Positions 1 through 64,000 of a stretch of DNA of 64,000 nt are shown here, piece by piece. How positions within the stretch are numbered: position 1 is the first letter of the stretch; every line of letters begins with the position of its first letter. The stretch lies in assembly GCF_013122565.1 (NCBI RefSeq), contig NZ_CP053258.1; one strand, 5' to 3'. The position numbers were made by a program, and so were the translations under genes. Source of the stretch: Escherichia coli (GTDB lineage Bacteria > Pseudomonadota > Gammaproteobacteria > Enterobacterales > Enterobacteriaceae). The notes below the pieces were generated by a model. That model searched no databases, had not been told where the DNA came from, and was given only the letters and a program-made list of their open reading frames with translations.

Positions 1-294
1 TATCTGAATCAGCTTTCAGCGCAGGGCATTCGCGTGGTCGGCATGAACTATAAAGACGATCGCCAGAAGGCAATCAGCTGGCTGAAAGAGCTGGGCAATC
101 CTTACGCGCTAAGCCTGTTTGATGGCGACGGCATGTTAGGGCTGGATCTCGGTGTCTATGGCGCGCCAGAAACGTTCCTTATTGACGGCAACGGCATCAT
201 TCGCTATCGCCATGCGGGCGATCTCAATCCTCGCGTCTGGGAAGAAGAGATCAAGCCGCTGTGGGAGAAATACAGTAAGGAGGCCGCACAATGA
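1..294 (+). CDS. ccmG: Thiol:disulfide interchange protein CcmG/DsbE, C-terminal part (5' end lies outside the window)
   Basis: Reading frame is open from base 1; translation (…LIDGNGIIRYRHAGDLNPRVWEEEI…) matches the CcmG/DsbE thioredoxin-fold C-terminus; the stop overlaps the ccmH start (ATGA at 291-294). Confidence 0.8.
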   Translation, partial: YLNQLSAQGIRVVGMNYKDDRQKAISWLKELGNPYALSLFDGDGMLGLDLGVYGAPETFLIDGNGIIRYRHAGDLNPRVWEEEIKPLWEKYSKEAAQ

Positions 295-1343
295 GGTTTT
301 TATTGGGCGTGCTGATGCTGATGATCTCCGGCTCAGCGCTGGCGACCATCGACGTGTTGCAGTTTAAAGATGAAGCACAGGAACAACAGTTCCGTCAGCT
401 CACTGAAGAACTGCGCTGCCCGAAATGCCAGAACAACAGCATTGCCGATTCCAACTCGATGATTGCCACCGACCTGCGCCAGAAAGTGTATGAACTGATG
501 CAGGAAGGTAAAAGTAAAAAAGAGATTGTCGATTATATGGTGGCGCGTTACGGCAACTTCGTCACTTACGATCCGCCGTTAACGCCGCTGACCGTATTGC
601 TGTGGGTGCTGCCAGTAGTGGCTATTGGCATTGGCGGTTGGGTCATATACGCCCGCTCGCGGCGTCGGGTACGCGTGGTGCCGGAAGCGTTTCCTGAACA
701 AAGCGTGCTGGAAGGTAAGCGTGCCGGATATGTTGTTTATCTGCCGGGTATTGTGGTGGCGTTAATTGTGGCTGGCGTCAGCTACTACCAGACTGGCAAT
801 TATCAGCAGGTGAAAATCTGGCAGCAGGCCACGGCACAGGCTCCGGCGTTGCTGGACAGGGCGCTGGATCCGAAAGCTGATCCGCTCAACGAAGAAGAGA
901 TGTCGCGCCTTGCGCTGGGGATGCGTACTCAACTGCAAAAAAATCCGGGAGATATAGACGGCTGGATTATGTTGGGCCGCGTTGGCATGGCGCTGGGTAA
1001 CGCCAGTATTGCCACCGATGCATACGCTACTGCATATCGCCTCGATCCGAAGAACAGTGATGCTGCACTGGGTTACGCTGAAGCGTTGACACGTTCATCT
1101 GATCCCAACGACAACCGCCTGGGGGGTGAACTACTACGCCAGTTGGTGAGAACGGACCATAGCAATATCCGTGTGTTAAGCATGTATGCGTTTAATGCCT
1201 TTGAGCAGCAGCGATTTGGCGAAGCCGTTGCCGCGTGGGAGATGATGTTGAAACTCTTACCTGCCAACGATACTCGCCGTGCTGTGATTGAACGTAGTAT
1301 CGCGCAGGCGATGCAACATTTGTCGCCGCAGGAGAGTAAATAA
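291..1343 (+). CDS. ccmH: Cytochrome c-type biogenesis protein CcmH (fused CcmH/CcmI type, 350 aa)
   Basis: 350-aa ORF with signal peptide, an LRCPKCQN heme-handling motif, a transmembrane segment and a TPR-like C-terminal domain; position after ccmG. Confidence 0.9.
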   Translation: MRFLLGVLMLMISGSALATIDVLQFKDEAQEQQFRQLTEELRCPKCQNNSIADSNSMIATDLRQKVYELMQEGKSKKEIVDYMVARYGNFVTYDPPLTPLTVLLWVLPVVAIGIGGWVIYARSRRRVRVVPEAFPEQSVLEGKRAGYVVYLPGIVVALIVAGVSYYQTGNYQQVKIWQQATAQAPALLDRALDPKADPLNEEEMSRLALGMRTQLQKNPGDIDGWIMLGRVGMALGNASIATDAYATAYRLDPKNSDAALGYAEALTRSSDPNDNRLGGELLRQLVRTDHSNIRVLSMYAFNAFEQQRFGEAVAAWEMMLKLLPANDTRRAVIERSIAQAMQHLSPQESK

Positions 1344-1347
1344 AAAG

Positions 1348-1380
1348 TGGCCCGATGGTGATTCCATCGGGCTATTTTTA
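1348..1380. terminator. Putative bidirectional intrinsic terminator between the convergent ccmH and narP genes
   Basis: GC-rich hairpin (cccgatgg…ccatcggg) followed by a T-rich run, immediately after the ccmH stop. Confidence 0.5.
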
Positions 1381-2025
1381 TTGTGCCCCGCGTTGTTGCA
1401 GGAACAGAATGGTGGCCGCCACGCGTGAGCGGACATTGAGTTTACGCAGCAGATTGCGAATATGTACTTTTACTGTCTGCTCGGAAATATTCAACACCGA
1501 GGCAATTTGTTTATTTGACAGCCCCTGTGCCAGCTCGTGCAGAACATCCAGCTCGCGCTCCGTCAGCACGCTGAAGGGATCTTCTTCCGCGCCAAACATT
1601 TCACGTTCACGCAAGTACTGATTGACGCGTTCGCTAAAGACTTTGCTGCCTTTCGCTCCGGCACGAATCGCTTCCAGCAACACTTCCGGGTCGCTGTCTT
1701 TCAACAGATAACCGTCTGCGCCTGCGTCTATCAGCGCAAAGACATCGCTGGAGGCATCTGATACGGTCAGGATAATAATTTGCGCGGTAACGCCATCCCT
1801 GCGCAAGGCATTGAGGGTATCCAGGCCACTCATACCTTTCATATTGAGATCCAGCAAGATCACGTCGATATCCAGTCTATTCGCCAGATCGATAGCACTC
1901 GCGCCGTCGCCTGCTTCGGCGACCACTTCAAAGCCAGGATCAAGCTCCAGTAACTGACGAACACCGCGTCGCATAAGTGGATGATCATCCACAATCATCA
2001 CCTGAAAAGGCGTTGCTTCAGGCAT
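1378..2025 (-). CDS. narP: Nitrate/nitrite response regulator NarP (NarL/FixJ family)
   Basis: Translation starts MPEATPFQVMIVDDHPLMRRGV…; receiver domain plus LuxR-type HTH; start trimmed to the internal ATG giving 215 aa. Confidence 0.9.
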   Translation of the reverse strand: MPEATPFQVMIVDDHPLMRRGVRQLLELDPGFEVVAEAGDGASAIDLANRLDIDVILLDLNMKGMSGLDTLNALRRDGVTAQIIILTVSDASSDVFALIDAGADGYLLKDSDPEVLLEAIRAGAKGSKVFSERVNQYLREREMFGAEEDPFSVLTERELDVLHELAQGLSNKQIASVLNISEQTVKVHIRNLLRKLNVRSRVAATILFLQQRGAQ

Positions 2026-2344
2026 AGTAGTCTCCTGAGGTTTTATTAGAATCATTATGTTTGAGCGTAGCGTTGGTAACGCTACCAGGCGCGTGAATGT
2101 TACCCCATTTTATGTATGGACATGTAGTGAAAACTACAACCTTGTCGTTCGCTTCGGCATCATTTTCATTATAAAGACGGAATTTTGCATCAGCTTCTCA
2201 TCAAGAAAAACACCTAAAAAATCAATCACAATACTTGTGCATTTCTTTAAACAGTTTTTAAAAACTGACTCCGGGTATGGAGCTATGGGTATTTTCCGTA
2301 CCCAATGCTTTTAACAGCAATTAATTTCATAGGATGAAAGCTCA

Positions 2345-4936
2345 ATGCATCAATCTGGTTCTGTTTCTCTTTGTCGTTCCGCAATATCTGTTCTGGTGGC
2401 TACAGCGTTATATTCACCCATAGCATTGGCATCAACAGTTGAGTATGGTGAGACAGTTGATGGTGTTGTCCTGGAAAAAGATATCCAGCTGGTTTATGGG
2501 ACCGCCAATAATACGAAAATCAATCCTGGCGGAGAACAGCATATTAAAGAATTTGGTATAAGTAGTAATACTGAAATTAACGGCGGGTATCAGTACATTG
2601 AAATGAATGGCACCGCAGAATACTCCGTATTAAATGATGGTTATCAAATTGTTCAAATGGGTGGCGCGGCAAACCAGACTACCCTCAATAATGGTGTGCT
2701 ACAGGTTTATGGCGCAGCGAATGATCCCACGATTAAAGGCGGGCGCTTAATCGTTGAAAAAGATGGGATTACCGTCCTTGCCGCTATCGAAAAGGGAGGA
2801 TTACTGGAGGTTAAAGAGGGGGGGTTAGCGATTGCGGTAGATCAGAAAGCCGGCGGTGCTATTAAAACAACCACGCGGGCCATGGAGGTATTCGGAACAA
2901 ACCGTCTCGGTCAGTTCGATATCAAGAATGGTATTGCTAACAATATGCTGTTGGAAAACGGCGGAAGTTTGCGAGTTGAAGAAAATGACTTCGCTTATAA
3001 TACTACTGTAGATAGTGGCGGCTTACTGGAGGTTATGGATGGCGGGACTGCAACTGGCGTTGATAAAAAAGCAGGCGGAAAATTAATTGTCTCAACGAAT
3101 GCGCTGGAAGTGAGTGGTACAAACAGTAAAGGCCAATTTAGTATAAAAGATGGTGTGTCAAAAAATTATGAACTGGACGATGGTTCCGGGCTCATTGTTA
3201 TGGAGGACACGCAGGCCATTGATACTATCCTTGATGAGCATGCCACTATGCAATCGCTGGGAAAGGATACTGGTACGAGAGTGCAGGCAAATGCGGTATA
3301 TGATCTGGGTCGATCAGATCAGAATGGAAGTATCACGTATTCCTCTAAAGCCATCTCTGAAAATATGGTTATCAACAATGGCCGCGCTAATGTCTGGGCA
3401 GGCACAATGGTTAACGTTTCAGTCAGAGGGAATGATGGCATTCTTGAGGTCATGAAGCCGCAAATAAATTATGCACCCGCTATGTTGGTGGGTAGTGTCG
3501 TGGTTTCTGAGGGCGCTTCTTTAAGAACGCATGGTGCCGTGGATACCAGCAAAGCGGATGTTTCGCTCGAAAATAGCTCATGGACCATCATTGCCGATAT
3601 CACTACGACGAACCAAAACACCCGCCTCAATTTAGCCAACCTTGCGATGTCTGGCGCAAATGTGATTATGATGGATGAGCCAGTGACTCGTTCATCTGTG
3701 ACGGCAAGTGCGGAAAATTTCACTACGTTGACCACCAATACCCTGTCGGGAAACGGCAATTTTTATATGCGTACCGATATGGCTAATCATCAGAGCGATC
3801 AGCTCAACGTCACCGGACAGGCAACAGGTGATTTCAAAATATTCGTGACGGACACCGGTGCCAGCCCGGCAGCAGGAGATAGCCTTACACTGGTAACAAC
3901 GGGCGGCGGTGATGCTGCATTTACGTTGGGCAATGCCGGAGGCGTTGTTGATATCGGTACGTATGAATATACCTTGCTGGATAATGGCAATCATAGCTGG
4001 AGTCTGGCAGAGAATCGCGCGCAAATTACCCCTTCAACCACTGATGTGCTAAATATGGCGGCAGCACAACCGCTGGTATTTGATGCAGAACTGGACACCG
4101 TGCGTGAGCGTCTTGGTAGCGTAAAAGGCGTTAGTTACGATACGGCGATGTGGAGTTCGGCAATTAACACCCGCAACAACGTGACCACTGATGCGGGCGC
4201 TGGTTTTGAGCAAACATTGACGGGCCTGACGCTCGGTATCGATAGCCGTTTCTCCCGTGAAGAAAGCAGTACAATTCGCGGCTTGTTCTTTGGTTACTCT
4301 CATTCTGATATTGGTTTTGATCGCGGCGGCAAAGGCAATGTCGATAGCTATACCCTGGGTGCTTATGCCGGTTGGGAGCATCAGAACGGTGCCTATGTTG
4401 ATGGGGTGGTGAAAGTTGACCGTTTTGCCAACACCATCCATGGCAAGATGAGTAATGGGGCAACAGCGTTTGGCGATTACAATAGTAACGGCGCGGGTGC
4501 TCATGTTGAGAGCGGGTTCCGTTGGGTTGACGGATTGTGGAGTGTTAGACCCTATCTGGCCTTTACCGGCTTTACCACAGATGGTCAGGACTACACGTTA
4601 TCAAACGGCATGCGCGCGGACGTGGGAAATACCCGGATATTACGCGCTGAAGCGGGAACGGCGGTAAGCTATCACATGGACCTGCAAAACGGTACGACGC
4701 TGGAACCCTGGCTGAAAGCCGCCGTGCGTCAGGAATACGCCGATTCTAACCAGGTGAAAGTTAATGACGATGGCAAATTTAATAATGATGTGGCTGGAAC
4801 CAGTGGCGTTTATCAGGCTGGGATAAGGTCATCGTTTACCCCGACGTTAAGCGGTCATTTGTCAGTCAGCTATGGCAATGGCGCAGGGGTAGAATCACCG
4901 TGGAATACTCAGGCGGGTGTGGTCTGGTCGTTCTGA
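2345..4936 (+). CDS. yejO: Adhesin-like autotransporter (type Va secretion), apparently intact, 863 aa
   Basis: N-terminal signal peptide, repetitive Gly/Thr/Asn-rich passenger region, C-terminal beta-barrel translocator ending in …AGVVWSF; located next to tRNA-Pro and narP. Confidence 0.8.
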   Translation: MHQSGSVSLCRSAISVLVATALYSPIALASTVEYGETVDGVVLEKDIQLVYGTANNTKINPGGEQHIKEFGISSNTEINGGYQYIEMNGTAEYSVLNDGYQIVQMGGAANQTTLNNGVLQVYGAANDPTIKGGRLIVEKDGITVLAAIEKGGLLEVKEGGLAIAVDQKAGGAIKTTTRAMEVFGTNRLGQFDIKNGIANNMLLENGGSLRVEENDFAYNTTVDSGGLLEVMDGGTATGVDKKAGGKLIVSTNALEVSGTNSKGQFSIKDGVSKNYELDDGSGLIVMEDTQAIDTILDEHATMQSLGKDTGTRVQANAVYDLGRSDQNGSITYSSKAISENMVINNGRANVWAGTMVNVSVRGNDGILEVMKPQINYAPAMLVGSVVVSEGASLRTHGAVDTSKADVSLENSSWTIIADITTTNQNTRLNLANLAMSGANVIMMDEPVTRSSVTASAENFTTLTTNTLSGNGNFYMRTDMANHQSDQLNVTGQATGDFKIFVTDTGASPAAGDSLTLVTTGGGDAAFTLGNAGGVVDIGTYEYTLLDNGNHSWSLAENRAQITPSTTDVLNMAAAQPLVFDAELDTVRERLGSVKGVSYDTAMWSSAINTRNNVTTDAGAGFEQTLTGLTLGIDSRFSREESSTIRGLFFGYSHSDIGFDRGGKGNVDSYTLGAYAGWEHQNGAYVDGVVKVDRFANTIHGKMSNGATAFGDYNSNGAGAHVESGFRWVDGLWSVRPYLAFTGFTTDGQDYTLSNGMRADVGNTRILRAEAGTAVSYHMDLQNGTTLEPWLKAAVRQEYADSNQVKVNDDGKFNNDVAGTSGVYQAGIRSSFTPTLSGHLSVSYGNGAGVESPWNTQAGVVWSF

Positions 4937-5000
4937 TAACAGAAAATAAACAGGCTGTGATGTGTCGCGGTCTGTTTATCGAATTAAATGCAGATATAAA

Positions 5001-5030
5001 AAAACCAACCGTAAAGGTTGGTTTTTTTTG
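5001..5030. terminator. Bidirectional intrinsic terminator (serves yejO on + and tRNA-Pro on -)
   Basis: Hairpin aaccaacc-gtaaa-ggttggtt flanked by an A-run upstream and a T-run downstream. Confidence 0.65.
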
Positions 5031-5037
5031 GGATTTT

Positions 5038-5114
5038 TGGTCGGCACGAGAGGATTTGAACCTCCGACCCCCGACACCCCATGACGGTGCGCTACCAGGC
5101 TGCGCTACGTGCCG
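5038..5114 (-). tRNA. proL: tRNA-Pro
   Basis: 77-nt sequence on the minus strand reading CGGCACGTAGCGCAGCCTGGTAGCGCACCGTCATGGGGTGTCGGGGGTCGGAGGTTCAAATCCTCTCGTGCCGACCA, with a paired acceptor stem, T-loop GGTTCAAATCC and encoded CCA. Confidence 0.85.
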
Positions 5115-5188
5115 ACTCGTGGCTGTTAATACTACCGTTTTCCACACCGATTGCAAGTAAGATATTTTGCTAACTGATTTATAATTAA

Positions 5189-6949
5189 TCAGTTAGCGAT
5201 AAAACGCTTCTCGTCTGTCAGTACTTGCAATAACAAACTTAACTGTGGTTTTTCATCTTTCACTCTTTCACCACGTAAGTTGTAAGTACGGTATTTACCG
5301 TTATTGTTCAGCACCAGCGTCTTTTTCGGGGTGGTAATTGCCAGCGTATCGTTATCCGCGGCGGTAACCCAGTAATGACGGCGTTGAGGGTTGAACAAAT
5401 CCTGACCTTGCGAATATTCGCTGGCAGGTGTGCTGACATGTAGCAGGCGTTGCATCAGCGTCGTCATCAGATCGGTATGATCAGTCAGAGCATTAATACG
5501 CTGCGCCGGCGTGCCTGGCCAGTGAATCACTAATGGTACCTGCAGATGACCGTGGGACCAGTCAAAGGTTTCTTCCTCTTCGCTCAGCGGAATACCCCGA
5601 CCGGCAGTGATAATCACCACCGTATTGTCCAGTTTGCCAGAATCACGCAGTGCATTGAGCACGCGGTTGATCTGGTCATCGACATTGCCTGCCGCCCGGC
5701 TATATTTCCGTGAAAATGCCTGCTGATTGCTGTCGTCAATGTTAGTGCCATTGAAAGAGACCCACGAGAACCAGCGGTTATCTTCTTGTGCGTAGCGGCC
5801 CAGCCAGTTGATCCACTGCGTGGCGGTCTGCTCGTCGGATTGGGTGCGTACGCTCGGCATCGAGAAATCTGACAACAATGCCTGGCGATACAGCGGGCTG
5901 GTAAAGCCATCTGACGAGAATAACCCCAGCTGATAGCCTTGCTGATTAAGCGCAGTAATTAACGCCGCAGGGGTACGGGTCGACAGAATGCCGTCCATAT
6001 AGCTCGGCGAGATGCCATAGAACAGGCCAAAGATGCCGTTGTCTGTAGTGTTGCCGGAGCTCATATGGCGCGTGAACGAAATATTTTGCTCAGCAAAACC
6101 TGCCAGCGCAGGCATCTGCTTCTCGAAGCGTGAGTAGTTCAGGCCATCGACAGTAATCAACAGCACATTCTGCCCAGTGCCCATATCGCGATAGCGCAGT
6201 TCGCTTAACGGATACTGAACGGAAACGGCGTCTGGATTACCTTGCTCAATAAGACGGCGTTGATACTCCTGCGCATCAAGCAGGCCATGCTTCTCAAGAA
6301 AACGTCGCGCCGTCATCGGGTACGAAAGCGGCAGGTTAGCGCGCTGCATGGTGATCGGGCGATAGAAGTTGGCATCGGCCCAGATATACACCACATGCGA
6401 GGCGATAAAGGCGATAAATAAGAATGCGGCCAGCGGGCGCGCGAAGCGTCGACGACGCGTCAGGCTGCGCAGCTTTTGCCAGCTCCACGTCGCAAACACC
6501 AGTTCAAGCAATAAAATAACCGGCACGCTGATGAACATCAGCTGCCAGTCGCGCGCCATCTCATTTTCGTCTGGGTTGATAACCAGTTGCCAGACGATGG
6601 GATTAAGATGGAGATGGAAACGAGTAAAGACTTCGCTATCGATCAGTAATAGCGTCATTCCCGCCGTTGCCAGAATGACGGACAAAAACCTCATCAGCCT
6701 CTGGGAGCCGACGATAAAGGTCAGCGGGAAGAGGATTAGCAAGTAGGTGGCAAACACCAGGAAGCTGAAATGGCCGATAATGCTTACGTAGGAATAAATG
6801 CGACCAGCAAGCGTGGTCGGCCAGTCGGCGATAAACAGGTAACGGCTGCCAATGACGAGCGAAAGCAGAATATTGAACAGTGCAAACCAGTGCCCCCAAC
6901 TGACCATCTGGGAGACTTTTTCACGGTAGCGCTGACGATGAGTTACCAT
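5189..6949 (-). CDS. yejM: Inner-membrane sulfatase-fold protein YejM/PbgA (regulator of LPS/cardiolipin homeostasis)
   Basis: 586-aa ORF with five N-terminal transmembrane helices and a periplasmic alkaline-phosphatase/sulfatase-like domain; conserved position. Confidence 0.9.
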   Translation of the reverse strand: MVTHRQRYREKVSQMVSWGHWFALFNILLSLVIGSRYLFIADWPTTLAGRIYSYVSIIGHFSFLVFATYLLILFPLTFIVGSQRLMRFLSVILATAGMTLLLIDSEVFTRFHLHLNPIVWQLVINPDENEMARDWQLMFISVPVILLLELVFATWSWQKLRSLTRRRRFARPLAAFLFIAFIASHVVYIWADANFYRPITMQRANLPLSYPMTARRFLEKHGLLDAQEYQRRLIEQGNPDAVSVQYPLSELRYRDMGTGQNVLLITVDGLNYSRFEKQMPALAGFAEQNISFTRHMSSGNTTDNGIFGLFYGISPSYMDGILSTRTPAALITALNQQGYQLGLFSSDGFTSPLYRQALLSDFSMPSVRTQSDEQTATQWINWLGRYAQEDNRWFSWVSFNGTNIDDSNQQAFSRKYSRAAGNVDDQINRVLNALRDSGKLDNTVVIITAGRGIPLSEEEETFDWSHGHLQVPLVIHWPGTPAQRINALTDHTDLMTTLMQRLLHVSTPASEYSQGQDLFNPQRRHYWVTAADNDTLAITTPKKTLVLNNNGKYRTYNLRGERVKDEKPQLSLLLQVLTDEKRFIAN

Positions 6950-6968
6950 AACCTGTTATCTGTTTCCC

Positions 6969-7196
6969 TTAGTGCGCTTTGTCTTCGTTGATAGAGGACT
7001 GTAAGGCGCGGGCAAAAGAGTTGGCAATTGCCTGGCGTTGGGCCGGGGCAATGCTAGTGTTGATAAGGTTAGTGACCATGTTGCCTAACACCATCAGGGA
7101 AAGGTCGGTCGGAGCCTTATGTTTTTCCAGTACGTTGAGCAGCTCTGCGAGCAATTGTTCAACTTGTTCATCACTGTAGCGGGAAATTTGTGGCAT
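6969..7196 (-). CDS. yejL: UPF0352 small protein YejL
   Basis: 75-aa ORF ([26 protein letters not shown]…), conserved position between yejM and yejK. Confidence 0.8.
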
Positions 7197-7377
7197 AAAT
7201 CGAAATCAGTTAGTTGATGAAAGGGCAACATATTACCGTAGCAACGGTTTTTTTTCTGCTTTTTTATGCGTTAAATCATTCTCGTTACGCTGCCTTCTGT
7301 AAAATGACCGCCATCTTTTATTGCGTCGCTTAACCGGCGGTGGTTGAATACCGCCCGGTCTTAAAGGAGAGTTTATC

Positions 7378-8385
7378 ATGAGTCTGGATATCAACCAGAT
7401 TGCTCTGCACCAGCTTATCAAGCGTGATGAGCAGAACCTTGAGCTGGTGTTGCGCGATTCATTGCTGGAACCGACAGAAACCGTCGTTGAGATGGTGGCA
7501 GAACTGCATCGGGTCTATAGCGCCAAAAATAAAGCTTACGGCTTGTTTAGCGAAGAGAGTGAACTGGCGCAGACGCTGCGCTTACAGCGTCAGGGCGAAG
7601 AGGACTTTCTGGCATTTAGCCGCGCGGCAACCGGTCGCCTGCGTGACGAATTAGCGAAATATCCTTTTGCTGACGGTGGATTCGTGCTGTTTTGCCACTA
7701 CCGTTATCTGGCGGTGGAGTATCTGCTGGTGGCAGTCCTGAGCAACCTGAGCAGTATGCGCGTTAACGAAAATCTCGACATCAACCCAACCCATTATCTT
7801 GATATCAATCATGCGGATATTGTTGCGCGTATCGATTTAACCGAATGGGAAACCAATCCAGAGTCGACCCGCTATCTCACTTTCCTGAAAGGGCGAGTAG
7901 GGCGCAAAGTGGCGGATTTCTTTATGGATTTCCTCGGGGCCAGCGAAGGGTTAAACGCGAAAGCGCAAAACCGTGGGCTGTTGCAAGCGGTTGATGATTT
8001 CACTGCCGAAGCACAACTGGATAAAGCAGAGCGACAGAACGTGCGCCAGCAGGTTTATAGCTACTGTAATGAGCAGCTGCAGGCAGGCGAAGAGATTGAA
8101 CTGGAGTCGCTGTCGAAAGAGCTGGCAGGCGTCAGCGAAGTGAGCTTCACGGAGTTTGCGGCTGAAAAAGGCTACGAACTGGAAGAGAGCTTCCCGGCAG
8201 ACCGTAGCACACTGCGTCAGTTGACGAAGTTTGCCGGTAGCGGCGGTGGCTTGACTATTAACTTTGATGCGATGCTGTTAGGTGAACGCATCTTCTGGGA
8301 TCCGGCGACCGATACCCTGACCATTAAAGGCACGCCGCCGAATTTGCGCGACCAATTGCAGCGCCGGACGTCTGGTGGGAACTAA
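7378..8385 (+). CDS. yejK: Nucleoid-associated protein YejK (NdpA)
   Basis: 335-aa ORF ([19 protein letters not shown]…), conserved gene order. Confidence 0.9.
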
Positions 8386-8765
8386 ATCTCCAACGCGAAT
8401 GTTTCTTTTCGGAGAAACAGTTGCGGGATAATCACAATTCTTGTCAATCAGTTAGTGAGATGACTTGCTGATTGACCTTTCATTCGAAAATGTTTTCTCT
8501 GTTATTATACTTAGTGTTACTGAAAATATTATTCTCTTATCCCCTTTATTCGATAATAAATCGGTCTGGTCACTATTTCCGCCGTTTTTTGTGAGCTGTA
8601 ACACTGGAAAAATCATTCTGTTTAATTATATTGAGTTTACTTGGCGTTATATGTTGTTATTTGCTTTGACTATATAAAATGCAAATGTATTCTTAATGTC
8701 AATATTATTGTCGTTATGTTTGACTCATTATATTAATCGTATGAATAGTTTTAAGGATTCACCGC

Positions 8766-9338
8766 ATGGAGCAAGAAAATCCTGAAGATAGAAAGTGTTG
8801 TCGACCGAAAAAAACGTTCTCTTTAACCAGAAAATTACTGGTATGTTTTATCTTTACCCTCATTGTATTCAGTGGTTGTTTATTTGTCGTTATGAACACG
8901 GTCATTCATAACACCAGCACTGACAGCTTTTGCCTGGGTTGTCATGAAATGAAAGACAACATCCTTACCGAGAGTTTCAAAAAATCCATTCATGGCAGTA
9001 ATCGTACTGGCGTGAAAGTCGCTTGTGCCGATTGCCATATTCCTGATGAATTTGTCCCTAAGATGATCAGAAAAGCCCACGCCGTTAAAGAGGTTTGGGG
9101 GCATATGACAGGCGTAATTGATACGGCCGATAAATTCGATGCACATCGTGGCGAAATGGCAAAAGCGGAATGGGCAAGAATGAAAGCAAACAATTCGCAG
9201 GAATGCAGAGACTGCCACGATATTTCTAAATTACAGAAAAAATTTATGGCGCCGTTCCATGAGGCTTCTCTTAAAGAAGGGAAAACATGCATTGATTGTC
9301 ATGCCGGCATTGCACATAAATTACCAGCAGTTCATTAG
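8766..9338 (+). CDS. NapC/NirT/CymA-family membrane-anchored tetraheme cytochrome c (putative quinol dehydrogenase)
   Basis: 190-aa ORF with an N-terminal transmembrane helix and four CxxCH heme-binding motifs (CLGCH, CADCH, CRDCH, CIDCH); AAGGA Shine-Dalgarno sequence 8 nt upstream; AT-rich codon usage. Confidence 0.85.
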   Translation: MEQENPEDRKCCRPKKTFSLTRKLLVCFIFTLIVFSGCLFVVMNTVIHNTSTDSFCLGCHEMKDNILTESFKKSIHGSNRTGVKVACADCHIPDEFVPKMIRKAHAVKEVWGHMTGVIDTADKFDAHRGEMAKAEWARMKANNSQECRDCHDISKLQKKFMAPFHEASLKEGKTCIDCHAGIAHKLPAVH

Positions 9339-9431
9339 TCATTAATACATGAATGTCATGTCTGTCTGGTTTCAAATAAAAACAAGAAGGGTTTCATGTT
9401 GATTTAAGTTTTTATGTAAAAGGACCATGTT

Positions 9432-11072
9432 ATGAGGAAACTAAAAAGGGGATTCTTATTGGCTGGGGTATTAACGGCACTTTCTCTAAGCGCTTATGCT
9501 GACAGAAATATGAATAAGATCCCGCATATCAATCTGTCGAATCCATCCGTCGAACCAGTTAGTGAGAGAATAATCCAAACAGATATTGTTGTTATTGGCG
9601 GTGGGCTTTCTGGCATGTCCGCAGGGTTGACTGCAGTACAGGGCGGAGCCAAAGTTGTTATTTTTGAAAAACTACCAAGCCTTGGAGGGGCAGGCGTTTA
9701 TCCTGAAGGCAGTTTAGGCATTGGCACCCTTATGCAAAAAAAAGAGGGGAAAGGTGCCACGCTGAATCAAGCCTTTGGTAAGGCGATCGATTTCCATCAC
9801 TGGCGAGCCAATGCTAGTGCATTGCACGCATTAATGAAAAACTCAGGCGAAACCATTGATTGGGTTGCCAGTAATGGCGTTGAGTTTACGACCTTAAAAA
9901 CCACCATTTATCCTCAGTCAGATTCATTATGGACCTGGCATATGTATAAGCATAATGGTGCATCTGTTACTAAAAGCTTTTACAAGAAGATCCTTGATGG
10001 AGGTGGGCAAATCTACACCGAAACTCCTGTTAAGAAGATTCTTCGCGACAAACAAAGCGGTGATGTCGTTGGCGTCGAAGCGGTTAATAGCGTAACAGGG
10101 GAAAAAATCATTGCCTATGGTAAGGGTGTGATTGTGGCGACCGGTGGTTTTGCCAACAACCGTGACATGATTGAAAAATACATCACCGATGTGAATCAGA
10201 AAAACATGGTGCCGGTCAAACTACGTGGCCCCCTGATTGATGGACGCGAAGGCGATGGTATCAAAATGGGGCAAGACATTGGCGCTGATACTGCCGGGAT
10301 GCAAACCATTGCTGGCAATAGCCCATATGTCGATCAAGACCCTCCTATCCGTCAGTTTAATGGCGCGGATTACCAAAAACAGGCCAGAACGTCATTAAGC
10401 CAGCCATTCCTGTGGATTAACCGACAAGGCGAGCGTTTCTTTGATGAGTCACTCGGTTCCAGTTTTACCCTCGTTTATAACGCTATCACCATGAATGGCG
10501 GAGTCATGTATTCTGTCTGGGATGATGCAATGCGCCAGAAGATGGTTAACGAAGGGCCGGTTACACCGTTTAACGCCATCGTGTTGCCTGGGCAGCCGAT
10601 GAAGGCGCTGGATCAGGCGATCGAAATCGGCATGAAAGAAGGGTGGTTATTTAAAGGTGAAACGTTGGACGATCTGGCAAAACAGATCAATGTTCCTGCA
10701 GACAATCTGAAAGCGACGATTGCGAAAGTAAACAAGTATACGGATGAAGGTTTCGATCCTGACTGGGGGCGCAAGAAAGAGCATCTGTTTAAATTTCAGG
10801 ATAAAGGACCGTATTACGCCGTGAAAGGTATTCGGGCTTATTTCCTGACGCTGGGTGGTTTGAAAATGAACAGCGATCTGCAGGTCTACGATACCAATGA
10901 GAAGATTATCCCAGGTCTGTATGTTGTCGGGCAGGATATGGGCGGTCTGTATGACAGCTCCTATGATTTGGTACTTGAAGGATCGGCTTCTGGCTTTGCG
11001 TTGACGTCGGGACGTATGGCAGCGAAACATATTATAAGCACCAGAGTGCAGGCACAGGGAGGAGGCAAATGA
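9432..11072 (+). CDS. Periplasmic FAD-dependent flavoprotein reductase, fumarate-reductase/flavocytochrome-c family (substrate unknown)
   Basis: 546-aa ORF; signal peptide MRKLKRGFLLAGVLTALSLSAYA; dinucleotide-binding fold VVIGGGLSGMSAG; C-terminal FAD-binding motif of the FrdA/SdhA family (…GLYVVGQDMGG…); its stop overlaps the next start (ATGA). Confidence 0.85.
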   Translation: MRKLKRGFLLAGVLTALSLSAYADRNMNKIPHINLSNPSVEPVSERIIQTDIVVIGGGLSGMSAGLTAVQGGAKVVIFEKLPSLGGAGVYPEGSLGIGTLMQKKEGKGATLNQAFGKAIDFHHWRANASALHALMKNSGETIDWVASNGVEFTTLKTTIYPQSDSLWTWHMYKHNGASVTKSFYKKILDGGGQIYTETPVKKILRDKQSGDVVGVEAVNSVTGEKIIAYGKGVIVATGGFANNRDMIEKYITDVNQKNMVPVKLRGPLIDGREGDGIKMGQDIGADTAGMQTIAGNSPYVDQDPPIRQFNGADYQKQARTSLSQPFLWINRQGERFFDESLGSSFTLVYNAITMNGGVMYSVWDDAMRQKMVNEGPVTPFNAIVLPGQPMKALDQAIEIGMKEGWLFKGETLDDLAKQINVPADNLKATIAKVNKYTDEGFDPDWGRKKEHLFKFQDKGPYYAVKGIRAYFLTLGGLKMNSDLQVYDTNEKIIPGLYVVGQDMGGLYDSSYDLVLEGSASGFALTSGRMAAKHIISTRVQAQGGGK

Positions 11073-11479
11073 GTAAGCTATTGAAGAACATTGTCACAAT
11101 CATTCTTGCTGGCGTAATGTGCACCGTTATCGGTATGGTTTCTGCCAGTGCACAAGAGATTGTCGGCATGAAAATGCACAAGACCATTGGTCTGGAATGT
11201 AATAACTGCCATGTTGATGATGTTAAAGCCAACAAGAATATGACGCCAACGTGCGTTAGCTGCCATGCGCCTGGTGAGCGTTATTATCATGGTAAGAAGG
11301 ATTCAGAAGGTAACTCAGTGTTAAAAGAGTATCCGGAGTCGGGTAAAACACGAGTTGCGTCTTTCCATGACTCTCATGGCGGGGAAATTCGCTGTACGGT
11401 ATGCCATACGTCACATGAGAAGGAACCACAGCCACTCTATTGCAACAACTGCCATCAGTTTGATGTGAAGATTAAGTAG
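11069..11479 (+). CDS. Small periplasmic tetraheme cytochrome c
   Basis: 136-aa ORF with N-terminal signal/anchor and four CxxCH motifs (CNNCH, CVSCH, CTVCH, CNNCH); strong GGAGG ribosome-binding site; translationally coupled to the flavoprotein gene. Confidence 0.8.
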   Translation: MSKLLKNIVTIILAGVMCTVIGMVSASAQEIVGMKMHKTIGLECNNCHVDDVKANKNMTPTCVSCHAPGERYYHGKKDSEGNSVLKEYPESGKTRVASFHDSHGGEIRCTVCHTSHEKEPQPLYCNNCHQFDVKIK

Positions 11480-11504
11480 TGAAGGTATTTGTCAGTCGCT
11501 GAAA

Positions 11505-11537
11505 AAGAAAACGGCCCGTAAAGGCCGTTTTCTTTTG
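11505..11537. terminator. Bidirectional intrinsic terminator between the cytochrome gene (+) and rplY (-)
   Basis: Hairpin aaacggcc-cgtaaa-ggccgttt flanked by an A-rich stretch upstream and a T-rich stretch downstream. Confidence 0.65.
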
Positions 11538-11554
11538 TTCAACTTATTCAGCAA

Positions 11555-11947
<393 letters not shown>

Positions 11948-11963
11948 TCAATCAAAACTACCA

Positions 11964-13724
11964 TTAACCGCGTAATTCGTGCGCCCGACGAAAACGACCT
12001 TCGTAATCGAACACTTTTTCACGCACTTGCCAGTACTGACCTTTCATGCGGGCGACGACAAAATCCGGGTGTCGCAATAAGGCTTGCTGGGCGAGGATAT
12101 CGGCGGCGGTTATCCAGCGCAGAGGGATGCCCGGTGTGCGCGTATGCGGGCGGATAAAAAGCTGCTCGAAGGCGGTACGCTGGGCGGGCGTTTGCAGACG
12201 GAAACGCTCACTCACATCCGCGCCGTCTTCATCGTAATAGGTGATTTTCAACCATTCGCCTTTCTCGTCGTGCCCATGTTGCAAAGACATGCCGCTACAG
12301 CGTAATACCAGCGCATCTTTCAGTCGTAGCGCCGCTTTTAACATATCGTCCGGATCAACCAGTACGGTGTCACATTCGCGGCAGCGTCGGGCGGCAATAT
12401 CATTTTCTGCGTTACATTGCGGGCAATTTTTAAAACGGAAACGGAAGTCACATTGTTCGCGATGACCGTCGTCATCTTCAAACCATCCCTGACAGCGGCG
12501 ACCAAAGTGTTCAATCAATGTCCCGTCGGCGGTCGTTTTCCCCCAAAAGGTGTTGGCAAAACCGCAGGCAGGGCAGAAAACCTGTACCGGAACGTTGTCA
12601 CTTTTGCCTTTCGGTGTACCAACTTCCGGTGCGTAGAGATCGTGAGGGTTACCCGCATAATCAAGAATTAAGCAATCAGTCTTGCCGGGGGCCAGACGCA
12701 GACCGCGCCCGACAATTTGTTGGTAAAGACTCACTGATTCGGTAGGGCGCAGAATGGCGATAAGATCGACGTGCGGGGCGTCAAATCCGGTGGTCAGTAC
12801 TGCGACGTTGACAAGATAGCGAAAACGCTGGGCTTTAAAATCTTCAATTAACACATCGCGCTCAGCGCCGGGGGTGTCGCCAGTAATCAGTGCAGCATCT
12901 TCGGCGGGTAGTAATCCCACAATCTCTTTTGCGTGTTCAACGGTGGCGGCGAAAATCATCACCCCTTTGCGCGTTGCAGCAAACTCCATAATCTGGCTAA
13001 TGATGTGCGGGGTAATACGTTGTTGTTTTTTTATCTCGCGGTTGAGATCGGCTTCGCTGAACAGCCCGTTACTCTGTGCCTGCAAGCGGCTGAAATCGTA
13101 TTGCACTACTGGCATATCCAGTCGTTCTGGCGGCGTCAGATAGCCGTGTTTAATCATATAACGCAGCGGCAGCTCATAAATGCAGTCACGGAAAAGGGCT
13201 TTCTCATCGCCGCGTACCATGCCGTGATAATGGAACTGGTAGATCCAGCCTTTGCCCAGTCGAAAAGGCGTGGCAGTCAGCCCCAGCAGGCGTAAGTGGG
13301 GATTCACTTTTGTCAGGTGAGTGAGGATTTGCTGATACTGGCTCTCTTCATCGTCACCAATACGGTGACATTCATCGACAATCAACAGCGAAAATTCACC
13401 CTGAAAGGCATCAAGATTACGGGCGACCGACTGCACGCTGCCAAATACCACTTTACCGTGGCTCTCTTTGCGCTTTAGCCCGGCGGCAAAAATATCGGCT
13501 TCCAGCCCCAGCGCCTGATATTTTGCATGGTTTTGCGCCACCAGTTCTTTAACGTGTGCCAGCACCAGCACGCGACCACGAGCCAGCCGCGCAAGTTCCG
13601 CTATCACCAGGCTTTTACCTGCACCGGTGGGCAGCACGATAACGGCAGGGGTTTTATGACGACGAAAATGGTTGAGCGTGGCATCCACGGCTTCTTGCTG
13701 ATATGGGCGAAGTGTAAAAATCAT
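11964..13724 (-). CDS. radD: Superfamily-2 DNA helicase RadD (YejH)
   Basis: 586-aa ORF with Walker A (PTGAGKS), DECH box and a C-terminal zinc-finger-like Cys cluster. Confidence 0.9.
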
Positions 13725-13873
13725 GGTCTCGCGTAGGTAGATTATTCTGCTAATAGTATGCCACGGATCTTTTTCCCTTGAGGGATGTTGTTAGACCGCT
13801 ATACTGGGCAGACAACAGTTCAGATTTTCGGGTCATTACCCGACCTCCGTTTTTTACAGGCAAAATCACACAC

Positions 13874-14569
13874 ATGCGACTTGATAAATTTATCGCACAG
13901 CAACTCGGCGTTAGCCGTGCTATTGCCGGGCGTGAAATCCGCGGCAATCGTGTCACCGTCGATGGCGAAATCGTTCGTAATGCAGCGTTCAAACTGCTTC
14001 CTGAACATGATGTCGCTTACGATGGCAACCCGCTGGCGCAGCAACACGGGCCACGTTACTTCATGCTCAATAAGCCTCAGGGCTATGTTTGCTCCACGGA
14101 CGACCCTGATCACCCAACGGTGCTCTATTTTCTGGATGAACCGGTAGCCTGGAAACTGCACGCCGCAGGACGTCTGGATATCGATACCACCGGTCTGGTG
14201 CTGATGACTGATGATGGTCAGTGGTCGCACCGCATTACTTCTCCGCGCCATCATTGCGAGAAGACCTATCTGGTGACGCTGGAATCACCCGTAGCTGACG
14301 ATACGGCAGAGCAATTTGCTAAAGGCGTGCAGCTGCATAACGAAAAAGATCTCACTAAGCCGGCGGTGCTGGAAGTGATTACCCCAACGCAGGTTCGTCT
14401 GACCATCAGCGAAGGGCGTTATCATCAGGTGAAACGCATGTTCGCCGCCGTGGGTAACCATGTGGTTGAGCTGCATCGTGAACGTATTGGCGGCATTACG
14501 CTGGATGCTGATTTAGCCCCCGGTGAATATCGTCCGTTAACTGAAGAAGAAATTGCCAGCGTCGTCTAA
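13874..14569 (+). CDS. rsuA: 16S rRNA pseudouridine(516) synthase RsuA
   Basis: Translation from [22 protein letters not shown]… (S4 domain plus pseudouridine synthase core), 231 aa; start trimmed from the longer ORF. Confidence 0.9.
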
Positions 14570-14596
14570 CTTTTCAATGACTTTCAGGAGCCCGTT

Positions 14597-15787
14597 GTGA
14601 CCACCCGACAGCATTCGTCGTTTGCTATTGTTTTTATCCTTGGCCTGCTGGCCATGTTGATGCCGCTGTCGATTGATATGTATCTGCCCGCGCTACCGGT
14701 AATTTCAGCGCAGTTTGGCGTACCGGCGGGCAGTACGCAGATGACCCTCAGTACTTATATTCTGGGCTTTGCGTTGGGGCAGTTAATCTACGGGCCGATG
14801 GCAGACAGCTTCGGACGTAAGCCGGTGGTTCTTGGCGGTACGCTGGTGTTTGCCGCCGCCGCGGTGGCGTGTGCGTTGGCACAAACCATCGATCAGCTGA
14901 TTGTGATGCGTTTCTTCCACGGGCTGGCGGCGGCTGCGGCCAGCGTGGTTATCAACGCCTTGATGCGTGATATCTACCCGAAAGAAGAGTTCTCGCGGAT
15001 GATGTCGTTTGTCATGCTGGTGACAACCATTGCACCGCTGATGGCACCGATAGTTGGCGGCTGGGTGCTGGTGTGGCTGAGCTGGCATTACATCTTCTGG
15101 ATCCTCGCCGTGGCGGCGATTCTGGCTTCGGCAATGATCTTCTTTCTGATCAAAGAAACCTTACCACCGGAGCGTCGCCAGCCTTTTCACATTCGTACCA
15201 CTATTGGTAACTTTGCGGCGCTGTTCCGTCATAAGCGTGTCCTGAGTTATATGCTGGCCAGCGGTTTCAGCTTTGCCGGAATGTTCTCGTTCCTGAGCGC
15301 CGGACCGTTTGTCTACATTGAAATCAACCACGTTGCACCGGAAAACTTTGGTTATTACTTTGCGCTAAACATTGTTTTTCTGTTCGTGATGACCATCTTT
15401 AACAGCCGCTTTGTTCGCCGCATTGGCGCGTTAAATATGTTCCGCTCGGGGTTGTGGATACAGTTTATTATGGCGGCGTGGATGGTCATCAGTGCGCTGC
15501 TGGGGCTGGGATTCTGGTCGCTGGTGGTTGGCGTTGCGGCGTTTGTAGGCTGCGTGTCGATGGTGTCATCCAATGCGATGGCGGTCATTCTTGATGAGTT
15601 TCCCCATATGGCGGGAACGGCATCTTCGCTGGCAGGAACCTTCCGTTTTGGCATAGGGGCAATTGTTGGCGCATTGCTTTCTCTTGCGACCTTTAACTCT
15701 GCATGGCCGATGATTTGGTCAATTGCATTCTGCGCAACCAGCTCCATTCTCTTCTGTCTGTACGCCAGTCGACCGAAAAAACGGTGA
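14597..15787 (+). CDS. bcr: MFS multidrug efflux transporter Bcr (bicyclomycin/sulfonamide resistance)
   Basis: 396-aa, 12-TM MFS protein ([20 protein letters not shown]…); GTG start. Confidence 0.9.
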
Positions 15788-15801
15788 TCTATTGCACAAC
15801 G

Positions 15802-15827
15802 AGGAAGCTAAAAGGCTTCCTTTGTTG
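15802..15827 (+). terminator. Putative intrinsic terminator downstream of bcr
   Basis: Hairpin aggaagc-taaaag-gcttcct followed by ttgttg. Confidence 0.45.
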
Positions 15828-16119
15828 ATGCATGTCAACCACAAATCCATCATTCCCCCGATATATGTTTATTTTATGTAAAATCAATTTATGTAAAAAG
15901 TCACATCATTGTAGTTAAAAAGGTTGAGTTAGATCGCAGAAACGGGTACATATAGCCCCGCAAACGTGACCACGCCCGCAGATATTACTTAAATCAGAGC
16001 CATAGAGGCCACGCAGGCGAGGCATCAATCTTTACGATCTGTATAAAGACGGATTGTTGATGATGTGTTAAAATTGATGTAAACAAATTGTGAAGTAAAT
16101 GTGCTTCCGGGGAAAATAA

Positions 16120-16464
16120 GTGACTTCATTACAACTCTCAATCGTCCATCGTCTACCGCAGAACTTTCGCTGGTCTGCTGGTTTCGCAGGTTCGAAGGTT
16201 GAACCGATTCCGCAAAATGGACCGTGCGGTGACAACAGCCTGGTGGCGCTTAAATTGCTTAGCCCGGATGGTGATAATGCATGGTCGGTGATGTACAAAC
16301 TAAGCCAGGCGTTAAGCGACATCGAAGTTCCATGTTCGGTGCTGGAGTGTGAAGGTGAGCCGTGCCTGTTTGTAAATCGCCAGGACGAGTTTGCTGCAAC
16401 ATGCCGATTGAAAAATTTTGGTGTGGCAATTGCCGAACCCTTTTCAAACTACAATCCTTTTTAA
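16120..16464 (+). CDS. yejG: Uncharacterized protein YejG
   Basis: 114-aa ORF at the conserved position between bcr and yejF. Confidence 0.75.
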
Positions 16465-16467
16465 GCG

Positions 16468-18057
16468 TCAGCTCAACGCCAGTAGCTGACGCGTATACTC
16501 CTGCTGCGGTGCGGCAAACACGCGCGCGCACGGTCCTTGTTCCACTACTTCCCCTTGTCGCAGTACGATAACCTGATGACATAACGCGCGGACAACGTGC
16601 AAATCGTGGCTGATAAACAAATAGGCCAGTTGATGCTTTTGTTGCAATGATTTCAATAGCGTCAATATTTGCGCCTGTACCGTTTTGTCGAGTGATGATG
16701 TCGGTTCATCAAGTATGATCAGCGAGGGCTTAAGAATTAATGCCCTGGCAATCGCAATACGTTGTCGCTGACCACCAGAGAACTCCGCCGGATAACGGTG
16801 GCGTGTTTCAGGATCTAATCCCACTTCATGCATCACGGCTATCACTTGTTGTTCGCGTTGTGCGGCAGAAAGCGTCGGCTGGTGAACCCGTAAGCCTTCC
16901 TCAATAATTTGCAAAACGTTGAGTCGTGGGTTGAGCGAGGAGTTTGGATCCTGAAATACCACCTGAATGCGATGACGAATAGGTAACAGCTGGCGGCGAT
17001 TTAAATTTTGCAGTGGCTGACCGTCAAAGATGATGCTGCCCTGAGAATTAATCAGTCGCAGCAGCGCCAGTCCCGTCGTGCTTTTCCCGGAACCGGACTC
17101 GCCCACTAAACCCAGTGTTTCACCCGCTCGTAGCGTAAAACTGATGTTTTTCACCACCACATTATGATCCACAATGCGCTTCAAAATCCCTTTGCGAATG
17201 GGGAAGGCAACCTGAAGCTGTTCAACATCCAGCAACGTTGAGGCAGGTTCTGGCAACGGCACCGGGTCGCCTGACGGTTCACTGTTGAGTAGCTTTTGTG
17301 TGTAAGGATGAGTGGGTGAGGCAAATAGCGTAGCGGCGTTATTTTGCTCGACACAGCGACCGTTTTGCATTACCGCCACGCGGTGGGCCAGTTTTCTGAC
17401 AATGCTGAGGTTATGAGTAATAAACAGCATGCCCATATTCAGCTCGCCTTGCAGTTCGCGCAACAGCTGTAAAATCTGCGCCTGGACAGAGACGTCCAGT
17501 GCGGTGGTCGGTTCATCGGCAATTAATAATTCCGGTCGCGTTAACAGCGCCATCGCAATCATCACCCGCTGGCGTTCGCCGCCGGAGAGCTGATGCGGAT
17601 AATCTGTCAGCCGTTTTGCCGCCTGGCGGATACCGACGCGATCAAGGCAGTTAAGAATTTCGCCACGAGCCGCTTCCCGACGCATCCCGCGGTGGAGTGA
17701 AAGCACTTCATAAAGCTGTTTTTCCAGGGTATGCAATGGATTTAATGACACCATCGGCTCCTGAAAAATCATGGCGATCTTATTACCGCGTACACCGCGC
17801 AACGTTTGATCGCTGGCATGAAGCAGCGATTCGCCATGAAAACGAATATCGCCGGAGAGATATTCAACCGGCGGGGAAGGGAGCAGGCGTAAAATTGACA
17901 GCGCGGTAACGCTTTTGCCTGAACCTGACTCACCCACCAGCGCCAGCGTTTCGCCAGCCTCAATCTGTAGTGAAACATCATTGACTACTGTACGTACGGT
18001 TTGCTGATGGCGAAAACCCACCGACAAATTTTCAATCGCTAACAGAGTTTGCGTCAT
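16468..18057 (-). CDS. yejF: ABC transporter ATP-binding protein YejF (double ATPase; microcin C/peptide uptake)
   Basis: Two ABC cassettes, each with Walker A (GESGSGKS), signature LSGG and Walker B; start trimmed to [11 protein letters not shown]…. Confidence 0.9.
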
Positions 18058-18058
18058 G

Positions 18059-19084
18059 CTACACCGCCTTATTAGGATCAAATGCGTCGCGGACGGCTTC
18101 ACCAATAAAGATCAGCAAAGACAATAATATTGCCACCGACAAGAAGGCGGTGATCCCAAGCCACGGAGCCTGAAGGTTATTTTTCCCTTGTAACAGCAGT
18201 TCACCGAGTGACGGCGAACCGAGCGGAAGACCGAAGCCGAGGAAATCGAGCGAGGTCAGGGTGGTGATCGAACTACATAAAATAAACGGTAAAAAAGTGA
18301 GGGTAGCGACCATGGCATTTGGCAACATATGACGCAGGATGATACTGCGATCGCTGACGCCAAGCGCCTGCGCCGCGCGGATGTAGTCGAAATTACGGGT
18401 ACGTAAAAACTCCGCCCGCACCACGCCGACCAGACTCATCCAGCCAAACAAGACAGTAATTGCCAGCAGCCACCAGAAGTTAGGCTGTACGACGCTGGAA
18501 AGTAAAATAATCAAAAACAGCGTCGGCATCCCCGACCATACTTCAATAAAGCGTTGCCCCCAGAGATCGACTTTACCGCCGTAATAGCCTTGTAGCGCCC
18601 CCGCCAGCACGCCCATCACGCTGGAACAGAGAGTCAGCATCAGGCCAAACAGAACCGAGATCCGCGTGCCATAGAGAATACGTGCCAGCACATCGCCGCC
18701 GTTGGCATCCGTTCCCAGCCAGTTTTGCTGGGAAGGTGGGGAAGGGAAGGGCTTATCGGTAGCAAAGTTGATACTGGTAGCACCAAAGCGAATCGGTGCC
18801 CACAGTACCCAGCCGTTATTTTCCAGCCGTTGTTTCAGCCACGGATCCTGATAATCAGCCTGACTTGCCAGAGGGCCGCCAAAATCGCTTTCGCTGTAGT
18901 TTTTCAACAACGGGAAATACCAACTGCCGTCATAACGCACCAGCAACGGTTTATCGTTGGCGATAAGTTCAGAACACAAACTCAAACCAAACAAAACGAG
19001 GAAAATCCATAACGACCAGTAGCCGCGACGATTATGACGAAAACGCGCCCAACGGGCCTGATTGACGGGGCTGAGTCGCGACAT
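18059..19084 (-). CDS. yejE: ABC transporter permease YejE
   Basis: 341-aa OppC/DppC-like permease; abuts yejF and yejB. Confidence 0.9.
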   Translation of the reverse strand: MSRLSPVNQARWARFRHNRRGYWSLWIFLVLFGLSLCSELIANDKPLLVRYDGSWYFPLLKNYSESDFGGPLASQADYQDPWLKQRLENNGWVLWAPIRFGATSINFATDKPFPSPPSQQNWLGTDANGGDVLARILYGTRISVLFGLMLTLCSSVMGVLAGALQGYYGGKVDLWGQRFIEVWSGMPTLFLIILLSSVVQPNFWWLLAITVLFGWMSLVGVVRAEFLRTRNFDYIRAAQALGVSDRSIILRHMLPNAMVATLTFLPFILCSSITTLTSLDFLGFGLPLGSPSLGELLLQGKNNLQAPWLGITAFLSVAILLSLLIFIGEAVRDAFDPNKAV

Positions 19085-20178
19085 TAACGTCCCTCAAAAT
19101 CTATACGCGGATCGACCAGCGTATAGCTGATATCACTGACAATATTCAGCAGCAGGCCAATCAGGGTGAAAATATACAAGGTACCAAACATTACAGGATA
19201 ATCGCGCGAGACGGTCGCTTCGTAGCCCAGTAAGCCAAGGCCATTGAGTGAAAACATCACCTCAATCAGCAGCGAGCCGGTAAAAAACATGCTGATAAAC
19301 GTCGCCGGAAAACCGGCAATCACCAGCAGCATGGCGTTGCGGAACACATGTTTCCAGAGAATATTTTTTTCACTCACCCCTTTCGCACGCGCGGTCACCA
19401 CGTATTGCTTGCGCACTTCATCAAGGAATGAGTTTTTGGTCAGCATGGTCAGCGCCGCAAAGCCACCAATCACTGTCGCCAGCACCGGCAGCGTGATATG
19501 CCACAGATAATCGGTGATTTTCTGATACCACGGCAGCGAATCAAAGTTAGCGGAAACCAGGCCGCGTAGAGGGAACAGGTCGAAATAGCTGCCGCCCGCG
19601 AAGAAGACAATCAGCAGGATGGCAAACAAAAAGGCCGGAATGGCGTAGCCGATGATGATAAATGCGCTACTCCAGACGTCAAAGCGGCTCCCATTATAAA
19701 CAGCTTTGCGAATGCCTAACGGAATCGACACCAGATAGATAATCAGCGTGCTCCACAATCCGAGGGTGATGGAAACCGGCAGACTGTCTTTAATCAGCGT
19801 CAGCACCGAGGCGCTGCGAAACAGGCTATCACCAAAATCAAAGCGGATGTAGTCCCAGAGCATTTTGAAGTAACGTTCGTGGATCGGCTTATCGAAACCG
19901 TAGCGATGAGTGATCTCAGCGATCACTTCTGGATCTAATCCGCGTCCACCACGGTAATTACTGTCGCTGATATTGCCGACACCCGTTTGCGCATGGCTGG
20001 CACGAACACCTTCACCGCCTGCGCCGGGTAATACTCCGGCATTACCAAACTCAATGGCGGCGATGGCCTGATCGACCGGACCGCCAGGCGCAATTTGCAC
20101 GATGAAAAAGTTGATAGTGATAATCGCCCATAACGTTGGGATCACCAGCAACAGACGGCGAATCAGGTAAGCGCCCAT
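19084..20178 (-). CDS. yejB: ABC transporter permease YejB
   Basis: 364-aa OppB/DppB-like permease; one-base overlap with yejE. Confidence 0.9.
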
Positions 20179-21993
20179 CTACTCTCCCTGTTGTCTGGCT
20201 GACGGCAGTTTGGCCGCTTTATTAACGTCATACCACCAGGTATCGATACCCAGGCTGTAAACAGGGCGTACAGCGGGTTGGGAGAATTTATCCCACCAGG
20301 CGAGACGGTCTTCCGCCATGTACCACATTGGCAGCATGTAATAATTCCACGTTAATACGCGATCCAGTGCTCGCCCCAACGGCAGTAATTTTTCTTTATT
20401 TCCCTGCGCGGCAATAATTTGGTTGATCAGCGAGTCGATAACCGGGCTTTGCACGCCGGGGGCATTATAAGTGGAATTGATATATTCCGATGACCAGGAA
20501 ATCTGTAAATCGGAACTGGGCCACGGCATCGCCCGCCATAGGCGCGGCATCATGTCATAGTCGCGACTGCGCATGCGGTTGGTGATTTGCGAGTTATCCA
20601 CTTTGCGAATGTCCATGTTGATACCCAGCCGTTGCAGGCTGTGCTGGAACGGCAATACCCACTGACTATTGCTGCTTGCGGGAAGCAATAATTCAAAGCT
20701 GAGCGGCTGACCCGTTGTGGCATTAACGCGTTGCTGACCCTTCAGCACCCAGCCCGCTTCGTTGAGAAGTTTGTCGGCTTTTAACAGGTTGTCACGATCG
20801 TAGCCATCGCCTTTGGATACCGGCGGCTGGTAGATTTGTGTGAAGACTTCTGGCGGTAGATCTTTTTTCATTGGTGCCAGAAGCACCAGCTCCGCGGCGT
20901 CGGGGTAATTTCTGGCCGCGTATTCGGTATTCTGAAAATAACTGTTTGTGCGACTCCAGGCATTGTAAAACAACGCCTTGTTCATCCATTCAAAGTCAAA
21001 GGCGAGAGTGATTGCTTCCCGCACCCGGCGATCGCTGAATACTGGACGTTGGATATTAAACGCCAGCCAGCGCGTATCCTGGGCTGATTCGTTCTTTTGC
21101 TCATCTTTGATGATGTATTTTTTATCGAAATTTTTACCGGTATAACGCGTGGCCCAGTTTTTAGCGTCGTTTTCCATACGCAAATCAAAGGCACCTGCTT
21201 TAAACGCTTCAAAGGCGACATTATCATCGAGGTAATAATCGTAGCGAATGGTGTCGAAATTCCAGCGTCCACGGTTTACCGGTAAGTTTGCTGCCCAGTA
21301 ATCTTTCACGCGGGAATAGACAATATTTTGCCCCATTTTCCAGGACGTGATTTGGTACGGACCACTGGCAAGCGGAGGCGTGGCGAGCGGGTCGCTAAGT
21401 TTGTGATCCTTCCAGTACTTTTCTGGAAATACCGGCAGCGAAAACAGACTCAGCATATCTTCTTTGCCGGGTTTAGCTAACTCAATGCGCACGGTTAACG
21501 GCGCAATGGCTTTGACGGTGGTGCCTTTGTAGACCAGACGAAATTGCGGCACGCCTTCGGTCATAAATTTTTGAAAAGTAAACTCTACATCGCGGGCAGT
21601 AATGGGAGAACCATCATGAAAACGGGCGCGCGGATTAATAGCGACCTCCACCCAGGAATAATCGTCAGCATAGCGTGCGCTTTCGGCAATCAGCGGGTAA
21701 TAACTGCCTGGCTCGTCATCGGAAGTCGTAAATAGCGTGTCGTACAGCTGCTCGGTGCGTGCGCCCGGGTTGCCGCGCAGTGCATAACGGTTGAAATTAT
21801 CGAAGGTGCCGAGGGCTGACAACGTTATCTGCCCCCCTTTTGGCGCGGCGGGGTTCACATAATCAAAATGGTTGAAATTAAACGCGTACCGGGGTTCGCC
21901 CAGCACGGCAAAGGCATAGCTTTCCTTGATAGCCTGCGCCTGCGCACCAAAGGTGAACAGAGCGATAAACAGCAGCAGTATGCGCACAATCAT
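20179..21993 (-). CDS. yejA: Periplasmic oligopeptide/microcin C-binding protein YejA (ABC substrate-binding)
   Basis: About 604 aa with signal peptide (…[14 protein letters not shown]), family-5 solute-binding protein; exact start (21993 versus 21999) is uncertain. Confidence 0.85.
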
Positions 21994-22074
21994 CTGCAAC
22001 GGATTTCCTTTTACTCATCATTAGCCGCAATCCGGCATGCTTTCACTATGAATAATAAGGGACGTAAGCACACC

Positions 22075-23631
22075 TTACCACTGCGGCGTATACGGTTTCT
22101 TCAGCCAGCGAACAAAATCGTCCAGCGGTAACGGGCGACTAATCCAGTAGCCTTGCATGAAATTAACGCCGCGTTCGCTTAGCCATCGCGCCTGTTCCGG
22201 CGTTTCGACCCCTTCAGCAACCGTCAGCATATTGAGGCGTTTCGCCAGCGTCAGCACCGCGTCAAGTACGGGGGAAGTGATCGTTTCCGTACCGATGGCG
22301 TTGATAAATCCACGGTCAATTTTCAGATAATCGAGCGTAAAACGCTCAAGATAGATAAGCGCGCTGTGCCCGGTGCCGAAGTCATCAATAGCAATTTCTA
22401 CGCCGACCGAGTGCAGCCAGGCGAAGAGTTGTGTGGCTTCTTGCTCTTTCAGCATATCGCGCTCGGTAATTTCCAGCACAATCTGGAAATGGTGTGCGGG
22501 CAGGGAAGTGAGCAGTTTCTGGATATCTGCTTTAAAGCTTTCGCTGTGCAGATGGTCCGGCGCAATGTTAATACCAAATTTGACGCCTACTGGCAGCACT
22601 TTTTCTAATTCTGCGGCATCGCGGGCAATTAACTCAAACAGGTGCTGAGTCAGCGGCACAATCATCTTTTGCGATTCGGCAAAGTTAATGAAGGCATCCG
22701 GGGGTATTTCTCCCGCGACAGGATGCCGCCAGCGTAGCAGTACTTCCAGGCCCGTTACTCGCAAAGATTGTGTATCCACCACCGGTTGATACGCCACGTA
22801 AAATTGTTCGCGCTTGATGGCGGTCATGATTTCTCTGCCGGGGCGCATACGTACGCTCATCAGGTAATAGCAGAGCAGGCCAACGACAGTTCCACTCATG
22901 CCGCCCAGTAAAAATGCGTACCACACATCGTTCCATGTCCAGTCATCTGCATAAAGCCGAACGGTCAGAGGAATGCCCGCAATTTTAGTTTCACGGACCG
23001 GCATGTCGGTTAATTCATTAACGTTCATCAAACGTGAAGAAAAGGTAGATAGCGCAGTATTGCCAATAATGAGGGCGACGCCATCGTAATCTTCCTGCCG
23101 TGAACTATAAAAGAGTGAAGGCGTCAGGTTGAGATTCAGAGCGGCAAAGACGCCGCTATTTTTCAGCAAAGGGTTGCGATACCAGATGACGATTGCGGGT
23201 TTGTTCGGCACCATCGGCGTGCCGGGTAAGATCGCCATATCGACGTTTTTATTAATGTCGAGCGCAGGAATCAATTCATTGAGTGGAATGTCCATCTCAC
23301 CGGTCGCAGATGAACAGAATGTTTTTTTATCTTTCACCAGCACAAACGTACGGACATTCATGCTAAACGCCGCGCGAGCGGTCAGTTCGGGGTTAGCCTG
23401 CTGGCAGGTATCTAAGGTCAGCGGCTGAAGCCGGTCAGTAGTGGATTTCAGGTCGGCAAAATAGGTATCGAGATACTTTTGTACGTCGGTAATCAGTGTG
23501 TCGTATTTGACTTCGTGCTTATGCCAGGCTACTAAAAACTGAAGGCAGCTCACCAGTATCGCAATCATCACGCCTGCAACAATGCAGGTAAGCAGGAGCT
23601 TACGTCCAGAATTGGGAGCGCGTATGAACAT
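22075..23631 (-). CDS. rtn: EAL-domain c-di-GMP phosphodiesterase-like membrane protein with periplasmic CSS-motif sensor (Rtn)
   Basis: 518-aa ORF with N-terminal TM, periplasmic domain and C-terminal EAL domain (…ELIARD…, EITER). Confidence 0.85.
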   Translation of the reverse strand: MFIRAPNSGRKLLLTCIVAGVMIAILVSCLQFLVAWHKHEVKYDTLITDVQKYLDTYFADLKSTTDRLQPLTLDTCQQANPELTARAAFSMNVRTFVLVKDKKTFCSSATGEMDIPLNELIPALDINKNVDMAILPGTPMVPNKPAIVIWYRNPLLKNSGVFAALNLNLTPSLFYSSRQEDYDGVALIIGNTALSTFSSRLMNVNELTDMPVRETKIAGIPLTVRLYADDWTWNDVWYAFLLGGMSGTVVGLLCYYLMSVRMRPGREIMTAIKREQFYVAYQPVVDTQSLRVTGLEVLLRWRHPVAGEIPPDAFINFAESQKMIVPLTQHLFELIARDAAELEKVLPVGVKFGINIAPDHLHSESFKADIQKLLTSLPAHHFQIVLEITERDMLKEQEATQLFAWLHSVGVEIAIDDFGTGHSALIYLERFTLDYLKIDRGFINAIGTETITSPVLDAVLTLAKRLNMLTVAEGVETPEQARWLSERGVNFMQGYWISRPLPLDDFVRWLKKPYTPQW

Positions 23632-23730
23632 GATTCCGTTAATTTCCTGAAATTACGACAACATTTAAAAGATAACAATGACCGGACTATAGCCTGGATC
23701 AAGACGCGGAAACATCATTTTCTCTGATGA

Positions 23731-23766
23731 ATGAAAACAAAAAAGCACTGCCTAAGCAGTGCTTTC
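23731..23766 (-). terminator. Intrinsic terminator downstream of mepS
   Basis: Hairpin aaagcactgc-ctaa-gcagtgcttt; on the minus strand it is followed by a U-run (ttttgttttc). Confidence 0.6.
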
Positions 23767-23811
23767 AGTTAACTCGTCAGGATAGCCAAGGGATTGCATC
23801 CAAACGGTTTA

Positions 23812-24378
23812 TTAGCTGCGGCTGAGAACCCGGCGTGCTTCGTTGTAACGCTTCTTCCAGTACGGTTCATTCATGCTGGAAATAATAACACCACTGCTGG
23901 TGGAAGCATGGACAAACTGATTGTTGCCGATATAAATACCGACATGGCGTCCTGTTGAACCGGCACGGAACAGAACTAAATCACCCGTACGCAAATTACT
24001 GCGAGAAACAGATTTACCCATTTCCTGCTGTTCGTAAGTCGAACGCGGAAGTTCTAAGCCAAATTGCTCACGGAATGTACGCTGTACGAAACCAGAACAA
24101 TCGATACCTTTTTTAGTGCTGCCGCCCAGACGATAGCGTACGCCTTTCCAGTCAGCATACTGATCCATAATTCGCGATTTTACGTCGACATTACGAACCA
24201 GGTTTTCAAATTCATCCTGAGAAGCTTGCAGTGATGATGTTTCACTACCCACTGCACGTGTCTCAGGATGCATATTCTTTGCGGTGTTATTTGCACTACA
24301 TGCAGAAAGCAGAACCGCTACTGCAATCGCGGGGATCCCGCGCAAGATATATCTCAAAATCGGTTGAGATTTGACCAT
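23812..24378 (-). CDS. mepS: Peptidoglycan DD-endopeptidase/LD-carboxypeptidase lipoprotein MepS (Spr), NlpC/P60 family
   Basis: 188-aa ORF with lipoprotein signal (LSAC) and NlpC/P60 catalytic core (DCSGFV…H). Confidence 0.9.
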
Positions 24379-24789
24379 GTTGTTTGTTTTCCCTTGAAGT
24401 CCTTAACGACAAATATCGTTATAAAAAAATGCCAAGCGACACGAGACTAATTACCTGGGCATGTTGAAACAATTCCTTAAGGCCAAATCTGTGGACTAAC
24501 GCACAAAATTATATGCTGTGAGGATAATCTACCGCCGAGGCAAAACGAGTTCGAGATTACCCGATTGGTGCGGTCTTGGCGAGCGGTTTTACATGATTTT
24601 TTATAAGAAAAAGTGATACAGAAAGTTAATAAGCGGGATTGGTCAATTAAAGTACGATTGAGTGAAACGCATGCAATCCATTCATTTACTTAGAGAATGA
24701 TTTTTGCTTTCGATGGATGAAAGCACGGTGCGCATCATCAGGATTATCCTCACTATAAAAATAAACCTGATGATGTTAATTACTGTGAG

Positions 24790-25503
24790 TTATTTGTTTT
24801 GGAAATGTTTGTTTTTTCCCGGTAGTGATTTGTCAAAAAAGGTGATTAATCGATCACTTAATGGCGTCAGCAACACCCAGGGCAAACCGATCAATATCAC
24901 GGTCATCGAACCGACAATGATGTCAGTAAACCAGTGTGCGCCAATCATTACTCTGGGAAACGCAAAAACCACAAAAATAATAAGGGCGATAAGACCTGCA
25001 GCTTTGCCGAAATAACGCCACATGAATGCCGAAAAAATAAGCAGCATCATGCCGTGATCGCCGGGAAAGCTATCTCGTGAGGCATCTTTCGTGGGGACAG
25101 AGAGCAGTTCGCTGACGCGGTTAATATCGGTAAAAGTCAATGTTGGGCTGGCCCGTTTTACTGGAATTAATGCCTGACCCAGCTGGTTTAATACCACTGC
25201 AGTTAATAGCATGACCAGACCAATAATCACGATACGTCGTCTACCTGGAGCGTTTTCTTTCAGCCAGAAACTCAGCATCAACATTCCCATCGCCAGCAGT
25301 GAACAACCGTCGAAAGCGCGATTGTTGGTCAATGCAACCAGCCATAAAAAGGCCTTACTTTCGACCAGTTTCTGATTAAAGAAATAAAAAATATCCGCAT
25401 CAATCGGCAACCAGAACCCATGATTAACGGGAATATACCAGGAAAGAAACAGCGCGAGGCCGACAATATTCAACAACACTATTTGCGGCAAATTTTTAAT
25501 CAT
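24790..25503 (-). CDS. lpxT: Lipid A 1-diphosphate synthase LpxT (PAP2 family)
   Basis: Translation MIKNLPQIVLLNIVGLALFLSWYIP…; PAP2 membrane phosphatase fold; start trimmed to give 237 aa. Confidence 0.85.
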   Translation of the reverse strand: MIKNLPQIVLLNIVGLALFLSWYIPVNHGFWLPIDADIFYFFNQKLVESKAFLWLVALTNNRAFDGCSLLAMGMLMLSFWLKENAPGRRRIVIIGLVMLLTAVVLNQLGQALIPVKRASPTLTFTDINRVSELLSVPTKDASRDSFPGDHGMMLLIFSAFMWRYFGKAAGLIALIIFVVFAFPRVMIGAHWFTDIIVGSMTVILIGLPWVLLTPLSDRLITFFDKSLPGKNKHFQNK

Positions 25504-25541
25504 ATTTTCTCTAATTATCTTACTGAAAAACGCAGGCAACC

Positions 25542-26528
25542 TTACGCGGTAGTCGCTAAACGAAGCTTCAACAGCGCGCTCTGCAAGGCATTCCAGTCAG
25601 CTTCGCTGCTGGAAATCAGCTCAATACGACTGTCCGGTGGCGCAACGTTTTGCGTTTCAATGTGCAGGTCATCGCCCTGACGGTTGATTCGCACCAGCCC
25701 TTCGGGAATACGCAGCACGCCTTTGACGCGTTCCACCGGTGCAAGTCGCGCCCATTCCAGAATTCCAATGGTGTCGAATACCGTATCAGCGTCGAATATC
25801 CAGCCGCAGGCCTGATATCCTTGCCCGCTGTTCAGACTGCGACGCCAGCGTTGGTGCTCTGGCAGGCTTAACGCTGCTAACCCTTTTTTCACGCCATGCT
25901 GATGAGAATGCGCGGCGCTGGCGGGCAACTCGGCTAAATTGCGACGCGGCAAATCCAGAAGATGACCGTCAACTTTCCCATGCTCACTGTGAATTAATTG
26001 CCGATCGCCACCATTTTGCTGCCACCAGCGCTGTAGCGCTTGCTCACTTTCGGGCGTCGCACGGTCGGATTTATTGGCGACAATAATGTCTGCGGCAGCC
26101 AGCTGGTCACGGAAGTTTTCATTGCTGGCGCTTTTTTCGTCCAGCAGCAGGCGTGGATCGAGAATGCACAACGTGGCGCGTAGATCTATCCACGGTTCAT
26201 AGACTGGCGCGGTTAAGAGATCGAGGATCTGTTTCGGATGGCCCAGCCCGGTCGGCTCTATCAACAAGCGGTCTGGTTTTCCCTGACGCAGTAAGGTATT
26301 CAACCCTACCTGCATGGGTAAACCATTAACGCAGCACATGCAGCCGCCGGGGATCTCTTTCAGCAATGCGCCGCTATCGGCGAGCAAAGCACCATCAATT
26401 CCGACTTCCCCAAATTCATTAACCAGTACCGCCCATTTTTCGTTGGGATCTTTATGGGCTAACAGATGAAGAATCGACGTAGTTTTCCCGCTGCCGAGAA
26501 AACCGGTGATGAGGTTGGTCCTGGTCAC
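25542..26528 (-). CDS. yeiR: CobW/COG0523-family GTPase (zinc metallochaperone-like) YeiR
   Basis: 328-aa ORF with P-loop GFLGSGKTT and CxCC motif (GGCMCC). Confidence 0.85.
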   Translation of the reverse strand: MTRTNLITGFLGSGKTTSILHLLAHKDPNEKWAVLVNEFGEVGIDGALLADSGALLKEIPGGCMCCVNGLPMQVGLNTLLRQGKPDRLLIEPTGLGHPKQILDLLTAPVYEPWIDLRATLCILDPRLLLDEKSASNENFRDQLAAADIIVANKSDRATPESEQALQRWWQQNGGDRQLIHSEHGKVDGHLLDLPRRNLAELPASAAHSHQHGVKKGLAALSLPEHQRWRRSLNSGQGYQACGWIFDADTVFDTIGILEWARLAPVERVKGVLRIPEGLVRINRQGDDLHIETQNVAPPDSRIELISSSEADWNALQSALLKLRLATTA

Positions 26529-26645
26529 AACGGCTCCGCAATACTCTGATAAGTTAACTGAGCGTTAATCCTGGCTAAAAACGGCAGAAAAGAGAAGGGG
26601 AGAGCGGACGAAGGCGAGCTTCATCCGCTTTAACCGCAGAAATCG

Positions 26646-28112
26646 TTAAATTTTGAGGGTGTTTAATAGCGCCTGATGTGCGCCGAATTGTACGATTTGT
26701 TGCCAGGCTTGTTCGATGGCCTGCACAAAATGCGGGTTATCTGGCAGATCATCACCGAAAACTTCACGCAGGGAAAGCAGGGCGGTGACGCGTTGCTCAC
26801 TGCTGCTGCCCGCAACAAGATCGCGAATTTTATCGCTAAGCGGATCGCGAACATCAATGGCATTTCCGGCATCATCAACGCCGCTGACGTAACGCATCCA
26901 GCCTGCAACGCCTAATGCCAGCAACGACCAGTCCGTTTCGCGCCCCAGATGTATGCGAATACCTGCCAGCATACGTTGCGGTAATTTCTGGCTGCCATCC
27001 ATCGCGATTTGCCAGGTCTTATGTTTCAGCGCCGGATTAGCAAAACGTGCAATTAACTTATCCGCATATTGTGTTAAATCGACATCTTTAATTTGCAGTG
27101 TCGGCGCTTGCTCATTCAGCATTAATGTTCTGGCGGCATGGCGAAATGCGCGATCCTGCATGCAATCACTGATATGGGCGAATCCTGAGAGGTAACCCAG
27201 ATAAGCGAGAAAAGAGTGGCTGCCATTAAGCATACGCAGTTTCATCTCTTCCCATGGCAGGACATCATTCACCATTTGTACACCTGCGACTTCCCAGGCA
27301 GGACGCCCAGCGACGAAGTTATCTTCCACCACCCACTGGATAAACGGTTCGCAGCTAATCGCGCAGGGATCATTTACCCCCAGATGCTGGCTGATTTCTG
27401 CCAGTGATTCGGCGGTTGCAGCCGGAACAATGCGGTCGACCATGGTTCCCGGAAAACTGACGTGCTCTTTTATCCACCCGGCGAGTTCTGGCGAACGTTT
27501 TTCTGCCATTCCCAGCACCGCGTTTTTCACCACATGACCATTGTCGGGAATATTGTCGCAGGAGAGCACGGTAAACGGTGTAAGGCCGCGCTCACGGCGG
27601 CGTTTCAGTGCTTCGACGAGAATACCCGGTGCGGAGTGAGGTTCTTCAGGGGTTTGTAGATCGTGAATAATCCGCGGATTGCTGGTGTCGAGTGCACCGG
27701 TGGCCGGGTCAATACAATAGCCTTTTTCGGTAATCGTCAGGGAAACAATTGCCACCTGTGGCTCGCAAAACTTCTCAATAATTGCCGCTAAGGAATCCAG
27801 TTTTGCATTCAGGCATTCGTGAACGGCACCGACAATTATCGCCTGATTGCCGTCCGCCCCTTTCTCCAGCACGGTATATAAATGGTTCTGTGCGCGGAGC
27901 TGGCTCATCAGTTGATCACCGCTGAACAAGCTGATTTCACAGATCCCCCAGTCACCGCCCTGGGCATTCAGCACACGATCGGTCAGTAACGCCTGATGTG
28001 CGCGGTGAAAGGCTCCAAAGCCAAAATGAACGATACGTGATTGCAACTGCTGGCGATCGTAGCGTGGAGCGTGTACATGATGCGGGAGCGTAACGGAGGC
28101 GATTGTATTCAT
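26646..28112 (-). CDS. yeiQ: Mannitol dehydrogenase-family oxidoreductase YeiQ
   Basis: About 488 aa; long-chain mannitol/fructuronate dehydrogenase family N-terminal NAD fold; start could be at 28121 or 28112. Confidence 0.8.
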   Translation of the reverse strand: MNTIASVTLPHHVHAPRYDRQQLQSRIVHFGFGAFHRAHQALLTDRVLNAQGGDWGICEISLFSGDQLMSQLRAQNHLYTVLEKGADGNQAIIVGAVHECLNAKLDSLAAIIEKFCEPQVAIVSLTITEKGYCIDPATGALDTSNPRIIHDLQTPEEPHSAPGILVEALKRRRERGLTPFTVLSCDNIPDNGHVVKNAVLGMAEKRSPELAGWIKEHVSFPGTMVDRIVPAATAESLAEISQHLGVNDPCAISCEPFIQWVVEDNFVAGRPAWEVAGVQMVNDVLPWEEMKLRMLNGSHSFLAYLGYLSGFAHISDCMQDRAFRHAARTLMLNEQAPTLQIKDVDLTQYADKLIARFANPALKHKTWQIAMDGSQKLPQRMLAGIRIHLGRETDWSLLALGVAGWMRYVSGVDDAGNAIDVRDPLSDKIRDLVAGSSSEQRVTALLSLREVFGDDLPDNPHFVQAIEQAWQQIVQFGAHQALLNTLKI

Positions 28113-28289
28113 AGGAGTCACGTCTTAGTAACGATTAATTAACAATGACAGTGTAAAGTTATATGACAGCAATTGAAATTGGTCTGGATTGTTAATGCGA
28201 TGAAGTGTGAGGGCGATCAATCAACGAGTGAATATTGCGGGCGTAAGGTGTTCAGGAAGCGCAAAATAGAAGATTGGTATAATAAATTA

Positions 28290-28320
28290 AAAAAGGGACA
28301 GCCTGAGCTATCCCTTTTCT
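28290..28320 (-). terminator. Putative intrinsic terminator downstream of yeiP
   Basis: Imperfect hairpin agggacagc-ctga-gctatccct flanked by A-run and T-run. Confidence 0.5.
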
Positions 28321-28334
28321 GCATGCGGATGAAG

Positions 28335-28907
28335 TTAGTCAGCACGCCCCATATAACGGCGTTCTTCGATATGGATACGAATTTTTTCGCCCGGGCTTAA
28401 GTATTCTGGTACCTGAATCACCAGACCAGTGCTCAATGTCGCCGGTTTGTTACGGGCGCTGGCAGATGCACCTTTGATGCCTGGTGCGGTTTCAACGATT
28501 TCCAGATCAACGGTCTGCGGCAGCTCAAGCGCCAGCAATTGACCGTCCCAGGTCAGCACCTGCATGTCCGGCATCCCGCCCTCTGGCATAAACAGCAACT
28601 CTTCTTCAATCTGATCTTTGGTGAAGGTATACGGGGTATAGTCTTCTTTATCCATAAAGACATATTCGTTACCATCGACATAGGAGAAGTCAACGTAACG
28701 GCGGGTCAGCGTCACGGTGTCAACGATATCATCACCTTTGAAACGCTCTTCTACTTTCAGCCCGGTACGGACATCAGAAAAACGCATTTTGTACAGCGTA
28801 GCGGCACCGCGGGCAGTGGGCGACTGAATATCAATGTCCTTAACCAGCAGCAGTTTGCCGTTGTAATTCAGTACCATACCTTTTTTAATTTCGTTCGCTC
28901 TTGGCAT
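28335..28907 (-). CDS. yeiP: Elongation factor P-like protein YeiP (EfpL)
   Basis: Translation [26 protein letters not shown]… (190 aa), EF-P fold paralog; the longer ORF in the track is an upstream extension. Confidence 0.85.
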
Positions 28908-29061
28908 CGAAAAATTCCTGTAGTCGAAAATGTCAAAAATATCGCGACAAAGTACTCGCGACGGGCCTTTCGGGCAAGTGGTATTCGCACTTTTGCTGGT
29001 GCAAAAAAGGTGGTACTGTGCGCGCTCATCAATCCGGTGGTTAACCTTAAGAGAACAACGT

Positions 29062-29316
29062 ATGGAATGCCGTCCGGGTTGCGGGGCGTGTTGCACTGCC
29101 CCTTCAATTTCCAGCCCTATTCCCGGTATGCCAGATGGCAAGCCCGCCAATACGCCCTGCATTCAGCTTGATGAACAGCAACGCTGTAAAATTTTCACCT
29201 CGCCACTGCGGCCGAAAGTCTGTGCAGGCTTACAAGCCAGCGCTGAAATGTGCGGTAACTCGCGTCAGCAGGCAATGACCTGGCTTATCGATCTGGAAAT
29301 GCTGACCGCGCCTTAA
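29062..29316 (+). CDS. yeiW: Cysteine-rich small protein YeiW (UPF0153)
   Basis: 84-aa [19 protein letters not shown]… with about 8 Cys; convergent with setB and sharing an overlapping stop (TTAA). Confidence 0.7.
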
Positions 29317-30494
29317 ACATCTTTAATCCGCAGTAAGCAAAACAGAGTGGCGATAATCATCACCATCGCAAACCAGAACACAGCGTGATAATTCCAGATC
29401 TCGGCGACGATGCCCGCCACTGATCCTGCGATGATCCAGCCCACGCGCGACGTGTTGGTATAGAGCGTGGTGGCTGAACCTGCCTGACCGGGCATCAGAT
29501 CCTGAAAATAGAGCATCCCGATGCCGCCCAGAATGCCAATAAAAATAGCATTTAGCAGCTGCAAGCCCAACAGAATGACAGGTGAATGCGCCATCAGCAT
29601 TCCTGCGTAAAAACAGACGCCACCCACGGCAGCAACGCGCATTAAGAAACGCTTACCCAGACGTTTGGCGAAATATCCGGCAATCAACATGGTCGGGATT
29701 TCCAGCCCGGCGGCGGTCCCCATCATCACACCGGCCAGTTTCTCGGGAAGATGGAGTTCGTTGATAATAAATAGCGGCATGTTGATGATGTACAGGCTGT
29801 TCGAGCCCCACATCAATGTACAAATGACAAACAGCAGCAGCGTATTGCGACGGTTACGGCGCGGCGCTTCAAGCGTGCCGGTCGCCAGCGGAAGCTCTTT
29901 TTGCATCGACGGTAAAAACAGCCATACCATCACGCCGCAAACAATAAACGCTACCGCTGCGCTCAGATACATTACCGTAAAGCTGAAACCCATCGCTAAG
30001 GCATAAGCCAGCGGCGGGCCAATGACCCATGCCAGTGAAACCTGAGCGCGTAAAAAAGAGCTGAACATCACCGCTTCACGTCCGGTTTTGTCGGCATGTT
30101 CACGGGCAAGGGCAAACATTTGCGGGTTAGCGGTCGAGCCAAAACTGCTAAGAAAGACGCCAACGAATAGCAAAACAAAGTAGTTGCGATTCCAGGCAAA
30201 AAGGGTGCAGGCCAGCACGCCTAACAGGCAGCAAAAGACAATCAGCGATTTGCGATCGCCGCGCTTATCAGAGCGCCCGGCGAGAAACTGACTTACCAGA
30301 ATCCCAATGACAGCGCTGCCGGTAAAGAAGAATCCCACCATCGCCGGACGGGCATGTACTTCATCGGTAAGAAAAATACTGAGTGTCGGGGTTTGCAGAG
30401 CGCCCGCAATACCGGTGAGAAAGGCAACGATTAAAAACGCCGTCGAGGTCAGGTCAAACGATTTCGCGCTGGAGACTGCGGGGGAGTTATGCAT
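29313..30494 (-). CDS. setB: MFS sugar efflux transporter SetB
   Basis: 393-aa, 12-TM MFS protein; conserved position upstream of fruB, divergent. Confidence 0.85.
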
Positions 30495-30759
30495 GCTGGT
30501 CGATCACTGGAAGAGGAAGACGCGGAGTTTACGCTGCTTGTCAGAAAATAAACAGACAGCGAAATCAAAAGCGCCACGAATAATCAAAATGCCATTTCAC
30601 TGTTGCTGATTTGCTGCTGACGCTGCTGAAATGAAATTGCTGATAACGGATTTTCCCATCAGCAATTAGGAAAAATGACAAAAAATTGTGCAGCACATCA
30701 AACTTTCGCTCATAACTTTACGGCATTCCTTGCGTGCAGAAACAGAAGTATTATGCTTT

Positions 30760-30775
30760 CTTGAAACGTTTCAGC
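30760..30775. promoter_or_regulatory. Cra (FruR) operator O1 in the fruBKA promoter
   Basis: Near-perfect palindrome cTTGAAACGTTTCAgc matching the Cra consensus (TGAAACGTTTCA). Confidence 0.65.
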
Positions 30776-30826
30776 GCGATCTTGTCTTTAACCCTAAGCC
30801 AGGTTGGCGCTTTTTTTCTCATAGAG

Positions 30827-30847
30827 GCTGAATCGTTTCAATTCAGC
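30827..30847. promoter_or_regulatory. Cra (FruR) operator O2 in the fruBKA promoter/leader
   Basis: Palindrome GCTGAATCGTTTCAATTCAGC located 15 nt upstream of the fruB ATG. Confidence 0.6.
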
Positions 30848-30861
30848 AAGAGAGGAGAACT

Positions 30862-31992
30862 ATGTTCCAGTTATCCGTACAGGACATCCATCCGGGCGAA
30901 AAGGCCGGAGACAAAGAAGAGGCGATTCGCCAGGTCGCTGCGGCGCTGGTGCAGGCCGGTAATGTAGCAGAAGGCTACGTCAATGGCATGCTGGCGCGCG
31001 AACAGCAAACCTCAACGTTCCTCGGCAATGGTATTGCTATTCCCCACGGCACTACCGACACCCGCGATCAGGTGCTGAAAACCGGCGTTCAGGTATTTCA
31101 GTTCCCGGAAGGCGTCACCTGGGGTGACGGTCAGGTAGCGTACGTAGCGATCGGTATTGCTGCCAGCTCGGATGAGCATCTGGGCCTGCTACGCCAGCTG
31201 ACCCACGTACTGAGCGATGATTCCGTTGCTGAACAACTGAAGTCAGCAACAACAGCAGAAGAACTTCGCGCATTGCTGATGGGCGAAAAGCAGAGTGAGC
31301 AGCTGAAGCTCGACAACGAAATGCTGACGCTGGATATCGTCGCCAGCGATCTGCTGACTCTTCAGGCGCTTAACGCTGCGCGTCTGAAAGAAGCGGGAGC
31401 AGTTGACGCCACTTACGTCACCAAAGCCATCAATGAACAACCGCTGAACCTCGGACAGGGCATCTGGCTGAGCGATAGCGCCGAAGGCAATCTGCGTAGC
31501 GCGATTGCGGTAAGCCGTGCGGCAAATGCTTTTGATGTGGACGGCGAAACGGCAGCCATGCTGGTGAGTGTGGCGATGAATGACGATCAGCCCATCGCGG
31601 TTCTTAAGCGTCTCGCTGATTTGTTGCTCGACAATAAAGCTGACCGCTTGCTGAAAGCGGATGCGGCAACGTTGCTGGCGCTGCTGACCAGCGATGATGC
31701 GCCGACCGACGACGTGTTAAGCGCGGAGTTTGTGGTGCGCAATGAACACGGCCTGCATGCTCGTCCAGGTACCATGCTGGTCAATACCATTAAACAATTT
31801 AACAGTGATATTACCGTGACAAACCTTGATGGCACCGGCAAACCGGCAAACGGACGTAGTCTGATGAAAGTTGTGGCACTTGGCGTTAAGAAAGGTCATC
31901 GCCTACGCTTTACCGCCCAGGGTGCAGATGCTGAACAGGCGCTGAAAGCCATTGGCGAAGCTATCGCTGCTGGTCTTGGGGAGGGCGCATAA
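30862..31992 (+). CDS. fruB: Fructose PTS diphosphoryl transfer protein FruB (IIA-Fru plus FPr/HPr-like domain)
   Basis: 376-aa ORF; N-terminal IIA-like domain and C-terminal HPr-like domain (…[11 protein letters not shown]…). Confidence 0.9.
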
Positions 31993-32930
31993 TGAGCAGA
32001 CGTGTTGCTACTATCACCCTTAATCCGGCTTATGACCTTGTTGGTTTCTGCCCGGAAATTGAACGCGGCGAAGTGAACCTGGTGAAAACCACCGGTCTGC
32101 ATGCGGCGGGTAAAGGCATCAACGTGGCCAAAGTATTAAAAGACCTGGGAATTGATGTCACCGTTGGCGGCTTCCTGGGTAAAGACAATCAGGATGGTTT
32201 TCAGCAACTGTTCAGCGAGCTGGGCATTGCCAACCGTTTCCAGGTTGTACAGGGGCGCACCCGAATTAACGTTAAGCTGACGGAAAAAGACGGCGAAGTG
32301 ACCGACTTCAACTTCTCGGGTTTTGAAGTCACTCCCGCCGACTGGGAACGCTTTGTGACTGATTCTCTGAGCTGGCTCGGTCAGTTCGATATGGTCTGTG
32401 TCAGCGGAAGCTTACCGTCAGGCGTCAGCCCGGAAGCGTTCACCGACTGGATGACTCGCCTGCGTAGTCAGTGCCCTTGCATTATCTTTGATAGTAGCCG
32501 TGAAGCGTTAGTAGCAGGTTTGAAAGCGGCACCGTGGTTGGTGAAACCTAACCGCCGCGAGCTGGAAATCTGGGCAGGCCGTAAACTGCCTGAAATGAAA
32601 GATGTGATTGAAGCTGCGCATGCGCTGCGTGAACAAGGTATTGCGCATGTTGTTATTTCACTGGGTGCCGAAGGCGCGCTTTGGGTTAATGCCTCCGGCG
32701 AATGGATCGCCAAACCACCGTCAGTCGATGTCGTAAGCACCGTTGGCGCAGGGGATTCTATGGTTGGTGGCCTGATTTATGGCTTGCTGATGCGTGAATC
32801 CAGTGAACACACACTGCGTCTGGCGACAGCTGTTGCAGCCCTGGCGGTAAGTCAAAGCAATGTGGGTATTACCGATCGTCCGCAGTTGGCCGCAATGATG
32901 GCGCGCGTCGACTTACAACCTTTTAACTGA
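31992..32930 (+). CDS. fruK: 1-phosphofructokinase
   Basis: 312-aa PfkB-family kinase (…GAGDSMVGGLIYGL…); start overlaps the fruB stop. Confidence 0.9.
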   Translation: MSRRVATITLNPAYDLVGFCPEIERGEVNLVKTTGLHAAGKGINVAKVLKDLGIDVTVGGFLGKDNQDGFQQLFSELGIANRFQVVQGRTRINVKLTEKDGEVTDFNFSGFEVTPADWERFVTDSLSWLGQFDMVCVSGSLPSGVSPEAFTDWMTRLRSQCPCIIFDSSREALVAGLKAAPWLVKPNRRELEIWAGRKLPEMKDVIEAAHALREQGIAHVVISLGAEGALWVNASGEWIAKPPSVDVVSTVGAGDSMVGGLIYGLLMRESSEHTLRLATAVAALAVSQSNVGITDRPQLAAMMARVDLQPFN

Positions 32931-32946
32931 CAGCAGGAGAGGCATA

Positions 32947-34638
32947 ATGAAAACGCTGCTGATTATTGACGCTAATCTCGGTCAGGCACGCGCCTATATG
33001 GCGAAGACCCTGCTGGGCGCGGCGGCGCGAAAAGCAAAACTGGAAATCATCGACAATCCGAACGACGCTGAAATGGCGATTGTTCTCGGTGATTCCATCC
33101 CGAACGACAGCGCGCTGAACGGTAAAAATGTCTGGCTGGGCGATATTTCCCGGGCAGTTGCGCACCCTGAGCTGTTCCTGAGCGAAGCCAAAGGCCATGC
33201 GAAACCTTACACTGCGCCGGTCGCTGCGACAGCACCGGTTGCCGCCAGCGGTCCGAAACGCGTAGTTGCGGTGACTGCTTGCCCGACTGGCGTAGCACAC
33301 ACCTTTATGGCGGCTGAAGCCATTGAAACCGAAGCGAAAAAACGTGGCTGGTGGGTGAAAGTTGAAACCCGTGGTTCTGTTGGCGCGGGTAATGCAATCA
33401 CTCCAGAAGAAGTAGCCGCAGCGGATCTGGTGATTGTGGCGGCAGATATCGAAGTGGATCTGGCGAAATTTGCTGGTAAACCGATGTATCGTACCTCTAC
33501 CGGTCTGGCGCTGAAGAAAACCGCGCAGGAACTGGATAAAGCGGTTGCTGAAGCAACGCCGTATGAACCGGCGGGCAAAGCTCAAACGGCGACCTCTGAA
33601 GGTAAGAAAGAGAGTGCAGGCGCATACCGTCACTTGCTGACGGGCGTCTCTTACATGCTGCCGATGGTCGTTGCAGGTGGTCTGTGTATCGCGCTTTCTT
33701 TTGCTTTTGGTATCGAAGCGTTTAAAGAGCCGGGTACGTTGGCAGCGGCGCTGATGCAGATTGGTGGTGGTTCAGCCTTTGCGCTGATGGTGCCGGTACT
33801 GGCAGGTTACATTGCCTTCTCCATTGCCGATCGTCCGGGTCTCACGCCGGGTCTGATTGGCGGTATGCTGGCGGTCAGCACCGGTTCTGGCTTCATTGGC
33901 GGTATTATTGCGGGCTTCCTGGCTGGTTACATTGCGAAGTTAATCAGTACGCAACTGAAACTGCCACAGAGTATGGAGGCGCTGAAACCGATCCTGATCA
34001 TTCCGCTAATTTCCAGTCTGGTGGTCGGTCTGGCGATGATCTACCTGATCGGTAAACCGGTTGCTGGCATTCTCGAAGGGTTGACTCACTGGCTGCAGAC
34101 CATGGGGACTGCGAATGCGGTTCTGCTGGGGGCGATCCTCGGTGGCATGATGTGTACTGACATGGGCGGTCCGGTAAATAAAGCAGCGTACGCATTCGGT
34201 GTGGGTCTGCTGAGTACTCAAACCTATGGCCCGATGGCGGCGATTATGGCGGCAGGTATGGTGCCACCGCTGGCAATGGGTCTGGCAACAATGGTGGCGC
34301 GTCGCAAATTTGACAAAGCGCAGCAGGAAGGTGGCAAAGCCGCTCTGGTTCTTGGTCTGTGCTTTATTTCGGAAGGTGCAATTCCGTTTGCTGCTCGTGA
34401 TCCGATGCGTGTGCTGCCGTGCTGTATCGTGGGTGGGGCGCTGACTGGCGCAATCTCAATGGCGATTGGTGCGAAACTGATGGCACCGCACGGTGGTCTG
34501 TTTGTTCTACTGATCCCTGGCGCTATTACGCCTGTATTGGGTTACCTGGTAGCAATTATTGCCGGTACGCTGGTGGCGGGTTTGGCCTATGCCTTCCTGA
34601 AACGTCCGGAAGTGGACGCAGTAGCGAAAGCAGCGTAA
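32947..34638 (+). CDS. fruA: Fructose PTS permease IIB'BC component
   Basis: 563-aa ORF with duplicated IIB domains (CPTGVAHT) and an IIC membrane domain. Confidence 0.9.
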   Translation: MKTLLIIDANLGQARAYMAKTLLGAAARKAKLEIIDNPNDAEMAIVLGDSIPNDSALNGKNVWLGDISRAVAHPELFLSEAKGHAKPYTAPVAATAPVAASGPKRVVAVTACPTGVAHTFMAAEAIETEAKKRGWWVKVETRGSVGAGNAITPEEVAAADLVIVAADIEVDLAKFAGKPMYRTSTGLALKKTAQELDKAVAEATPYEPAGKAQTATSEGKKESAGAYRHLLTGVSYMLPMVVAGGLCIALSFAFGIEAFKEPGTLAAALMQIGGGSAFALMVPVLAGYIAFSIADRPGLTPGLIGGMLAVSTGSGFIGGIIAGFLAGYIAKLISTQLKLPQSMEALKPILIIPLISSLVVGLAMIYLIGKPVAGILEGLTHWLQTMGTANAVLLGAILGGMMCTDMGGPVNKAAYAFGVGLLSTQTYGPMAAIMAAGMVPPLAMGLATMVARRKFDKAQQEGGKAALVLGLCFISEGAIPFAARDPMRVLPCCIVGGALTGAISMAIGAKLMAPHGGLFVLLIPGAITPVLGYLVAIIAGTLVAGLAYAFLKRPEVDAVAKAA

Positions 34639-34649
34639 TAAAAGGTGTG

Positions 34650-34680
34650 TTACAGGGCAGAAATTTCCTGCCCTGTATCA
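34650..34680 (+). terminator. Putative terminator downstream of fruA
   Basis: Hairpin acagggcag-aaatttc-ctgccctgt immediately after the fruA stop; weak T-tract. Confidence 0.45.
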
Positions 34681-34946
34681 TTGGATGAGCGCAAAGGGAA
34701 TGACCGGCTTATGAATGTAATTTTATGAATTTAAATGGTTTTATCTTTCAGTAGAAACCTGAAACGTTCATCAAACACTAAGGTTATTTCCTCAAGGGCA
34801 GATTATTTTCTGCCCTTTTTTATTGTTCCTGTTCTGTGCATCCCGTCACAAATTCCTCGCTTTTGTAATTCAGGCATTTAATCGCATTTTGTGAGCCTGC
34901 TCAAATCTGCCCATTTTGCCTCTCTGGCGGTAATTTACTTTACGTA

Positions 34947-34994
34947 AAACATGCATACTATGAGCACATGTTTAAATATGAACACATGTTTAAA
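34947..34994. promoter_or_regulatory. Repeat-containing putative operator in the psuK promoter region
   Basis: Two direct copies of CACATGTTTAAA (34965-34976 and 34983-34994) plus an inverted half-site AAACATG (34947-34953), 70-115 bp upstream of psuK. Confidence 0.4.
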
Positions 34995-35061
34995 CCGTCT
35001 TTGCAGTATCTATATTCTTGTGGATTGACAGGGTTGGTAATTTTTTACCAGAGGACGTGCT

Positions 35062-36003
35062 ATGCGCGAAAAGGATTATGTCGTAATTATAGGTTCGGCG
35101 AATATTGATGTCGCCGGATATTCACATGAATCATTAAATTATGCGGATTCAAATCCAGGTAAAATAAAATTTACGCCTGGTGGAGTCGGGCGCAATATTG
35201 CACAAAACCTGGCGTTGCTGGGGAATAAAGCCTGGCTACTTAGCGCAGTAGGCAGTGATTTTTATGGTCAATCGTTGCTAACGCAAACCAATCAATCTGG
35301 TGTTTATGTCGATAAATGCCTGATTGTGCCGGGAGAAAATACGTCGAGCTATTTATCATTACTCGATAATACCGGTGAAATGCTGGTTGCTATAAATGAC
35401 ATGAATATTAGCAACGCTATTACAGCTGAATATCTCGCACAGCACCGTGAATTTATTCAGAGGGCAAAGGTCATTGTCGCGGACTGTAATATCAGTGAAG
35501 AGGCACTGGCATGGATTCTGGATAATGCCGCCAACGTACCCGTATTTGTCGATCCTGTTTCCGCGTGGAAATGTGTCAAAGTGCGCGACCGTCTAAATCA
35601 GATCCACACTCTCAAACCAAACCGCCTTGAAGCGGAAACCCTGAGTGGGATTGCGCTGTCAGGGCGTGCAGATGTGGCAAAAGTTGCTGCCTGGTTCCAT
35701 CAACATGGCCTGAACCGACTGGTATTGAGCATGGGCGGCGACGGCGTTTATTACAGCGATATCAGCGGTGAAAGTGGCTGGTCTGCGCCGATCAAAACCA
35801 ATGTCATTAATGTTACCGGAGCGGGCGATGCCATGATGGCGGGGCTTGCTTCGTGTTGGGTAGACGGAATGCCGTTTGCCGAATCTGTTCGTTTCGCACA
35901 GGGATGTTCGTCAATGGCGCTCTCCTGTGAATACACCAATAACCCCGATTTATCGATTGCCAACGTTATATCGTTAGTGGAGAACGCAGAATGTCTGAAT
36001 TAA
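35062..36003 (+). CDS. psuK: Pseudouridine kinase (PfkB family)
   Basis: 313-aa ribokinase-like ORF (…TGAGDAMMAGL…); overlaps psuG by 13 nt. Confidence 0.85.
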   Translation: MREKDYVVIIGSANIDVAGYSHESLNYADSNPGKIKFTPGGVGRNIAQNLALLGNKAWLLSAVGSDFYGQSLLTQTNQSGVYVDKCLIVPGENTSSYLSLLDNTGEMLVAINDMNISNAITAEYLAQHREFIQRAKVIVADCNISEEALAWILDNAANVPVFVDPVSAWKCVKVRDRLNQIHTLKPNRLEAETLSGIALSGRADVAKVAAWFHQHGLNRLVLSMGGDGVYYSDISGESGWSAPIKTNVINVTGAGDAMMAGLASCWVDGMPFAESVRFAQGCSSMALSCEYTNNPDLSIANVISLVENAECLN

Positions 36004-36929
36004 AAATTTCCCCTGAATTATTACAAATTTCCCCGGAAGTGCAGGACGCTTTAAAAAACAAAAAACCGGTTGTGGCGCTGGAATCGACCATTATTTCTCA
36101 CGGGATGCCGTTCCCACAAAATGCCCAGACCGCAATTGAAGTTGAAGAAACTATTCGTAAACAGGGCGCAGTACCTGCCACTATCGCCATTATTGGTGGC
36201 GTGATGAAAGTGGGTTTAAGCAAAGAAGAAATTGAATTACTGGGTCGTGAAGGGCATAACGTGACTAAAGTTAGTCGTCGCGATTTACCTTTTGTCGTTG
36301 CCGCCGGAAAAAATGGCGCAACCACCGTGGCTTCAACGATGATTATTGCGGCGCTTGCCGGAATTAAAGTATTTGCCACCGGCGGAATTGGTGGTGTTCA
36401 TCGCGGGGCGGAACATACCTTCGATATTTCTGCCGATTTGCAAGAACTGGCAAATACTAATGTCACCGTTGTTTGTGCCGGGGCGAAATCTATTCTCGAT
36501 TTAGGCTTAACTACCGAATATTTAGAAACTTTCGGTGTACCGCTAATTGGCTATCAGACCAAAGCGTTGCCTGCGTTTTTCTGCCGCACCAGCCCGTTTG
36601 ACGTCAGCATTCGTCTCGACAGCGCCAGTGAAATTGCCCGTGCAATGGCGGTGAAATGGCAAAGCGGGCTGAACGGTGGCCTCGTGGTAGCGAACCCGAT
36701 CCCGGAACAGTTTGCGATGCCGGAACAGACCATTAACGCTGCGATTGATCAGGCAGTGGCAGAAGCCGAAGAACAGGGAGTCATTGGTAAAGAAAGTACG
36801 CCATTCCTGCTGGCGCGCGTTGCTGAGCTGACCGGCGGTGACAGCCTGAAATCCAACATCCAGCTGGTGTTCAACAACGCCATTCTGGCGAGCGAAATTG
36901 CCAAAGAATATCAGCGTCTCGCGGGTTAA
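35991..36929 (+). CDS. psuG: Pseudouridine-5'-phosphate glycosidase
   Basis: 312-aa ORF of the IndA/PsuG family; conserved position. Confidence 0.85.
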   Translation: MSELKISPELLQISPEVQDALKNKKPVVALESTIISHGMPFPQNAQTAIEVEETIRKQGAVPATIAIIGGVMKVGLSKEEIELLGREGHNVTKVSRRDLPFVVAAGKNGATTVASTMIIAALAGIKVFATGGIGGVHRGAEHTFDISADLQELANTNVTVVCAGAKSILDLGLTTEYLETFGVPLIGYQTKALPAFFCRTSPFDVSIRLDSASEIARAMAVKWQSGLNGGLVVANPIPEQFAMPEQTINAAIDQAVAEAEEQGVIGKESTPFLLARVAELTGGDSLKSNIQLVFNNAILASEIAKEYQRLAG

Positions 36930-37022
36930 TTTCTGACGGGCAGAAAGCCGTCGCCCGTACTCATCAAGCATACCAAAACCTGGCGCTGACGCCGGGTTTA
37001 CTGGCATGAAGGGAAAATCATT

Positions 37023-38273
37023 ATGGATATAATGAGAAGTGTTGTGGGGATGGTGGTGTTACTGGCAATAGCATTTCTGTTGTCAGTGAATAAAAAGAGC
37101 ATCAGTTTGCGCACGGTTGGAGCCGCACTGCTGCTGCAAATCGCTATTGGTGGCATCATGCTCTACTTCCCACCGGGAAAATGGGCAGTAGAACAGGCGG
37201 CATTAGGCGTTCATAAAGTGATGTCTTACAGTGATGCCGGTAGCGCCTTTATTTTTGGTTCGCTGGTTGGGCCGAAAATGGATGTCCTGTTTGACGGTGC
37301 GGGTTTTATCTTCGCCTTTCGCGTACTTCCGGCGATTATCTTCGTCACTGCGCTCATTAGTCTGCTGTACTACATTGGCGTGATGGGGCTGCTGATTCGC
37401 ATCCTTGGCAGCATTTTCCAGAAAGCCCTCAACATCAGCAAAATCGAATCTTTTGTCGCAGTCACCACTATTTTCCTCGGGCAAAATGAGATCCCGGCGA
37501 TCGTTAAACCGTTTATCGATCGCATGAATCGCAACGAGTTGTTTACCGCAATTTGTAGCGGGATGGCGTCCATTGCTGGTTCGATGATGATTGGTTATGC
37601 CGGAATGGGCGTACCAATTGACTACCTGTTAGCGGCATCGCTGATGGCGATCCCCGGCGGTATTTTGTTTGCACGTATTCTTAGCCCGGCAACCGAGCCT
37701 TCGCAGGTCACATTTGAAAATCTGTCGTTCAGCGAAACGCCGCCAAAAAGCTTTATCGAAGCGGCGGCGAGCGGTGCGATGACCGGGCTGAAAATCGCCG
37801 CTGGTGTGGCGACGGTGGTCATGGCGTTTGTCGCAATTATTGCGCTGATCAACGGCATTATCGGCGGAATTGGCGGCTGGTTTGGTTTTGCCAATGCCTC
37901 TCTGGAAAGTATTTTTGGCTATGTGCTGGCACCGCTGGCGTGGATCATGGGTGTGGACTGGAGTGATGCCAATCTTGCGGGTAGCCTGATTGGGCAGAAA
38001 CTGGCGATTAACGAATTCGTCGCTTACCTGAGTTTCTCCCCATACCTGCAAACGGGCGGCACGCTGGAAGTGAAAACCATTGCGATTATCTCCTTTGCGC
38101 TTTGTGGTTTTGCTAACTTTGGTTCTATCGGTGTTGTCGTTGGCGCATTTTCGGCTATTTCGCCAAAACGTGCTCCGGAAATCGCTCAGCTTGGTTTACG
38201 GGCGCTGGCAGCAGCAACGCTTTCCAACCTGATGAGCGCGACTATTGCCGGGTTCTTTATTGGTTTAGCTTGA
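37023..38273 (+). CDS. psuT: NupC-family (CNT) nucleoside transporter PsuT (YeiM)
   Basis: 416-aa polytopic membrane protein; about 90% identical to the nupX product in this window. Confidence 0.85.
   Translation: MDIMRSVVGMVVLLAIAFLLSVNKKSISLRTVGAALLLQIAIGGIMLYFPPGKWAVEQAALGVHKVMSYSDAGSAFIFGSLVGPKMDVLFDGAGFIFAFRVLPAIIFVTALISLLYYIGVMGLLIRILGSIFQKALNISKIESFVAVTTIFLGQNEIPAIVKPFIDRMNRNELFTAICSGMASIAGSMMIGYAGMGVPIDYLLAASLMAIPGGILFARILSPATEPSQVTFENLSFSETPPKSFIEAAASGAMTGLKIAAGVATVVMAFVAIIALINGIIGGIGGWFGFANASLESIFGYVLAPLAWIMGVDWSDANLAGSLIGQKLAINEFVAYLSFSPYLQTGGTLEVKTIAIISFALCGFANFGSIGVVVGAFSAISPKRAPEIAQLGLRALAAATLSNLMSATIAGFFIGLA
37023..38273 (+). repeat. Dispersed duplication, copy A (psuT coding region; leader motif at 36933-36956)
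   Basis: Near-identical at the protein level (about 90%) to copy B, with shared 5'-leader motifs. Confidence 0.7.
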
Positions 38274-38281
38274 GTTTTATT

Positions 38282-38317
38282 GCCGGATGTACTCGCTTAT
38301 TAAGCGTTGCATCCGGC
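38282..38317. repeat. REP (repetitive extragenic palindromic) element
   Basis: GCCGGATG…CATCCGGC palindrome typical of E. coli REP units, between psuT and yeiL. Confidence 0.6.
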
Positions 38318-38340
38318 AATCGCACTATTGCAAATAATAT

Positions 38341-39000
38341 TTACTGCATCATCCCGGAGAATTTATTCTCCGGGTCCATCTCCAGCGCCAGTCCTGACAA
38401 CTGCTTTCTGTTTTTAATTAGATATCCTTTCTTGCTTTTAATTAATAAACCGTCGTGAATGAATTGTGCGAGAACATATAAAAGATGTCGATAAGAAACG
38501 CCTAAATACTCTGCCGCTTGCGTATGCTTTTCGTGATAAAGATCACCTTCTTGTGAGAGTAATATAAATGCTGCCAGGCGATTCACTAACGGAAATGATT
38601 GATTCTGAGTTAAAGAAACAATATTACGATAATTTTTATGACTTAAGGTGACGCAAAGTTTTCGTAAAAATAGGGTGTCGTTTAATAACAGCGGACGGTA
38701 ATGTTTCATAGGGAGCGCAAGGCACCAACACTCTTCAATAGCCTGTACCGCACGCGGTTCATGGTCTTTATCGATTAACTCAATCTCACCAATAAAACAG
38801 GGGGCGGCAAAGAAATCGATCAGCGACACGCGACCATTAGCTAGCGTGGCGTAAAGCCTGGCGCGGCCTCGCGTCAGGTAAAACAGCCAGGACGGCTGTT
38901 GCCCTTCCTGCACAATGTAGTCACGCGCTAAAAAATGAAACAGCCGCGTATCGGCTGAAACATCCGTTAAAAAGCAATCCTTAAACGCGGATTCACTCAT
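38341..39000 (-). CDS. yeiL: CRP/FNR-family transcriptional regulator YeiL
   Basis: cNMP-binding-like domain plus C-terminal HTH; start trimmed to [10 protein letters not shown]… (219 aa). Confidence 0.8.
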
Positions 39001-39168
39001 CAATTGCTGCTTAAGATCATTATTGTGGATTTCTTTCACGATGTTTATCCGCTATGAGATTTCTCATATTTAGCATACGTACGCTGTTGTTAAGATTCAA
39101 TCATCGGCCCGATCGAAATTTCTTTGCTGTAGAAAAAATAACGCAACTGGAAACAGAGGAAATAAACA

Positions 39169-40110
39169 ATGGAAAAGAGAAAAATTATTCTGGATTGTGA
39201 TCCGGGTCATGATGATGCTATTGCTATAATGATGGCGGCGAAACATCCGGCAATAGATTTATTAGGCATCACTATTGTAGCGGGTAATCAGACGCTTGAT
39301 AAAACATTAATTAATGGCCTGAATGTTTGCCAGAAACTGGAGATTAATGTTCCGGTTTATGCGGGGATGCCACAACCCATTATGCGGCAACAAATCGTTG
39401 CCGATAATATTCACGGTGATACCGGACTGGATGGCCCGGTATTCGAGCCGCTGACCCGCCAGGCAGAAAGCACTCATGCGGTGAAATACATCATTGATAC
39501 CCTGATGGCAAGCGATGGCGATATCACTCTGGTGCCGGTTGGTCCGCTTTCAAATATCGCGGTGGCAATGCGTATGCAACCCGCGATCCTGCCCAAAATC
39601 CGTGAAATTGTGCTAATGGGCGGCGCTTACGGTACAGGCAACTTCACGCCATCTGCCGAGTTCAACATCTTTGCTGACCCGGAAGCCGCACGCGTGGTGT
39701 TCACCTCCGGCGTTCCATTAGTGATGATGGGCCTCGATCTTACCAACCAGACCGTTTGCACCCCGGACGTGATTGCACGAATGGAAAGGGCAGGCGGCCC
39801 TGCCGGAGAGCTGTTCAGCGACATCATGAACTTCACTCTCAAAACCCAGTTCGAAAACTACGGCCTGGCTGGCGGCCCGGTGCACGACGCCACCTGCATC
39901 GGTTATCTGATTAACCCTGATGGCATTAAAACCCAGGAGATGTACGTCGAAGTGGACGTCAACAGTGGCCCTTGCTATGGGCGTACCGTCTGCGACGAGC
40001 TGGGCGTTCTTGGCAAGCCCGCTAATACCAAAGTCGGCATCACTATTGATACCGACTGGTTCTGGGGCTTAGTCGAAGAGTGCGTGCGCGGCTACATCAA
40101 AACCCATTAA
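39169..40110 (+). CDS. rihB: Pyrimidine-specific ribonucleoside hydrolase RihB (YeiK)
   Basis: 313-aa ORF with N-terminal DxDxxxDD nucleoside-hydrolase motif (DCDPGHDDA). Confidence 0.9.
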
Positions 40111-40209
40111 GTGTTGATAACAAGCCGGGTCAGTATCGCAAGATGCAGGCCCGGCTATTTCTGAGGGGCAGAAAGCCGTCGCCCAATATGACATGAAGAG
40201 ATAATCACT

Positions 40210-41460
40210 ATGGATGTCATGAGAAGTGTTCTGGGAATGGTGGTATTGCTGACGATTGCGTTTTTACTGTCAGTAAACAAGAAGAAGATCAGCCTGCGTA
40301 CCGTTGGCGCGGCGTTAGTGTTACAGGTCGTGATTGGCGGCATTATGCTTTGGTTACCGCCAGGGCGTTGGGTCGCTGAAAAAGTCGCTTTTGGCGTGCA
40401 TAAAGTGATGGCGTACAGCGACGCGGGTAGCGCATTTATCTTCGGTTCTCTGGTCGGACCGAAAATGGACACCTTATTTGATGGCGCAGGATTTATCTTT
40501 GGTTTCAGGGTGTTACCGGCAATTATCTTCGTCACCGCGCTGGTGAGTATTCTCTACTACATCGGTGTGATGGGGATCTTAATTCGCATTCTCGGCGGTA
40601 TCTTCCAGAAAGCATTAAATATCAGCAAGATCGAGTCATTCGTCGCGGTCACTACCATTTTCCTCGGGCAAAACGAAATTCCGGCGATCGTCAAACCCTT
40701 TATCGATCGTCTGAATCGCAATGAATTATTTACAGCGATTTGTAGTGGCATGGCCTCGATTGCTGGTTCGACAATGATTGGTTACGCCGCGCTGGGCGTG
40801 CCTGTGGAATATCTGCTGGCGGCATCATTAATGGCGATCCCTGGCGGGATCTTGTTTGCCCGCCTGTTAAGCCCGGCAACGGAATCTTCGCAGGTTTCCT
40901 TTAATAACCTCTCTTTCACCGAAACACCGCCAAAAAGCATTATTGAAGCCGCTGCGACAGGGGCAATGACCGGGCTGAAAATCGCCGCAGGTGTGGCGAC
41001 AGTAGTGATGGCATTTGTCGCCATCATTGCGTTAATTAACGGTATTATCGGCGGCGTTGGCGGCTGGTTTGATTTTGAACATGCCTCGCTGGAATCCATT
41101 TTAGGTTACCTGCTGGCCCTACTGGCGTGGGTGATGGGTGTTGACTGGAGTGATGCGAATCTTGCCGGGAGTTTGATTGGTCAGAAACTGGCAATAAATG
41201 AATTTGTCGCTTATCTCAATTTCTCACCCTATCTGCAAACAGCTGGCACTCTCGATGTTAAAACTGTGGCGATTATTTCCTTCGCGTTGTGCGGTTTCGC
41301 TAACTTTGGTTCTATCGGGGTAGTGGTGGGGGCGTTTTCTGCGGTTGCGCCACACCGCGCGCCGGAAATCGCCCAGCTTGGTTTACGTGCGCTGGCGGCG
41401 GCGACACTTTCTAACCTGATGAGCGCTACCATTGCCGGATTCTTTATTGGTTTAGCGTAG
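40210..41460 (+). CDS. nupX: NupC-family (CNT) nucleoside transporter NupX (YeiJ)
   Basis: 416-aa paralog of psuT (about 90% aa identity by eye). Confidence 0.85.
   Translation: MDVMRSVLGMVVLLTIAFLLSVNKKKISLRTVGAALVLQVVIGGIMLWLPPGRWVAEKVAFGVHKVMAYSDAGSAFIFGSLVGPKMDTLFDGAGFIFGFRVLPAIIFVTALVSILYYIGVMGILIRILGGIFQKALNISKIESFVAVTTIFLGQNEIPAIVKPFIDRLNRNELFTAICSGMASIAGSTMIGYAALGVPVEYLLAASLMAIPGGILFARLLSPATESSQVSFNNLSFTETPPKSIIEAAATGAMTGLKIAAGVATVVMAFVAIIALINGIIGGVGGWFDFEHASLESILGYLLALLAWVMGVDWSDANLAGSLIGQKLAINEFVAYLNFSPYLQTAGTLDVKTVAIISFALCGFANFGSIGVVVGAFSAVAPHRAPEIAQLGLRALAAATLSNLMSATIAGFFIGLA
40210..41460 (+). repeat. Dispersed duplication, copy B (nupX coding region; leader motif at 40161-40184)
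   Basis: Paralogous to copy A; shared leader motif ctgaSgggcagaaagccgtcgccc and a conserved ribosome-binding region. Confidence 0.7.
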
Positions 41461-41474
41461 CGCGCAATTTATGA

Positions 41475-41508
41475 GCCGGATAAGATGCGGTCAAGCGTCG
41501 AATCCGGC
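41475..41508. repeat. REP-like palindromic element
   Basis: GCCGGATAAG…AATCCGGC palindrome between nupX and yeiI. Confidence 0.5.
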
Positions 41509-41515
41509 AACATTG

Positions 41516-42604
41516 TTACACCATTGGCACTAATGAAAGCGCGTTATCGGCAGACAGGGTAGGGTTGTTTAAGCTGCCGCTGGCGCGTGAAATTGCCGCG
41601 CAGGCCATCGCAAAACGGGCGCTGTCACGGAAATTGTTTCCCTCCAGAAAGCTATATACCAGGCCCGCCATAAAACCATCGTCAGCACCAAAACTGTCTA
41701 CTGTCGTATGCGCTGGTGCGGTCAGCAAAAATTGTTCTCCATCCTTTTCGCTGCAATAAACTGACTCATCGGGCAAATAAACAAACAGTTGCTGAACACC
41801 TTGCTGATGCAACGCATTCACTGCGGCATTACGGTCAACATCGCTGGTGATCGCCTGTCCCCATAAAATTTCCAGCTCCGGTAAAGTGGGTTTCAGGGTA
41901 TGAATATGCGCCAGCCAGTGTTTGATTTTGCCCGCTTTGAATTCTGAAACGGTATCGACAAACACCGGGATCTCATCAGCGAGGGTAAAGACCCATTCCA
42001 GCGCCTCGGCTGTCAGGTTGCAATCAGCCAGTACCACGCCCGCATGACGAAGTAAATCGCGCGACCCGTTCAGTAGTTGCGGTGTCAACTGTTCCAGCAG
42101 ATGGGTATCGTTAATCGCCAGCACGGTTTGATCGTCTCGATTGGCAATTGCCAGATACGTCGATGTGCTTTGACCATGCAAACGAACGCAGCCGGAGACA
42201 TTCACGCCGGCACGGCGCGTTTCTTCCAGGAGCATTTCGCCATAAAAGTCATCGCCAATCACTGAAAGCAAATGGACGTCGCGGCCTAACAGCGCCAGAT
42301 TGTGGGCGATATTGCGTCCAACGCCGCCCGCCGAGCAATGAATTGTACCGGGATGAGAAGCCGCTTGCGGGTAACGGATATCCGCCATCCCGCGAATATC
42401 CATATTGATTGTCCCCACCACTACGCAGTATTCCTGCTCGGTGAGAATGTAACCTTTGCCTTTAATCCGGCCTTTGCGCATTAAATCCATAATATGCGCC
42501 GCAACGCGCGAACGACTGATTTGCAGCATGTCCGCAATTTCGTTCTGCTGAATCAGCGGGTTACGCCGTAAAATTGCAAGGATCTCCTTTTCCCGGTTAT
42601 TCAT
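41516..42604 (-). CDS. yeiI: PfkB-family sugar/nucleoside kinase with N-terminal HTH domain (YeiI)
   Basis: 362-aa ORF; N-terminal winged-helix (…QNEIADMLQISRSRVAAHI…) fused to a ribokinase-like domain; paralog of psuK. Confidence 0.85.
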   Translation of the reverse strand: MNNREKEILAILRRNPLIQQNEIADMLQISRSRVAAHIMDLMRKGRIKGKGYILTEQEYCVVVGTINMDIRGMADIRYPQAASHPGTIHCSAGGVGRNIAHNLALLGRDVHLLSVIGDDFYGEMLLEETRRAGVNVSGCVRLHGQSTSTYLAIANRDDQTVLAINDTHLLEQLTPQLLNGSRDLLRHAGVVLADCNLTAEALEWVFTLADEIPVFVDTVSEFKAGKIKHWLAHIHTLKPTLPELEILWGQAITSDVDRNAAVNALHQQGVQQLFVYLPDESVYCSEKDGEQFLLTAPAHTTVDSFGADDGFMAGLVYSFLEGNNFRDSARFAMACAAISRASGSLNNPTLSADNALSLVPMV

Positions 42605-42606
42605 CT

Positions 42607-43464
42607 TCAGGCTACCGCTTTTTCAGTTTGTTGCGCTTTCAGCCAGGCGATCTCTTCTGCCCAGATATCCGGGTTGATGGTTTCAAGGATCAGCGGAATG
42701 CCGTCGAAACGGTCATCCTGCATGATCCAGCGGAACGCATCATGACCGATATTGCCTTCACCGAGGCTATGATGGCGGTCAACGCGGCTGCCAAAGGTGC
42801 TTTTCGCATCGTTAAGGTGCATCCCGCGCAGATACTTAAAGCCGACAATACGGGCAAAATCAGCGAACGTTTTCTCGCATTCGGCTGGAGTACGCAAATC
42901 ATACCCGGCAGCGAAAGCATGGCAGGTATCAATGCAGACGCCGACACGGGATTTATCTTCCACGCCGTCGATAATTGCCGCGAGATGTTCGAATTTAAAC
43001 CCTAAGTTACTACCCTGACCGGCGGTGTTTTCAATCACCGCGGTCACACCTTGAGTTTTATCCAGCGCAATGTTGATGGATTCGGCAATACGCGCAAGGC
43101 AATCCTCTTCTGAAATCTGCATCAGATGGCTGCCAGGGTGGAAGTTGAGCAAAGAAAGCTCCAGCTGTTCGCAACGCTGCATTTCATCTATAAAGGCATC
43201 GCGCGATTTTTCCAGAGCTTCAGTGACCGGATGTCCGAGGTTAATCAGATAGCTGTCGTGGGGAAGAATTTGCGCCGATGTGTAGTGATATTTTTCACAG
43301 GCGGCTTTGAATTCATCGATGGTTTGCGTCGTGAGCGGTGCGGCACGCCACTGACGTTGGTTTTTGGTGAACAAGGCAAACGCGGTTGCGTCGATTTCGG
43401 CGGCGCGAATTGCGGCATTTGCCAGACCGCCAGCAGCACTAACGTGCGCTCCAATGTATTTCAT
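42607..43464 (-). CDS. nfo: Endonuclease IV (AP endonuclease)
   Basis: 285-aa [42 protein letters not shown]…; TIM-barrel AP endonuclease family 2. Confidence 0.9.
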
Positions 43465-43537
43465 GCGAGGACTCCTGTTAAACCCGCTGGAGGAAAACGG
43501 TAATGATAGCGGGTTAACAGGAGCAAGATGTAGTGGT

Positions 43538-44587
43538 TTATGCGATGACGCTTTGAATCACATAGTTAATCGCACCACCACCAACAATCAGCCAGGCAAA
43601 CAGTACCAGTGCCATCAGCAGAGGTTTCGCCCCGGCTTTTTTCAGCGCGCTGACGTGAGTGGTCAGACCCAGCGCCGCCATCGCCATTGCCAGCAGGAAG
43701 GTATCCAGCGTTACCAGCATGTTCACCACGCTCTGCGGTAACAGGTGGAACGAGTTAAAGATGGCAACTACGATGAACAAGATGGCAAACCACGGAATAG
43801 TGATTTTGCTTTTCTCGCCGCTGTTCGCCCCAGACAGCTGTTTAACACGCGCCGCCAGCAGGATGAGGAACGGAGCCAGCATCATCACGCGCAGCATTTT
43901 GGAAATAACTGCTGCGTTTTCCGCATCCGGGCTGATGGCATGACCTGCCGCCACCACCTGCGCCACTTCGTGCACAGTAGAACCAATGTAGATACCGAAA
44001 GTTTCCGGACTAAACCATTGAGACATCAGCGGATATATCGCCGGGTAGAGGAAAATCGCGACGGTCCCGAAGATAACAACGGTTGCAACAGCCACGGTTA
44101 CTTTACTGGCTTCCGCTTTCACTACCGGCTCAGTCGCCAGTACCGCGGCAGCACCACAGATACTGCTACCGGCACCGATCAACCAGCTGGTGTGCTTATC
44201 CAGACCAAACACTTTCTGTCCCAGGAAGCAAGCCAGCAGGAAGGTACTGGACAGCGTCAACACGTCAATGATGATCCCACTGATACCGACATCGGCAATT
44301 TGCGAGAACGTCAGACGGAAGCCATAAAGAATGATACCCAGACGTAATAAATATTGCTTGGCAAACAGCACACCACCGTCACAGCTTTTCCAGATGTGCG
44401 GATAGATGGTGTTGCCTAAAACCATCCCCAACAAAATTGCGAGGGTGAGGGCACTAAACCCGGCACCCGCAACCGCGGGAATGGAACCACCCCACAGGGC
44501 GACCCCGGTGATAACTGCACTCAGGGCTAACCCCGGAATAAAATGCCACAGTGTACGATGTTGTTTCTGTAAGGTGATATTCGTCAT
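43538..44587 (-). CDS. yeiH: UPF0324 inner-membrane protein YeiH
   Basis: 349-aa polytopic membrane protein, divergent from the LysR gene yeiE. Confidence 0.85.
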
Positions 44588-44685
44588 AACCCTCTCCTTT
44601 ATCCGGGCATAAGGTTACGACTAACTGGTTTAAAAATAAAATTGATTATATATTTATAATCAATCTTTATAAGTGGTAAGCGACT

Positions 44686-45567
44686 ATGCACATCACCCTC
44701 CGGCAGTTGGAAGTTTTTGCAGAAGTATTGAAAAGTGGATCAACCACCCAGGCGTCGGTGATGCTGGCGTTGTCGCAATCAGCAGTGAGCGCAGCCTTGA
44801 CCGACCTGGAAGGGCAGCTTGGCGTTCAACTGTTTGATCGCGTGGGGAAAAGACTGGTTGTTAATGAACACGGGCGGCTGCTCTATCCGCGTGCGTTGGC
44901 ACTGCTTGAACAGGCGGTTGAAATCGAACAACTGTTTCGTGAAGACAACGGCGCGATTCGTATCTATGCCAGTAGTACCATCGGTAACTACATTCTGCCT
45001 GCAGTCATTGCCCGTTATCGCCATGATTATCCGCAGTTGCCGATTGAACTTAGCGTTGGGAACAGCCAGGACGTGATGCAAGCGGTACTGGATTTCCGCG
45101 TTGATATTGGCTTTATTGAAGGACCGTGCCACAGCACTGAAATCATTTCTGAACCGTGGCTGGAAGACGAGCTGGTGGTTTTCGCCGCGCCGACTTCGCC
45201 GTTGGCCCGTGGTCCGGTCACCTTAGAACAGCTGGCCGCTGCGCCGTGGATCCTGCGTGAACGCGGTTCCGGCACGCGAGAGATTGTCGATTATCTGTTG
45301 CTGTCACATTTACCGAAGTTTGAGATGGCGATGGAATTAGGTAACTCCGAGGCAATCAAACATGCGGTGCGTCATGGGTTGGGAATTAGTTGCCTGTCGC
45401 GACGGGTGATTGAAGATCAATTGCAGGCAGGCACATTAAGTGAAGTTGCGGTCCCTCTGCCGCGCCTGATGCGTACGTTGTGGCGTATACATCATCGGCA
45501 AAAACACCTTTCCAACGCGCTACGGCGCTTCCTGGACTATTGCGATCCCGCGAATGTCCCGCGTTAA
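44686..45567 (+). CDS. yeiE: LysR-family transcriptional regulator YeiE
   Basis: 293-aa ORF; N-terminal HTH ([24 protein letters not shown]…) and LysR substrate-binding domain. Confidence 0.85.
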
Positions 45568-45771
45568 GTTGCTGTACAAGAACATGCTGGTGCTGTGTCG
45601 ATTTCGTGACGCAGCGCCCTCAGCATGCATTCGCCAGAAAAGAGATTGGCTGCTTTACTTATAATCCCTGGGCGATCATGAAGGTGTCTTATAACCGTGC
45701 ATTTCTGCCGGAAGGATTGCCAATCGTCTGCTACAATCGCGCCTCATTTTTAAGATGGATAGCATTTTTGT

Positions 45772-47241
45772 ATGGTTTCCGAAACTAAAACCACAGAAGC
45801 GCCGGGCTTACGCCGTGAATTAAAGGCGCGTCACCTGACGATGATTGCCATTGGCGGTTCCATCGGTACAGGTCTTTTTGTTGCCTCTGGCGCAACGATT
45901 TCTCAGGCAGGTCCGGGCGGGGCATTGCTCTCGTATATGCTGATTGGCCTGATGGTTTACTTCCTGATGACCAGTCTCGGTGAACTGGCTGCATATATGC
46001 CGGTTTCCGGTTCGTTTGCCACTTATGGTCAGAACTATGTTGAAGAAGGCTTTGGCTTCGCGCTGGGCTGGAACTACTGGTACAACTGGGCGGTGACTAT
46101 CGCCGTTGACCTGGTTGCAGCTCAGCTGGTCATGAGCTGGTGGTTCCCGGATACACCGGGCTGGATCTGGAGTGCGCTGTTCCTCGGCGTTATCTTCCTG
46201 CTGAACTACATCTCAGTTCGTGGCTTTGGTGAAGCGGAATACTGGTTCTCACTGATCAAAGTCACGACAGTTATTGTCTTTATCATCGTTGGCGTGCTGA
46301 TGATTATCGGTATCTTCAAAGGCGCGCAGCCTGCGGGCTGGAGCAACTGGACAATCGGCGAAGCGCCGTTTGCTGGTGGTTTTGCGGCGATGATCGGCGT
46401 AGCTATGATTGTCGGCTTCTCTTTCCAGGGAACCGAGCTGATCGGTATTGCTGCAGGCGAGTCCGAAGATCCGGCGAAAAACATTCCACGCGCGGTACGT
46501 CAGGTGTTCTGGCGAATCCTGTTGTTCTATGTGTTCGCGATCCTGATTATCAGCCTGATTATTCCGTACACCGATCCGAGCCTGCTGCGTAACGATGTTA
46601 AAGACATCAGCGTCAGTCCGTTCACCCTGGTGTTCCAGCACGCGGGTCTGCTCTCTGCGGCGGCGGTGATGAACGCAGTTATTCTGACGGCGGTGCTGTC
46701 AGCAGGTAACTCCGGTATGTATGCGTCTACTCGTATGCTGTACACCCTGGCGTGTGACGGTAAAGCGCCGCGCATTTTCGCTAAACTGTCGCGTGGTGGC
46801 GTGCCGCGTAATGCGCTGTATGCGACGACGGTGATTGCCGGTCTGTGCTTCCTGACCTCCATGTTTGGCAACCAGACGGTATACCTGTGGCTGCTGAACA
46901 CCTCCGGGATGACCGGTTTTATCGCCTGGCTGGGGATTGCCATTAGCCACTATCGCTTCCGTCGCGGTTACGTATTGCAGGGACACGACATTAACGATCT
47001 GCCGTACCGTTCAGGTTTCTTCCCATTGGGGCCGATCTTCGCATTCATTCTGTGTCTGATTATCACTTTGGGCCAGAACTACGAAGCGTTCCTGAAAGAT
47101 ACCATCGACTGGGGCGGCGTAGCGGCAACGTATATTGGTATCCCGCTGTTCCTGATTATTTGGTTCGGCTACAAGCTGATTAAAGGAACTCACTTCGTAC
47201 GTTACAGCGAAATGAAGTTCCCGCAGAACGATAAGAAATAA
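45772..47241 (+). CDS. lysP: Lysine-specific permease (APC family)
   Basis: 489-aa, 12-TM amino-acid permease (…IAIGGSIGTGLFVASG…). Confidence 0.9.
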   Translation: MVSETKTTEAPGLRRELKARHLTMIAIGGSIGTGLFVASGATISQAGPGGALLSYMLIGLMVYFLMTSLGELAAYMPVSGSFATYGQNYVEEGFGFALGWNYWYNWAVTIAVDLVAAQLVMSWWFPDTPGWIWSALFLGVIFLLNYISVRGFGEAEYWFSLIKVTTVIVFIIVGVLMIIGIFKGAQPAGWSNWTIGEAPFAGGFAAMIGVAMIVGFSFQGTELIGIAAGESEDPAKNIPRAVRQVFWRILLFYVFAILIISLIIPYTDPSLLRNDVKDISVSPFTLVFQHAGLLSAAAVMNAVILTAVLSAGNSGMYASTRMLYTLACDGKAPRIFAKLSRGGVPRNALYATTVIAGLCFLTSMFGNQTVYLWLLNTSGMTGFIAWLGIAISHYRFRRGYVLQGHDINDLPYRSGFFPLGPIFAFILCLIITLGQNYEAFLKDTIDWGGVAATYIGIPLFLIIWFGYKLIKGTHFVRYSEMKFPQNDKK

Positions 47242-47262
47242 GTTTCCTCCCTTCCTTGCTAA

Positions 47263-47288
47263 GCCCTCTCAACCGAGAGGGCTTTTTC
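47263..47288 (+). terminator. Intrinsic terminator downstream of lysP
   Basis: Hairpin gccctctc-aacc-gagagggc followed by ttttt. Confidence 0.7.
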
Positions 47289-47333
47289 AATTCCATTTCC
47301 CTGACAAATCATGCGGATATAAAATTTAACATT

Positions 47334-47365
47334 TGGATTGATAATTGTTATCGTTTGCATTATCG
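47334..47365. promoter_or_regulatory. Fur box(es) in the cirA promoter
   Basis: tggattGATAATtGTTATCgtttgCATTATCg resembles overlapping GATAAT/ATTATC hexamers of the Fur consensus, about 170 bp upstream of cirA. Confidence 0.55.
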
Positions 47366-47533
47366 TTACGCCGCAATCAAAAAAGGCTGACAAATCAGAG
47401 GCTGTTCCGGCTTTCTGGGATGATCACCTGCATACAAATAAGTCCACCGCGATGCTGCCGTACGCAAGGGGACGTGAAGAAGATGTGAGCGATAACCCAT
47501 TTTATTTTCGTAGTTACCTCATGGAGATATGGA

Positions 47534-49513
47534 ATGTTTAGGTTGAACCCTTTCGTACGGGTCGGGCTGTGTTTGTCCGCTATTTCTTGTGCATGGCCTG
47601 TGTTAGCGGTCGATGATGATGGCGAAACGATGGTTGTCACTGCATCTTCCGTTGAACAAAACCTTAAAGATGCACCTGCCAGTATCAGCGTCATTACCCA
47701 GGAAGACCTGCAGCGAAAACCGGTACAGAATCTGAAGGATGTCCTCAAAGAAGTGCCTGGCGTACAACTGACGAACGAAGGGGATAACCGTAAGGGCGTT
47801 AGTATTCGTGGTCTGGACAGCAGCTATACCCTGATTCTTGTCGACGGTAAACGCGTTAACTCCCGCAATGCCGTCTTCCGCCACAATGATTTCGATCTGA
47901 ACTGGATCCCGGTCGATTCCATCGAACGTATTGAAGTGGTTCGTGGCCCGATGTCGTCGCTGTACGGTTCCGATGCGCTCGGCGGTGTTGTGAATATCAT
48001 CACCAAAAAAATCGGTCAGAAATGGTCGGGTACCGTTACCGTCGATACCACCATTCAGGAACATCGCGATCGCGGTGATACCTATAACGGTCAGTTCTTT
48101 GCCAGCGGACCATTAATTGACGGTGTGCTGGGAATGAAAGCTTACGGCAGCCTGGCAAAACGTGAAAAGGATGATCCGCAAAACTCAACGACCACCGATA
48201 CTGGAGAAACGCCGCGTATTGAAGGATTCTCCAGCCGCGACGGCAATGTCGAATTTGCCTGGACACCGAATCAAAATCACGATTTTACTGCCGGATACGG
48301 TTTCGACCGTCAGGATCGTGATTCCGACTCGCTGGACAAAAACCGCCTGGAACGCCAGAACTACTCCGTCAGCCATAATGGGCGTTGGGATTACGGCACC
48401 AGCGAACTGAAATACTACGGTGAGAAAGTCGAGAACAAAAACCCTGGCAACAGCAGCCCGATAACTTCCGAAAGCAATACGGTCGACGGCAAATACACGT
48501 TGCCGCTGACGGCGATTAATCAGTTTCTCACAGTTGGCGGTGAATGGCGTCACGACAAACTTAGCGATGCGGTGAACCTGACCGGGGGAACCAGCTCCAA
48601 AACGTCTGCCAGCCAGTACGCGCTGTTTGTGGAAGATGAATGGCGGATCTTCGAGCCGCTGGCGCTGACGACCGGCGTACGTATGGACGATCATGAAACC
48701 TACGGTGAACACTGGAGTCCGCGTGCCTACCTGGTTTATAACGCCACCGACACCGTAACGGTGAAAGGGGGCTGGGCGACGGCATTTAAAGCGCCTTCTC
48801 TGTTGCAACTTAGCCCTGACTGGACGAGCAATTCCTGCCGTGGCGCATGTAAGATTGTGGGTAGCCCGGATCTGAAACCAGAAACCAGCGAAAGTTGGGA
48901 GCTGGGGCTTTACTATATGGGTGAAGAAGGCTGGCTGGAAGGGGTTGAATCCAGCGTTACCGTTTTCCGTAACGATGTGAAAGATCGCATCAGCATCAGC
49001 CGTACGTCTGACGTCAATGCTGCACCGGGCTACCAAAACTTTGTCGGTTTTACAGCGGGCGGTGTGCCGGTATTCAGCTACTACAACGTTAACAAAGCAC
49101 GTATTCAGGGCGTGGAAACCGAACTGAAAATTCCGTTCAACGATGAATGGAAACTGTCACTCAACTACACCTACAACGATGGTCGTGATGTCAGCAACGG
49201 CGAAAATAAACCGCTATCCGATCTGCCGTTCCATACTGCTAACGGTACGCTGGACTGGAAACCGCTGGCGCTGGAAGACTGGTCATTCTATGTTTCTGGT
49301 CACTATACCGGGCAGAAACGAGCCGACAGCGCGACGGCTAAAACACCGGGCGGTTATACCATCTGGAATACCGGCGCGGCCTGGCAGGTGACCAAAGATG
49401 TCAAACTGCGCGCAGGCGTGCTGAACCTTGGCGACAAGGATCTCAGTCGTGACGACTACAGCTATAACGAAGACGGACGTCGTTACTTTATGGCAGTGGA
49501 TTATCGCTTCTGA
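47534..49513 (+). CDS. cirA: TonB-dependent outer-membrane receptor CirA (catecholate siderophore/colicin Ia receptor)
   Basis: 659-aa ORF with signal peptide, TonB box (ETMVVTAS), plug and beta-barrel ending in the terminal aromatic residue (…AVDYRF). Confidence 0.9.
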
Positions 49514-49520
49514 TGAGAAG

Positions 49521-49547
49521 ATGCCCGGCGCGGATCCTGCCGGGCAT
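49521..49547. terminator. GC-rich hairpin downstream of cirA (terminator-like)
   Basis: Perfect 9-bp stem atgcccggc…gccgggcat directly after the cirA stop; no clear U-tract. Confidence 0.4.
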
Positions 49548-49571
49548 AATGCCAGAAATTCGGTTCTGGAT

Positions 49572-50894
49572 TTATAACCGATGAAATTTTGCCAGTAAGG
49601 CCAGTGAAAATGTTGTCAGCAAAATGGTAATGACGGCGTAAATATACACGCCTGACCATTCCCAACTGTTTTTCACCATAATAACTGGAAGCCCTGCCAT
49701 TGCCGCGCCTACATAACTAAATAAGCCCCTGAACCCAGTAATGGAACCTGCCGCATCTTTATGCGTAACATCAAGACATCCGACAGCGAATAACATATGT
49801 GGTCCATATAATGCAAACCCCATGATTGTAAAAAGAATAGCCGTTAATGTGTAGGAGACGTCCTGCACCAGCGGCACGAGAACGATGCAAATACATAAGG
49901 CGATGGCAAACATTAATCCGGTCATCCAGCGGTTACTTTTAAACATAAAATCGGACAAGTACCCCGCCAGTAATCCCCCTGCAAGTCCACCTGCTTCAAA
50001 CCAGGATATAATGGAGTTCGCTTTAATCAGGCTCCAGTTATGAACCTGAGAATAATAAATTTGTGGCCAGTCATTGAGGATGGTGCGTGCAATATAGACT
50101 GACATATCCCCGAGGATAATCAGCCAAACTAATGGGTTGGTAAGAATATATTTAATGAAAATTTGCCAAAAACTCAGATCTACCGGGCTTGCTTTAACTT
50201 GTGCAAGTTCTGTCGGGTCGTTGCGCCACTTACCTACGTTAGGCAAACCGAGTGTGCCAGGACGATCTTTAATCGTAAACAGGGCAACAACCCCCATAAT
50301 CAGCGATATTACACCCGGAACATAAAAGCCCATTTTCCAGCTGCCACTAAAAGCAATGGCAAAGCTTGTCAGGAGAGGCGCAAGACTACCGCCAATATTA
50401 TGCGCCGCTTCAACAACTGCCCACCAGCGCCCGCGTTCATTTTTAGAAAACCACGAGGCCATAATTTTTGCCATCGGCGGAAAACTGGTACCCTGAAGAA
50501 TAGCATTAAGGCTATACAGGATATAGAACGCAGCAACGCTGTCTGAAAAACCGAAAAGAATGTTAACAATACCGACGCCAATAAGTACGGGGCCGGTCAT
50601 TGCGCGTGGGTTAATTTTATCGACTAACATGCCCCCTACAAACTTCATGGAGCCATAAAGAATGTAAAAGACCGACGACATGATAGCGAAATCTTGTGCG
50701 GTTAATGACGTATCCGTCAACATCGCCGGCATGGCCGCAGAGAAATTCTTGCGGGTTAAATAAAATACGGCATAAGAGATAAATACAGAGGTGATGATTT
50801 CAATACGAAATTTTTTATAAGTATGATCAACTTCTTCTTTCGGTTTGACCACTGGTTGGTCGGCCTGGCTGAAAATAAATTTTTTCAAGCTCAT
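49572..50894 (-). CDS. MFS organophosphate:phosphate antiporter (GlpT/UhpT/PgtP family); accessory, substrate unknown (phosphoserine proposed)
   Basis: 440-aa, 12-TM ORF; N-terminal region (…YRRLRWQI… / YLVRKNFALAMP in GlpT versus …YKKFRIEI… / YLTRKNFSAAMP here) and overall architecture match the OPA family; AT-rich. Confidence 0.8.
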   Translation of the reverse strand: MSLKKFIFSQADQPVVKPKEEVDHTYKKFRIEIITSVFISYAVFYLTRKNFSAAMPAMLTDTSLTAQDFAIMSSVFYILYGSMKFVGGMLVDKINPRAMTGPVLIGVGIVNILFGFSDSVAAFYILYSLNAILQGTSFPPMAKIMASWFSKNERGRWWAVVEAAHNIGGSLAPLLTSFAIAFSGSWKMGFYVPGVISLIMGVVALFTIKDRPGTLGLPNVGKWRNDPTELAQVKASPVDLSFWQIFIKYILTNPLVWLIILGDMSVYIARTILNDWPQIYYSQVHNWSLIKANSIISWFEAGGLAGGLLAGYLSDFMFKSNRWMTGLMFAIALCICIVLVPLVQDVSYTLTAILFTIMGFALYGPHMLFAVGCLDVTHKDAAGSITGFRGLFSYVGAAMAGLPVIMVKNSWEWSGVYIYAVITILLTTFSLALLAKFHRL

Positions 50895-50926
50895 CGTGAG
50901 TTTCCTTTTCTGTGAACCTTATGGTG

Positions 50927-51814
50927 CTATAGTTTTTCTTCTATAAAAAAGAGAAGCGACTCGAAACCATTAAAATTAATCTGGTTAGTAACTTTTTCCC
51001 GGGTTTTAGGTTTTGCTTTCCATGCCACGCCATACCCGGCATGCAGAAGCATAGGAATATCATTAGCGCCATCTCCGCAGGCAATGATGTTTTCACGACA
51101 AATAGATAACTCTGTCGCCAAATTTATCAGGGTTTGCTTTTTCTTTTCTGCATTCATAATGGGAAAGGTAATTTTGTCAGTTAATAGATCTTCCTGAATG
51201 CGTACAGAGTTAGAAAATGCAAAATCAAGTTGATATTTTTCTTTTAATCTCTCAGTAAAAATATCTAAACCGCCGGATATAATTGCCGTCTTGAATCCTT
51301 TTTCTTTAAGAATGGGAAGAATAGTTTTAAGACCTGGTGAAAGGGTCATCTGTTCACAAACCTGATGCAATATATCTTTATGTGTTCCTTTAAGCATGCC
51401 AATTCGGCGGGTAAAACTGGTATCAAAATCGATTTTTCCTTCCATCGCTTCACGGGTCAGCGCGGTGATTTTTTCAGAGATCCCGAGTCTACGGGCTATT
51501 TCATCGACGCCTTCCTCTTCAACAAAGGTGGAATCCATATCAAAGGCAATAATTCCCTCAGCCGGTAAGTCCGTAGGTTTGCGGAAAAAATCAAAATGAT
51601 GATGATCAGCACGGTGACGTAAACCAGCATAAAAATCAGGATTGGTTACATCATCTGTTAATACTAGCTTTAGATACTCTTTATTTATTTGCTCACTGTA
51701 ATTCGTTGTTAACGAAAACACCGAGGATGAAACCTTTAAATGTTGCAAATAATGTTCCAGACATTTTTTGGTGATGTCGATGCCTGTTGGCGACAAGAAA
51801 TAAATAATCGTCAT
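50927..51814 (-). CDS. HAD-superfamily phosphoserine phosphatase paralog (SerB-like)
   Basis: 295-aa ORF with HAD motif I (FDMDST), motif III Lys and motif IV (GDGANDIPML); strongly resembles E. coli SerB (…DMDSTAI…, …GDGANDLPMI…AKPK…). Confidence 0.8.
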   Translation of the reverse strand: MTIIYFLSPTGIDITKKCLEHYLQHLKVSSSVFSLTTNYSEQINKEYLKLVLTDDVTNPDFYAGLRHRADHHHFDFFRKPTDLPAEGIIAFDMDSTFVEEEGVDEIARRLGISEKITALTREAMEGKIDFDTSFTRRIGMLKGTHKDILHQVCEQMTLSPGLKTILPILKEKGFKTAIISGGLDIFTERLKEKYQLDFAFSNSVRIQEDLLTDKITFPIMNAEKKKQTLINLATELSICRENIIACGDGANDIPMLLHAGYGVAWKAKPKTREKVTNQINFNGFESLLFFIEEKL

Positions 51815-52023
51815 TTACCGCTCCTTTTTATCTGCAATGATTATAATAAGGTTTCGTAGCGGCTGATGTATCTAACAATCACAGTTGTGAATGTTAAATA
51901 AAAGATAAAAAAGTGCTTTTTTTGATACCCTGAAATAATAAGATACTAAAAGTACCATTTTTGATACCTTTGCCAGGATATAACGAATAACGAGTTTCAA
52001 CGTTGAAGGAATCATTTACAAAA

Positions 52024-53376
52024 ATGGAAAGCTGCTTAGATATATTCAAGATAGTTATAGGTCCATCCAGTTCCCGCACTGTCGGGCCAATGCGTGCGGC
52101 TTATAATTTTGTCTCACAATTGAAACAGCGAGAAATGTTACCTTTGTTGCGGAAAATTGATGTCGAACTTTATGGCGCACTGTCATTAAGCCGCAAGTGC
52201 CATAATGTTGATGTGGCGATTTATCTCGGTTTGCAAGGTCACTTACCTGACAGCGTTGATATCCGCATGGAAATGTCCGCCATCAGGCGTGCGGAAACTG
52301 AGGCGACGCTGGAAGTTATGCCTGGTGTCAACGTTGGTGTAGCCATTATTTCTAATCCACAGGCGCACCCGGGGCATCCTTATGCGATGACATTTCGTGC
52401 CAGAGATGACTGGTTTACGCTTTATGAAGAAACCTGCTTTTCTGTCGGCGACGGTCAGGTTCAAAAAGCGGGAGAGGCGATGATTCCCTCCTCAGTCACT
52501 CCACATCCTTTTGAATTCCAGAACGCAAACGAATTATTAAAACTTTGTCAGCAAAACGGATTATCTGTTGCGGCATTAATGATGAAAAACGAACTACACT
52601 GCCAGACTTCTGATTTTTTGCATGACGATCTCAATAAAAAATGGGAAGTAATGAAGGATGCGGTCTATCGCGGGATGCATACAGAGGGATTACTTCCTGG
52701 TCCGTATCAGGTTAACCGTCGTGCCTGTGCTTTATATAAATCGTTGCAGGCAAAGGGGTTTACCAATGACTTCCTGACTACGATCAATTGGGTCAATACT
52801 TTTGCCATTGCGGTGAGCGAAGAAAATGCTGCAGGTGGACGCGTCGTGACAGCACCCACCAACGGCGCGAGCGGTATTATCCCGGCCGTACTGTGTTGGT
52901 ATGACAAATTCATTCACGAGCTTGATACTTACTCCGTTACCCGCTTTTTTCTGACCGCCGGTGCCATAGCCATTCTGTTCAAAAAAAATGCCTCTATTCT
53001 GGGGTCTGAAGTTGGATGTCAGGGGGAAATAGGCGTTGCCAGTTCAATGGCGGCAGCAGGATTAGCAGAACTTATGGGCGGGTCAGTGACTCAGGTACTC
53101 AGCGCGGCAGAAATTGCGATGGAACACCATTTAGGTTTGACCTGTGATCCAGTTGGCGGGCAGGTACAAATTCCTTGTATTGAACGAAATGCTATTTCAG
53201 CCGTGAAAGCTATCAACGCAACGACGATGGCTTTGAGTCGCATAAGCGAGCCGTGCATTACGCTGGATGAGATAATTTCCGCGATGTATGAAACCGGAAA
53301 GGATATGAGCGCTAAATACCGGGAAACTTATCATGGCTGTCTTAGCAAATTGCAGCCAAGAAAAAAGGACGCGTAA
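52024..53376 (+). CDS. L-serine dehydratase paralog (SdaA/SdaB family, Fe-S dependent)
   Basis: About 450 aa; N-terminal IGPSSS(R/H)TVGPM motif, central …[23 protein letters not shown]… and C-terminal …[19 protein letters not shown]… all near-identical to E. coli SdaA; start set at the ATG following an AAGGA ribosome-binding site (the ORF track begins 21 nt upstream at TTG). Confidence 0.8.
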
Positions 53377-53377
53377 G

Positions 53378-53767
53378 ATGAAATACAATACCATGAATAA
53401 CAACGAAATTATTTTATCTCTGTGCGCACGTATTAAAGAAACGCGGATCTCATTATCATTGACCCAGCAGCAGTTAGCCGATCGTGCATTGGTGGGCATT
53501 GCAACGGTCAAGCGGATTGAAAAGGGGGGAAGTTTAAATCTTGATACCCTCATTTCTCTTCTGCGCGCGCTGAATAAATTGCAAAATCTCGATGCCATAT
53601 TGTTCGAAGCAGAAATGCGTAATTTCAATGAAAATACTTCCAGCGGCGAAGGGGCAGGGCGACTTCAGGTGCGCCAGCAACTGACAGATTTAAACCAGAA
53701 GTCTCCAGCCCCGCACGCAGATGACCGTGATTTTAGTACGGCGCTGGAAAATACTCTTTGCTGGTGA
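53378..53767 (+). CDS. Small XRE-family helix-turn-helix transcriptional regulator
   Basis: 129-aa ORF with HTH (…SLTQQQLADRALVGIATVKRIEKG…); start set at the ATG 1 nt after the serine dehydratase stop. Confidence 0.6.
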   Translation: MKYNTMNNNEIILSLCARIKETRISLSLTQQQLADRALVGIATVKRIEKGGSLNLDTLISLLRALNKLQNLDAILFEAEMRNFNENTSSGEGAGRLQVRQQLTDLNQKSPAPHADDRDFSTALENTLCW

Positions 53768-54637
<870 letters not shown>

Positions 54638-54861
54638 TCATCATACCGTTTATTCAATGTGCTGTGAGTAACTTTCACTTCCGTATTTGCATAACGATGT
54701 TTTAACATCTGCTGATGAAAGGCAGCGGCAATTACAATAATTATCGCTGTGAATACTGGATTATGTGCGCCGCCTCACGCACAATAATCAGGCTGTAAAT
54801 CAGCTTAATAACTTTGCCCCCACGCAGGGCGGAGGCGTCACACCTGCAGGAGAAATCATAA

Positions 54862-55530
54862 ATGCCATCACTCAGTAAAGAAGCGGCCCTGGTTCATGAA
54901 GCGTTAGTTGCGCGAGGACTGGAAACACCGCTGCGCCCGCCCGTGCATGAAATGGATAACGAAACGCGCAAAAGCCTTATTGCTGGTCATATGACCGAAA
55001 TCATGCAGCTGCTGAATCTCGACCTGGCTGATGACAGTTTGATGGAAACGCCGCATCGCATCGCTAAAATGTATGTCGATGAAATTTTCTCCGGTCTGGA
55101 TTACGCCAACTTCCCGAAAATCACCCTCATTGAAAACAAAATGAAGGTCGATGAAATGGTCACCGTGCGCGATATCACTCTGACCAGTACCTGTGAACAC
55201 CATTTTGTTACCATCGATGGCAAAGCGACGGTGGCTTATATCCCGAAAGATTCGGTGATCGGTCTGTCAAAAATTAACCGTATCGTGCAGTTCTTTGCCC
55301 AGCGTCCGCAGGTGCAGGAACGTCTGACGCAGCAAATTCTTATTGCGCTACAAACGCTGCTGGGCACCAATAACGTGGCTGTCTCTATCGACGCGGTGCA
55401 TTACTGCGTGAAGGCGCGTGGCATCCGCGATGCAACCAGTGCCACGACAACGACCTCTCTTGGTGGATTGTTCAAATCCAGTCAGAATACGCGCCACGAG
55501 TTTCTGCGCGCTGTGCGTCATCACAACTGA
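54862..55530 (+). CDS. folE: GTP cyclohydrolase I
   Basis: 222-aa [27 protein letters not shown]…, with the TSTCEHH zinc-binding motif. Confidence 0.9.
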
Positions 55531-55546
55531 TTAAAAGGCAGGAACC

Positions 55547-56704
55547 ATGGAGCGCAACGTCACGCTCGATTTTGTTCGCGGCGTCGCCATTCTGGGGATC
55601 CTGCTATTAAACATCAGCGCCTTTGGGCTACCAAAGGCGGCTTATCTCAATCCCGCCTGGTACGGCGCTATTACGCCGCAGGATGCATGGACCTGGGCAT
55701 TTCTCGATCTCATCGGCCAGGTGAAATTCCTCACGCTTTTTGCGCTGCTGTTTGGTGCTGGCCTGCAAATGTTGCTGCCCCGTGGCAGACGCTGGATCCA
55801 GTCGCGGTTAACGCTGTTAGTCTTGCTGGGCTTTATTCACGGTTTATTGTTCTGGGACGGCGATATTCTGCTGGCTTACGGGCTGGTGGGCTTAATCTGC
55901 TGGCGGCTGGTGCGCGATGCGCCATCGGTAAAAAGCCTGTTTAATACAGGCGTCATGCTTTATCTGGTGGGGCTTGGCGTTTTGCTGTTATTGGGGCTGA
56001 TTTCCGACAGCGAGACCAGCCGCGCCTGGACGCCGGATGCATCGGCTATTTTGTATGAAAAATACTGGAAGCTTCACAGCGGCGTTGAAGCGATCAGTAA
56101 TCGTGCCGATGGTGTTGGCAACAGTTTACTGGCACTGGGCGCACAGTATGGCTGGCAACTGGCTGGGATGATGCTCATTGGTGCGGCGCTGATGCGCAGC
56201 GGCTGGCTGAAAGGGCAGTTCAGCTTACGTCACTATCGTCGTACTGGTTTTGTGCTGGTGGCGATTGGGGTGACCATTAACCTTCCTGCCATCGCCCTGC
56301 AATGGCAGCTGGACTGGGCGTATCGCTGGTGTGCCTTCTTACTTCAGATGCCGCGGGAACTGAGTGCGCCGTTTCAGGCGATTGGCTATGCGTCGCTGTT
56401 TTATGGCTTCTGGCCGCAATTGAGCCGCTTTAAGCTGGTGCTGGCGATCGCCTGCGTCGGACGGATGGCGCTGACCAACTATCTATTGCAAACGCTGATT
56501 TGTACCACGCTTTTTTATCACCTCGGTTTGTTTATGCAGTTTGACCGTCTGGAATTGCTGGCGTTTGTTATTCCGGTATGGCTGGCTAATATCCTCTTCT
56601 CTGTTATCTGGCTGCGTTACTTCCGCCAGGGGCCGGTGGAATGGCTCTGGCGTCAGTTAACTTTGCGTGCTGTCGGACCGACAATATCTAAAACATCAAG
56701 ATAA
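55547..56704 (+). CDS. yeiB: DUF418-family inner-membrane protein YeiB
   Basis: 385-aa polytopic membrane ORF at the conserved position. Confidence 0.8.
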   Translation: MERNVTLDFVRGVAILGILLLNISAFGLPKAAYLNPAWYGAITPQDAWTWAFLDLIGQVKFLTLFALLFGAGLQMLLPRGRRWIQSRLTLLVLLGFIHGLLFWDGDILLAYGLVGLICWRLVRDAPSVKSLFNTGVMLYLVGLGVLLLLGLISDSETSRAWTPDASAILYEKYWKLHSGVEAISNRADGVGNSLLALGAQYGWQLAGMMLIGAALMRSGWLKGQFSLRHYRRTGFVLVAIGVTINLPAIALQWQLDWAYRWCAFLLQMPRELSAPFQAIGYASLFYGFWPQLSRFKLVLAIACVGRMALTNYLLQTLICTTLFYHLGLFMQFDRLELLAFVIPVWLANILFSVIWLRYFRQGPVEWLWRQLTLRAVGPTISKTSR

Positions 56705-56845
56705 CGATCTGGATCACATTCGTTAACAAAACGGCTGTAACCGTTTCCATTGCTGTGACTCGATTCACGAAGTCCTGTAGTCAGTGCTGACAAAATAGCC
56801 GCCAGCAAGCAGTCATTTACTGCAATCTCATAACAGGTAGTGAAT

Positions 56846-57886
56846 ATGATCACCATTCGTGATGTAGCGCGTCAGGCTGGCGTCTCTGTGGCAACGGTTT
56901 CCCGGGTGCTCAATAACAGCACGCTGGTCAGTGCCGACACGCGTGAAGCAGTAATGAAAGCCGTGAGTGAGCTGGATTATCGGCCAAACGCCAATGCCCA
57001 GGCGCTGGCAACTCAGGTTAGCGATACCATTGGCGTGGTGGTGATGGACGTTTCTGATGCGTTTTTCGGCGCGCTGGTAAAAGCGGTGGATCTGGTCGCC
57101 CAGCAGCATGAGAAATACGTGCTAATCGGCAATAGCTATCATGAAGCGGAAAAAGAGCGTCACGCTATTGAGGTGTTAATTCGCCAGCGTTGTAATGCGT
57201 TGATTGTTCACTCAAAAGCATTGAGTGACGATGAACTGGCACAATTTATGGATAACATTCCCGGTATGGTGTTAATCAACCGCGTTGTGCCGGGGTACGC
57301 CCATCGTTGCGTTTGCCTGGATAATCTCAGCGGTGCCCGAATGGCGACGCGCATGTTGCTGAATAACGGTCATCAACGTATTGGTTATCTTTCTTCCAGC
57401 CACGGCATTGAAGATGACGCCATGCGTAAAGCAGGCTGGATGAGTGCGTTGAAAGAGCAGGATATTATTCCGCCGGAAAGCTGGATTGGCACTGGTACGC
57501 CGGACATGCCGGGCGGTGAGGCGGCGATGGTTGAACTGCTGGGGCGCAATCTACAACTTACCGCTGTATTTGCTTATAACGACAATATGGCCGCTGGCGC
57601 ACTGACAGCATTAAAAGATAATGGCATTGCGATTCCGTTACATCTCTCAATCATCGGTTTCGATGATATTCCCATCGCCCGTTACACCGACCCGCAATTA
57701 ACGACCGTGCGTTATCCCATTGCTTCAATGGCTAAATTAGCCACCGAACTGGCCTTGCAGGGGGCAGCAGGCAATATTGATCCTCGTGCCAGCCACTGTT
57801 TTATGCCGACGTTAGTGCGTCGTCATTCTGTCGCAACTCGCCAGAATGCGGCGGCGATCACTAACTCAACAAATCAGGCGATGTAA
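56846..57886 (+). CDS. galS: LacI/GalR-family repressor GalS (mgl/gal isorepressor)
   Basis: Translation [25 protein letters not shown]… with a periplasmic-binding-protein-like effector domain; about 346 aa. Confidence 0.9.
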
Positions 57887-58165
57887 CCGCTTTCAATCTG
57901 TGAGTGATTTCACAGTATCTTAACAATGTGATAGCTATGATTGCACCGTTTTAACGTTGTAACCCGTATGTAACAGTGAATAATCACTTTCACCGAGGTA
58001 ATAGCGTCATAACAACAATTAAAGCCGTTTTCTGGAGCGTTACCGGGCATGGAAGAACGAATTTTAAAAAGTAAGCTTCGGCGTTCAGTAACACTTCATT
58101 AACTCTACTGCCCCGCCGAGCATTTATCTCAAGCACTACCCTGCATAAGAAAAACCGGAGATACC

Positions 58166-59164
58166 ATGAATAAGAAGGTGTTAACCCTGTCTGCTGTGAT
58201 GGCCAGCATGTTATTCGGTGCCGCTGCACACGCTGCTGATACTCGCATTGGTGTAACAATCTATAAGTACGACGATAACTTTATGTCTGTAGTGCGCAAG
58301 GCTATTGAGCAGGATGCGAAAGCCGCGCCAGATGTTCAGCTGCTGATGAATGATTCTCAGAATGACCAGTCCAAGCAGAACGATCAGATCGACGTATTGC
58401 TGGCGAAAGGGGTGAAGGCACTGGCAATCAACCTGGTTGACCCAGCAGCTGCGGGTACGGTGATTGAGAAAGCGCGTGGGCAAAACGTGCCGGTGGTTTT
58501 CTTCAACAAAGAACCGTCTCGTAAGGCGCTGGATAGCTACGACAAAGCCTACTACGTTGGCACTGACTCCAAAGAGTCCGGCATTATTCAGGGCGATTTG
58601 ATTGCTAAACACTGGGCGGCGAATCAGGGATGGGATCTGAATAAAGACGGTCAGATTCAATTCGTACTACTGAAAGGTGAGCCGGGCCATCCGGATGCAG
58701 AAGCACGTACCACTTACGTGATTAAAGAGCTGAACGACAAAGGCATCAAAACTGAACAGTTACAGTTAGATACCGCTATGTGGGATACCGCTCAGGCGAA
58801 AGATAAGATGGACGCCTGGCTGTCTGGCCCGAACGCCAACAAAATCGAAGTGGTTATCGCCAACAACGATGCGATGGCAATGGGCGCGGTAGAAGCACTG
58901 AAAGCACACAACAAGTCCAGCATTCCGGTGTTTGGCGTCGATGCTCTGCCAGAAGCGCTGGCGCTGGTGAAATCCGGTGCACTGGCGGGCACCGTACTGA
59001 ACGATGCTAACAACCAGGCGAAAGCGACCTTTGATCTGGCGAAAAACCTGGCCGATGGCAAAGGTGCGGCTGATGGCACCAACTGGAAAATCGACAACAA
59101 AGTGGTCCGCGTACCTTATGTTGGCGTAGATAAAGACAACCTGGCTGAATTCAGCAAGAAATAA
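58166..59164 (+). CDS. mglB: Periplasmic D-galactose/D-glucose-binding protein
   Basis: 332-aa ORF with signal peptide (…[22 protein letters not shown]…). Confidence 0.9.
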
Positions 59165-59172
59165 GACTGATT

Positions 59173-59200
59173 GGGCGCAGTCTATTACTGCGCCCTTATT
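59173..59200 (+). terminator. Intra-operon hairpin (attenuating terminator) between mglB and mglA
   Basis: 9-bp stem gggcgcagt…actgcgccc followed by ttattg. Confidence 0.5.
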
Positions 59201-59224
59201 GTATGACCAACAAGGTAAAATTAT

Positions 59225-60745
59225 ATGGTCAGCTCAACGACTCCGTCCTCCGGGGAATACTTGTTGGAAATGAGCGGTATCAACAAGTCCTTTCCTGGTG
59301 TTAAGGCACTTGATAACGTTAATTTAAATGTCCGGCCACATTCTATCCATGCATTAATGGGGGAAAACGGCGCAGGAAAATCAACATTATTAAAATGCCT
59401 GTTTGGTATTTATCAAAAAGACTCCGGCACCATTTTATTCCAGGGTAAAGAGATCGATTTCCATTCTGCAAAAGAAGCCCTGGAAAATGGTATTTCGATG
59501 GTACACCAGGAGTTAAACCTGGTATTACAACGTTCGGTGATGGATAACATGTGGCTGGGGCGATATCCCACCAAAGGCATGTTTGTCGATCAGGACAAAA
59601 TGTACCGCGAAACCAAAGCGATTTTTGACGAACTGGATATTGATATCGATCCGCGTGCGCGCGTCGGCACATTATCCGTTTCGCAAATGCAGATGATCGA
59701 AATCGCCAAAGCGTTTTCCTATAACGCGAAAATTGTGATTATGGATGAACCGACTTCTTCGTTAACCGAAAAAGAGGTCAATCATCTGTTCACTATTATT
59801 CGTAAATTAAAAGAGCGCGGCTGCGGTATTGTTTATATCTCGCATAAAATGGAAGAAATCTTCCAGTTATGTGATGAAGTTACCGTATTGCGCGACGGTC
59901 AGTGGATCGCTACCGAACCGTTGGCAGGGCTGACGATGGATAAGATCATCGCCATGATGGTTGGGCGTTCTCTTAACCAGCGTTTCCCTGACAAAGAAAA
60001 CAAGCCGGGCGAAGTCATCCTCGAGGTGCGTAACCTGACGTCACTGCGCCAGCCGTCGATCCGTGATGTCTCGTTTGATCTGCATAAAGGGGAGATCCTC
60101 GGTATTGCCGGTCTGGTGGGGGCGAAACGTACCGATATTGTTGAGACGTTATTTGGTATTCGCGAGAAATCGGCTGGCACCATTACGTTGCACGGCAAAA
60201 AGATCAATAACCATAATGCCAATGAAGCCATAAACCACGGATTTGCTCTGGTAACTGAGGAGCGCCGCTCAACGGGAATTTATGCCTATCTGGATATTGG
60301 TTTTAACTCGTTAATTTCCAATATTCGCAACTACAAAAACAAAGTTGGTTTACTGGATAACTCGCGGATGAAAAGCGATACCCAGTGGGTGATTGATTCG
60401 ATGCGGGTAAAAACGCCGGGGCATCGGACGCAAATTGGTTCGCTCTCAGGTGGTAATCAGCAAAAGGTGATTATTGGGCGCTGGCTACTAACGCAACCGG
60501 AAATATTAATGCTCGATGAACCGACGCGCGGTATTGATGTCGGGGCGAAGTTTGAGATCTATCAGTTAATTGCCGAACTGGCGAAGAAAGGCAAAGGGAT
60601 TATTATTATCTCCTCTGAAATGCCTGAGTTGTTAGGGATAACAGACCGTATTCTGGTCATGAGCAACGGTCTCGTTTCCGGAATTGTCGACACAAAAACA
60701 ACAACGCAAAACGAAATTCTGCGTCTTGCGTCTTTGCACCTTTAA
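59225..60745 (+). CDS. mglA: Galactose/methyl-galactoside ABC transporter ATP-binding protein (double cassette)
   Basis: 506-aa ORF; Walker [10 protein letters not shown] and signature LSGGNQQK. Confidence 0.9.
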
Positions 60746-60760
60746 GATTAGGGGCTTCCC

Positions 60761-61771
60761 ATGAGTGCGTTAAATAAGAAAAGTTTTCTTACTTACCTGA
60801 AAGAGGGCGGTATTTACGTCGTTCTTTTAGTTTTGCTGGCGATTATTATTTTCCAGGACCCAACATTTTTAAGTCTGTTGAACTTAAGTAATATTCTCAC
60901 CCAGTCATCGGTGCGTATTATTATCGCGCTCGGTGTGGCAGGGTTAATTGTCACCCAGGGGACCGACCTTTCTGCAGGTCGCCAGGTGGGGCTGGCGGCA
61001 GTAGTAGCGGCGACGTTATTGCAGTCCATGGATAACGCCAACAAAGTGTTCCCGGAAATGGCGACGATGCCGATTGCGCTGGTTATTCTGATTGTCTGTG
61101 CCATTGGTGCGGTGATCGGTTTGATCAACGGTCTGATTATCGCTTATCTCAACGTGACGCCGTTCATTACCACGCTCGGCACGATGATCATCGTCTATGG
61201 CATCAACTCGCTCTATTACGACTTTGTCGGGGCGTCGCCGATTTCTGGTTTCGACAGTGGCTTCTCTACCTTTGCTCAGGGCTTTGTCGCGCTGGGGAGT
61301 TTCCGTCTCTCTTACATCACCTTCTACGCGTTGATTGCGGTGGCGTTCGTCTGGGTGTTGTGGAACAAAACCCGCTTCGGTAAGAACATTTTTGCCATTG
61401 GCGGTAACCCGGAAGCGGCAAAAGTATCTGGTGTCAACGTCGGCCTGAACCTGCTGATGATCTACGCGTTGTCTGGCGTGTTCTATGCCTTTGGCGGGAT
61501 GTTAGAAGCCGGACGTATCGGCTCTGCCACCAACAACCTCGGCTTTATGTATGAGCTGGATGCTATCGCGGCGTGCGTGGTAGGCGGTGTATCGTTCAGC
61601 GGCGGTGTGGGGACGGTGATTGGCGTGGTGACCGGGGTAATTATTTTTACCGTCATCAACTATGGCCTGACGTATATCGGCGTAAACCCATACTGGCAGT
61701 ACATCATCAAAGGGGCGATTATTATCTTCGCCGTAGCGCTGGATTCACTGAAATACGCGCGTAAGAAGTGA
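60761..61771 (+). CDS. mglC: Galactose/methyl-galactoside ABC transporter permease
   Basis: 336-aa polytopic permease. Confidence 0.9.
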   Translation: MSALNKKSFLTYLKEGGIYVVLLVLLAIIIFQDPTFLSLLNLSNILTQSSVRIIIALGVAGLIVTQGTDLSAGRQVGLAAVVAATLLQSMDNANKVFPEMATMPIALVILIVCAIGAVIGLINGLIIAYLNVTPFITTLGTMIIVYGINSLYYDFVGASPISGFDSGFSTFAQGFVALGSFRLSYITFYALIAVAFVWVLWNKTRFGKNIFAIGGNPEAAKVSGVNVGLNLLMIYALSGVFYAFGGMLEAGRIGSATNNLGFMYELDAIAACVVGGVSFSGGVGTVIGVVTGVIIFTVINYGLTYIGVNPYWQYIIKGAIIIFAVALDSLKYARKK

Positions 61772-61786
61772 TGTAATTGTGGATAT

Positions 61787-61836
61787 TGCCGGATGCGCTG
61801 CATCCGGCAATCGGTGCCAAATGCCGGATGCGTCTC
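61787..61836. repeat. Tandem REP elements
   Basis: tGCCGGATGCGctgCATCCGGCaa followed by tGCCGGATGCGtctc; classic REP consensus between the convergent mglC and preA genes. Confidence 0.65.
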
Positions 61837-61841
61837 TGGTT

Positions 61842-63077
61842 TTACAACGTTACCGGGTGTTCTTTCTCTCCCTTCTTAAACTTCACTTCTCCGAGATCAA
61901 TACAACCCACCGGGCAGACGTGACCACAAAGCAGACAACCCACACATTTCTCGGTATTACAATGCGGTGTGCGGGTTTTCTCGCTCCATTCCATCGCCTG
62001 GTGACCGCCGTCGTAACAGGAAATATAACAGCGTCCACAGCCAACACATTTATCAAGATTGATACGGGGATAGACAATATAACTGCGGTCTAAATCTTCC
62101 GCCGGGACAATATTGTTATTCGCCAGACCTACCATCTCCTGCAACGAATCAAATCCCTGATCGGCGAGATAATGCGATAACCCGCTCGCCATATCTTCTA
62201 CGATGCGATAGCCGTACTGCATAATGCCGGTGGTGACCTGTAACGTTGCTGCGCCGAGCAATAAAAACTCCGCCGCATCCTCCCAGGTTTCAATACCGCC
62301 GATACCGCTGATTGGGAAATCGCGCAGTTCTGGATGGGTGCGCATTTGCTGAATGAAGCGCAGGGCGATCGGTTTTACCGCTTTACCGGAATATCCGGAA
62401 ATACTCGATTTTCCGTTAACGATCGGCATACCGATTTTCTGATTAAGATCGATATTGGTGATGGATTTAACGGTGTTAATCGCCGCAATGCCATCTGCGC
62501 CGCCGCGCTTCGCCGCCAGCGCCACTTCGCACATATCACCGATATTCGGCGTCATCTTCGCCAGCATTGGCAGCGTGGAACCCCGTTTCACTGCCCGACA
62601 ATATTTTTCTACCAGCTCCGGGCTTTGCCCGACATCGCTACCCATCGCATGAGAAGTCATTTGCGGACAGGAGAAGTTGCACTCGATCATATCCGCGCCA
62701 GCTTCTTGCACCAGGCGCGCCAGCTCCTCCCATTGCTGCTCATTTTCCCCCATGATCGAAGCGATCAATACTTTGTCCGGGTAATCTTCCTTCAGCCGAC
62801 GCAGGGCGGCCAGATTCTCTTCCAACGGATGTTCAGCAATCTGCTCCATATTTTTGAAGCCGATAAAACCGGTATCTTCTTTCACCAGATGATCAAAACG
62901 CGGCGAGACTTCGTTGGCGATAAAAAAGCCGATCGTTTTAAACACCACACCGCCCCAACCTGTGTCGTAGGCTTTGGCACACATCTCATAGCAGTTGCCT
63001 ACCGGCGAAGAAGAGAGGCAGAATGGGTTGGGAAACTTCACGCCGCAAAAAGTAATCGAAAGATCTTTCGTTAACAT
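61842..63077 (-). CDS. preA: NAD-dependent dihydropyrimidine dehydrogenase subunit PreA (DHOD-like TIM barrel plus 2×[4Fe-4S] ferredoxin domain)
   Basis: About 411 aa; FMN-binding TIM-barrel core and C-terminal CxxCxxCxxxCP motifs ([11 protein letters not shown]…, [12 protein letters not shown]). Confidence 0.85.
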
Positions 63078-64000
63078 GAGCAAGCTCCCTCTAAATAGTG
63101 ATGAATCGCCTCGGCGGCTTCTTTCCCGGTTTTCACGGCATAGACCACGGTTTTGTCACCCTCAACAATATCGCCAGCAGCAAAGACTTGCGGATCGCGG
63201 GTCTGATAATTTTGTGTTTTGATGGTGTTACGCTGCGGCTCTAACTCCGCAAAGGCATCCAGTCTGGCATGCTGACCGACGGCGAGAATAATTTTATCTG
63301 CCACCATCGTCAGTTCGCCCGATAACCGTACATGCTTAAACGTGACTTTATTGCCTTCCACGGCTACTGGCGTGAATCCATCGATGATCGAAACGCCCAG
63401 CTCCCGGGCGCTGGCAAACTCTTTTTCGCTTGCCGGAAACTCATCTAACTCTTCACGCGCTACGCAAGTTACCGCCTGACAGCCGAGAACTTTCAGCGTG
63501 CTGGCTACGTCCATCGCGACATCACCGCCGCCGATAATTAATGCGCTTTGTGGAATGCTGATATCGCCTTGCGCCTGTCGTGCACGTTGCAGGAAGTCGA
63601 CGGCAATCTCAACGTCGCTATGCTCAAACAGCGGTAGCCCGGAACCGCTTGATAACCCCACGGTGACCAGTACCGCGCGGTTTTCCGCTTTCAGTTGCTC
63701 CAGGGTGAGTGTTTTACCGACTTCGTTGTTGCACTTAATGGTCACGCCCATTTTTTCAATACGGGCGATTTCTGCATCCAGCACTGATTGCGGTAACCGA
63801 AATTGCGGAATACCGTTACGCAACCAGCCACCGGGGTGCGCTTCTTTCTCATAAATCGTGACGTCATAACCCTGGTTTGTTAGCGTCACACTGGCCTGCA
63901 ATCCGGCAGGACCTGCGCCAATAATCGCGACTTTGCCGAGCGTTTTAGTACCGGGCTGATAAATTTCCATCCCGGTTTGTTGTTCAAAATCAGTAACAAA
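63071..64000 (-). CDS. preT: NAD-dependent dihydropyrimidine dehydrogenase subunit PreT, C-terminal about 310 aa (N-terminus outside the window)
   Basis: Frame is open to the window edge; FAD/NAD Rossmann motif [12 protein letters not shown]; stop overlaps the preA start. Confidence 0.8.

Follow-up and report, generated by a model that had tools for sequence, protein, structure and literature searches.

Organization of the locus

The window analyzed here, a stretch of 64,000 nucleotides of Escherichia coli DNA, carries a three-gene island of 3.1 kb between yejK and rplY, with breaks exactly at 8385/11533 when the E. coli reference locus is compared with the window by BLAST. The GC content of the island is 31-50%, against ~52% in its flanks, and its genes encode, in this order, a NapC/NirT-type cytochrome, a flavoprotein and a small cytochrome c. 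The main features are as follows.

1..1343, + strand: end of the host ccm operon, with the C-terminus of what we take to be CcmG (translation of 1-290), then presumably CcmH (ORF 291-1343)
8386..11532, + strand: island of three genes, replacing the normal yejK-rplY intergenic region of E. coli (BLAST breakpoints)
8386..8765, + strand: AT-rich upstream region (GC 31-36%), presumed location of the promoter and regulatory elements of a three-gene operon
8766..9338, + strand: membrane-anchored tetrahaem cytochrome c of the NapC/NirT family, 190 aa, putative quinol dehydrogenase (NCBIfam matches)
9432..11072, + strand: exported FAD flavoprotein, 546 aa, of the fumarate reductase/flavocytochrome c superfamily, VprA-like branch (NCBIfam and PDB matches)
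11058..11065, + strand: Shine-Dalgarno sequence GGAGGAGG of the cytochrome gene, within the 3' end of the flavoprotein ORF, 3-6 nt before the ATG
11069..11479, + strand: small tetrahaem cytochrome c gene, 136-aa precursor, ~108 aa when mature, taking cleavage after Ala28
11503..11536, no strand assigned: strong hairpin flanked by an A-tract and a U-tract, probable bidirectional terminator of the cytochrome gene and the convergent rplY (RNA fold)

The names CcmG and CcmH follow the E. coli map; the ORF at 291-1343 carries LRCPKC, its N-terminal domain matches the NrfF/CcmH family at 2.7e-37, and narP comes after the ccm genes in the window, as in E. coli. Any c-type cytochrome of the island would depend on Ccm for attachment of its haems. 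The NapC-like protein, with four CxxCH motifs and an N-terminal hydrophobic helix, matches TIGR02161 napC_nirT (E 2.7e-61) and NapC PRK10617 (E 5.5e-59), in both cases under the curated cut-offs.

Within 8386..8765, a scan for sigma-70-like promoters returned several weak matches, none above shuffles, and an FNR box (TTGATnnnnATCAA, with up to 2 mismatches) was found 0 times, its window-wide count not being above chance. This region contains a perfect 9-bp inverted repeat, GTCAATCAG/CTGATTGAC, at 8443-8477. At the other end of the island, the hairpin at 11503..11536 folds at -25.5 kcal/mol (z -4.9), with none of 200 shuffles as stable; the terminator came from RNA folding, a terminator pattern scan having given no match above shuffles.

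A small tetrahaem cytochrome c

An earlier note on this DNA had described a 136-aa ORF with four CxxCH motifs and a hydrophobic N-terminal signal, and exactly such an ORF is present on the + strand at 11069-11479, with the following features.

11069..11152, + strand: Sec-type signal peptide, residues 1-28, predicted cleavage between SASA and QE (by inspection of sequence)
11198..11212, + strand: haem-binding motif 1, CNNCH, residues 44-48 (direct reading; invariant in homologue alignments)
11252..11266, + strand: haem-binding motif 2, CVSCH, residues 62-66 (direct reading; invariant in homologue alignments)
11393..11407, + strand: haem-binding motif 3, CTVCH, residues 109-113, then the predicted distal-ligand His116; aligns with CTSCHSAH of Fcc3
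11441..11455, + strand: haem-binding motif 4, CNNCH, residues 125-129, inside YCNNCHQFDVK, which is common to Ifc3/Fcc3

By inspection, the N-terminus, MSKLLKNIVTIILAGVMCTVIGMVSASA followed by QE, combines a basic n-region, a hydrophobic core and an AxA-type cleavage site, and a comparable hydrophobic leader stands at the N-terminus of all cytochrome homologues in the alignment. Of the 140 segments between stop codons that reach 100 aa or more in the six frames of the window, the cytochrome ORF and the NapC-like ORF are the only ones with at least two CxxCH motifs. Since only these 2 of 140 segments reach that number, and since Pfam PF14537 (Cytochrom_c3_2, E 1e-12) matches from end to end (residues 36-130, model positions 1-79 of 79), the motif content of the cytochrome ORF is more than chance. 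Read from its sequence, 11069-11479 is a real small periplasmic four-haem cytochrome c and the haem partner of the upstream flavoprotein, with export to the periplasm and covalent haem attachment predicted from the Sec-like leader and from host ccmG/ccmH in the window.

The predicted haem ligands are conserved. In an alignment of 112 cytochrome sequences, the 14 invariant positions are those of the four CxxCH motifs together with His100 and His116, while His37 and His103 are kept at 90% or more, giving the pattern H..CxxCH..CxxCH..HxxH..CxxCHxxH..CxxCH that is conserved among homologues. All four of these histidines, the putative distal ligands, and the four haem motifs align in register with Fcc3. 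The best PDB sequence matches are the cytochrome domains of Ifc3 and Fcc3, with Ifc3 at 1.1e-6 from the single sequence, and hhalign against the N-terminal domain of Fcc3 gives 98.3% probability (E 2.6e-14). A family profile built from the 112 sequences finds Ifc3 at 2.3e-19, FccA at 5.6e-19, Fcc3 at 3.7e-18 and the small tetrahaem cytochrome STC at 2.4e-8. These matches support the homology that the earlier note had supposed with the tetrahaem part of Shewanella Fcc3/Ifc3, where cytochrome and flavoprotein are fused, and in the alignments it had called for the flavocytochrome domains (~1e-19) come out well ahead of STC. The fused flavocytochrome c3 class itself (Fcc3/Ifc3/FccA) does not apply to the window, where two ORFs in different frames share an ATGA overlap.

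Junction of the flavoprotein and cytochrome genes

The flavoprotein gene ends with TGA at 11070-11072 and the cytochrome ATG overlaps it by 4 nt, so that ATGA stands at 11069-11072, preceded by GGAGG, as had been noted before and as direct reading confirms. GGAGG in fact occurs twice, at 11058-11062 and 11061-11065, 6 and 3 nt ahead of the ATG. From this overlap the two genes had been called translationally coupled and their products stoichiometric, which overstates a case whose sole basis is the ATGA. In the relatives, junctions range from an 11-nt overlap to a 15-nt gap, with a Shine-Dalgarno sequence at each, and in RNA folding the ribosome-binding region of the window is less structured than 199 of 200 shuffles (z +2.04). 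Because the junctions vary, each has its own Shine-Dalgarno sequence and the ribosome-binding region is unstructured, independent initiation of the cytochrome gene is just as plausible as coupling; strict coupling and stoichiometry may be supposed from the overlap. A hairpin that sequesters the Shine-Dalgarno sequence and so enforces true translational coupling was considered and rejected, the region being unusually unstructured when folded against shuffles.

Conserved pairing with a flavoprotein gene

In every relative examined, covering six genera (Budvicia, Citrobacter, Oryzomonas, Telmatospirillum, Parasutterella and Ferrimonas) and several metagenomes, a FAD_binding_2 flavoprotein is encoded immediately upstream of the cytochrome gene, and Parasutterella has two such flavoprotein-cytochrome pairs in tandem. 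A NapC/NirT gene adjoins the pair in four lineages (Escherichia, Citrobacter, Budvicia and L005); the W. succinogenes cluster, as Simon et al. in 1998 are said to have described, also has a NapC/NirT-type gene, fccC. The arrangement first noted in the window, with a separately encoded cytochrome directly after the flavoprotein and behind a NapC/NirT-type cytochrome, thus stands, and the cytochrome-flavoprotein pairing is conserved in distant bacteria. As expected for a split flavocytochrome c, the multihaem cytochrome gene adjoins a FAD_binding_2 gene that is homologous to the Fcc3 flavin domain.

We consider it probable, judging from homology and gene order, that the ORF product is the haem-carrying subunit of a periplasmic flavocytochrome c made of two subunits, in which the cytochrome is most likely docked to the flavoprotein, in the role of the fused N-terminal domain of Fcc3, rather than acting as a free general shuttle. 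A freely diffusing shuttle resembling STC (CctA), carrying electrons from the NapC-like protein to the flavoprotein and possibly to other acceptors with no stable complex, would agree with a small, soluble, tetrahaem protein that is a separate polypeptide, and a weak similarity to CctA (NCBIfam NF047727, E 1.8e-5) and to STC structures points the same way; we nevertheless regard it as unlikely. The CctA score is 24.9 bits against an equivalog cut-off of 180 bits, on which grounds an STC/CctA identity was rejected, and the family profile favours flavocytochrome domains over STC by ~11 orders of magnitude. The cytochrome gene is paired with a flavoprotein gene in all relatives examined, whereas cctA, which encodes a promiscuous shuttle, stands by itself and is not known to be paired with a flavoprotein gene. 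Furthermore, conservation with Ifc3/Fcc3 is strongest at the haem III-IV end (YCNNCHQFDVK), which in the Fcc3 structure faces the FAD domain. The term shuttle, used in the earlier note, is also made doubtful by the haem protein of S. woodyi ArdAB, whose behavior is that of an indispensable subunit: ArdA and ArdB stayed together on fractionation, and activity depended on ArdB even in assays with methyl viologen (bioRxiv 10.1101/2024.02.11.579808).

The partner flavoprotein

The flavoprotein scores best with the model of the vinyl phenol reductase VprA (NF053717; 311.7 bits, E 8.8e-93, positions 7-479 of 481, cut-off 600), followed by flavo_cyto_c TIGR01813 in NCBIfam (172.8 bits, cut-off 285), and its PDB matches include urocanate reductase (6t85, 8e-36) and Fcc3/FccA (1e-22 to 1e-26). 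Its signal peptide, MRKLKRGFLLAGVLTALSLSAYA, is short and has no RR, the Tat hallmark of the characterized split systems; among the ~33 exported family members listed, RR occurs in the leader of two (P0202 and P0204), and the other leaders are ~20-25 aa long and lack it. Not every flavoprotein of this kind is paired: a Brenneria homologue (52% identical) lacks a neighboring cytochrome gene, and in Syntrophus and Syntrophorhabdus, relatives of the flavoprotein (~51% identical) have no signal peptide.

Sequence alignment indicates that His365, Arg402, His504 and Arg545 of Fcc3 are all replaced in the window flavoprotein, with Ser/Gly, Leu/Phe and Tyr at the Arg402, His504 and Arg545 positions in both HMMER pairwise and MAFFT alignments; residues of the Arg402/His504/Arg545 type are retained in the fused Fcc3-like controls (P0181 and P0187) and in Ferrimonas L023. 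With four fumarate-binding and catalytic residues replaced, a fumarate reductase function was rejected, and the flavoprotein is therefore not a fumarate reductase of the Fcc3 type. Its active site, as predicted from these positions, would exclude fumarate and probably other 2-enoate carboxylates too. A consistent clue to the substrate was sought among neighbor genes elsewhere (LysR regulators, MFS/GntP transporters, AspA/Dcu, SIP), and none was found.

The missing Arg, which is the proton donor of the reductases, also bears on the direction of electron flow, as do the 3-ketosteroid dehydrogenases among the flavoprotein relatives and its moderate matches to ketosteroid and other dehydrogenases. 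They would suit a chain running in reverse, in which the flavoprotein is a periplasmic dehydrogenase and electrons pass from FAD through the tetrahaem cytochrome and the NapC-like protein to the quinone pool. We think this very unlikely: VprA, a reductase, reaches 311.7 bits vs ~125 bits or less for the dehydrogenases, the characterized cytochrome-linked members (Fcc3, UrdA, ArdAB, Mrd) are all one-way reductases, and NapC/NirT proteins normally oxidize quinol.

Distribution and decay of the island

Megablast found no match to the island, a rare one in Escherichia, in 5,426 complete E. coli genomes, and the plasmids searched likewise gave none. The yejK-rplY site is also occupied in E. albertii, cryptic Escherichia and Citrobacter sp. 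Cu233, and tblastn finds all three genes intact in the E. albertii type strain, Escherichia sp. MOD1-EC7003 and Citrobacter sp. Cu233. In other relatives, the flavoprotein ORF is broken up into 2-3 fragments (L010 and L013), and E. albertii flavoproteins of 520 and 504 aa are N-terminally truncated, with the cytochrome unchanged in both cases. With the flavoprotein gene broken or N-terminally truncated in some Escherichia genomes, the locus is, as far as these sequences tell, decaying in part of the genus. A literature search on this locus in E. albertii found nothing relevant.

Such losses beside an unchanged cytochrome, and the absence of the island from all of the complete E. coli genomes, would fit a decaying remnant, whose cytochrome ORF is intact merely for lack of time and has no current function in this strain. 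That seems to us highly improbable, as none of the three ORFs in the window is shortened, signal peptides, Shine-Dalgarno sequences and a terminator are all in place, and the trio is intact in the three genomes named above. Substitutions are, moreover, strongly biased to synonymous sites: against the Budvicia homologue, pN of the cytochrome gene is 0.15 vs a pS of 0.84, these two values being given alone since saturation of synonymous sites makes dN/dS not computable. The cytochrome gene is under purifying selection.

Proposed mechanism and significance

As the haem subunit of a two-subunit flavocytochrome c, the cytochrome would be exported as a precursor by Sec, and the host Ccm system would attach four c-type haems, all of them presumably bis-histidine ligated. 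The mature protein of ~14-15 kDa would then take electrons from the membrane-anchored NapC/NirT-type (CymA-like) quinol dehydrogenase of the island, and its haem chain would hand them to the FAD of the flavoprotein encoded upstream, which would reduce a periplasmic substrate other than fumarate. We infer, rather than observe, that haem is loaded, which way the electrons run and that the two proteins form a complex; the same goes for translational coupling.

More tentatively, and with doubt prevailing over confidence, the three genes may form an uncharacterized respiratory module, with electrons passing from quinol to the NapC-type protein, the tetrahaem cytochrome and a Sec-exported VprA-like flavoprotein, which would acquire its FAD after export, not via Tat, and reduce, in the periplasm, a C=C substrate that is not a carboxylate (e.g. 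vinylphenols or another gut- or plant-derived alkene). If so, E. coli proper would have lost an electron acceptor for anaerobic respiration that the module gives to some Escherichia and Citrobacter lineages. The module, a putative accessory periplasmic reductase, has a fixed chromosomal position in E. albertii, cryptic Escherichia clades, a Citrobacter and rare E. coli-like strains; finding its substrate would extend by one the electron acceptors known for anaerobic respiration in enterobacteria, and the flavoprotein, a member of a large uncharacterized branch, would offer a tractable case of export without a Tat signal in an Escherichia host.

The cytochrome itself changes little, being annotated by NCBI already as 'cytochrome c3 family protein' and belonging to a published architecture, that of split flavocytochromes c. 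Since two-gene versions of the Shewanella flavocytochrome c are already known, its identification is correct but fairly ordinary, and its context is of modest value.

Comparison with known systems

Shewanella Fcc3 (1qjd), FccA (1d4d) and Ifc3 (1qo8) have the same order and register of haem motifs and distal His residues as the window cytochrome, with the C-terminal motif YCxxCHxFDxK in common, and their tetrahaem domain feeds a FAD domain homologous to the window flavoprotein. That domain is fused at the N-terminus in the Fcc3-type proteins, whereas the window cytochrome is a separate polypeptide encoded downstream, with an insert between haem motifs 2 and 3 that is ~15 residues longer (KEYPESGKTR, a predicted beta-hairpin); the window flavoprotein, unlike Shewanella Fcc3, lacks the fumarate-binding residues. 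STC/CctA of Shewanella, small, soluble, periplasmic and tetrahaem, is of the same Pfam family and aligns over all four haems.

Among the split systems, the acrylate reductase ArdAB of S. woodyi and the ArdAB-like pair of Ferrimonas senticii (L023) have the same order, a flavoprotein followed across a tight junction by a small Sec-exported tetrahaem cytochrome. In S. woodyi this cytochrome (ArdB) ran at ~18 kDa, and activity required expression of both genes (bioRxiv 10.1101/2024.02.11.579808). The Ferrimonas and window cytochromes are 33% identical (E 3e-17). Flavoproteins of the ArdA type carry a Tat signal (RRTILK in L023) and retain an Arg/His site for the carboxylate (IHYTMGG, SRLGG), both of which the window flavoprotein lacks, and ArdAB adjoins dddY with no NapC gene of its own, whereas the island has a NapC-like gene (bioRxiv 10.1101/2024.02.11.579808). 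W. succinogenes FccA, with a separate 146-aa four-haem subunit, and Geobacter Mrd/Mcc likewise combine, in one operon as here, a periplasmic flavoprotein and a separate multihaem cytochrome c as its physiological donor, and in Geobacter sulfurreducens AM-1 Mrd activity depends on Mcc (PMC4427408). Both flavoproteins use Tat signals (RRDLIK and RRDFLK), unlike that of the window, Mcc has 231 aa and up to seven haem motifs against four in the 136-aa window cytochrome, and the substrates of the Mrd/Mcc and W. succinogenes FccA types are (meth)acrylate or unknown (PMC4427408).

The closest named relative of the window flavoprotein is VprA of Lactiplantibacillus plantarum, a full-length match that stays under the cut-off; VprA has no described export signal or cytochrome partner and is taken as cytoplasmic, whereas the window flavoprotein is exported and cytochrome-linked. 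As the latter has neither a twin-arginine signal nor the substrate-binding and catalytic residues of Fcc3, the analogy with ArdAB or Fcc3 may fail in detail. The split arrangement is not new, ArdAB, Mrd/Mcc and W. succinogenes FccA with its haem subunit having been published, and the window departs from these systems, as judged by alignment and model scores, in two respects: a flavoprotein leader without twin arginine, and the replacement of the Fcc3 residues in a protein whose best score is with VprA.

Homology of the tetrahaem cytochrome to Fcc3

Both homology and conserved synteny support the core reading of the earlier note, in which a split cytochrome of the Fcc3 type serves the adjacent flavoprotein. 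The genes concerned are:

8766-9338 (+), tetrahaem protein of the NapC/NirT family, upstream of the flavoprotein gene (TIGR02161, 2.7e-61)
9432-11072 (+), 546-aa flavoprotein
11069-11479 (+), 136-aa tetrahaem cytochrome, with CxxCH motifs at residues 44 (CNNCH), 62 (CVSCH), 109 (CTVCH) and 125 (CNNCH)

The cytochrome ORF, noticed earlier for its four motifs and N-terminal signal, is real, and its leader (MSKLLKNIVTIILAGVMCTVIGMVSASA, followed by QE) looks by inspection like a Sec signal peptide. The window contains 140 six-frame segments of 100 aa or longer, of which just two, the cytochrome ORF and the NapC-like ORF, carry at least two CxxCH motifs; since Pfam Cytochrom_c3_2 (PF14537) also matches the cytochrome end to end (E 1e-12), the four-motif pattern is not a product of chance. 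In a single-sequence query of the PDB, the top solved relatives were the N-terminal tetrahaem domains of the fused Shewanella flavocytochromes Ifc3 (1qo8, 1.1e-6) and Fcc3 (3.4e-4 to 3.5e-4). A profile of 18 close homologues placed the probability of a match to the Fcc3 domain at 98.3% (E 2.6e-14), and the Fcc3 sequence used is consistent with the PDB alignment. The alignment to Fcc3/Ifc3 and to the Shewanella small tetrahaem cytochrome (STC/CctA) that the earlier note had proposed revealed clear similarity: a profile of 112 four-haem homologues, found by searching 1.84 billion representative proteins, matched Ifc3 at 2.3e-19, FccA at 5.6e-19 and Fcc3 at 3.7e-18, and STC/CctA at only 2.4e-8. 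Against the NCBIfam CctA equivalog the cytochrome scored 24.9 bits, under the cut-off of 180, and we regard a free, STC-like shuttle as unlikely.

The 14 invariant positions of the 112-sequence alignment are those of the four CxxCH motifs, His100 and His116; His37 and His103 are kept at 90% or more, and His74 has no conservation among the homologues aligned. The pattern H..CxxCH..CxxCH..HxxH..CxxCHxxH..CxxCH matches that of Fcc3 exactly, and in Fcc3 all four haems have bis-His ligation. Conservation between the cytochrome and Ifc3/Fcc3 is highest at the haem III-IV end (YCNNCHQFDVK), which adjoins the FAD in the Fcc3 structure; this fits a putative docking of the cytochrome onto the flavoprotein. 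Residues about 67-99 (KEYPESGKTR) form a subfamily-specific insert, a beta-hairpin by prediction. The close subfamily is rare, with 6 representatives below 1e-30 among the 1.84 billion proteins and 7 loci from a pattern-limited scan of ~100,000 species genomes. The cytochrome and flavoprotein, though unrelated in sequence, are reported as members of one 90%-identity cluster (248 members); either clustering error or an assembly in which the two ORFs are fused or read through may explain this.

Conservation of the gene pair and its junction

Each relative examined has a FAD_binding_2 flavoprotein gene followed immediately by the cytochrome gene (Budvicia aquatica, L002/L020; Citrobacter, L019; metagenome loci, L005 and L007; Telmatospirillum, L008/L022; Oryzomonas, L016; Parasutterella, L021; Ferrimonas, L023). 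A NapC/NirT gene adjoins the pair in Escherichia, Citrobacter, Budvicia and L005, and is absent beside the other loci. Changes between the cytochrome and its Budvicia counterpart are mostly synonymous (pN 0.15, pS 0.84; dS saturated). Divergence is very unequal across the three window proteins (8766-11479), with identities for the flavoprotein, tetrahaem cytochrome and NapC-like protein of 93%, 77% and 66% to Citrobacter (L019), and 84%, 70% and 50% to Budvicia (L020). The Parasutterella gut MAG contig carries two tandem flavoprotein-cytochrome pairs (55-1415 and 3412-5309), in line with the large reductase arsenals reported for gut Burkholderiaceae such as Sutterella (bioRxiv 10.1101/2022.12.26.521950). 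Brenneria (L015, 2795-5551) and Budvicia (L002, 1699-2496) both have a FAD_binding_9/SIP gene of the siderophore-interacting-protein type close to the flavoprotein gene, which in Brenneria is without a cytochrome partner.

The start-stop overlap described earlier was recovered, with the cytochrome ATG at 11069 overlapping the flavoprotein TGA (11070-11072) and a Shine-Dalgarno sequence, GGAGGAGG (11058-11065), placing two GGAGG cores 6 and 3 nt before the ATG. Translational coupling and stoichiometric co-expression, which had been read from this overlap, are not established. Among the junctions compared, the ATGA is restricted to the Escherichia/Citrobacter lineage. Of 200 shuffles of the cytochrome initiation region, 199 are more structured than the native sequence (z +2.04), so that independent ribosome initiation is also possible. 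The six junctions measured (window, L002, L005, L007, L008, L016) vary in spacing between an 11-nt overlap and a 15-nt gap, with a Shine-Dalgarno sequence at each.

The partner flavoprotein

The flavoprotein scored highest against VprA vinyl phenol reductase (311.7 bits, cut-off 600) and also matched flavo_cyto_c (172.8 bits, cut-off 285); in the PDB it matched urocanate reductase (8e-36) and Fcc3/FccA (1e-22 to 1e-26). Pairwise HMMER alignments, and a multiple alignment that included two fused Fcc3-like proteins as controls, place roughly Asn, Ser/Gly, Leu/Phe and Tyr at Fcc3 His365, Arg402 (the proton donor), His504 and Arg545, residues retained in both controls and in Ferrimonas. Since all four are replaced, the flavoprotein is, on sequence grounds, not a fumarate reductase, and it is probably no 2-enoate-carboxylate reductase of known type; the VprA match hints, speculatively, at a non-carboxylate alkene as substrate.

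Its signal, MRKLKRGFLLAGVLTALSLSAYA (9432-9503, residues 1-24), is short and without a twin arginine, as in nearly all exported family members, which suggests Sec export followed by FAD uptake in the periplasm, as proposed for the fused Shewanella enzymes. Among the homologues compared (P0191-P0226), the closest relatives share a conserved mature N-terminus, DRNMNxxPxINGxNP. The family is large and unnamed, and includes cytoplasmic proteins from Syntrophus, Syntrophorhabdus and Desulfobacter; the ~51%-identical homologues in the first two lack signal peptides, and all are unnamed.

The island and its chromosomal setting

Together the three genes make up an island of low GC content, 3,147 bp long (8386-11532), that exactly replaces the yejK-rplY spacer within an E. 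coli-type order (ccmG'-ccmH-narP-yejO-yejM-yejL-yejK / island / rplY-radD-rsuA-bcr). The first part of the window (1-2055) carries the tail of the cytochrome c maturation operon, which we take from the E. coli map to be the CcmG C-terminus and then CcmH, followed by narP, and haem-attachment machinery is thus encoded about 7 kb from the island. Between the cytochrome gene and convergent rplY, a strong GC-rich 14-bp hairpin with A-tract and U-tract flanks (11503-11536; -25.5 kcal/mol, z -4.9) is probably a bidirectional terminator; it occupies the place of E. coli's own rplY terminator and REP-like sequence. At the island start, ~60 nt past the yejK stop, a perfect 9-bp inverted repeat, GTCAATCAG(N17)CTGATTGAC (8443-8477), could be a regulator site or an insertion leftover. 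A search of the 380-bp region upstream of the operon gave no FNR box.

The island had zero matches in 5,426 complete RefSeq E. coli genomes and in PLSDB plasmids, and occupies the equivalent position in E. albertii, cryptic Escherichia clades, unclassified Escherichia and Citrobacter sp. Cu233, a distribution that suggests either an ancestral island since lost by E. coli proper or exchange via flank recombination. Some Escherichia genomes have a flavoprotein gene that is broken into 2-3 ORFs or lacks the N-terminal signal, the latter giving E. albertii proteins of 520 and 504 aa (L010, 3365-5004; L013, 3366-5004; L012, 3442-5004), and in these genomes the cytochrome protein is identical. In some members of the genus the locus appears to be in decay, and such broken or truncated genes would suit a non-functional remnant; in the window all three genes are intact, and we find this explanation very unlikely here.

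Comparison with known split flavocytochromes

Electrons would most likely pass from menaquinol to the NapC-type membrane cytochrome, then to the tetrahaem cytochrome, acting as the bound haem subunit of the flavoprotein, and through its FAD to the substrate; a reversed, dehydrogenase chain seems very improbable. The split arrangement is already known, and the proteins are already annotated generically at NCBI ('cytochrome c3 family protein', 'FAD-dependent oxidoreductase' and 'NapC/NirT family cytochrome c' in Escherichia, E. albertii and unclassified Escherichia). The less ordinary aspects lie only in the partner flavoprotein and the island distribution. In S. woodyi ArdAB, whose gene order is that of the window (flavoprotein gene, then tetrahaem gene), periplasmic acrylate reductase activity needed expression of both genes, and ArdA and a haem band fractionated together (bioRxiv 10.1101/2024.02.11.579808). 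The Mrd of G. sulfurreducens is dependent on the cytochrome Mcc, and a separate 146-aa subunit with four haems accompanies FccA in W. succinogenes (PMC4427408). Tat signals are present in the flavoproteins of known split systems (RRDLIK, RRDFLK; PMC4427408) and in the ArdA-like Ferrimonas flavoprotein (RRTILK); all the characterised systems (ArdA, Mrd, W. succinogenes FccA) export the flavoprotein by Tat, whereas that of the window has no twin arginine.

Follow-up and report, generated by a model that had tools for sequence, protein, structure and literature searches.

The palindromes at 30760-30775 (O1) and 30827-30842 (O2) are almost certainly two classical operators of Cra (FruR; LacI/GalR family) that control fruBKA on an E. 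coli-type chromosome. They were analyzed within a 64,000-nucleotide stretch of DNA, here called the window. Neither operator is upstream of the promoter. Both very probably lie at or after the transcription start, and they flank a conserved leader RNA element. The Cra operators of fruBKA are already known biology. The conserved terminator-like and anti-Shine-Dalgarno element of the leader is the sole part beyond the literature consulted, and even its RNA 3' end had been tabulated publicly before. The features are collected in the table.

Features of the fruBKA operon and its regulatory region in the window
Feature	Position	Strand	Remarks
Probable -35 hexamer TTGCGT of the fruB promoter	30730..30735	+	TTG invariant, C in 99 of 114 species; assigned from conservation as the likely -35
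-10 region	30749..30758	+	TATTATGCTT in the E. coli lineage, xAGACT at 30753-58 in most other species; putative
Cra operator O1 (fruBproximal in the literature)	30760..30775		CTTGAAACGTTTCAGC; overlaps the start, about +1 to +15
Approximate transcription start	30761	+	Back-calculated from the operator centres as quoted in PMC7897506; uncertain by a few bases
Leader hairpin P1	30774..30810	+	Basal helix 30774-30782:30802-30810, variable apex; MFE fold
U-run (T7)	30811..30818	+	Conserved, directly 3' of P1; published RNA 3' end
Pyrimidine tract, putative anti-Shine-Dalgarno arm (P2 5' side)	30813..30820	+	TTTTTCTC; MFE fold and pair counts
Cra operator O2 (fruBdistal in the literature)	30827..30842		GCTGAATCGTTTCAAT; in the 5' leader
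TTCAGC hexamer, half-site-like, putative P3 3' arm	30842..30847	+	Complementary to the O2 left half, GCTGAA, 30827-32
fruB Shine-Dalgarno region (P2 3' side)	30852..30859	+	GAGGAGAA; MFE fold, alignment and pair counts
fruB	30862..31992	+	Fused PTS fructose IIA/HPr-like protein; NF008319, 684 bits, full length; also fruB in E. coli annotations
fruK	31992..32930	+	1-phosphofructokinase; NF007068, 646 bits
fruA	32947..34638	+	PTS fructose IIBC; NF007984, 1173 bits

The two palindromes match the Cra operators of K-12 fruBKA

The window read cttgaaacgtttcagc at 30760-30775 and gctgaatcgtttcaattcagc at 30827-30847. The preliminary description, which had been made from the sequence alone, gave these coordinates and sequences correctly, as well as the distance of 15 nt to the fruB ATG; 14 bases intervene between 30847 and 30862. 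It also took the whole second sequence as a match to the Cra palindrome, which held for 30827-30842 and failed for the full 21-mer. O2 ends at 30842, an extra TTCAGC extends the sequence to 30847, and the shifted register (30832-30847) scored 1.19 bits. This score ruled out both the 21-mer as two overlapping operators and TTCAGC as a second operator. The operators sit 19-102 nt upstream of fruB, and their dyad centres in the window are 67 bp apart.

The literature was searched with the exact operator sequences, and PMC11157272 was the sole match. Its Table 1 gives fruBproximal as TTCTTGAAACGTTTCAGC and fruBdistal as GAGGCTGAATCGTTTCAA, both credited there to Ramseier 1993, and these natural fruB operators were used in that study for Cra binding work. 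They correspond to 30758-30775 and 30824-30841 of the window. The comparison with the K-12 fruB promoter, which the preliminary description had proposed, showed that both sites were base-for-base equal to those of K-12 MG1655. The 376-bp intergenic region aligned with that of MG1655 without gaps and with six substitutions, all upstream of 30739, which spare the operators, the invariant -35 TTG, the hairpin, the U-run, and the Shine-Dalgarno sequence. As no difference lies beyond 30738, the sequence from the palindromes through the ATG is identical to that of K-12.

The published Cra consensus is GCTGAAnCGnTTCAGC (PMC7897506), alternatively written gcTGAAtCGaTTCAgc. The 12-bp core TGAAWCGWTTCA was present exactly twice in the 64 kb, in O1 and O2 alone (0.02 expected), and 0 of 100 shuffles had two copies. 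The 16-mer GCTGAAWCGWTTCAGC with at most two mismatches also matched O1 and O2 only (0.08 expected); with three mismatches, one further match appeared at 16198, at chance level. Both operators had two mismatches to this 16-mer, a perfect 12-bp core, and the palindrome with its central CG.

A symmetrised log-odds matrix was built from ten non-fru K-12 Cra sites, taken from the promoters of pykF, ppsA, pck, aceB, icd, fbp, epd, pfkA, edd, and adhE. Each training site was the single best upstream consensus match of its promoter, and the runner-up was well separated each time. With this matrix, which contained no fru sequence and was not fully independent because its training sites were picked by consensus, the best match in the 64 kb was at 30827 (18.25 bits), followed by 30760 (17.97 bits); the third-ranking position, with 12.76 bits, trailed both by more than 5 bits. 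The training sites themselves scored 10.8-20.3 bits, a range that includes both values. When 64-kb sequences were simulated 200 times with a first-order Markov model, matches of at least 17.97 bits averaged 0.035 per sequence, and none of the simulations had two. Poor scores in such a scan had been named beforehand as the result that would speak against Cra; the two sites instead scored highest. Identity to the published K-12 operators and the top matrix scores thus bore out their assignment to Cra.

Genes and strain context

The genes fruB, fruK, and fruA were named by full-length matches to NCBIfam equivalog HMMs, and all three are on the plus strand, in agreement with the annotation and orientation proposed earlier. 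The fruB start is at 30862 (ATG 30862-30864), and its ORF has 376 codons. The divergent gene upstream of fruB is setB, followed by yeiP/efpL. The mechanical ORF at 28335-29162 on the minus strand encodes 275 aa, and its match to YeiP/EfpL (a 187-aa profile) is limited to residues 87-274; the true yeiP/efpL start is probably about 86 codons further inside this ORF. On the K-12 map, cra is distant from fru and hence was not expected within the 64-kb window.

The intergenic region of the window was 98-99% identical to that of E. coli. Of 5426 complete E. coli genomes, 5413 had the setB-fruB intergenic region as a single copy with 94-99% identity, and 4385 carried the 119-nt fruB leader with at least 99% identity.

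Both operators are conserved in Enterobacteriaceae

A search with a degenerate DNA pattern that covered FruB codons 1-12 gave 120 loci from different Enterobacteriaceae species. All 119 loci with enough upstream sequence, the window included, contained both operators, with exactly two consensus matches each. Measured from the fruB ATG, the operator starts in these 119 loci were 99-105 nt upstream for O1 and 33-39 nt upstream for O2. The centres of the two operators were 67 bp apart in 65 loci and 66 bp apart in 50, and the remaining 4 loci had 68-69 bp. The mean identity to the window base was 0.97 for O1 and 0.92 for O2; that of the neighbouring non-coding DNA was 0.5-0.58. For O1, 14 of the 16 positions were invariant in 114 species. 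O2 varied only at its two central W positions and in the final 2-3 bases, as a site bound by protein would be expected to.

At the W positions of O2 (30833 and 30836), T..T was found in 46 species, A..A in 67, and T..A in 6. The combination A..T, the symmetric form that is always present in O1, was never found there.

Both operators very probably overlap or follow the transcription start

The preliminary description had the two operators flanking the fruB promoter, which was wrong. As quoted from Ramseier 1993 in PMC7897506, the E. coli FruR sites are centred at +7.5 and +73.5 downstream of the fru start. The name "proximal" for the upstream site in PMC11157272 implies the same geometry. In the 114 species, an invariant TTG(C) at 30730-33 is located at a fixed distance of 32 +/- 1 nt from O1, and in most species xAGACT follows 17 bp after the invariant TTGC. 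The -10 region was conserved at A30754 (108 of 114 species), A30756 (105 of 114), and T30758 (114 of 114). An RNA 3' end with its upstream hairpin is situated between the operators, indicating that transcription starts upstream of 30774. The published centres as quoted, the upstream -35, and the transcribed stretch between the operators together place O1 over the start and O2 in the leader. Repression by Cra would go with such a position over or downstream of the start.

Escherichia species carry GTATTATGCTT where most other Enterobacteriaceae keep xAGACT. As the -10 region depends on the lineage, the start point may shift by a few bases between genera.

It is very unlikely that the palindromes truly flank an active fruB promoter, with O1 upstream of it and O2 over the start. 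TTG hexamers do occur between the sites, at 30782-87 and 30804-09 (TTGTCT or TTGGCG as -35), O2 includes a -10-like TTCAAT, and the simple sigma-70 consensus scan of 30450-30900 was decisive nowhere, with no match at threshold. A promoter at this place conflicts with the literature as far as it is quoted above, which puts both sites downstream of the start and calls the upstream one proximal, and with the best conserved -35-like TTG (30730-32), which is upstream of O1 at its fixed distance. It also conflicts with the stretch between the operators, which is constrained as plus-strand RNA with a 3' end at 30818 and needs a start before 30774.

A terminator-like hairpin is located between the operators

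The multi-species profile contained an unexpected conservation island, G.TGGCGC.TTTTTTCTCAT, at 30803-30822. RNAalifold analysis of the 114-species leader alignment returned only a trivial O1-O2 pairing without covariation. Our own structure was then tested by pair counting on the same alignment. For hairpin P1, 89% of the cells were paired, and 6 of the 9 pairs were changed on both sides. The compensatory changes ran from GCGCGATC/GGTTGGCGC in Escherichia to GCGTCATC/GGTGACGC in Citrobacter and Klebsiella and GCGCTATC/GGTTAGCGC in Enterobacter. The median dG of P1 was -14.7 kcal/mol (z = -2.9 vs shuffles), and its GCGC/GCGC basal pairs were followed by U7. At least 7 U were found among the 9 nt after P1 in 84 of 114 species. 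Over the whole three-helix structure, 92% of the cells were paired vs 44-60% in slid controls, and 0 of 500 shuffles reached the observed covariation, with relatedness among the 114 species only partly controlled in these and the other covariation figures.

The Term-seq data of Adams et al. 2021 (Supplementary file 3) contain an RNA 3' end at K-12 2263539(-), 44 nt upstream of the fruB ATG. This position corresponds to 30818 of the window, the first base after the T-run. In LB at OD 0.4, the end was supported by 218,310 reads. Its Rho score, 0.26, classes it as not Rho-dependent, its intrinsic terminator score is 9.61, and the entry names no regulatory element. The main text of Adams et al. 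2021 does not mention this fruB leader 3' end.

Other searches for a known element gave little. Rfam (E <= 10, 30450-30950) returned noise matches to eukaryotic families only, the K-12 annotation has nothing at the leader hairpin, and nothing specific was found in the literature on a fruB leader, attenuator, or sRNA. A simple terminator consensus scan of 30450-30900 also found none; it missed P1 because the loop is long and the stem is imperfect. By its anatomy, P1 with the U-run looks like an intrinsic terminator, with a hairpin followed by a U-run, a mapped 3' end, and compensatory changes. No convincing antiterminator structure was found in the 12-nt 5' tail or the leader folds; we therefore call P1 terminator-like rather than a regulated attenuator.

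The pyrimidine tract may pair with the fruB Shine-Dalgarno region

In the MFE fold of the full leader, the U/C tract paired with the Shine-Dalgarno region; this register is offset by two bases from the P2 pairing tested across species. For P2 (30813-30820:30852-30859), 92% of the cells were paired across the 114 species. A compensatory change from CUC:GAG to CAC:GUG (UA 92, AU 8) was present in 8 sequences from several genera, and a second compensatory pair was UA in 95 and AU in 10. Both P1 and P2 are rich in G-U pairs. They paired better as plus-strand RNA than on the minus strand (89% vs 74% for P1; 92% vs 66% for P2), indicating that the constraint acts on the fruB sense transcript. The U/C tract thus looks like an anti-Shine-Dalgarno arm against the fruB Shine-Dalgarno sequence.

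The MFE fold also contained P3, a 6-7-bp hairpin (GCUGAAU/AUUCAGC) nested inside the anti-Shine-Dalgarno:Shine-Dalgarno fold. The P3 pairs were kept in 94-98% and were invariant. TTCAGC at 30842-47 was about 96% conserved, and its spacing to O2 varied by 1-4 nt between species. Such variable spacing is tolerable in a hairpin loop and not in a protein site of fixed geometry; TTCAGC is therefore best explained as a hairpin arm.

These pairings raise the question of whether the operators are conserved for the structure of the leader RNA, through O1:O2 pairing or an O2 hairpin, and not for protein binding. We consider this extremely unlikely. O1 pairs with O2 over 11 invariant pairs in RNAalifold, and the O2 left half pairs with the conserved TTCAGC. 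The O1:O2 pairs, however, are without covariation, O2 varies only at consensus W positions, the Cra matrix from unrelated sites ranks both operators top, and identical sequences are published as Cra-binding operators. Dual use as a DNA site and an RNA arm is possible, and the two are non-exclusive.

LacI/GalR operators commonly share a central CG and A/T-rich arms, and those of RbsR and PurR resemble each other. That O1 and O2 belong to another LacI-family repressor with a similar half-site is nevertheless practically negligible as a reading, as the sites are identical to the K-12 Cra operators of PMC11157272, score highest under a Cra-only matrix, and belong to an operon that is de-repressed in cra mutants (PMC10100716).

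Conserved elements upstream of the promoter

The region 30605-30665 contained an array of the pentamer GCTGA, which is the core of the Cra half-site. Direct copies were found at 30605, 30616, 30625, and 30639, and an inverted copy at 30659. The array is 111-171 bp upstream of the setB ATG and holds an inverted repeat, TTGCTGA-N15-TCAGCAA, with a loop of 3-15 nt depending on the species. On average, 3.5 GCTGA copies were found per 90 nt in the 114 species vs 0.14 in shuffles. The repeats were ruled out as full Cra operators, with 4.7 bits as the best score.

A conserved block, AAATGTGC-N6-TC.AA.TT, was located at 30684-30706, centred about 66-70 bp upstream of the start, and its TGTG, TC, and AA were invariant in the 114 species. 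Genomic SELEX has identified a single CRP site in the fruBKA-setB spacer (PMC3105977), and this block is a candidate for it. In a CRP consensus scan of the window, the match at 30687 was no better than chance (26 matches vs 26 expected).

Comparison with known systems

The window has the same O1 and O2 sequences, 67-bp spacing, and distance to the fruB ATG as fruBKA of E. coli K-12 and Salmonella (Ramseier et al. 1993). The gene order, setB <> fruB-fruK-fruA, is also the same, and the operators are without difference. The fruB gene of Vibrio cholerae is under a regulator of the same family with the same 16-bp consensus. It has three FruR sites, one of which is located between -35 and -10, and transcription is activated by FruR with F1P (PMC7897506), whereas the window has two sites, which overlap or follow the start, and here the regulator is a repressor. 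The lac operon likewise has a LacI-family repressor with the primary operator at the start and a second one downstream. LacI is a tetramer that loops DNA; for Cra, looping is only a hypothesis, possibly via FruK bridging (PMC11157272). By arithmetic, the operator spacing of 66-67 bp is short and leaves the two operators about 0.4 helical turn out of phase.

For the leader, the closest published item is the list of 5'-UTR 3' ends of Adams et al. 2021, in which the fruB -44 end appears with its intrinsic score and no sign of Rho dependence. The conservation, the covariation, the anti-Shine-Dalgarno pairing, and the position between Cra operators are what the present analysis adds.

A possible mechanism of repression

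Cra footprints on the O1 and O2 sequences as double-stranded DNA have been reported for K-12. Loss of repression in cra deletions has been reported for Salmonella and E. coli, and the release of Cra by fructose 1-phosphate is established. Cra on O1 would hinder the binding or the escape of RNA polymerase, as O1 covers +1 to +15. Cra on O2, about 73 nt past the start and just before the ribosome-binding site, would most plausibly be a second barrier. Import of fructose by FruBA would produce fructose 1-phosphate, which releases K-12 Cra (PMC11157272), and the operon would be de-repressed.

In the published Term-seq data of Adams et al. 2021, the short leader RNA is abundant in fructose-free media, which fits poorly with O1 alone shutting off initiation. 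The abundant short RNA could equally be a stable end-product of leaky transcription or arise from 3' trimming to the hairpin. The edge of O2 is at a fixed 9 nt beyond the U-run.

Tentatively, and with a probability that we regard as low, much of the fruBKA repression may take place after initiation, through Cra at O2, the terminator, and masking of the Shine-Dalgarno sequence, with a riboregulatory leader between the operators (a terminator, an anti-Shine-Dalgarno arm, and a clamp formed by an arm of O2). The leader would then comprise the P1+U7 terminator with its 3' end at 30818, the U/C tract would double as the anti-Shine-Dalgarno arm, and the O2 left half would double as a hairpin arm clamping the anti-Shine-Dalgarno:Shine-Dalgarno helix. 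Speculatively, Cra at O2 might stall or slow RNA polymerase at the terminator and so raise termination, and the anti-Shine-Dalgarno helix might mask translation of read-through RNA. The short leader RNA might also act in trans. The link between the leader element and Cra is one that we infer. If repression after initiation is true, it would explain the abundant short RNA without fructose and give O2 a function.

The operators fix the identity and orientation of fruBKA, and the regulatory region is intact in the window. The corrected geometry matters to models of Cra repression, as neither site acts ahead of the start point. The leader element suggests an unstudied RNA layer in a classic repressor-operator system and a testable role for the second operator.

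Follow-up and report, generated by a model that had tools for sequence, protein, structure and literature searches.

Two conserved palindromic sites on the predicted psuKGT promoter of Escherichia coli and the winged-helix PfkB protein YeiI as their candidate regulator

The described regulators closest to the arrangement proposed here are NagC and Mlc of the ROK family, in which a winged helix-turn-helix (wHTH) is fused to a homologue of the pathway kinase used as a ligand sensor, and whose palindromic operators overlap a CRP-dependent catabolic promoter. In our model the first of these traits would be shared by the Escherichia coli protein YeiI and the second by the promoter of the pseudouridine operon psuKGT. 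NagC and Mlc, however, have the ROK/ASKHA fold whereas YeiI has that of PfkB/ribokinase and gives no ROK match in Pfam or NCBIfam; inducer and operator sequence differ as well, and the role of YeiI is a prediction. The enzyme-repressors BirA, NadR and PutA are comparable to the single-copy HTH-PsuK proteins of Yersinia, Serratia, Pasteurella and Shewanella, each of which appears to be a self-repressing enzyme, but they are of another enzyme class and combine both roles in one protein, while in E. coli these roles appear to be split between the paralogues PsuK and YeiI. The CytR/DeoR regulon (deoP2, udp, cdd, nupG) resembles psuK in serving nucleoside uptake and catabolism under CRP together with a specific repressor, and the two CRP-like sites of psuK, about 52-55 bp apart, add to the likeness. 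CytR nevertheless binds between tandem CRP sites and contacts CRP, whereas at psuK both CRP-like sites precede the conserved pair, which is located at +1 and +18, and the alignment contains no conserved CytR-type motif between the CRP-like sites in other genera. Lastly, the RutR box of pyrimidine catabolism, TTGACCAnnTGGTCAA, shares with the psuK sites a 16-bp 7-2-7 layout and the bases A4, C6, A7, T10, G11 and T13. It differs in that the psuK sites never have C at position 5 or G at position 12, and sites of the psuK type accompany wHTH-PfkB genes in organisms and settings that have nothing to do with rut.

The openly searchable literature describes neither a regulator of psuKGT nor a function of YeiI, in agreement with an earlier note on this DNA that considered psuKG regulation not well defined. 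YeiI was called uncharacterised in 2022 (PMC9061257) and in 2025 (PMC12506659), and its NCBIfam name (June 2026) is 'sugar kinase'.

The locus was analysed within a 64-kb stretch of E. coli DNA, hereafter the window. The fruBKA genes end with fruA at 34638 and psuK starts at 35062. The 423-bp spacer between them has a GC content of 0.36-0.41, against about 0.56 within fruA, and corresponds to the AT-rich region of about 420 bp reported in the earlier note. Downstream follow psuK, psuG and psuT, then yeiL on the opposite strand. The operon comprises:

35062 to 38273, plus strand: psuKGT operon, the proposed target (RefSeq annotation of a matching K-12-type record)
35062 to 36003, plus strand: psuK
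35991 to 36929, plus strand: psuG
37023 to 38273, plus strand: psuT

A pattern search located the 12-mer CACATGTTTAAA at 34965-34976 and 34983-34994, 18 bp from start to start, and these are its only exact copies in the window. The heptamer AAACATG lies inverted at 34947-34953, separated from the first copy by 11 nt, so that both the spaced direct copies and the upstream inverted element are present as first described. In a repeat search the copies belong to an 18-bp unit arranged head to tail, TATGAGCACATGTTTAAA (34959-76) followed by TATGAACACATGTTTAAA (34977-94), which agree at 17 of 18 positions and form one of just three families of close direct repeats in the window. By itself the heptamer is not above chance, with 10 occurrences in 64 kb against 14 expected, and it is notable solely through its clustering with the two copies of CACATGTTTAAA. 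Since an exact 12-mer recurring within 30 bp is expected about 0.1 times per 64 kb (uniform composition, hand arithmetic), the repeat taken on its own is mildly improbable. The decisive evidence that it is not random is, in our reading of the sequences, its conservation, and we hold with high confidence that the repeat is real and functional.

Conservation was followed through a scan of one genome per species, which yielded 11 orthologous psuK loci: three from Escherichia species, one from E. albertii, one from a Raoultella metagenome-assembled genome, two from Buttiauxella and four from Citrobacter. About 210 nt upstream of psuK were aligned for 12 regions from four genera. Read from the 5' end, the invariant blocks are TTGTGA-N6-TCAnATCT, then TTTAC, then AAAC..GC.TA..AT, and the last two blocks are those that form the two repeat units in E. 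coli. There are no insertions or deletions between the blocks, and the flanks diverge. The last two blocks correspond to two imperfect palindromes with the consensus tGAACAY/RTGTTCa (the slash marks the centre), about 16 bp each and with centres 18 bp apart, which we call O1 and O2 and list together with the heptamer:

34947 to 34953, plus strand: AAACATG, in the spacer between the predicted -35 and -10 elements at about -21 to -15, resembling one half-site (AAACAY)
34960 to 34975, no strand assigned: O1, imperfect palindrome with left half ATGAGCAC and right half ATGTTTAA, centre at 34967/68 on the predicted start, 20.6 bits
34978 to 34993, no strand assigned: O2, left half ATGAACAC and right half ATGTTTAA, centre at 34985/86 (about +18), 18 bp from that of O1, 22.2 bits

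The O1 core positions A..CA..TG.T are unchanged in 12/12 aligned promoters, and all 14 Enterobacteriaceae psuK promoters retain the cores of both sites and the 18 bp between their centres. The exact direct repeat, on the other hand, is confined to one Escherichia lineage. Outside it the second block reads GAACATGTGCTCTAAT and not GAACACATGTTTAAAC, which abolishes the direct repeat; O2 is of this GAACATGTGCTCTAAT type in Citrobacter, Buttiauxella, Raoultella, E. albertii and a second E. coli haplotype. The self-complementary core RAACAY/RTGYTY nonetheless survives in every aligned sequence, and the O1 of Raoultella includes a perfect 10-bp palindrome, AACACGTGTT. Because the GAACATGTGCTCTAAT-type block breaks the direct repeat while the palindromic core persists, the functional units are two palindromes of about 16 bp rather than a pair of direct repeats. 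Consequently, conservation in orthologous promoters, which the earlier note had asked about, holds for the palindromic cores and their spacing and fails for the exact repeat. Its suggestion of a dimeric or tandem regulator at psuKG is likewise upheld by the footprinting and the position on the core promoter, with the exception of the anatomy it had assumed, a direct repeat of CATGTTT.

A matrix built from 13 distinct sites carries 16.9 bits and is self-complementary, that is, dyad symmetry is present. The matrix was scanned over the window and the fetched loci. In the 64-kb window only O1 and O2 exceed 15 bits; the next-best match (14.3 bits, at 10777) falls inside a 546-aa open reading frame, and no copy was found at the promoters of yeiL, rihB, nupX, yeiI or nfo. 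Within the species, a 76-bp core is identical in 2749 complete E. coli genomes, and the sampled natural variants fall between or outside the operator cores, the -35 and the -10. From these sequence data O1 and O2 are very probably protein-binding operators on the core promoter. Bound dimers would be 18 bp apart (about 1.7 helical turns) and so on different faces of the DNA, an arrangement that is unusual for cooperative tandem binding.

The inverted AAACATG does not seem to take part in this geometry in the way the earlier note supposed. It scores 2.5 bits with the matrix, against 20.6 for O1 and 22.2 for O2, and has no matching second half; AAAC..GC is kept in Enterobacteriaceae and missing from the Yersinia and Serratia spacers. 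We therefore rejected it as a third full operator given its low score and lack of conservation outside Enterobacteriaceae, and regard it as a putative half-site at most.

The invariant blocks upstream of O1 fit a promoter and its activator sites, with the following elements:

34835 to 34850, no strand assigned: distal CRP-like site TGTGCATCCCGTCACA, which matches 9/10 core positions and precedes the proximal site by 55 bp
34890 to 34905, no strand assigned: proximal CRP-like site TGTGAGCCTGCTCAAA, centre at 34897/98, 9/10 match to TGTGA-N6-TCACA
34934 to 34939, plus strand: predicted -35 TTTACT, with TTTAC invariant in the alignment
34956 to 34961, plus strand: predicted -10 TACTAT, with TAnnAT invariant in the alignment, 16-bp spacer from the -35

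Transcription is predicted to start at about 34967-34969 (about 2,259,390 of NC_000913.3, minus strand). In the proximal CRP-like site TTGTGA and TCAnATCT are unchanged across the aligned genera, and in 13/13 Enterobacteriaceae loci scored its centre precedes that of O1 by exactly 70 bp; a hand count gave the same 70 bp in the second E. coli haplotype (locus L025). Class I CRP sites centre near -61.5, -71.5 or a further helical repeat, and the psuK site, at about -70.5 from the inferred start, has a class I-like position. CRP, which the earlier note had listed among the possible binders of the repeats, thus appears not to be the protein on O1 and O2 but to have its own separate, conserved site 70 bp upstream. 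Outside Enterobacteriaceae, 70-72 bp separate the CRP-like site from the distal palindrome in Xenorhabdus and Yersinia, the distal element of Serratia is 72 bp from its CRP-like site by hand count, as in Yersinia, and the distance to O1 in Pasteurella is 60 bp, one helical turn less. The distal CRP-like site matches at 9/10 positions in Escherichia; E. albertii shares this level with TGTGTTACACATCACA, and there the distal and proximal sites are 52 bp apart. The match is weaker (8/10) in Citrobacter and Raoultella. With O1 on the predicted +1, O2 near +18 and the heptamer in the -35/-10 spacer, the arrangement is, on the predicted start, repressor geometry.

The promoter assignment gains independent support from a known adaptive mutation. 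A recurrent SNP between psuK and fruA, 2257444 A to C (NC_000913.2), was found during mouse-gut colonisation (PMC7518454, PMC9509342, PMC10340439), three populations kept in long-term stationary phase acquired an A to C 'psuKp' allele (PMC7858067), and the SNP was assigned to the psuK promoter by its authors (PMC7518454, PMC9509342, PMC7858067). Four srlR mutations listed in the same tables served to calibrate the coordinates, and an offset of 1978 fits 4/4; with it, the SNP maps to 2259422 of NC_000913.3 (reference base A), 126 nt upstream of the psuK ATG, which is position 34936 of the window. On the sense strand it is a T to G change that turns TTTACT into TTGACT, and would be a classic -35 up-mutation.

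The matrix, derived from Enterobacteriaceae only, was then applied to independent upstream regions. Just ahead of the psu operon, Yersinia, Serratia, Pasteurella, Shewanella, Aliivibrio and a Burkholderiaceae genome each carry a pair of sites 18-19 bp apart. Their centres relative to the ATG, with those of Salmonella, are:

Salmonella (psuK): -97 and -79
Yersinia, Serratia and Pasteurella: -27 and -9, O2 ending 1-2 nt from the start codon in Yersinia and Pasteurella
Shewanella: -52 and -33
Aliivibrio: -41 and -22
Burkholderiaceae genome: -27 and -8

The observed pair score was reached by 0/2000 shuffles in each of Salmonella, Yersinia, Serratia and Shewanella and by 6/2000 in Pasteurella, the five taxa covered by these statistics. 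The upstream site of Aliivibrio scores just -0.7 bits, and those of the Burkholderiaceae genome, at -2.7 and 3.7 bits, are palindromes recognised by eye. No proximal pair was found in Xenorhabdus; its one palindrome is the distal one, at a distance of 70 bp from a CRP-like site. The operators lie 70 nt further from the ATG in psuK-type than in HTH-psuK-type genes.

Gene linkage points to a candidate for the protein that binds the pair. The proposed binder is encoded at:

41516 to 42604, minus strand: yeiI, N-terminal winged HTH and a PfkB domain 40% identical to PsuK

In E. albertii, Citrobacter, Buttiauxella, Raoultella and Salmonella, psuT and yeiI are convergent and directly adjacent, with nfo coming next. 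In seven other taxa (Yersinia, Serratia, Xenorhabdus, Pasteurella, Shewanella, Aliivibrio and the Burkholderiaceae genome) the operon opens with a wHTH-PfkB gene in the psuK position, giving the order HTH-PfkB/psuG(/psuT); the encoded proteins are 43-51% identical to YeiI. A regulator gene of this kind is therefore adjacent or first in 16 of the 21 fetched psu loci, nine with yeiI beside psuT and seven with the fused gene first. In E. coli itself yeiI lies further off, 3.2 kb beyond psuT in the window and 2.1 kb in L025, and the sequences of the other four Escherichia loci (L001, L004-L006) stop short of it. The yeiL-rihB-nupX segment is restricted to E. coli and its closest relatives, and tblastn with YeiL gave matches in L001, L004-L006 and L025, all of them E. 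coli-type loci, and nothing in E. albertii or the other site-bearing loci. Because linkage fails for YeiL and holds for the wHTH-PfkB gene, the latter is the sole regulator-type gene found consistently with the motif. YeiL, another binder put forward in the earlier note, is accordingly disfavoured, since its linkage to the operon does not extend beyond E. coli and near relatives, whereas the candidacy of YeiI gains support from linkage across genera. We consider it probable, on these comparative grounds, that YeiI binds O1 and O2. It may also remain an active kinase with an unrelated role. The scan of the 64-kb window gave no matrix match near yeiI or nfo, and so YeiI would not be autoregulated through this motif in E. 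coli. We also considered the alleles of the two genes as evidence of co-adaptation. Both yeiI and psuK have two deep alleles in E. coli, and the minority alleles occur in about 2057 genomes for yeiI and about 1200 for psuK; as these counts differ, the genes are not strictly co-inherited, and the argument was dropped.

The protein features of YeiI agree with such a role. Its N-terminal domain matches HTH_24 (E = 7e-11). The motif ISRS.VA.HIM.L..KG.IKGKGY is nearly invariant across wHTH-PfkB proteins, as is the recognition-helix region in 27 sequences with overall identities down to 40%. The AlphaFold2 model (pLDDT 90.5) comprises a three-helix winged HTH, a flexible linker with low confidence at residues 52-54, and a PsuK-like kinase domain that superposes on PsuK with a TM score of 0.95. 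A fold search with this model returned only PsuK and ribokinases, and no solved wHTH-PfkB protein. The residues of the PsuK crystal structure (PMC9061257) were mapped onto the YeiI alignment. In PsuK numbering, YeiI retains the equivalents of the ribose contacts N14 and D16, the three base-reading residues S30, N143 and K170, and Y97, N112, K185 and the catalytic D256. At the positions of M114 and G255 it has T and D, respectively, and the second replacement turns the anion-hole motif GAGD into GADD. With these contacts conserved, the putative sensor domain may be able to bind pseudouridine. The single-copy HTH-PsuK proteins keep the PsuK-like motifs INDM, KPNRLEAE and GAGD, and the Yersinia kinase domain alone scores 458 bits with the NCBIfam PsuK model, against 440 for the whole protein with the YeiI model.

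Among the alternatives, the one that survives best keeps O1 and O2 as genuine operators and assigns them to another factor, either YeiL or a TetR-type protein such as RutR, leaving YeiI as a kinase only. The binding of YeiI to the pair is, after all, a prediction from sequence. FNR-type sites have a 5-N4-5 layout, and the psuK site can be read that way (TGAAC-N4-GTTCA); yeiL moreover adjoins psuT in E. coli. Against YeiL, no yeiL gene lies near the psu genes of E. albertii, Citrobacter, Buttiauxella, Raoultella, Salmonella or any of the distant site-bearing loci. RutR is attractive as its effector is uracil, a product of the pseudouridine pathway, and the 16-bp 7-2-7 layout with the six invariant positions matches its consensus; yet position 5 is A or G and never C in the 13 distinct sites, unlike that consensus, and the literature search found no paper linking RutR to yeiC. 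In seven taxa the sites lie within about 50 bp of the start of the wHTH-PfkB gene, and no other regulator gene is consistently near the sites in those taxa. Binding by another such factor is consequently unlikely, a good deal less probable than binding by YeiI. The sites of RutR, FabR, ArgR, PurR, KdgR and LexA and the marbox, compared by eye, were set aside for misfits in spacing or key positions; the RutR box fails the matrix at positions 5 and 12.

Much less probable is that the conserved sequence acts in RNA, the right half of O1 pairing with the left half of O2 over 9 bp, so that the psuK transcript would carry a 5'-terminal hairpin controlling its stability or translation. RNAalifold does predict the hairpin in 8 species, nearly all sequences being able to form it, and the E. 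coli leader folds somewhat better than its shuffles (z = -2.0). However, adjacent copies of one palindrome must pair with each other, and the hairpin is therefore an automatic by-product of the two sites. The covariation term is unfavourable (+0.67), with a double change at a single pair. The left half of O1 is equally conserved although it reaches no further than the predicted start and is not part of the hairpin, Rfam returned just two hits, both below threshold and on the other strand, within the spacer but away from the repeat, and in Yersinia and Pasteurella O2 comes almost up to the start codon. Least probable of all is a recent 18-bp duplication that is neutral or serves only a second promoter, TTTAAA-16-TATATT (34989-35016, with TTTAAA as -35) and no dedicated regulator: while this is the sole promoter-like match of the consensus scan (9/12) and the 17/18 tandem unit is limited to one Escherichia lineage, the TATATT region shows no conservation beyond Escherichia, in contrast to the palindromic cores, which are kept across families, one such match compares with 1.2 expected from shuffles, and the adaptive SNP improves the upstream -35, TTTACT, and not TTTAAA.

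Returning to a wHTH-PfkB repressor, and alongside the observed sequence anatomy, its conservation and the gene linkage, we infer where transcription starts, which protein is bound, that it represses, and what the inducer is. In the proposed mechanism a dimer of the wHTH-PfkB protein, YeiI in E. coli, would sit on each operator and block RNA polymerase, with its PsuK-like kinase domain serving as a pseudouridine sensor. In the PsuK dimer, pseudouridine triggers closure of the small domains (PMC9061257). In YeiI the HTH is attached just upstream of the closing small domain, and this position suggests how an allosteric signal could free the DNA: pseudouridine or its 5'-phosphate would close the small domains of the dimer, displace the HTH domains and free the promoter, which would additionally require cAMP-CRP. 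The full model, an operator pair on a CRP-dependent sigma-70 psuKGT promoter with repression by YeiI, seems to us the probable one, and for relief of that repression by pseudouridine we see the case as evenly balanced.

The distribution of the genes suggests how the system may have arisen. The ancestral state would be a single autoregulated HTH-psuK-psuG(-psuT) operon, a form that would persist in Yersinia, Serratia, Pasteurella, Shewanella and Aliivibrio. In Enterobacteriaceae a duplication would have given rise to the enzyme PsuK, with loss of the HTH, and to the regulator YeiI, with the change of GAGD to GADD, while the ancestral tandem operators stayed with the psu operon. Two weak observations appear to agree with this history. 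One is the 70-nt shift between operators and ATG; the other is that in four loci of Citrobacter and Raoultella the tblastn alignment of YeiI continues past the psuK ATG for some 20 codons of upstream sequence, with 6-7 identities, which is suggestive only of a psuK leader that would be a relic of HTH coding sequence. Rather tentatively, and with somewhat less than even confidence, YeiI could be the founding example of a class of transcription factors with the PfkB/ribokinase fold, a pseudouridine-sensing repressor derived from a duplicated bifunctional HTH-PsuK. In that reading PsuK would be the copy turned purely enzymatic, its HTH having decayed into today's 5' leader, and YeiI the copy turned into a sensor with impaired catalysis.

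Pseudouridine is the most abundant modified nucleoside from RNA turnover, and no description of how E. coli controls its catabolism was found in the literature searched. The present analysis offers a model of psuKGT at base resolution, with a CRP site, a promoter and two operators, and nominates a function for the uncharacterised E. coli gene yeiI; this assignment is a well-supported comparative-genomics prediction. The SNP in the -35 is one of the most reproducible adaptive mutations in gut-colonisation and stationary-phase experiments with E. coli. If the model is true, this change partly bypasses the control of pseudouridine scavenging by YeiI and CRP, which would explain its repeated selection in the mouse gut and in long-term stationary phase. 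The model is also of practical relevance to pseudouridine-production strains in which psuK and psuG are manipulated. Finally, if true, the PsuK/YeiI pair would provide a clean case of an enzyme-regulator fusion split into enzyme and sensor paralogues.

Among complete genomes of E. coli, psuK and yeiI (encoding the winged-HTH, PfkB kinase-like protein) are each present as two deep haplotypes, represented here by the window and by E. coli EC08 (L025):

Window 35062-36003: psuK, window-type allele
Window 41516-42604: yeiI, window-type allele
EC08 locus 4686-5627: psuK, alternative allele
EC08 locus 10001-11089: yeiI, alternative allele

The window-type psuK was found in 4217 complete genomes and the other type in about 1200, the two sharing 81% nucleotide identity, and the yeiI types, 80% identical in nucleotide sequence, occur in about 3360 and about 2057 genomes, respectively. 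In the strain that carries the divergent psuK and yeiI, identity to the window is 96-98% for fruA, yeiL, rihB and nfo. The promoter of the minority psuK type is E. albertii-like and retains both predicted operators, O1 and O2. Since the minority alleles of psuK and yeiI are unequal in frequency, their co-inheritance is not strict.

Disruptions of this promoter and of its associated genes were also encountered. In E. coli L1_E925 (L023, 2531-3300), an IS1 element has inserted naturally just 5' of the -10 hexamer (~window 34955), and the -10 hexamer, O1, O2 and the beginning of psuK are deleted. Further genomes carry IS1 within psuK or yeiI (hits H34 and H45). The spacer match of the laboratory strain E. 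coli ER1709 (H12, NZ_CP030240.1 4389537-4389596) is limited to the final 60 bp (window 35002-35061) and falls under a fruB annotation, which suggests that the psuK promoter and operators were removed by deletion or rearrangement in this strain.

The fruA-psuK spacer contains several additional elements:

Window 34652-34676: GC-rich hairpin, GGGCAGA...TCTGCCC
Window 34760-34770: Cra-like sequence TGAAACGTTCA, 3' of fruA
Window 34794-34827: second, related GC-rich hairpin, also GGGCAGA...TCTGCCC, about 160 nt past the fruA stop codon
Window 34835-34850: second CRP-like site TGTGCATCCCGTCACA, 9/10 match, 55 bp upstream of the conserved CRP-like site
Window 35035-35050: conserved stem or palindrome TGGTAATTTTTTACCA, directly 5' of the psuK Shine-Dalgarno sequence

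Only the second hairpin, and not the first, has a terminator-like score and a T-run on its 3' side. The sequence separating the two hairpins may be a 3' UTR or a small RNA. The 55-bp spacing of the two CRP-like sites is reminiscent of nucleoside promoters under CytR control, which have CRP sites in tandem. Between the two CRP-like sites, GCATTT occurs twice in E. coli; this motif is not conserved in Citrobacter. TGAAACGTTCA is similar to the left half-site of the Cra (FruR) operator, the half that is well conserved; K-12 has TTCAAACGTTCA in its place, and the Cra-like sequence is therefore strain-specific. Elsewhere in the window (51909-51968), AAAAGTGCTTTTTTTGATACC and AAAAGTACCATTTTTGATACC form a close direct repeat, 39 bp apart, bearing no relation to the psuK sites.

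TGGTAATTTTTTACCA is replaced by TGGCAAGTTAATTGCCA in sequences of the Citrobacter group, for example those of Citrobacter sp. On2M and a Raoultella MAG, and by TGGCATTTTAATGCCA in Salmonella. These differences are compensatory, with pairing or symmetry preserved, and the element could be an RNA hairpin of the leader or a further DNA site. Upstream of the fused HTH-psuK gene, Yersinia, Serratia and Xenorhabdus share another block, CTTACGATC(A/G)(C/T)(C/T)TTC(C/T)C(A/C)CAA, with the distal palindrome on one side of it and the proximal sites on the other:

L015 7905-7945, with equivalents in L016 and L017 (loci of Yersinia, Serratia and Xenorhabdus): conserved CTTACGATC block, about 100 nt 5' of the HTH-psuK start

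Under ciprofloxacin, PsuG ranked with the proteins most dependent on recA in 4 of 6 E. coli strains, and PsuK did so in 1 of 6, with log2 fold changes as low as -6 in recA mutants (PMC11039860). No LexA box was seen in the psuK promoter. One possibility is that recA-dependent PsuG and PsuK reflect induction by pseudouridine released through damage-induced RNA turnover or prophage lysis.

Follow-up and report, generated by a model that had tools for sequence, protein, structure and literature searches.

Tandem bacterial paralogues such as tufA and tufB are known to undergo concerted evolution by gene conversion, and HTH-fused, sugar-kinase-like regulators are known from the ROK/NagC type. In E. 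coli K-12, psuKGT (yeiC-yeiN-yeiM), yeiL and rihB-nupX (yeiK-yeiJ) have the same gene content and order as in the DNA analysed here, a 64,000-nucleotide stretch of an E. coli contig (NZ_CP053258.1; "the window"). Of 5,426 complete E. coli genomes, 5,425 carry these gene names in RefSeq. The window does not come from K-12, to which this stretch is 93.8% identical. The functions of PsuK and PsuG are established (cited in PMC9061257). PsuT and NupX have been placed in the clade containing vcCNT; NupX takes up uridine and cytidine with low efficiency, and no uptake of uridine, cytidine or xanthosine was observed for PsuT (PMC11241209). The genes and their paralogy are already part of textbook E. 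coli annotation, and the case is one of ordinary paralogy, instructive for its mosaic history; the searchable literature yielded neither the module analysis nor the assignment of yeiI nor that history.

The region consists of two distinct pyrimidine-nucleoside salvage modules and is not one duplicated unit. Module A, for pseudouridine catabolism, is psuK-psuG-psuT with a convergent yeiI, and module B, for uridine/cytidine uptake and hydrolysis, is a self-contained set of three genes, rihB-nupX with its own regulator yeiL. In E. coli, module B is nested between psuT and yeiI, with the following features:

psuK, 35062..36003, + strand: PfkB-family pseudouridine kinase with no HTH (NF007355, 713.7 bits against a cut-off of 540; PF00294)
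psuG, 35991..36929, + strand: pseudouridine-5'-phosphate glycosidase (PF04227, E 9.6e-133; RefSeq name at the same E. coli locus)
psuT leader, 36929..37022, + strand: start of repeat copy 1, two hairpins and then the RBS region
hairpin 1 of the psuT leader, 36936-36958, + strand: stem ACGGGC/GCCCGT with an 11-nt loop
hairpin 2 of the psuT leader, 36979-36996, + strand: CCTGGCG-CTGA-CGCCGGG, then TTT
psuT, 37023..38273, + strand: CNT-family transporter of the psu module, repeat copy 1 (PF01773, PF07670, PF07662)
psuT-yeiL intergenic region, 38274..38340, no strand: end of repeat copy 1, REP-like palindrome TTGCCGGATG...CATCCGGCAA, aligning with the nupX-yeiI spacer
yeiL, 38341..39039, - strand: CRP/FNR-family regulator divergent from rihB (NF007707, 418.7 bits; PF00027 and PF13545)
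rihB, 39169..40110, + strand: ribosylpyrimidine nucleosidase (NF007417, 726.5 bits against a cut-off of 459; PF01156)
rihB-nupX spacer, 40111..40209, + strand: terminator-like hairpin at 40123-40156, repeat copy 2 from 40157
hairpin-1 core of the nupX leader, 40166-40184, + strand: GGGC...GCCC, then the RBS region
nupX, 40210..41460, + strand: CNT-family transporter of the rihB module, repeat copy 2, 88% identical to PsuT
nupX-yeiI spacer, 41461..41515, no strand: end of repeat copy 2, REP-like palindrome GCCGGATAAG...GAATCCGGC
yeiI, 41516..42604, - strand: HTH and PfkB-like protein (NF007416, 812.3 bits; PF13412 at residues 1-48, PF00294)

The repeated DNA amounts to only ~1.4 kb: the 1251-nt transporter gene, preceded by a leader of ~95 nt that holds a conserved hairpin and followed by the REP-like tail. 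The 3' end of psuK overlaps the start of psuG by 13 nt. PsuT and NupX are members of the CNT family, each with the Nucleos_tra2_N (PF01773), Gate (PF07670) and Nucleos_tra2_C (PF07662) domains and with TIGR00804 scores of 517.6 and 493.2 bits, respectively (cut-off 442). Profile searches found cNMP_binding and HTH_Crp_2 domains in YeiL, bearing out its predicted place in the CRP/FNR family, and the products of psuG and rihB are non-homologous, as had also been predicted, falling into PF04227 and PF01156 with no similarity in a comparison of PsuG with RihB (E 4.4).

A genome scan gave, among the matches listed, at least 24 loci from other Enterobacteriaceae, in which the fruA-nfo slot holds module A alone, module B alone, the two in tandem or the two nested. 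Among these matches, A stands alone in E. albertii, three Citrobacter, Leclercia and K. michiganensis, and there yeiI directly adjoins psuT. Likewise among the matches listed, B stands alone in the slot in Leclercia, Salmonella, a Logan assembly, C. portucalensis and Buttiauxella, and sits elsewhere on the chromosome in Superficieibacter, K. spallanzanii and Dryocola; a tandem B-A order was also found, and the E. coli-like nested order recurs in Entomohabitans. In every rihB-containing locus among them, yeiL accompanies rihB and the transporter, while yeiI stays with psuKGT where rihB-nupX is missing and is lost or decayed where psuKG is missing. The "B-only" locus of C. portucalensis has a 3' remnant of psuT next to yeiL as well as yeiI pseudogene fragments, and Leclercia retains remnants of yeiI. 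Since yeiI lies next to psuT in loci without B, and B occurs alone in others, yeiI is a member of the psu module, and the same linkage pattern limits the repeat to the leader and the transporter.

The original prediction described the two transporters as near-identical at about 90%, which holds for the proteins, each of 416 aa and identical at 366 of 416 residues (88%; 95% positives, no gaps), but overstates the likeness of the genes, whose DNA is identical at 982 of 1251 positions (78.5%), with 51% identity at third positions and a longest exact run of 23 nt. Between psuT and nupX, pS is 0.64, dS 1.43, dN 0.077 and dN/dS ~0.05, and the pS is on par with values obtained against the transporters of other genera (0.63-0.75). 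The synonymous-substitution check proposed with the prediction found no conversion tract in the window's copies, the lowest 50-codon window having a dS of 0.75, and the painting of diagnostic sites along both genes gave isolated sites only, so recent conversion or re-duplication does not account for the 88% identity here. That the transporters are duplicates, and that their split is far younger than that of the kinases (88% vs 40% identity), was correctly predicted; from their sequences, psuT and nupX appear to be old duplicates kept alike by purifying selection and not by recent copying.

Neighbour-joining trees of 26-33 sequences, in which third positions are saturated, gave conflicting topologies for the two halves of the transporter gene. 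With positions 1+2 of codons 1-208, the rihB-linked transporters were monophyletic in 84 of 100 bootstraps, while codons 209-416 recovered that group in none of 100; in their N-terminal half, these transporters probably share a single origin. The 5' half of E. coli nupX joins the rihB-linked transporters from other genera, with a sister position to Escherichia psuT in 1 of 100 bootstraps, whereas its 3' half takes that position in 94 of 100 with all positions used. This 3' affinity is carried by third positions, dropping to 6 of 100 with positions 1+2, and the corresponding pS of 0.54 is only about 1 sd under the mean for cross-type pairs. Identical synonymous codons are shared by psuT and nupX at 38% in codons 1-104, equal to expectation, and at 55% in the 3' half, against 38% expected.

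Citrobacter and a second Escherichia lineage show clear exchange of the C-terminal halves between copies: in the Escherichia genome L001, codons 353-384 of nupX are 99% identical to its own psuT, and the psuT 3' remnant of Citrobacter portucalensis matches the resident nupX-like gene at its 3' end with 96.5% identity. Between the window and K-12, the stop-codon/REP variants have been exchanged between psuT and nupX. The conversion that had been predicted for this pair is therefore real in these places, but within the window it has left no tract, only an old, weak signal and the swapped stop/REP end. The near-identity tracts within single genomes (L001, C. portucalensis) are like those produced by non-allelic exchange in concerted evolution of the tufA/tufB type; unlike in that type, homogenisation of psuT and nupX is partial, lies mostly in the 3' half and includes no recent tract in the window, and the genes are still 21% diverged in DNA and functionally distinct.

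We consider it probable that the locus combines two salvage modules, a transporter copy of single origin under purifying selection, 3' exchange and an old kinase pair. The rihB-linked transporter would have a single origin in a psuT-like gene, older than the split of the Enterobacteriaceae genera sampled, and purifying selection would since have held the proteins together while synonymous sites came near saturation. In this reading, the N-terminal half holds the module-specific residues, and recurrent homogenisation or recombination between copies affects the C-terminal half and the 3' flank; homology between the transporters may be what allows modules in the fruA-nfo slot to be lost, retained or rearranged from lineage to lineage. 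The original prediction had instead derived the region from one ancient duplication of a kinase-hydrolase-transporter unit, with the hydrolase replaced and the transporters recently converted or re-duplicated. This account, which could draw on the kinase and transporter paralogue pairs sharing one 7.5-kb stretch and on transporter conversion in some lineages, is very improbable. The two supposed units are not colinear, because yeiI is on the opposite strand to nupX (psuK, psuG, psuT, rihB and nupX are all on the + strand), and wherever the rihB module is absent among the matches listed, yeiI directly adjoins psuT. Divergence is also uneven, at 40% identity for the kinases and 88% for the transporters, with the glycosidase and hydrolase unrelated, against 60% and 73% for the E. 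coli-Serratia kinase and transporter orthologues, and the dS of the transporters, with no tract in the window, speaks against the recent event. What was duplicated is the transporter and not the unit, and enzyme swapping is not needed, as the rihB module exists as a separate three-gene unit.

It is also conceivable, if unlikely, that yeiL-rihB-nupX was assembled elsewhere, entered Escherichia horizontally and was integrated beside psuT through the transporter homology, by a Campbell-type or homology-facilitated event that left nupX a chimera of incoming 5' and resident 3' sequence. The opposing affinities of the two halves of nupX, the presence of the module at other chromosomal sites in three genera, its absence from E. 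albertii and the unusual polymorphism of the locus within E. coli would all fit such an entry. However, the nested order is shared with Entomohabitans and, in decayed form, with C. portucalensis, which speaks for an arrangement of long standing or for the locus having been transferred as a whole more than once; the 3' signal of nupX is absent at positions 1+2, and the B-like 3' half that E. coli psuT should then have is not visible because synonymous sites are saturated. Quite unlikely, in our estimation, is the absence of any exchange in the E. coli lineage, with the greater 3' similarity between psuT and nupX due to stronger codon or structural constraint on the C-terminus together with common codon usage. 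A dip in pS at codons 235-312 does appear in every comparison, including that with the outgroup Hafnia, the Escherichia copies have a similar GC3 of 0.54-0.57, and positions 1+2 show no affinity to psuT; yet the Escherichia psuT and nupX group keeps 82% support with LogDet distances, shared codon usage should affect the 5' half as well, where the affinity to psuT is only 1 of 100 and codons 1-104 are at expectation, the tracts of L001 and Citrobacter are unambiguous, and E. coli strains differ by a swap of the stop/REP ends.

The model of two modules with 3' exchange would make PsuK and YeiI a much older pair inside module A. They are paralogues, with 122 of 307 residues identical (40%, E 1e-77), and YeiI carries an additional N-terminal winged HTH (PF13412, residues 1-48), both as originally predicted. 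PsuK passes the pseudouridine kinase equivalog NF007355; YeiI, considered as a pseudouridine kinase of the same family, reached only 256.6 bits against the cut-off of 540 and has no canonical GAGD, this PfkB motif being replaced by GADD in all YeiI orthologues aligned. The kinase of Serratia and Hafnia has an HTH_24 domain together with the canonical GAGD. It shares 60% identity with PsuK and 51% with YeiI, and reaches neither equivalog cut-off (NF007355 and NF007416). An HTH-bearing PsuK of the kind that these genera still have plausibly duplicated to give a plain kinase and an HTH sensor or regulator, YeiI. Like ROK/NagC-type regulators, YeiI joins a DNA-binding HTH to a kinase fold; unlike them, its fold is PfkB and not ROK. 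Linkage and co-loss make this orphan HTH-kinase assignable to the pseudouridine module and, with the GADD change, suggest a regulatory role.

Four residues, all in the N-terminal half, are perfectly diagnostic of module membership: V56, I112, M188 and M195 in psuKG-linked transporters, PsuT included, and A56, V112, T188 and L195 in rihB-linked transporters, NupX included. Both proteins gave full-length matches to vcCNT (3TIJ) and CNT-NW (5L26), with E values from 1e-125 to 1e-132, and have GQNE at residues 153-156, in register with the vcCNT binding residues G153, Q154 and E156. Position 188 is in register with Val188 of vcCNT, which contacts the nucleobase (binding-residue roles from PMC4139061 and bioRxiv 10.1101/2023.02.03.527023) and which is replaced by Met in psuKG-linked and Thr in rihB-linked copies. 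The choice of Met or Thr may set substrate choice, and position 188 is a candidate for the residue that makes CNT transporters, a family that includes human drug transporters, selective for pseudouridine or for uridine/cytidine. Pseudouridine transport data for PsuT or NupX were not found in the literature. The locus also illustrates how an internal paralogous gene permits the nesting, loss and exchange of modules, and the polymorphism of the region in E. coli is relevant to strain typing and to work on the pangenome.

A wider reading, with the transporter as recombination hinge, YeiI as the regulator of psuKGT and the leader hairpin as an undescribed cis-acting RNA, is offered tentatively and is as a whole somewhat doubtful. 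In it, an N-terminal half made module-specific by the substrate-defining M188 or T188 may be combined with an exchangeable C-terminal half and REP-like tail, a combination that may allow modules for pseudouridine and for uridine/cytidine to be exchanged, nested or removed at the fruA-nfo slot of Enterobacteriaceae; YeiI may be a pseudouridine-responsive regulator born by duplication of an HTH-bearing PsuK; and the shared hairpin may be a cis-acting element of both transporter genes. The conserved leader hairpin, like position 188 and the assignment of yeiI, is a testable lead. No Rfam family reached its gathering score over the shared leader, the best overlap being isrJ at 18.9 bits (gathering 37, E 7.8). 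A 28-nt box in the psuT leader matches 40157-40184 at 27 of 28 positions; these are its only two occurrences in the window, where 0.01 would be expected, and each E. coli genome has two. The nupX leader lacks ~41 nt of the psuT leader, hairpin 2 among them. Across 21 leaders, 95% of hairpin 1 cells are paired, with compensatory change in three of six pairs; none of 500 shuffles reached the observed score, and the folding z-score is -3.1.

The open-reading frames of the locus were all found where the original prediction placed them:

35062-36003, plus strand, psuK
35991-36929, plus strand, psuG, Indigoidine_A fold
37023-38273, plus strand, psuT
38341-39039, minus strand, yeiL, a CRP/FNR-type protein
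39169-40110, plus strand, rihB, IU_nuc_hydro
40210-41460, plus strand, nupX
41516-42604, minus strand, yeiI, with an extra winged-HTH at residues 1-48

RefSeq gives the names psuK through yeiI to the matching locus in 5,425 of 5,426 complete E. coli genomes. PsuT and NupX are identical at 366 of 416 residues (88%) in a gap-free alignment, PsuK and YeiI are 40% identical, and PsuG and RihB show no relationship. The coordinates, the paralogy of PsuK and YeiI, the extra HTH of YeiI, the non-homology of the two hydrolases and the CRP/FNR type of YeiL had thus all been predicted correctly, and psuT and nupX are duplicates, although "near-identical" was too strong a wording. The genes and their paralogy are already known and finding them is ordinary; what remains of interest is the two-module architecture with its mosaic transporter, a candidate specificity residue at position 188, the placement of yeiI in the psu module and a leader hairpin. 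The 13-nt overlap of psuK and psuG (35991-36003) suggests translational coupling.

One genome per GTDB species was scanned and the encoding contigs were looked up, giving, among the matches listed, the following arrangements (T, transporter gene; slot, the fruA-nfo interval):

psuK-psuG-T with convergent yeiI, without yeiL-rihB-nupX, in the slot: E. albertii, at least three Citrobacter, a Leclercia and K. michiganensis
yeiL (minus strand)-rihB-T alone, in the slot: another Leclercia adecarboxylata, Salmonella enterica, a Logan assembly, C. portucalensis and Buttiauxella
both modules in tandem with the rihB module leading, in the slot: a genome labelled E. hormaechei
nested order like that of E. 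coli, in the slot: Entomohabitans
rihB module elsewhere in the chromosome: Superficieibacter, K. spallanzanii and Dryocola
HTH-kinase-psuG-T, without a second copy in the locus: Serratia and Hafnia

These arrangements indicate that yeiI is part of a psuKGT module and that yeiL-rihB-nupX is a separate one, which contradicts the predicted duplication of a whole kinase-hydrolase-transporter unit. Among the matches listed, yeiI was intact in all psuKG-bearing loci and missing or fragmentary in five of five rihB-only slot loci. The rihB-only locus of C. portucalensis carries a 3′ fragment of psuT (aa 329-415) at the point of the E. coli psuT/yeiL junction and a yeiI pseudogene in three fragments between the transporter and nfo, while that of Leclercia retains remnants of the 5′ and 3′ ends of yeiI, indicating that these two loci are derived from yeiI-containing arrangements. 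The Citrobacter rihB-only locus had the nested order as its ancestor, and loss of psuKG is followed by decay of yeiI.

YeiI is listed as uncharacterized in the literature, and in all its aligned orthologues the GAGD motif of PfkB reads GADD. The operon kinase of Serratia and Hafnia has the same HTH as YeiI together with the canonical GAGD, and scores under both equivalog cut-offs. Taken with the linkage and co-loss of yeiI and psuKG, this suggests a regulatory or sensory role for YeiI in the psu module and its descent from an HTH-PsuK; literature searches on a regulatory function of yeiI, or on the evolution of the psuK-yeiI locus, found nothing specific. The order of the kinase duplication that we infer refers to an unrooted kinase tree, and a search of 80 loci for distant psuK/yeiI homologues to root the pair gave none that was useful. 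On the same strand as yeiI, the stop codon of nfo (42607-43464) is followed after 2 nt by the yeiI start, a spacing repeated in Leclercia locus L082 (nfo 10367-11224, yeiI 9288-10364), so yeiI may be co-transcribed with nfo.

The DNA of psuT and nupX is 78.5% identical (89% at first, 95% at second and 51% at third codon positions), with a longest exact run of 23 nt. By the Nei-Gojobori method, pS was 0.64, dS 1.43 with synonymous sites saturated, dN 0.077 and dN/dS about 0.05, and the pS of this pair was not below that of nupX against transporters of other genera (0.63-0.75). A residual synonymous signal was present, as 51% of amino acid-identical pairs use identical codons against 38% expected in a permutation test; it was absent from codons 1-104 (38% against 38%) and peaked in the 3′ half (55% against 38%). 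The 5′ end of the pair is at maximal divergence, in contrast to the 3′ half. Over the first 100 codons (37023-37335 against 40210-40522), pS was 0.81-0.86, above the saturation value of 0.75.

Gene conversion or recent re-duplication of the transporter had been proposed for the similarity in the window, and the synonymous-substitution check for a conversion tract was run. The pS dip at codons 235-312 was present in all comparisons, Hafnia included, which points to constraint and not to a conversion tract. A low-dS tract at codons 226-325 in the sliding-window analysis was dropped, as an equal dip appeared in the comparisons with all other genera and with the outgroup. Painting of 194 psuT/nupX diagnostic sites revealed no run of the opposite type in either gene of the window. 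Conversion does affect the psuT/nupX pair, but recent conversion is not the cause of the similarity here.

Trees of the two gene halves, built by neighbour joining only from a modest and incomplete taxon sample, gave different histories. With positions 1 and 2 of codons 1-208, all 12 rihB-linked transporters formed one clade (84/100 bootstraps) nested in a paraphyletic psuKG-linked group, while for codons 209-416 this clade appeared in 0/100. The sisters of the E. coli nupX 5′ half were the rihB-linked genes of other genera, with Escherichia psuT as sister in 1/100, whereas its 3′ half grouped with Escherichia psuT in 94/100 with all positions and 6/100 with positions 1 and 2. The first half-gene test included L001, a divergent Escherichia in which the 3′ end of nupX is genuinely of psuT type, and was repeated without it and with five E. 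coli alleles added; the 1/100, 94/100 and 6/100 for E. coli nupX come from this repeat. Escherichia psuT and nupX came together in the full-length, all-position tree (78-84%), and still did so at 82% with all positions in a composition check (GC3, LogDet), but this grouping was lost with positions 1 and 2 and with third positions alone. Rare sites shared by nupX and Escherichia psuT showed no overall excess, only a positional skew. We read this as one old origin of the rihB-linked copy, with 3′ halves exchanged later; the Escherichia exchange is old and has only moderate support.

The two types are told apart perfectly by four residues, each of them in the N-terminal half: 56 V/A, 112 I/V, 188 M/T and 195 M/L (psu/rihB), and the Serratia/Hafnia outgroup is psu type at three of them. 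Residue 188 is in register with Val188 of vcCNT, a CNT transporter of known structure, which lies in TM4, where it touches the nucleobase and forms part of the wall of the "nucleo-pocket" (PMC4139061; bioRxiv 10.1101/2023.02.03.527023), making M188/T188 a candidate determinant that would set specificity. Pseudouridine is catabolized by PsuK and PsuG (as cited in PMC9061257), and RihB has a match to the ribosylpyrimidine nucleosidase equivalog. NupX is a low-efficiency transporter of uridine and cytidine, while PsuT transported neither these nor xanthosine (PMC11241209); PsuT is taken as a pseudouridine importer from operon context and engineering results.

Exchange tracts were found in other lineages. 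In L001, nupX and psuT share 99% identity over codons 353-384; this converted haplotype had no match of at least 95% among 5,426 E. coli genomes, indicating that L001 represents a divergent lineage rather than a haplotype common in E. coli. The psuT remnant of C. portucalensis shares 96.5% identity with the 3′ end of the rihB-linked gene resident there, compared to 82-93% for other Citrobacter and E. coli genes. C. werkmanii (psu type) and C. portucalensis (rihB type) are 72-82% identical over codons 1-128 and 91-95% over codons 257-416, the level of flanking core genes. Within E. coli, the stop-codon/REP-arm variants (GCTTGA-GT..ATTGCC.GATG versus GCGTAG/GCGTAA-..GCCGGATAAG) are switched, the variant on psuT in the window being on nupX in K-12, and conversely. 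The two copies of Entomohabitans (L091, 4709-5959 and 8001-9251) are 95% identical at codons 65-96 and 90-91% at codons 129-160 and 353-384, with low pS in either half (0.45-0.46), suggesting more extensive conversion.

The repeated DNA comprises the leader and transporter only. It begins at the stop codon of the upstream gene, with a 28-nt box identical at 27 of 28 positions (36929-36956 and 40157-40184), spans the coding sequence and closes with REP-like palindromes 3′ of both stop codons:

36936-36958 and 40164-40186 (core 40166-40184), leader hairpin 1, upstream of psuT and nupX
38274-38340 and 41461-41515, REP-like palindromes, 3′ of psuT and of nupX

The leader is homologous between genera and between psu-type and rihB-type modules, and its box has no third occurrence in the window and is present two times in each E. 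coli genome. Hairpin 1 combines the stem xGGGC/GCCCx′ with a loop that is always 11 nt long, and is conserved more strongly than synonymous sites. Across 21 leaders it was paired in 95% of cells, with compensatory changes in three of six pairs (e.g., CAGGC/GCCTG in Leclercia, and U-A closing pairs), and its covariation score was reached by 0 of 500 shuffles. A GC-rich hairpin followed by TTT (36979-36996) is extra in psu-type leaders and absent from most rihB-type leaders. An Rfam scan of 34500-42800 with E up to 10 gave chance-level matches only and no family for the leader hairpin, and in a promoter/terminator scan promoter-like sites were not in excess and neither leader hairpin was flagged. 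Hairpin 1 may act as a processing or stability signal, an attenuator or an operator. Serratia and Hafnia (L006-L009) have another conserved long hairpin, CCTGAAAGGTG...CACCTTTCAGG, in the psuG-psuT spacer, preceded by CCTTAAGTTTTAYCC; this hairpin lies ~120-200 nt before the psuT-like gene and shows no obvious homology to the leader of Enterobacteriaceae. K-12 has an additional REP copy after nupX (L092, 7565-7670).

The locus (34600-42700) is unusually polymorphic in E. coli, the top match to the window among 5,426 genomes being 98.1%; over 36900-41600 the identity to K-12 is 93.8%. In the complete genomes compared, psuT alleles differ by at most 10% and nupX alleles by at most ~5% in DNA, with 8% against the divergent L001. 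Some E. coli strains have lost nupX save its first 66 nt (25POL, L093, 6310-6375), and strain 8600 (L094, 4685-6434) has an IS1-associated deletion from mid-psuG through mid-rihB, indicating that both modules are dispensable in nature.

Follow-up and report, generated by a model that had tools for sequence, protein, structure and literature searches.

A covarying RNA hairpin in the leaders of the paralogous nucleoside transporter genes psuT and nupX of Escherichia coli and related genera

A conserved hairpin upstream of psuT and nupX

The leaders of the paralogous transporter genes psuT and nupX share a short hairpin, here termed H1, which comparison across genera shows to be a selected sense-strand RNA structure that is autonomous in its position and inherited with the transporter gene. 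In the window, the 64-kb stretch of E. coli DNA analysed in this study, the psuT copy, A-CGGGC-AGAAAGCCGUC-GCCCG-U, occupies 36936..36958 on the plus strand (21-nt core at 36937-36957), and the nupX copy, G-GGGC-AGAAAGCCGUC-GCCC-A, lies on the same strand at 40165..40185. H1 consists of a GC stem of 5-6 bp that encloses a loop or internal loop of 11 nt. Its predicted stability ranges from -7 to -14 kcal/mol across leaders, with -10 kcal/mol for the psuT copy, and the psuT and nupX copies score 37.6 and 30.5 bits, respectively, with model R1.

The gene order in this region of the E. coli chromosome is psuK-psuG-psuT, yeiL, rihB-nupX, with psuK (35062-36003), psuG (35991-36929), psuT (37023-38273), rihB (39169-40110) and nupX (40210-41460) on the plus strand and yeiL (38341-39039) on the minus strand; psuK and psuG overlap by 13 nt (35991-36003). 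psuT and nupX both encode CNT-family nucleoside transporters of 416 aa and are paralogues, with 88% identity at the protein and 78% at the DNA level and 44% identity at four-fold degenerate sites (n=190), and H1 sits within the polycistronic psuK-psuG-psuT and rihB-nupX transcripts. REP-type hairpins follow both transporter genes (38279-38320, -26.3 kcal/mol, 3' of psuT; 41475-41508, -21.9 kcal/mol, 3' of nupX), so that the duplicated unit spans the region from H1 to the 3' REP hairpin. The two genes are among the least understood transporter genes of E. coli: the substrate of PsuT has been inferred solely from operon membership, and both psuT and nupX are close to silent under laboratory conditions (PMC11241209). 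An RpoS-holoenzyme SELEX peak has been mapped within psuG, close to its 5' end and ~800 bp from H1 (PMC5493296). Published 3'-end maps contain no entries for psuT, psuG or rihB and, for nupX, an antisense site only. An element that has been under selection before both genes, across genera and with either upstream gene, offers a concrete handle on their control.

The initial annotation of this region had pointed to a nearly identical 24-nt motif in the two leaders, each copy followed by a conserved ribosome-binding region. Both copies were found in place, and the identity extends 5 nt further in the 5' direction, giving a block of 28 nt, ATTTCTGA[C/G]GGGCAGAAAGCCGTCGCCC, with 27/28 matches between 36929-36956 and 40157-40184. 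From the 44% baseline at four-fold sites, the probability of a 27/28 identity arising by chance is calculated to be ~4e-9. Within the 64-kb window, no further matches with up to three mismatches were detected beyond these two copies, and a search of 100 shuffles for the 24-nt motif returned none. The 5' flank of H1, ATTTCTGA, lies on the plus strand at 36929..36936, beginning on the final base of the psuG stop codon, and at 40157..40164 in the nupX leader; it is the same in both E. coli copies (8/8) and is not kept in other genera. The one C/G difference between the copies, at 40165, is strain-specific and represents a minority allele. K-12 and most other E. coli strains have T (U in the RNA) at position 1 of the nupX H1, which pairs with the A on the 3' side, whereas the G of the present strain faces 40185 in a G·A mismatch; a 35-nt query containing this G allele matches 446 of 5,430 records at 99% identity or more.

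The 24-nt motif corresponds to the core of a 21-nt hairpin, YGGGC-AGnnnGCnGUC-GCCCR. Leaders were collected independently of the motif, by a protein-guided scan of reference genomes and from contigs of other genera that encode ten related proteins, with a metagenome scan using the conserved start-codon region as a third source. The resulting set covers Escherichia, Citrobacter, Salmonella, Klebsiella, Kluyvera, Leclercia, Buttiauxella, Superficieibacter, Dryocola and Entomohabitans, together with metagenomic relatives. A 21-nt element in the H1 register is present in all 59 of the 59 distinct psuT- and nupX-type leaders, and its core is always 21 nt long. H1 precedes genes of both types in at least ten genera, with either psuG or rihB upstream, which bears out the proposal of a cis element that moved with the transporter gene, and orthologous leaders conserve the motif. 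Its surroundings vary: the psuG stop codon lies 7-10 nt and the rihB stop codon 39-64 nt 5' of H1, and the distance from H1 to the start codon ranges from 24 to 67 nt. In all cases, H1 is the 5'-most conserved element of the leader. The sole exception is the psuT leader of Entomohabitans, in which an unrelated perfect 13-bp hairpin takes the place of H1; this leader falls outside the 59-leader set because its start region deviates from the search pattern.

The distribution of H1 is narrow. More distant CNT genes from Serratia, Hafnia, Vibrio, Pasteurellaceae, Burkholderia and other groups lack it, and a search of the window and 90 loci with model R1, distant CNT genes included, found no additional copies. 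As determined by BLAST, H1 occurs at a median of two places per genome (5,424 of 5,426 E. coli genomes), and the search for the motif elsewhere yielded no further places in E. coli. The psuT-like genes of Serratia and Hafnia (73% identity) are instead preceded, ~70-110 nt 5' of the start codon, by an inverted repeat of their own, CCUGAAAGG...CCUUUCAGG, which is conserved except for its variable interior (loci L006-L009, about 2880-2950).

Covariation and selection in H1

H1 is the sole consensus helix that RNAalifold returned for 20 full leaders, so that the gggc…gccc stem noticed initially is real and, moreover, co-varies. Among 31 distinct H1 sequences, 92% of the cells are paired, and four of the seven pairs show changes on both sides: the closing pair changes from C-G to U-A, pair 2 from G-C to A-U, the flanking pair from A-U to G-C and the inner pair from G-C to A-U. 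These compensations are seen in several independent lineages. Stem pairs 3-5 are nearly invariant, and the covariation is carried mainly by the outer pairs. None of 500 shuffles reached the covariation score of H1, a control that overstates significance given that the sequences are related. When the 3' partner is slid out of register, pairing drops to 33-52%. The feature by which structured RNAs are generally recognised, a helix with compensatory base changes across genera, is therefore found in H1.

The one-sided changes in the core pairs indicate which molecule is under selection. They comprise five G·U and one A·C combination as read on the sense strand, an excess that points to a sense-strand RNA rather than to double-stranded DNA or an RNA from the opposite strand. 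This asymmetry bears directly on the earlier suggestion of an operator. On such a reading, the inverted repeat CGGGC-N11-GCCCG would be recognised as double-stranded DNA by a transcription factor such as YeiL, YeiI or CytR. The dyad symmetry would suit such a site, and yeiL adjoins rihB at all nupX loci examined; a DNA site, however, should show both types of mismatch equally. Moreover, the conserved interior bases are asymmetric (AG on the left versus GCnGTC on the right), the site is intra-operonic with no promoter-like match nearby, and psuKGT loci lacking yeiL still have H1. The spacing of the repeat is, presumably, also unlike that of CRP/FNR-type sites. We therefore consider an operator very improbable.

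Selection extends to bases that are unpaired in the H1 stem-loop. When 14 genes were compared pairwise, loop positions 8, 9, 10 and 13 had an identity of 0.40, similar to the 0.46 of four-fold sites, as against 0.82 for the remaining 17 positions. These four loop positions thus look neutral, and 17 of the 21 positions of H1 are constrained. The unpaired bases that are kept are A6 and G7, G11 and C12, and G14, U15 and C16; G11, C12 and G14 are conserved in at least 90% of the 31 distinct sequences and U15 is invariant. An alternative inner register, H1b, would either make G14-U15-C16 a 3' bulge or give rise to a small inner hairpin; it would pair G3-C16, G4·U15, C5-G14, positions 6 and 13, and G7-C12, closing an NNNG tetraloop. 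H1b is paired in 81% of cells, three of its five pairs show double changes, and position 6 co-varies with position 13 wherever it is not A. This pattern lends H1b some support as a structural variant alongside the H1a register, although it leaves the invariance of U15 unexplained. In the nupX leader of Leclercia, the loop signature is gone and a fully paired stem of 8-10 bp is found instead. This leader and the psuT leader of Entomohabitans have both lost the loop identity and kept a plain or even stronger hairpin, suggesting that hairpin formation by itself may be the essential feature.

The similarity of the two E. coli copies goes beyond these constraints. They agree at all four neutral loop positions as well as in the 8-nt flank, for which we calculate a probability of ~7e-5 under the neutral rate, whereas the paralogues of other genera differ at both (for instance, Kluyvera psuT has CAGUCUGCGGUCG and Kluyvera nupX has CAGUGAGCAGUAG). 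Taken to its extreme, this likeness could be read as a non-functional relic of the duplication that gene conversion alone has kept alike in E. coli. Some local homogenisation is indeed likely, but conversion within one genome cannot explain 17 of 21 conserved positions and compensatory changes in at least ten genera that have reached saturation at synonymous sites, so that a mere relic is scarcely credible. Rather, selection on H1 is not enough to account for how nearly identical the E. coli copies are. The 8/8 identity of the flank and the 4/4 identity of the neutral loop positions suggest that a short tract of gene conversion, or else a constraint peculiar to Escherichia, has probably contributed as well. 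One possible constraint of this kind is an alternative pairing, UUUCUG/CAGAAA; as a general structure, this hairpin was rejected, since it is confined to Escherichia and Citrobacter.

Architecture of the surrounding leader

In the ancestral leader, as reconstructed from the leaders compared, H1 was followed by a CA-rich linker, then by a terminator-like hairpin (H2) and finally by a highly conserved ribosome-binding region. The full leader survives 5' of psuT and in nupX leaders of the K. spallanzanii type. In the psuT leader of the window, the G-poor linker, ACUCAUCAAGCAUACCA, extends over 36959..36975 on the plus strand; it is partly conserved as AUCAgaCAUACCAAAA and has been shortened or lost in several lineages, with several psuT lineages among those in which it is shortened. 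H2, AAACCUGGCG-CUGA-CGCCGGGUUU, follows at 36976..36999 (plus strand) and leads into 3-4 U. It has a predicted stability of -15.9 kcal/mol (z -4.85), is 96% paired without double changes, and takes the general form AAACCUGGCG-nnnn-CGCCGGGUUU in psuT leaders and the K. spallanzanii-type nupX leaders. By its predicted fold, H2 looks like a weak intrinsic terminator, although a terminator scan that requires five T in eight positions did not call it. H1 itself has no U tract.

The nupX leader of E. coli has neither linker nor H2; H2 is missing from most nupX leaders, and in many of them it has been lost although H1 persists. A direct repeat, CCUGGC(G) at 36979-36985 and CUGGC(A) at 37001-37006, flanks H2, and judged by these repeats, many nupX leaders look like the products of slippage deletions between CCUGGC copies. 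The length difference between the two E. coli leaders, initially described as an insertion of about 40 nt in psuT, is real (~41 nt), but comparison with the leaders of other genera identifies it as a deletion in E. coli nupX.

The only universal parts of the leaders are H1 and the start region, and comparison of the leaders confirmed that the ribosome-binding regions of psuT and nupX are alike, as had been noted at the outset. On the plus strand, the translation-initiation region of psuT, CUGGCAUGAAGGGAAAAUCAUU AUG GAU AUA AUG AGA AGU, extends over 37001..37040 (SD 37009-37014, AUG 37023) and contains a local hairpin at 37018-37035 (-3.9 kcal/mol); in psuT-type leaders, this weak hairpin, UCAUUAU-GGAU-AUAAUGA, holds the AUG. 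The corresponding region of nupX (40186..40227, plus strand; SD 40196-40201, AUG 40210) begins directly 3' of H1, owing to the deletion of the linker and H2. AUGAGAAG is found in all leaders, but it is part of the pattern by which most of them were collected. Similarly, the start region AUCAUUAUGGAUnUnAUGAGAAGU (37018-37040 and 40205-40227) shows few synonymous-site changes among the 59 leaders, part of it having been fixed by the pattern with which most of them were collected. Two of its codons are rare, namely AUA at codon 3 and AGA at codon 5. There are thus hints of a nucleotide-level constraint on the start region, such as structure or pairing with an sRNA. In the psuT leader of Entomohabitans (L085, 610-712), the predicted fold pairs linker UGAAUAUC with start region GAUAUUCA, and Klebsiella leaders could form a comparable pairing, GAUAUC/GAUAUC.

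Upstream of H1, the nupX leader contains a strong hairpin, H0, 3' of the rihB stop codon (40123..40156, plus strand; -25.1 kcal/mol), which is followed by AUUUCU. Folding was performed for the E. coli copy; on inspection by eye, most nupX-type leaders examined have a hairpin at the same position whose sequence is unrelated. H0 may serve as a weak terminator or 3' stabiliser for rihB.

Neither the consensus fold nor the flank scan nor, for the remainder, inspection by eye revealed any conserved pairing between H1 and other parts of the leader (H2, linker, flanks, start region). A potential antiterminator between H1 and H2 comprises at most 4 bp by eye, is not conserved and is absent from the unconstrained consensus fold, and a scan for pseudoknots between loop and flanks yielded no run of co-varying pairs. 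For the nucleoside-responsive attenuator suggested initially, the psuT leader thus offers a terminator-like hairpin, H2, but no alternative antiterminator pairing was detected, and H2 is gone from many nupX leaders, that of E. coli among them, in which H1 persists. The same results weigh against a small riboswitch, formed by H1 alone or together with the linker and H2, that would sense pseudouridine, uridine or a related metabolite: mutually exclusive pairings are lacking in the consensus fold, as is a pseudoknot partner in the flank scan. In addition, H1 measures merely 21-25 nt, and it persists where the linker and H2 have repeatedly been shortened or lost. The functions of the neighbouring genes in nucleoside uptake and catabolism, the layout of the psuT leader (hairpin, linker, terminator-like hairpin, SD) and the conservation of part of the loop bases would all be in keeping with such a sensor. 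Given that no riboswitch model in Rfam matched, even with lax filters, we nonetheless assign it a very small probability.

In psuT-type leaders, the segment from H1 through the linker to H2 could, alternatively, be released from the psuG 3' UTR as a trans-acting small RNA made up of a 5' hairpin, the single-stranded CA-rich linker as its seed, and a terminator. Its architecture is generically sRNA-like, with a stable H2 that is followed by U residues, and the sole near-matches in Rfam 15, both far below threshold, are the sRNA models isrJ (18.9 bits versus a threshold of 37) and FsrA (14.6 bits). However, nupX leaders without the linker and H2 conserve H1 just as well, the U tail is just 3-4 nt long, the putative seed varies in length, and published 3'-end maps contain no such transcript. 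An sRNA of this kind is therefore quite improbable.

H1 is undescribed in the sources that we searched, although its kind, a conserved leader stem-loop, is familiar. A literature search on the psuT and nupX leaders found nothing, RefSeq carries no annotation at H1, and Rfam 15, including searches of short stretches with lax filters, returned no family at the gathering threshold, all matches being at chance level. Several candidate identities were rejected. A coding function is contradicted by the sole codon-like frame, GGG CAG NNN GCN GUC, which is broken by UAA or UGA at NNN in several taxa, and coding by stop-codon read-through by a frame that is inconsistent among leaders. There is no leader peptide: no ORF with a start codon was found, and the small ORFs and antisense ORFs that do overlap the motif are placed differently in the two copies. 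A SECIS-like reading of the UGA beside H1 fails as this codon is out of frame and not conserved. H1 is not a REP element either, occurring at a median of two places per genome, compared with six for the REP-type hairpin 3' of nupX. A nut site is defined by a 5-bp stem with a GNRA-like pentaloop (boxB) together with a boxA sequence; the loop of H1 has 11 nt (AGnnnGCnGUC) and its linker contains no boxA-like sequence, which sets aside a lambda-type nut site. Likenesses of H1 to ops, metbox, KOPS, matS, LexA and Cra sites, as well as to boxB, the ANTAR motif, tRNA-Thr anticodon loops and the 16S 530 loop, fail on what we take to be the conserved positions of these elements.

Possible roles of H1 and its relation to known systems

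We tentatively favour the idea that H1 is a cis-acting mRNA hairpin that is recognised by a putative factor and tunes transporter output from the polycistronic transcript. In this scenario, H1 would be an autonomous cis-regulatory module whose shape and sequence are read by a trans-acting factor, most likely a protein, allowing the level of the transporter to be set independently of that of the upstream enzymes. In the psuT-type arrangement, H1 could modulate read-through of H2; in all arrangements, it could control the stability or translation of the transporter mRNA segment. This reading is weakened by the fact that psuT and nupX are barely expressed in published maps and that H2, having no long U tract, was missed by the terminator scan. 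A more specific and rather unlikely version of it holds that H1 is the docking hairpin of a post-transcriptional regulator of pyrimidine-nucleoside and pseudouridine uptake in Enterobacteriaceae, with H2 as its ancestral terminator target. This regulator would more likely be an RNA-binding protein than a metabolite.

The main rival, to which we likewise give a fairly low probability, dispenses with any specific factor and assigns H1 a purely structural role, either as a cap that protects the 5' end of the transporter message after endonucleolytic cleavage in the unstructured stretch upstream or as a barrier or insulator between cistrons, whereby the transporter segment would gain a half-life of its own. 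Consistent with this notion, no conserved element lies 5' of H1, and the spacing from H1 to the start codon is free. The stretch directly 5' of it is G-poor and unpaired, located between H0 and H1 in nupX leaders, and the unit as a whole is bracketed by hairpins, with those of the REP type ending both genes. The Leclercia and Entomohabitans hairpins that persist without the loop sequence fit equally well. By contrast, a simple cap needs none of the unpaired bases G11, C12, G14 and U15, which are 90-100% conserved beside neutral loop bases, and the upstream flank shows no consistent RNase E-type motif.

The implications differ between these possibilities. If a specific partner exists, H1 would add a new point at which nucleoside scavenging is controlled through RNA in a very well-studied organism, and if it is a docking hairpin as outlined above, E. 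coli would gain a new class of cis-regulatory RNA. If it is only a structural cap, it illustrates cleanly how a leader module can outlast gene duplication and repeated deletions in the leader. H1 itself is a clean RNA motif with covariation support.

Among the known systems with which H1 may be compared, guanidine-II and preQ1-I are minimal hairpin riboswitches. Like them, H1 is very small, lies in a leader and has conserved loop bases, but it lacks a second partner hairpin, a pseudoknot with an A-rich tail and a match in Rfam. With REP/BIME elements, it shares a GC-rich hairpin in an intergenic region of an enterobacterial operon; REP elements, however, are multi-copy, whereas H1 occurs at a median of two places per genome and differs in sequence. 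The rph-pyrE region contains an intercistronic attenuator of E. coli. The resemblance here lies in a GC-rich hairpin ~7-10 nt past the upstream stop codon in a pyrimidine-related operon. Unlike this attenuator, H1 has no U run, H2 is situated ~40 nt further downstream, beyond the reach of a terminating ribosome, and 39-64 nt separate H1 from the preceding stop codon in nupX leaders.

The 5' hairpin of ompA and the processing of papB-papA exemplify stabilising 5' stem-loops and intercistronic processing, respectively; hairpins of this sort require no particular loop sequence. H1 similarly stands on its own where a segment of the message begins, at a variable distance from the ribosome-binding site, and would permit separate fates for the cistrons of one operon; in contrast to these hairpins, it keeps G11, C12, G14 and U15. 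In the S10 (rpsJ) leader of E. coli, which is regulated by L4, and the nasF leader of Klebsiella, which is regulated by NasR, a recognition hairpin is located just 5' of an intrinsic terminator. The psuT-type leader differs from these systems in that H2 is weak (3-4 U) and dispensable in many lineages and that the element is intercistronic rather than promoter-proximal, and H1 lacks the ANTAR-type hexaloop signature (A at position 1, G at position 4). What the leader shares with them is the order of its parts ahead of the regulated gene: first a hairpin in which certain unpaired bases are specified, then a short linker and then a second hairpin resembling a terminator, in an arrangement that needs no obvious antiterminator helix.
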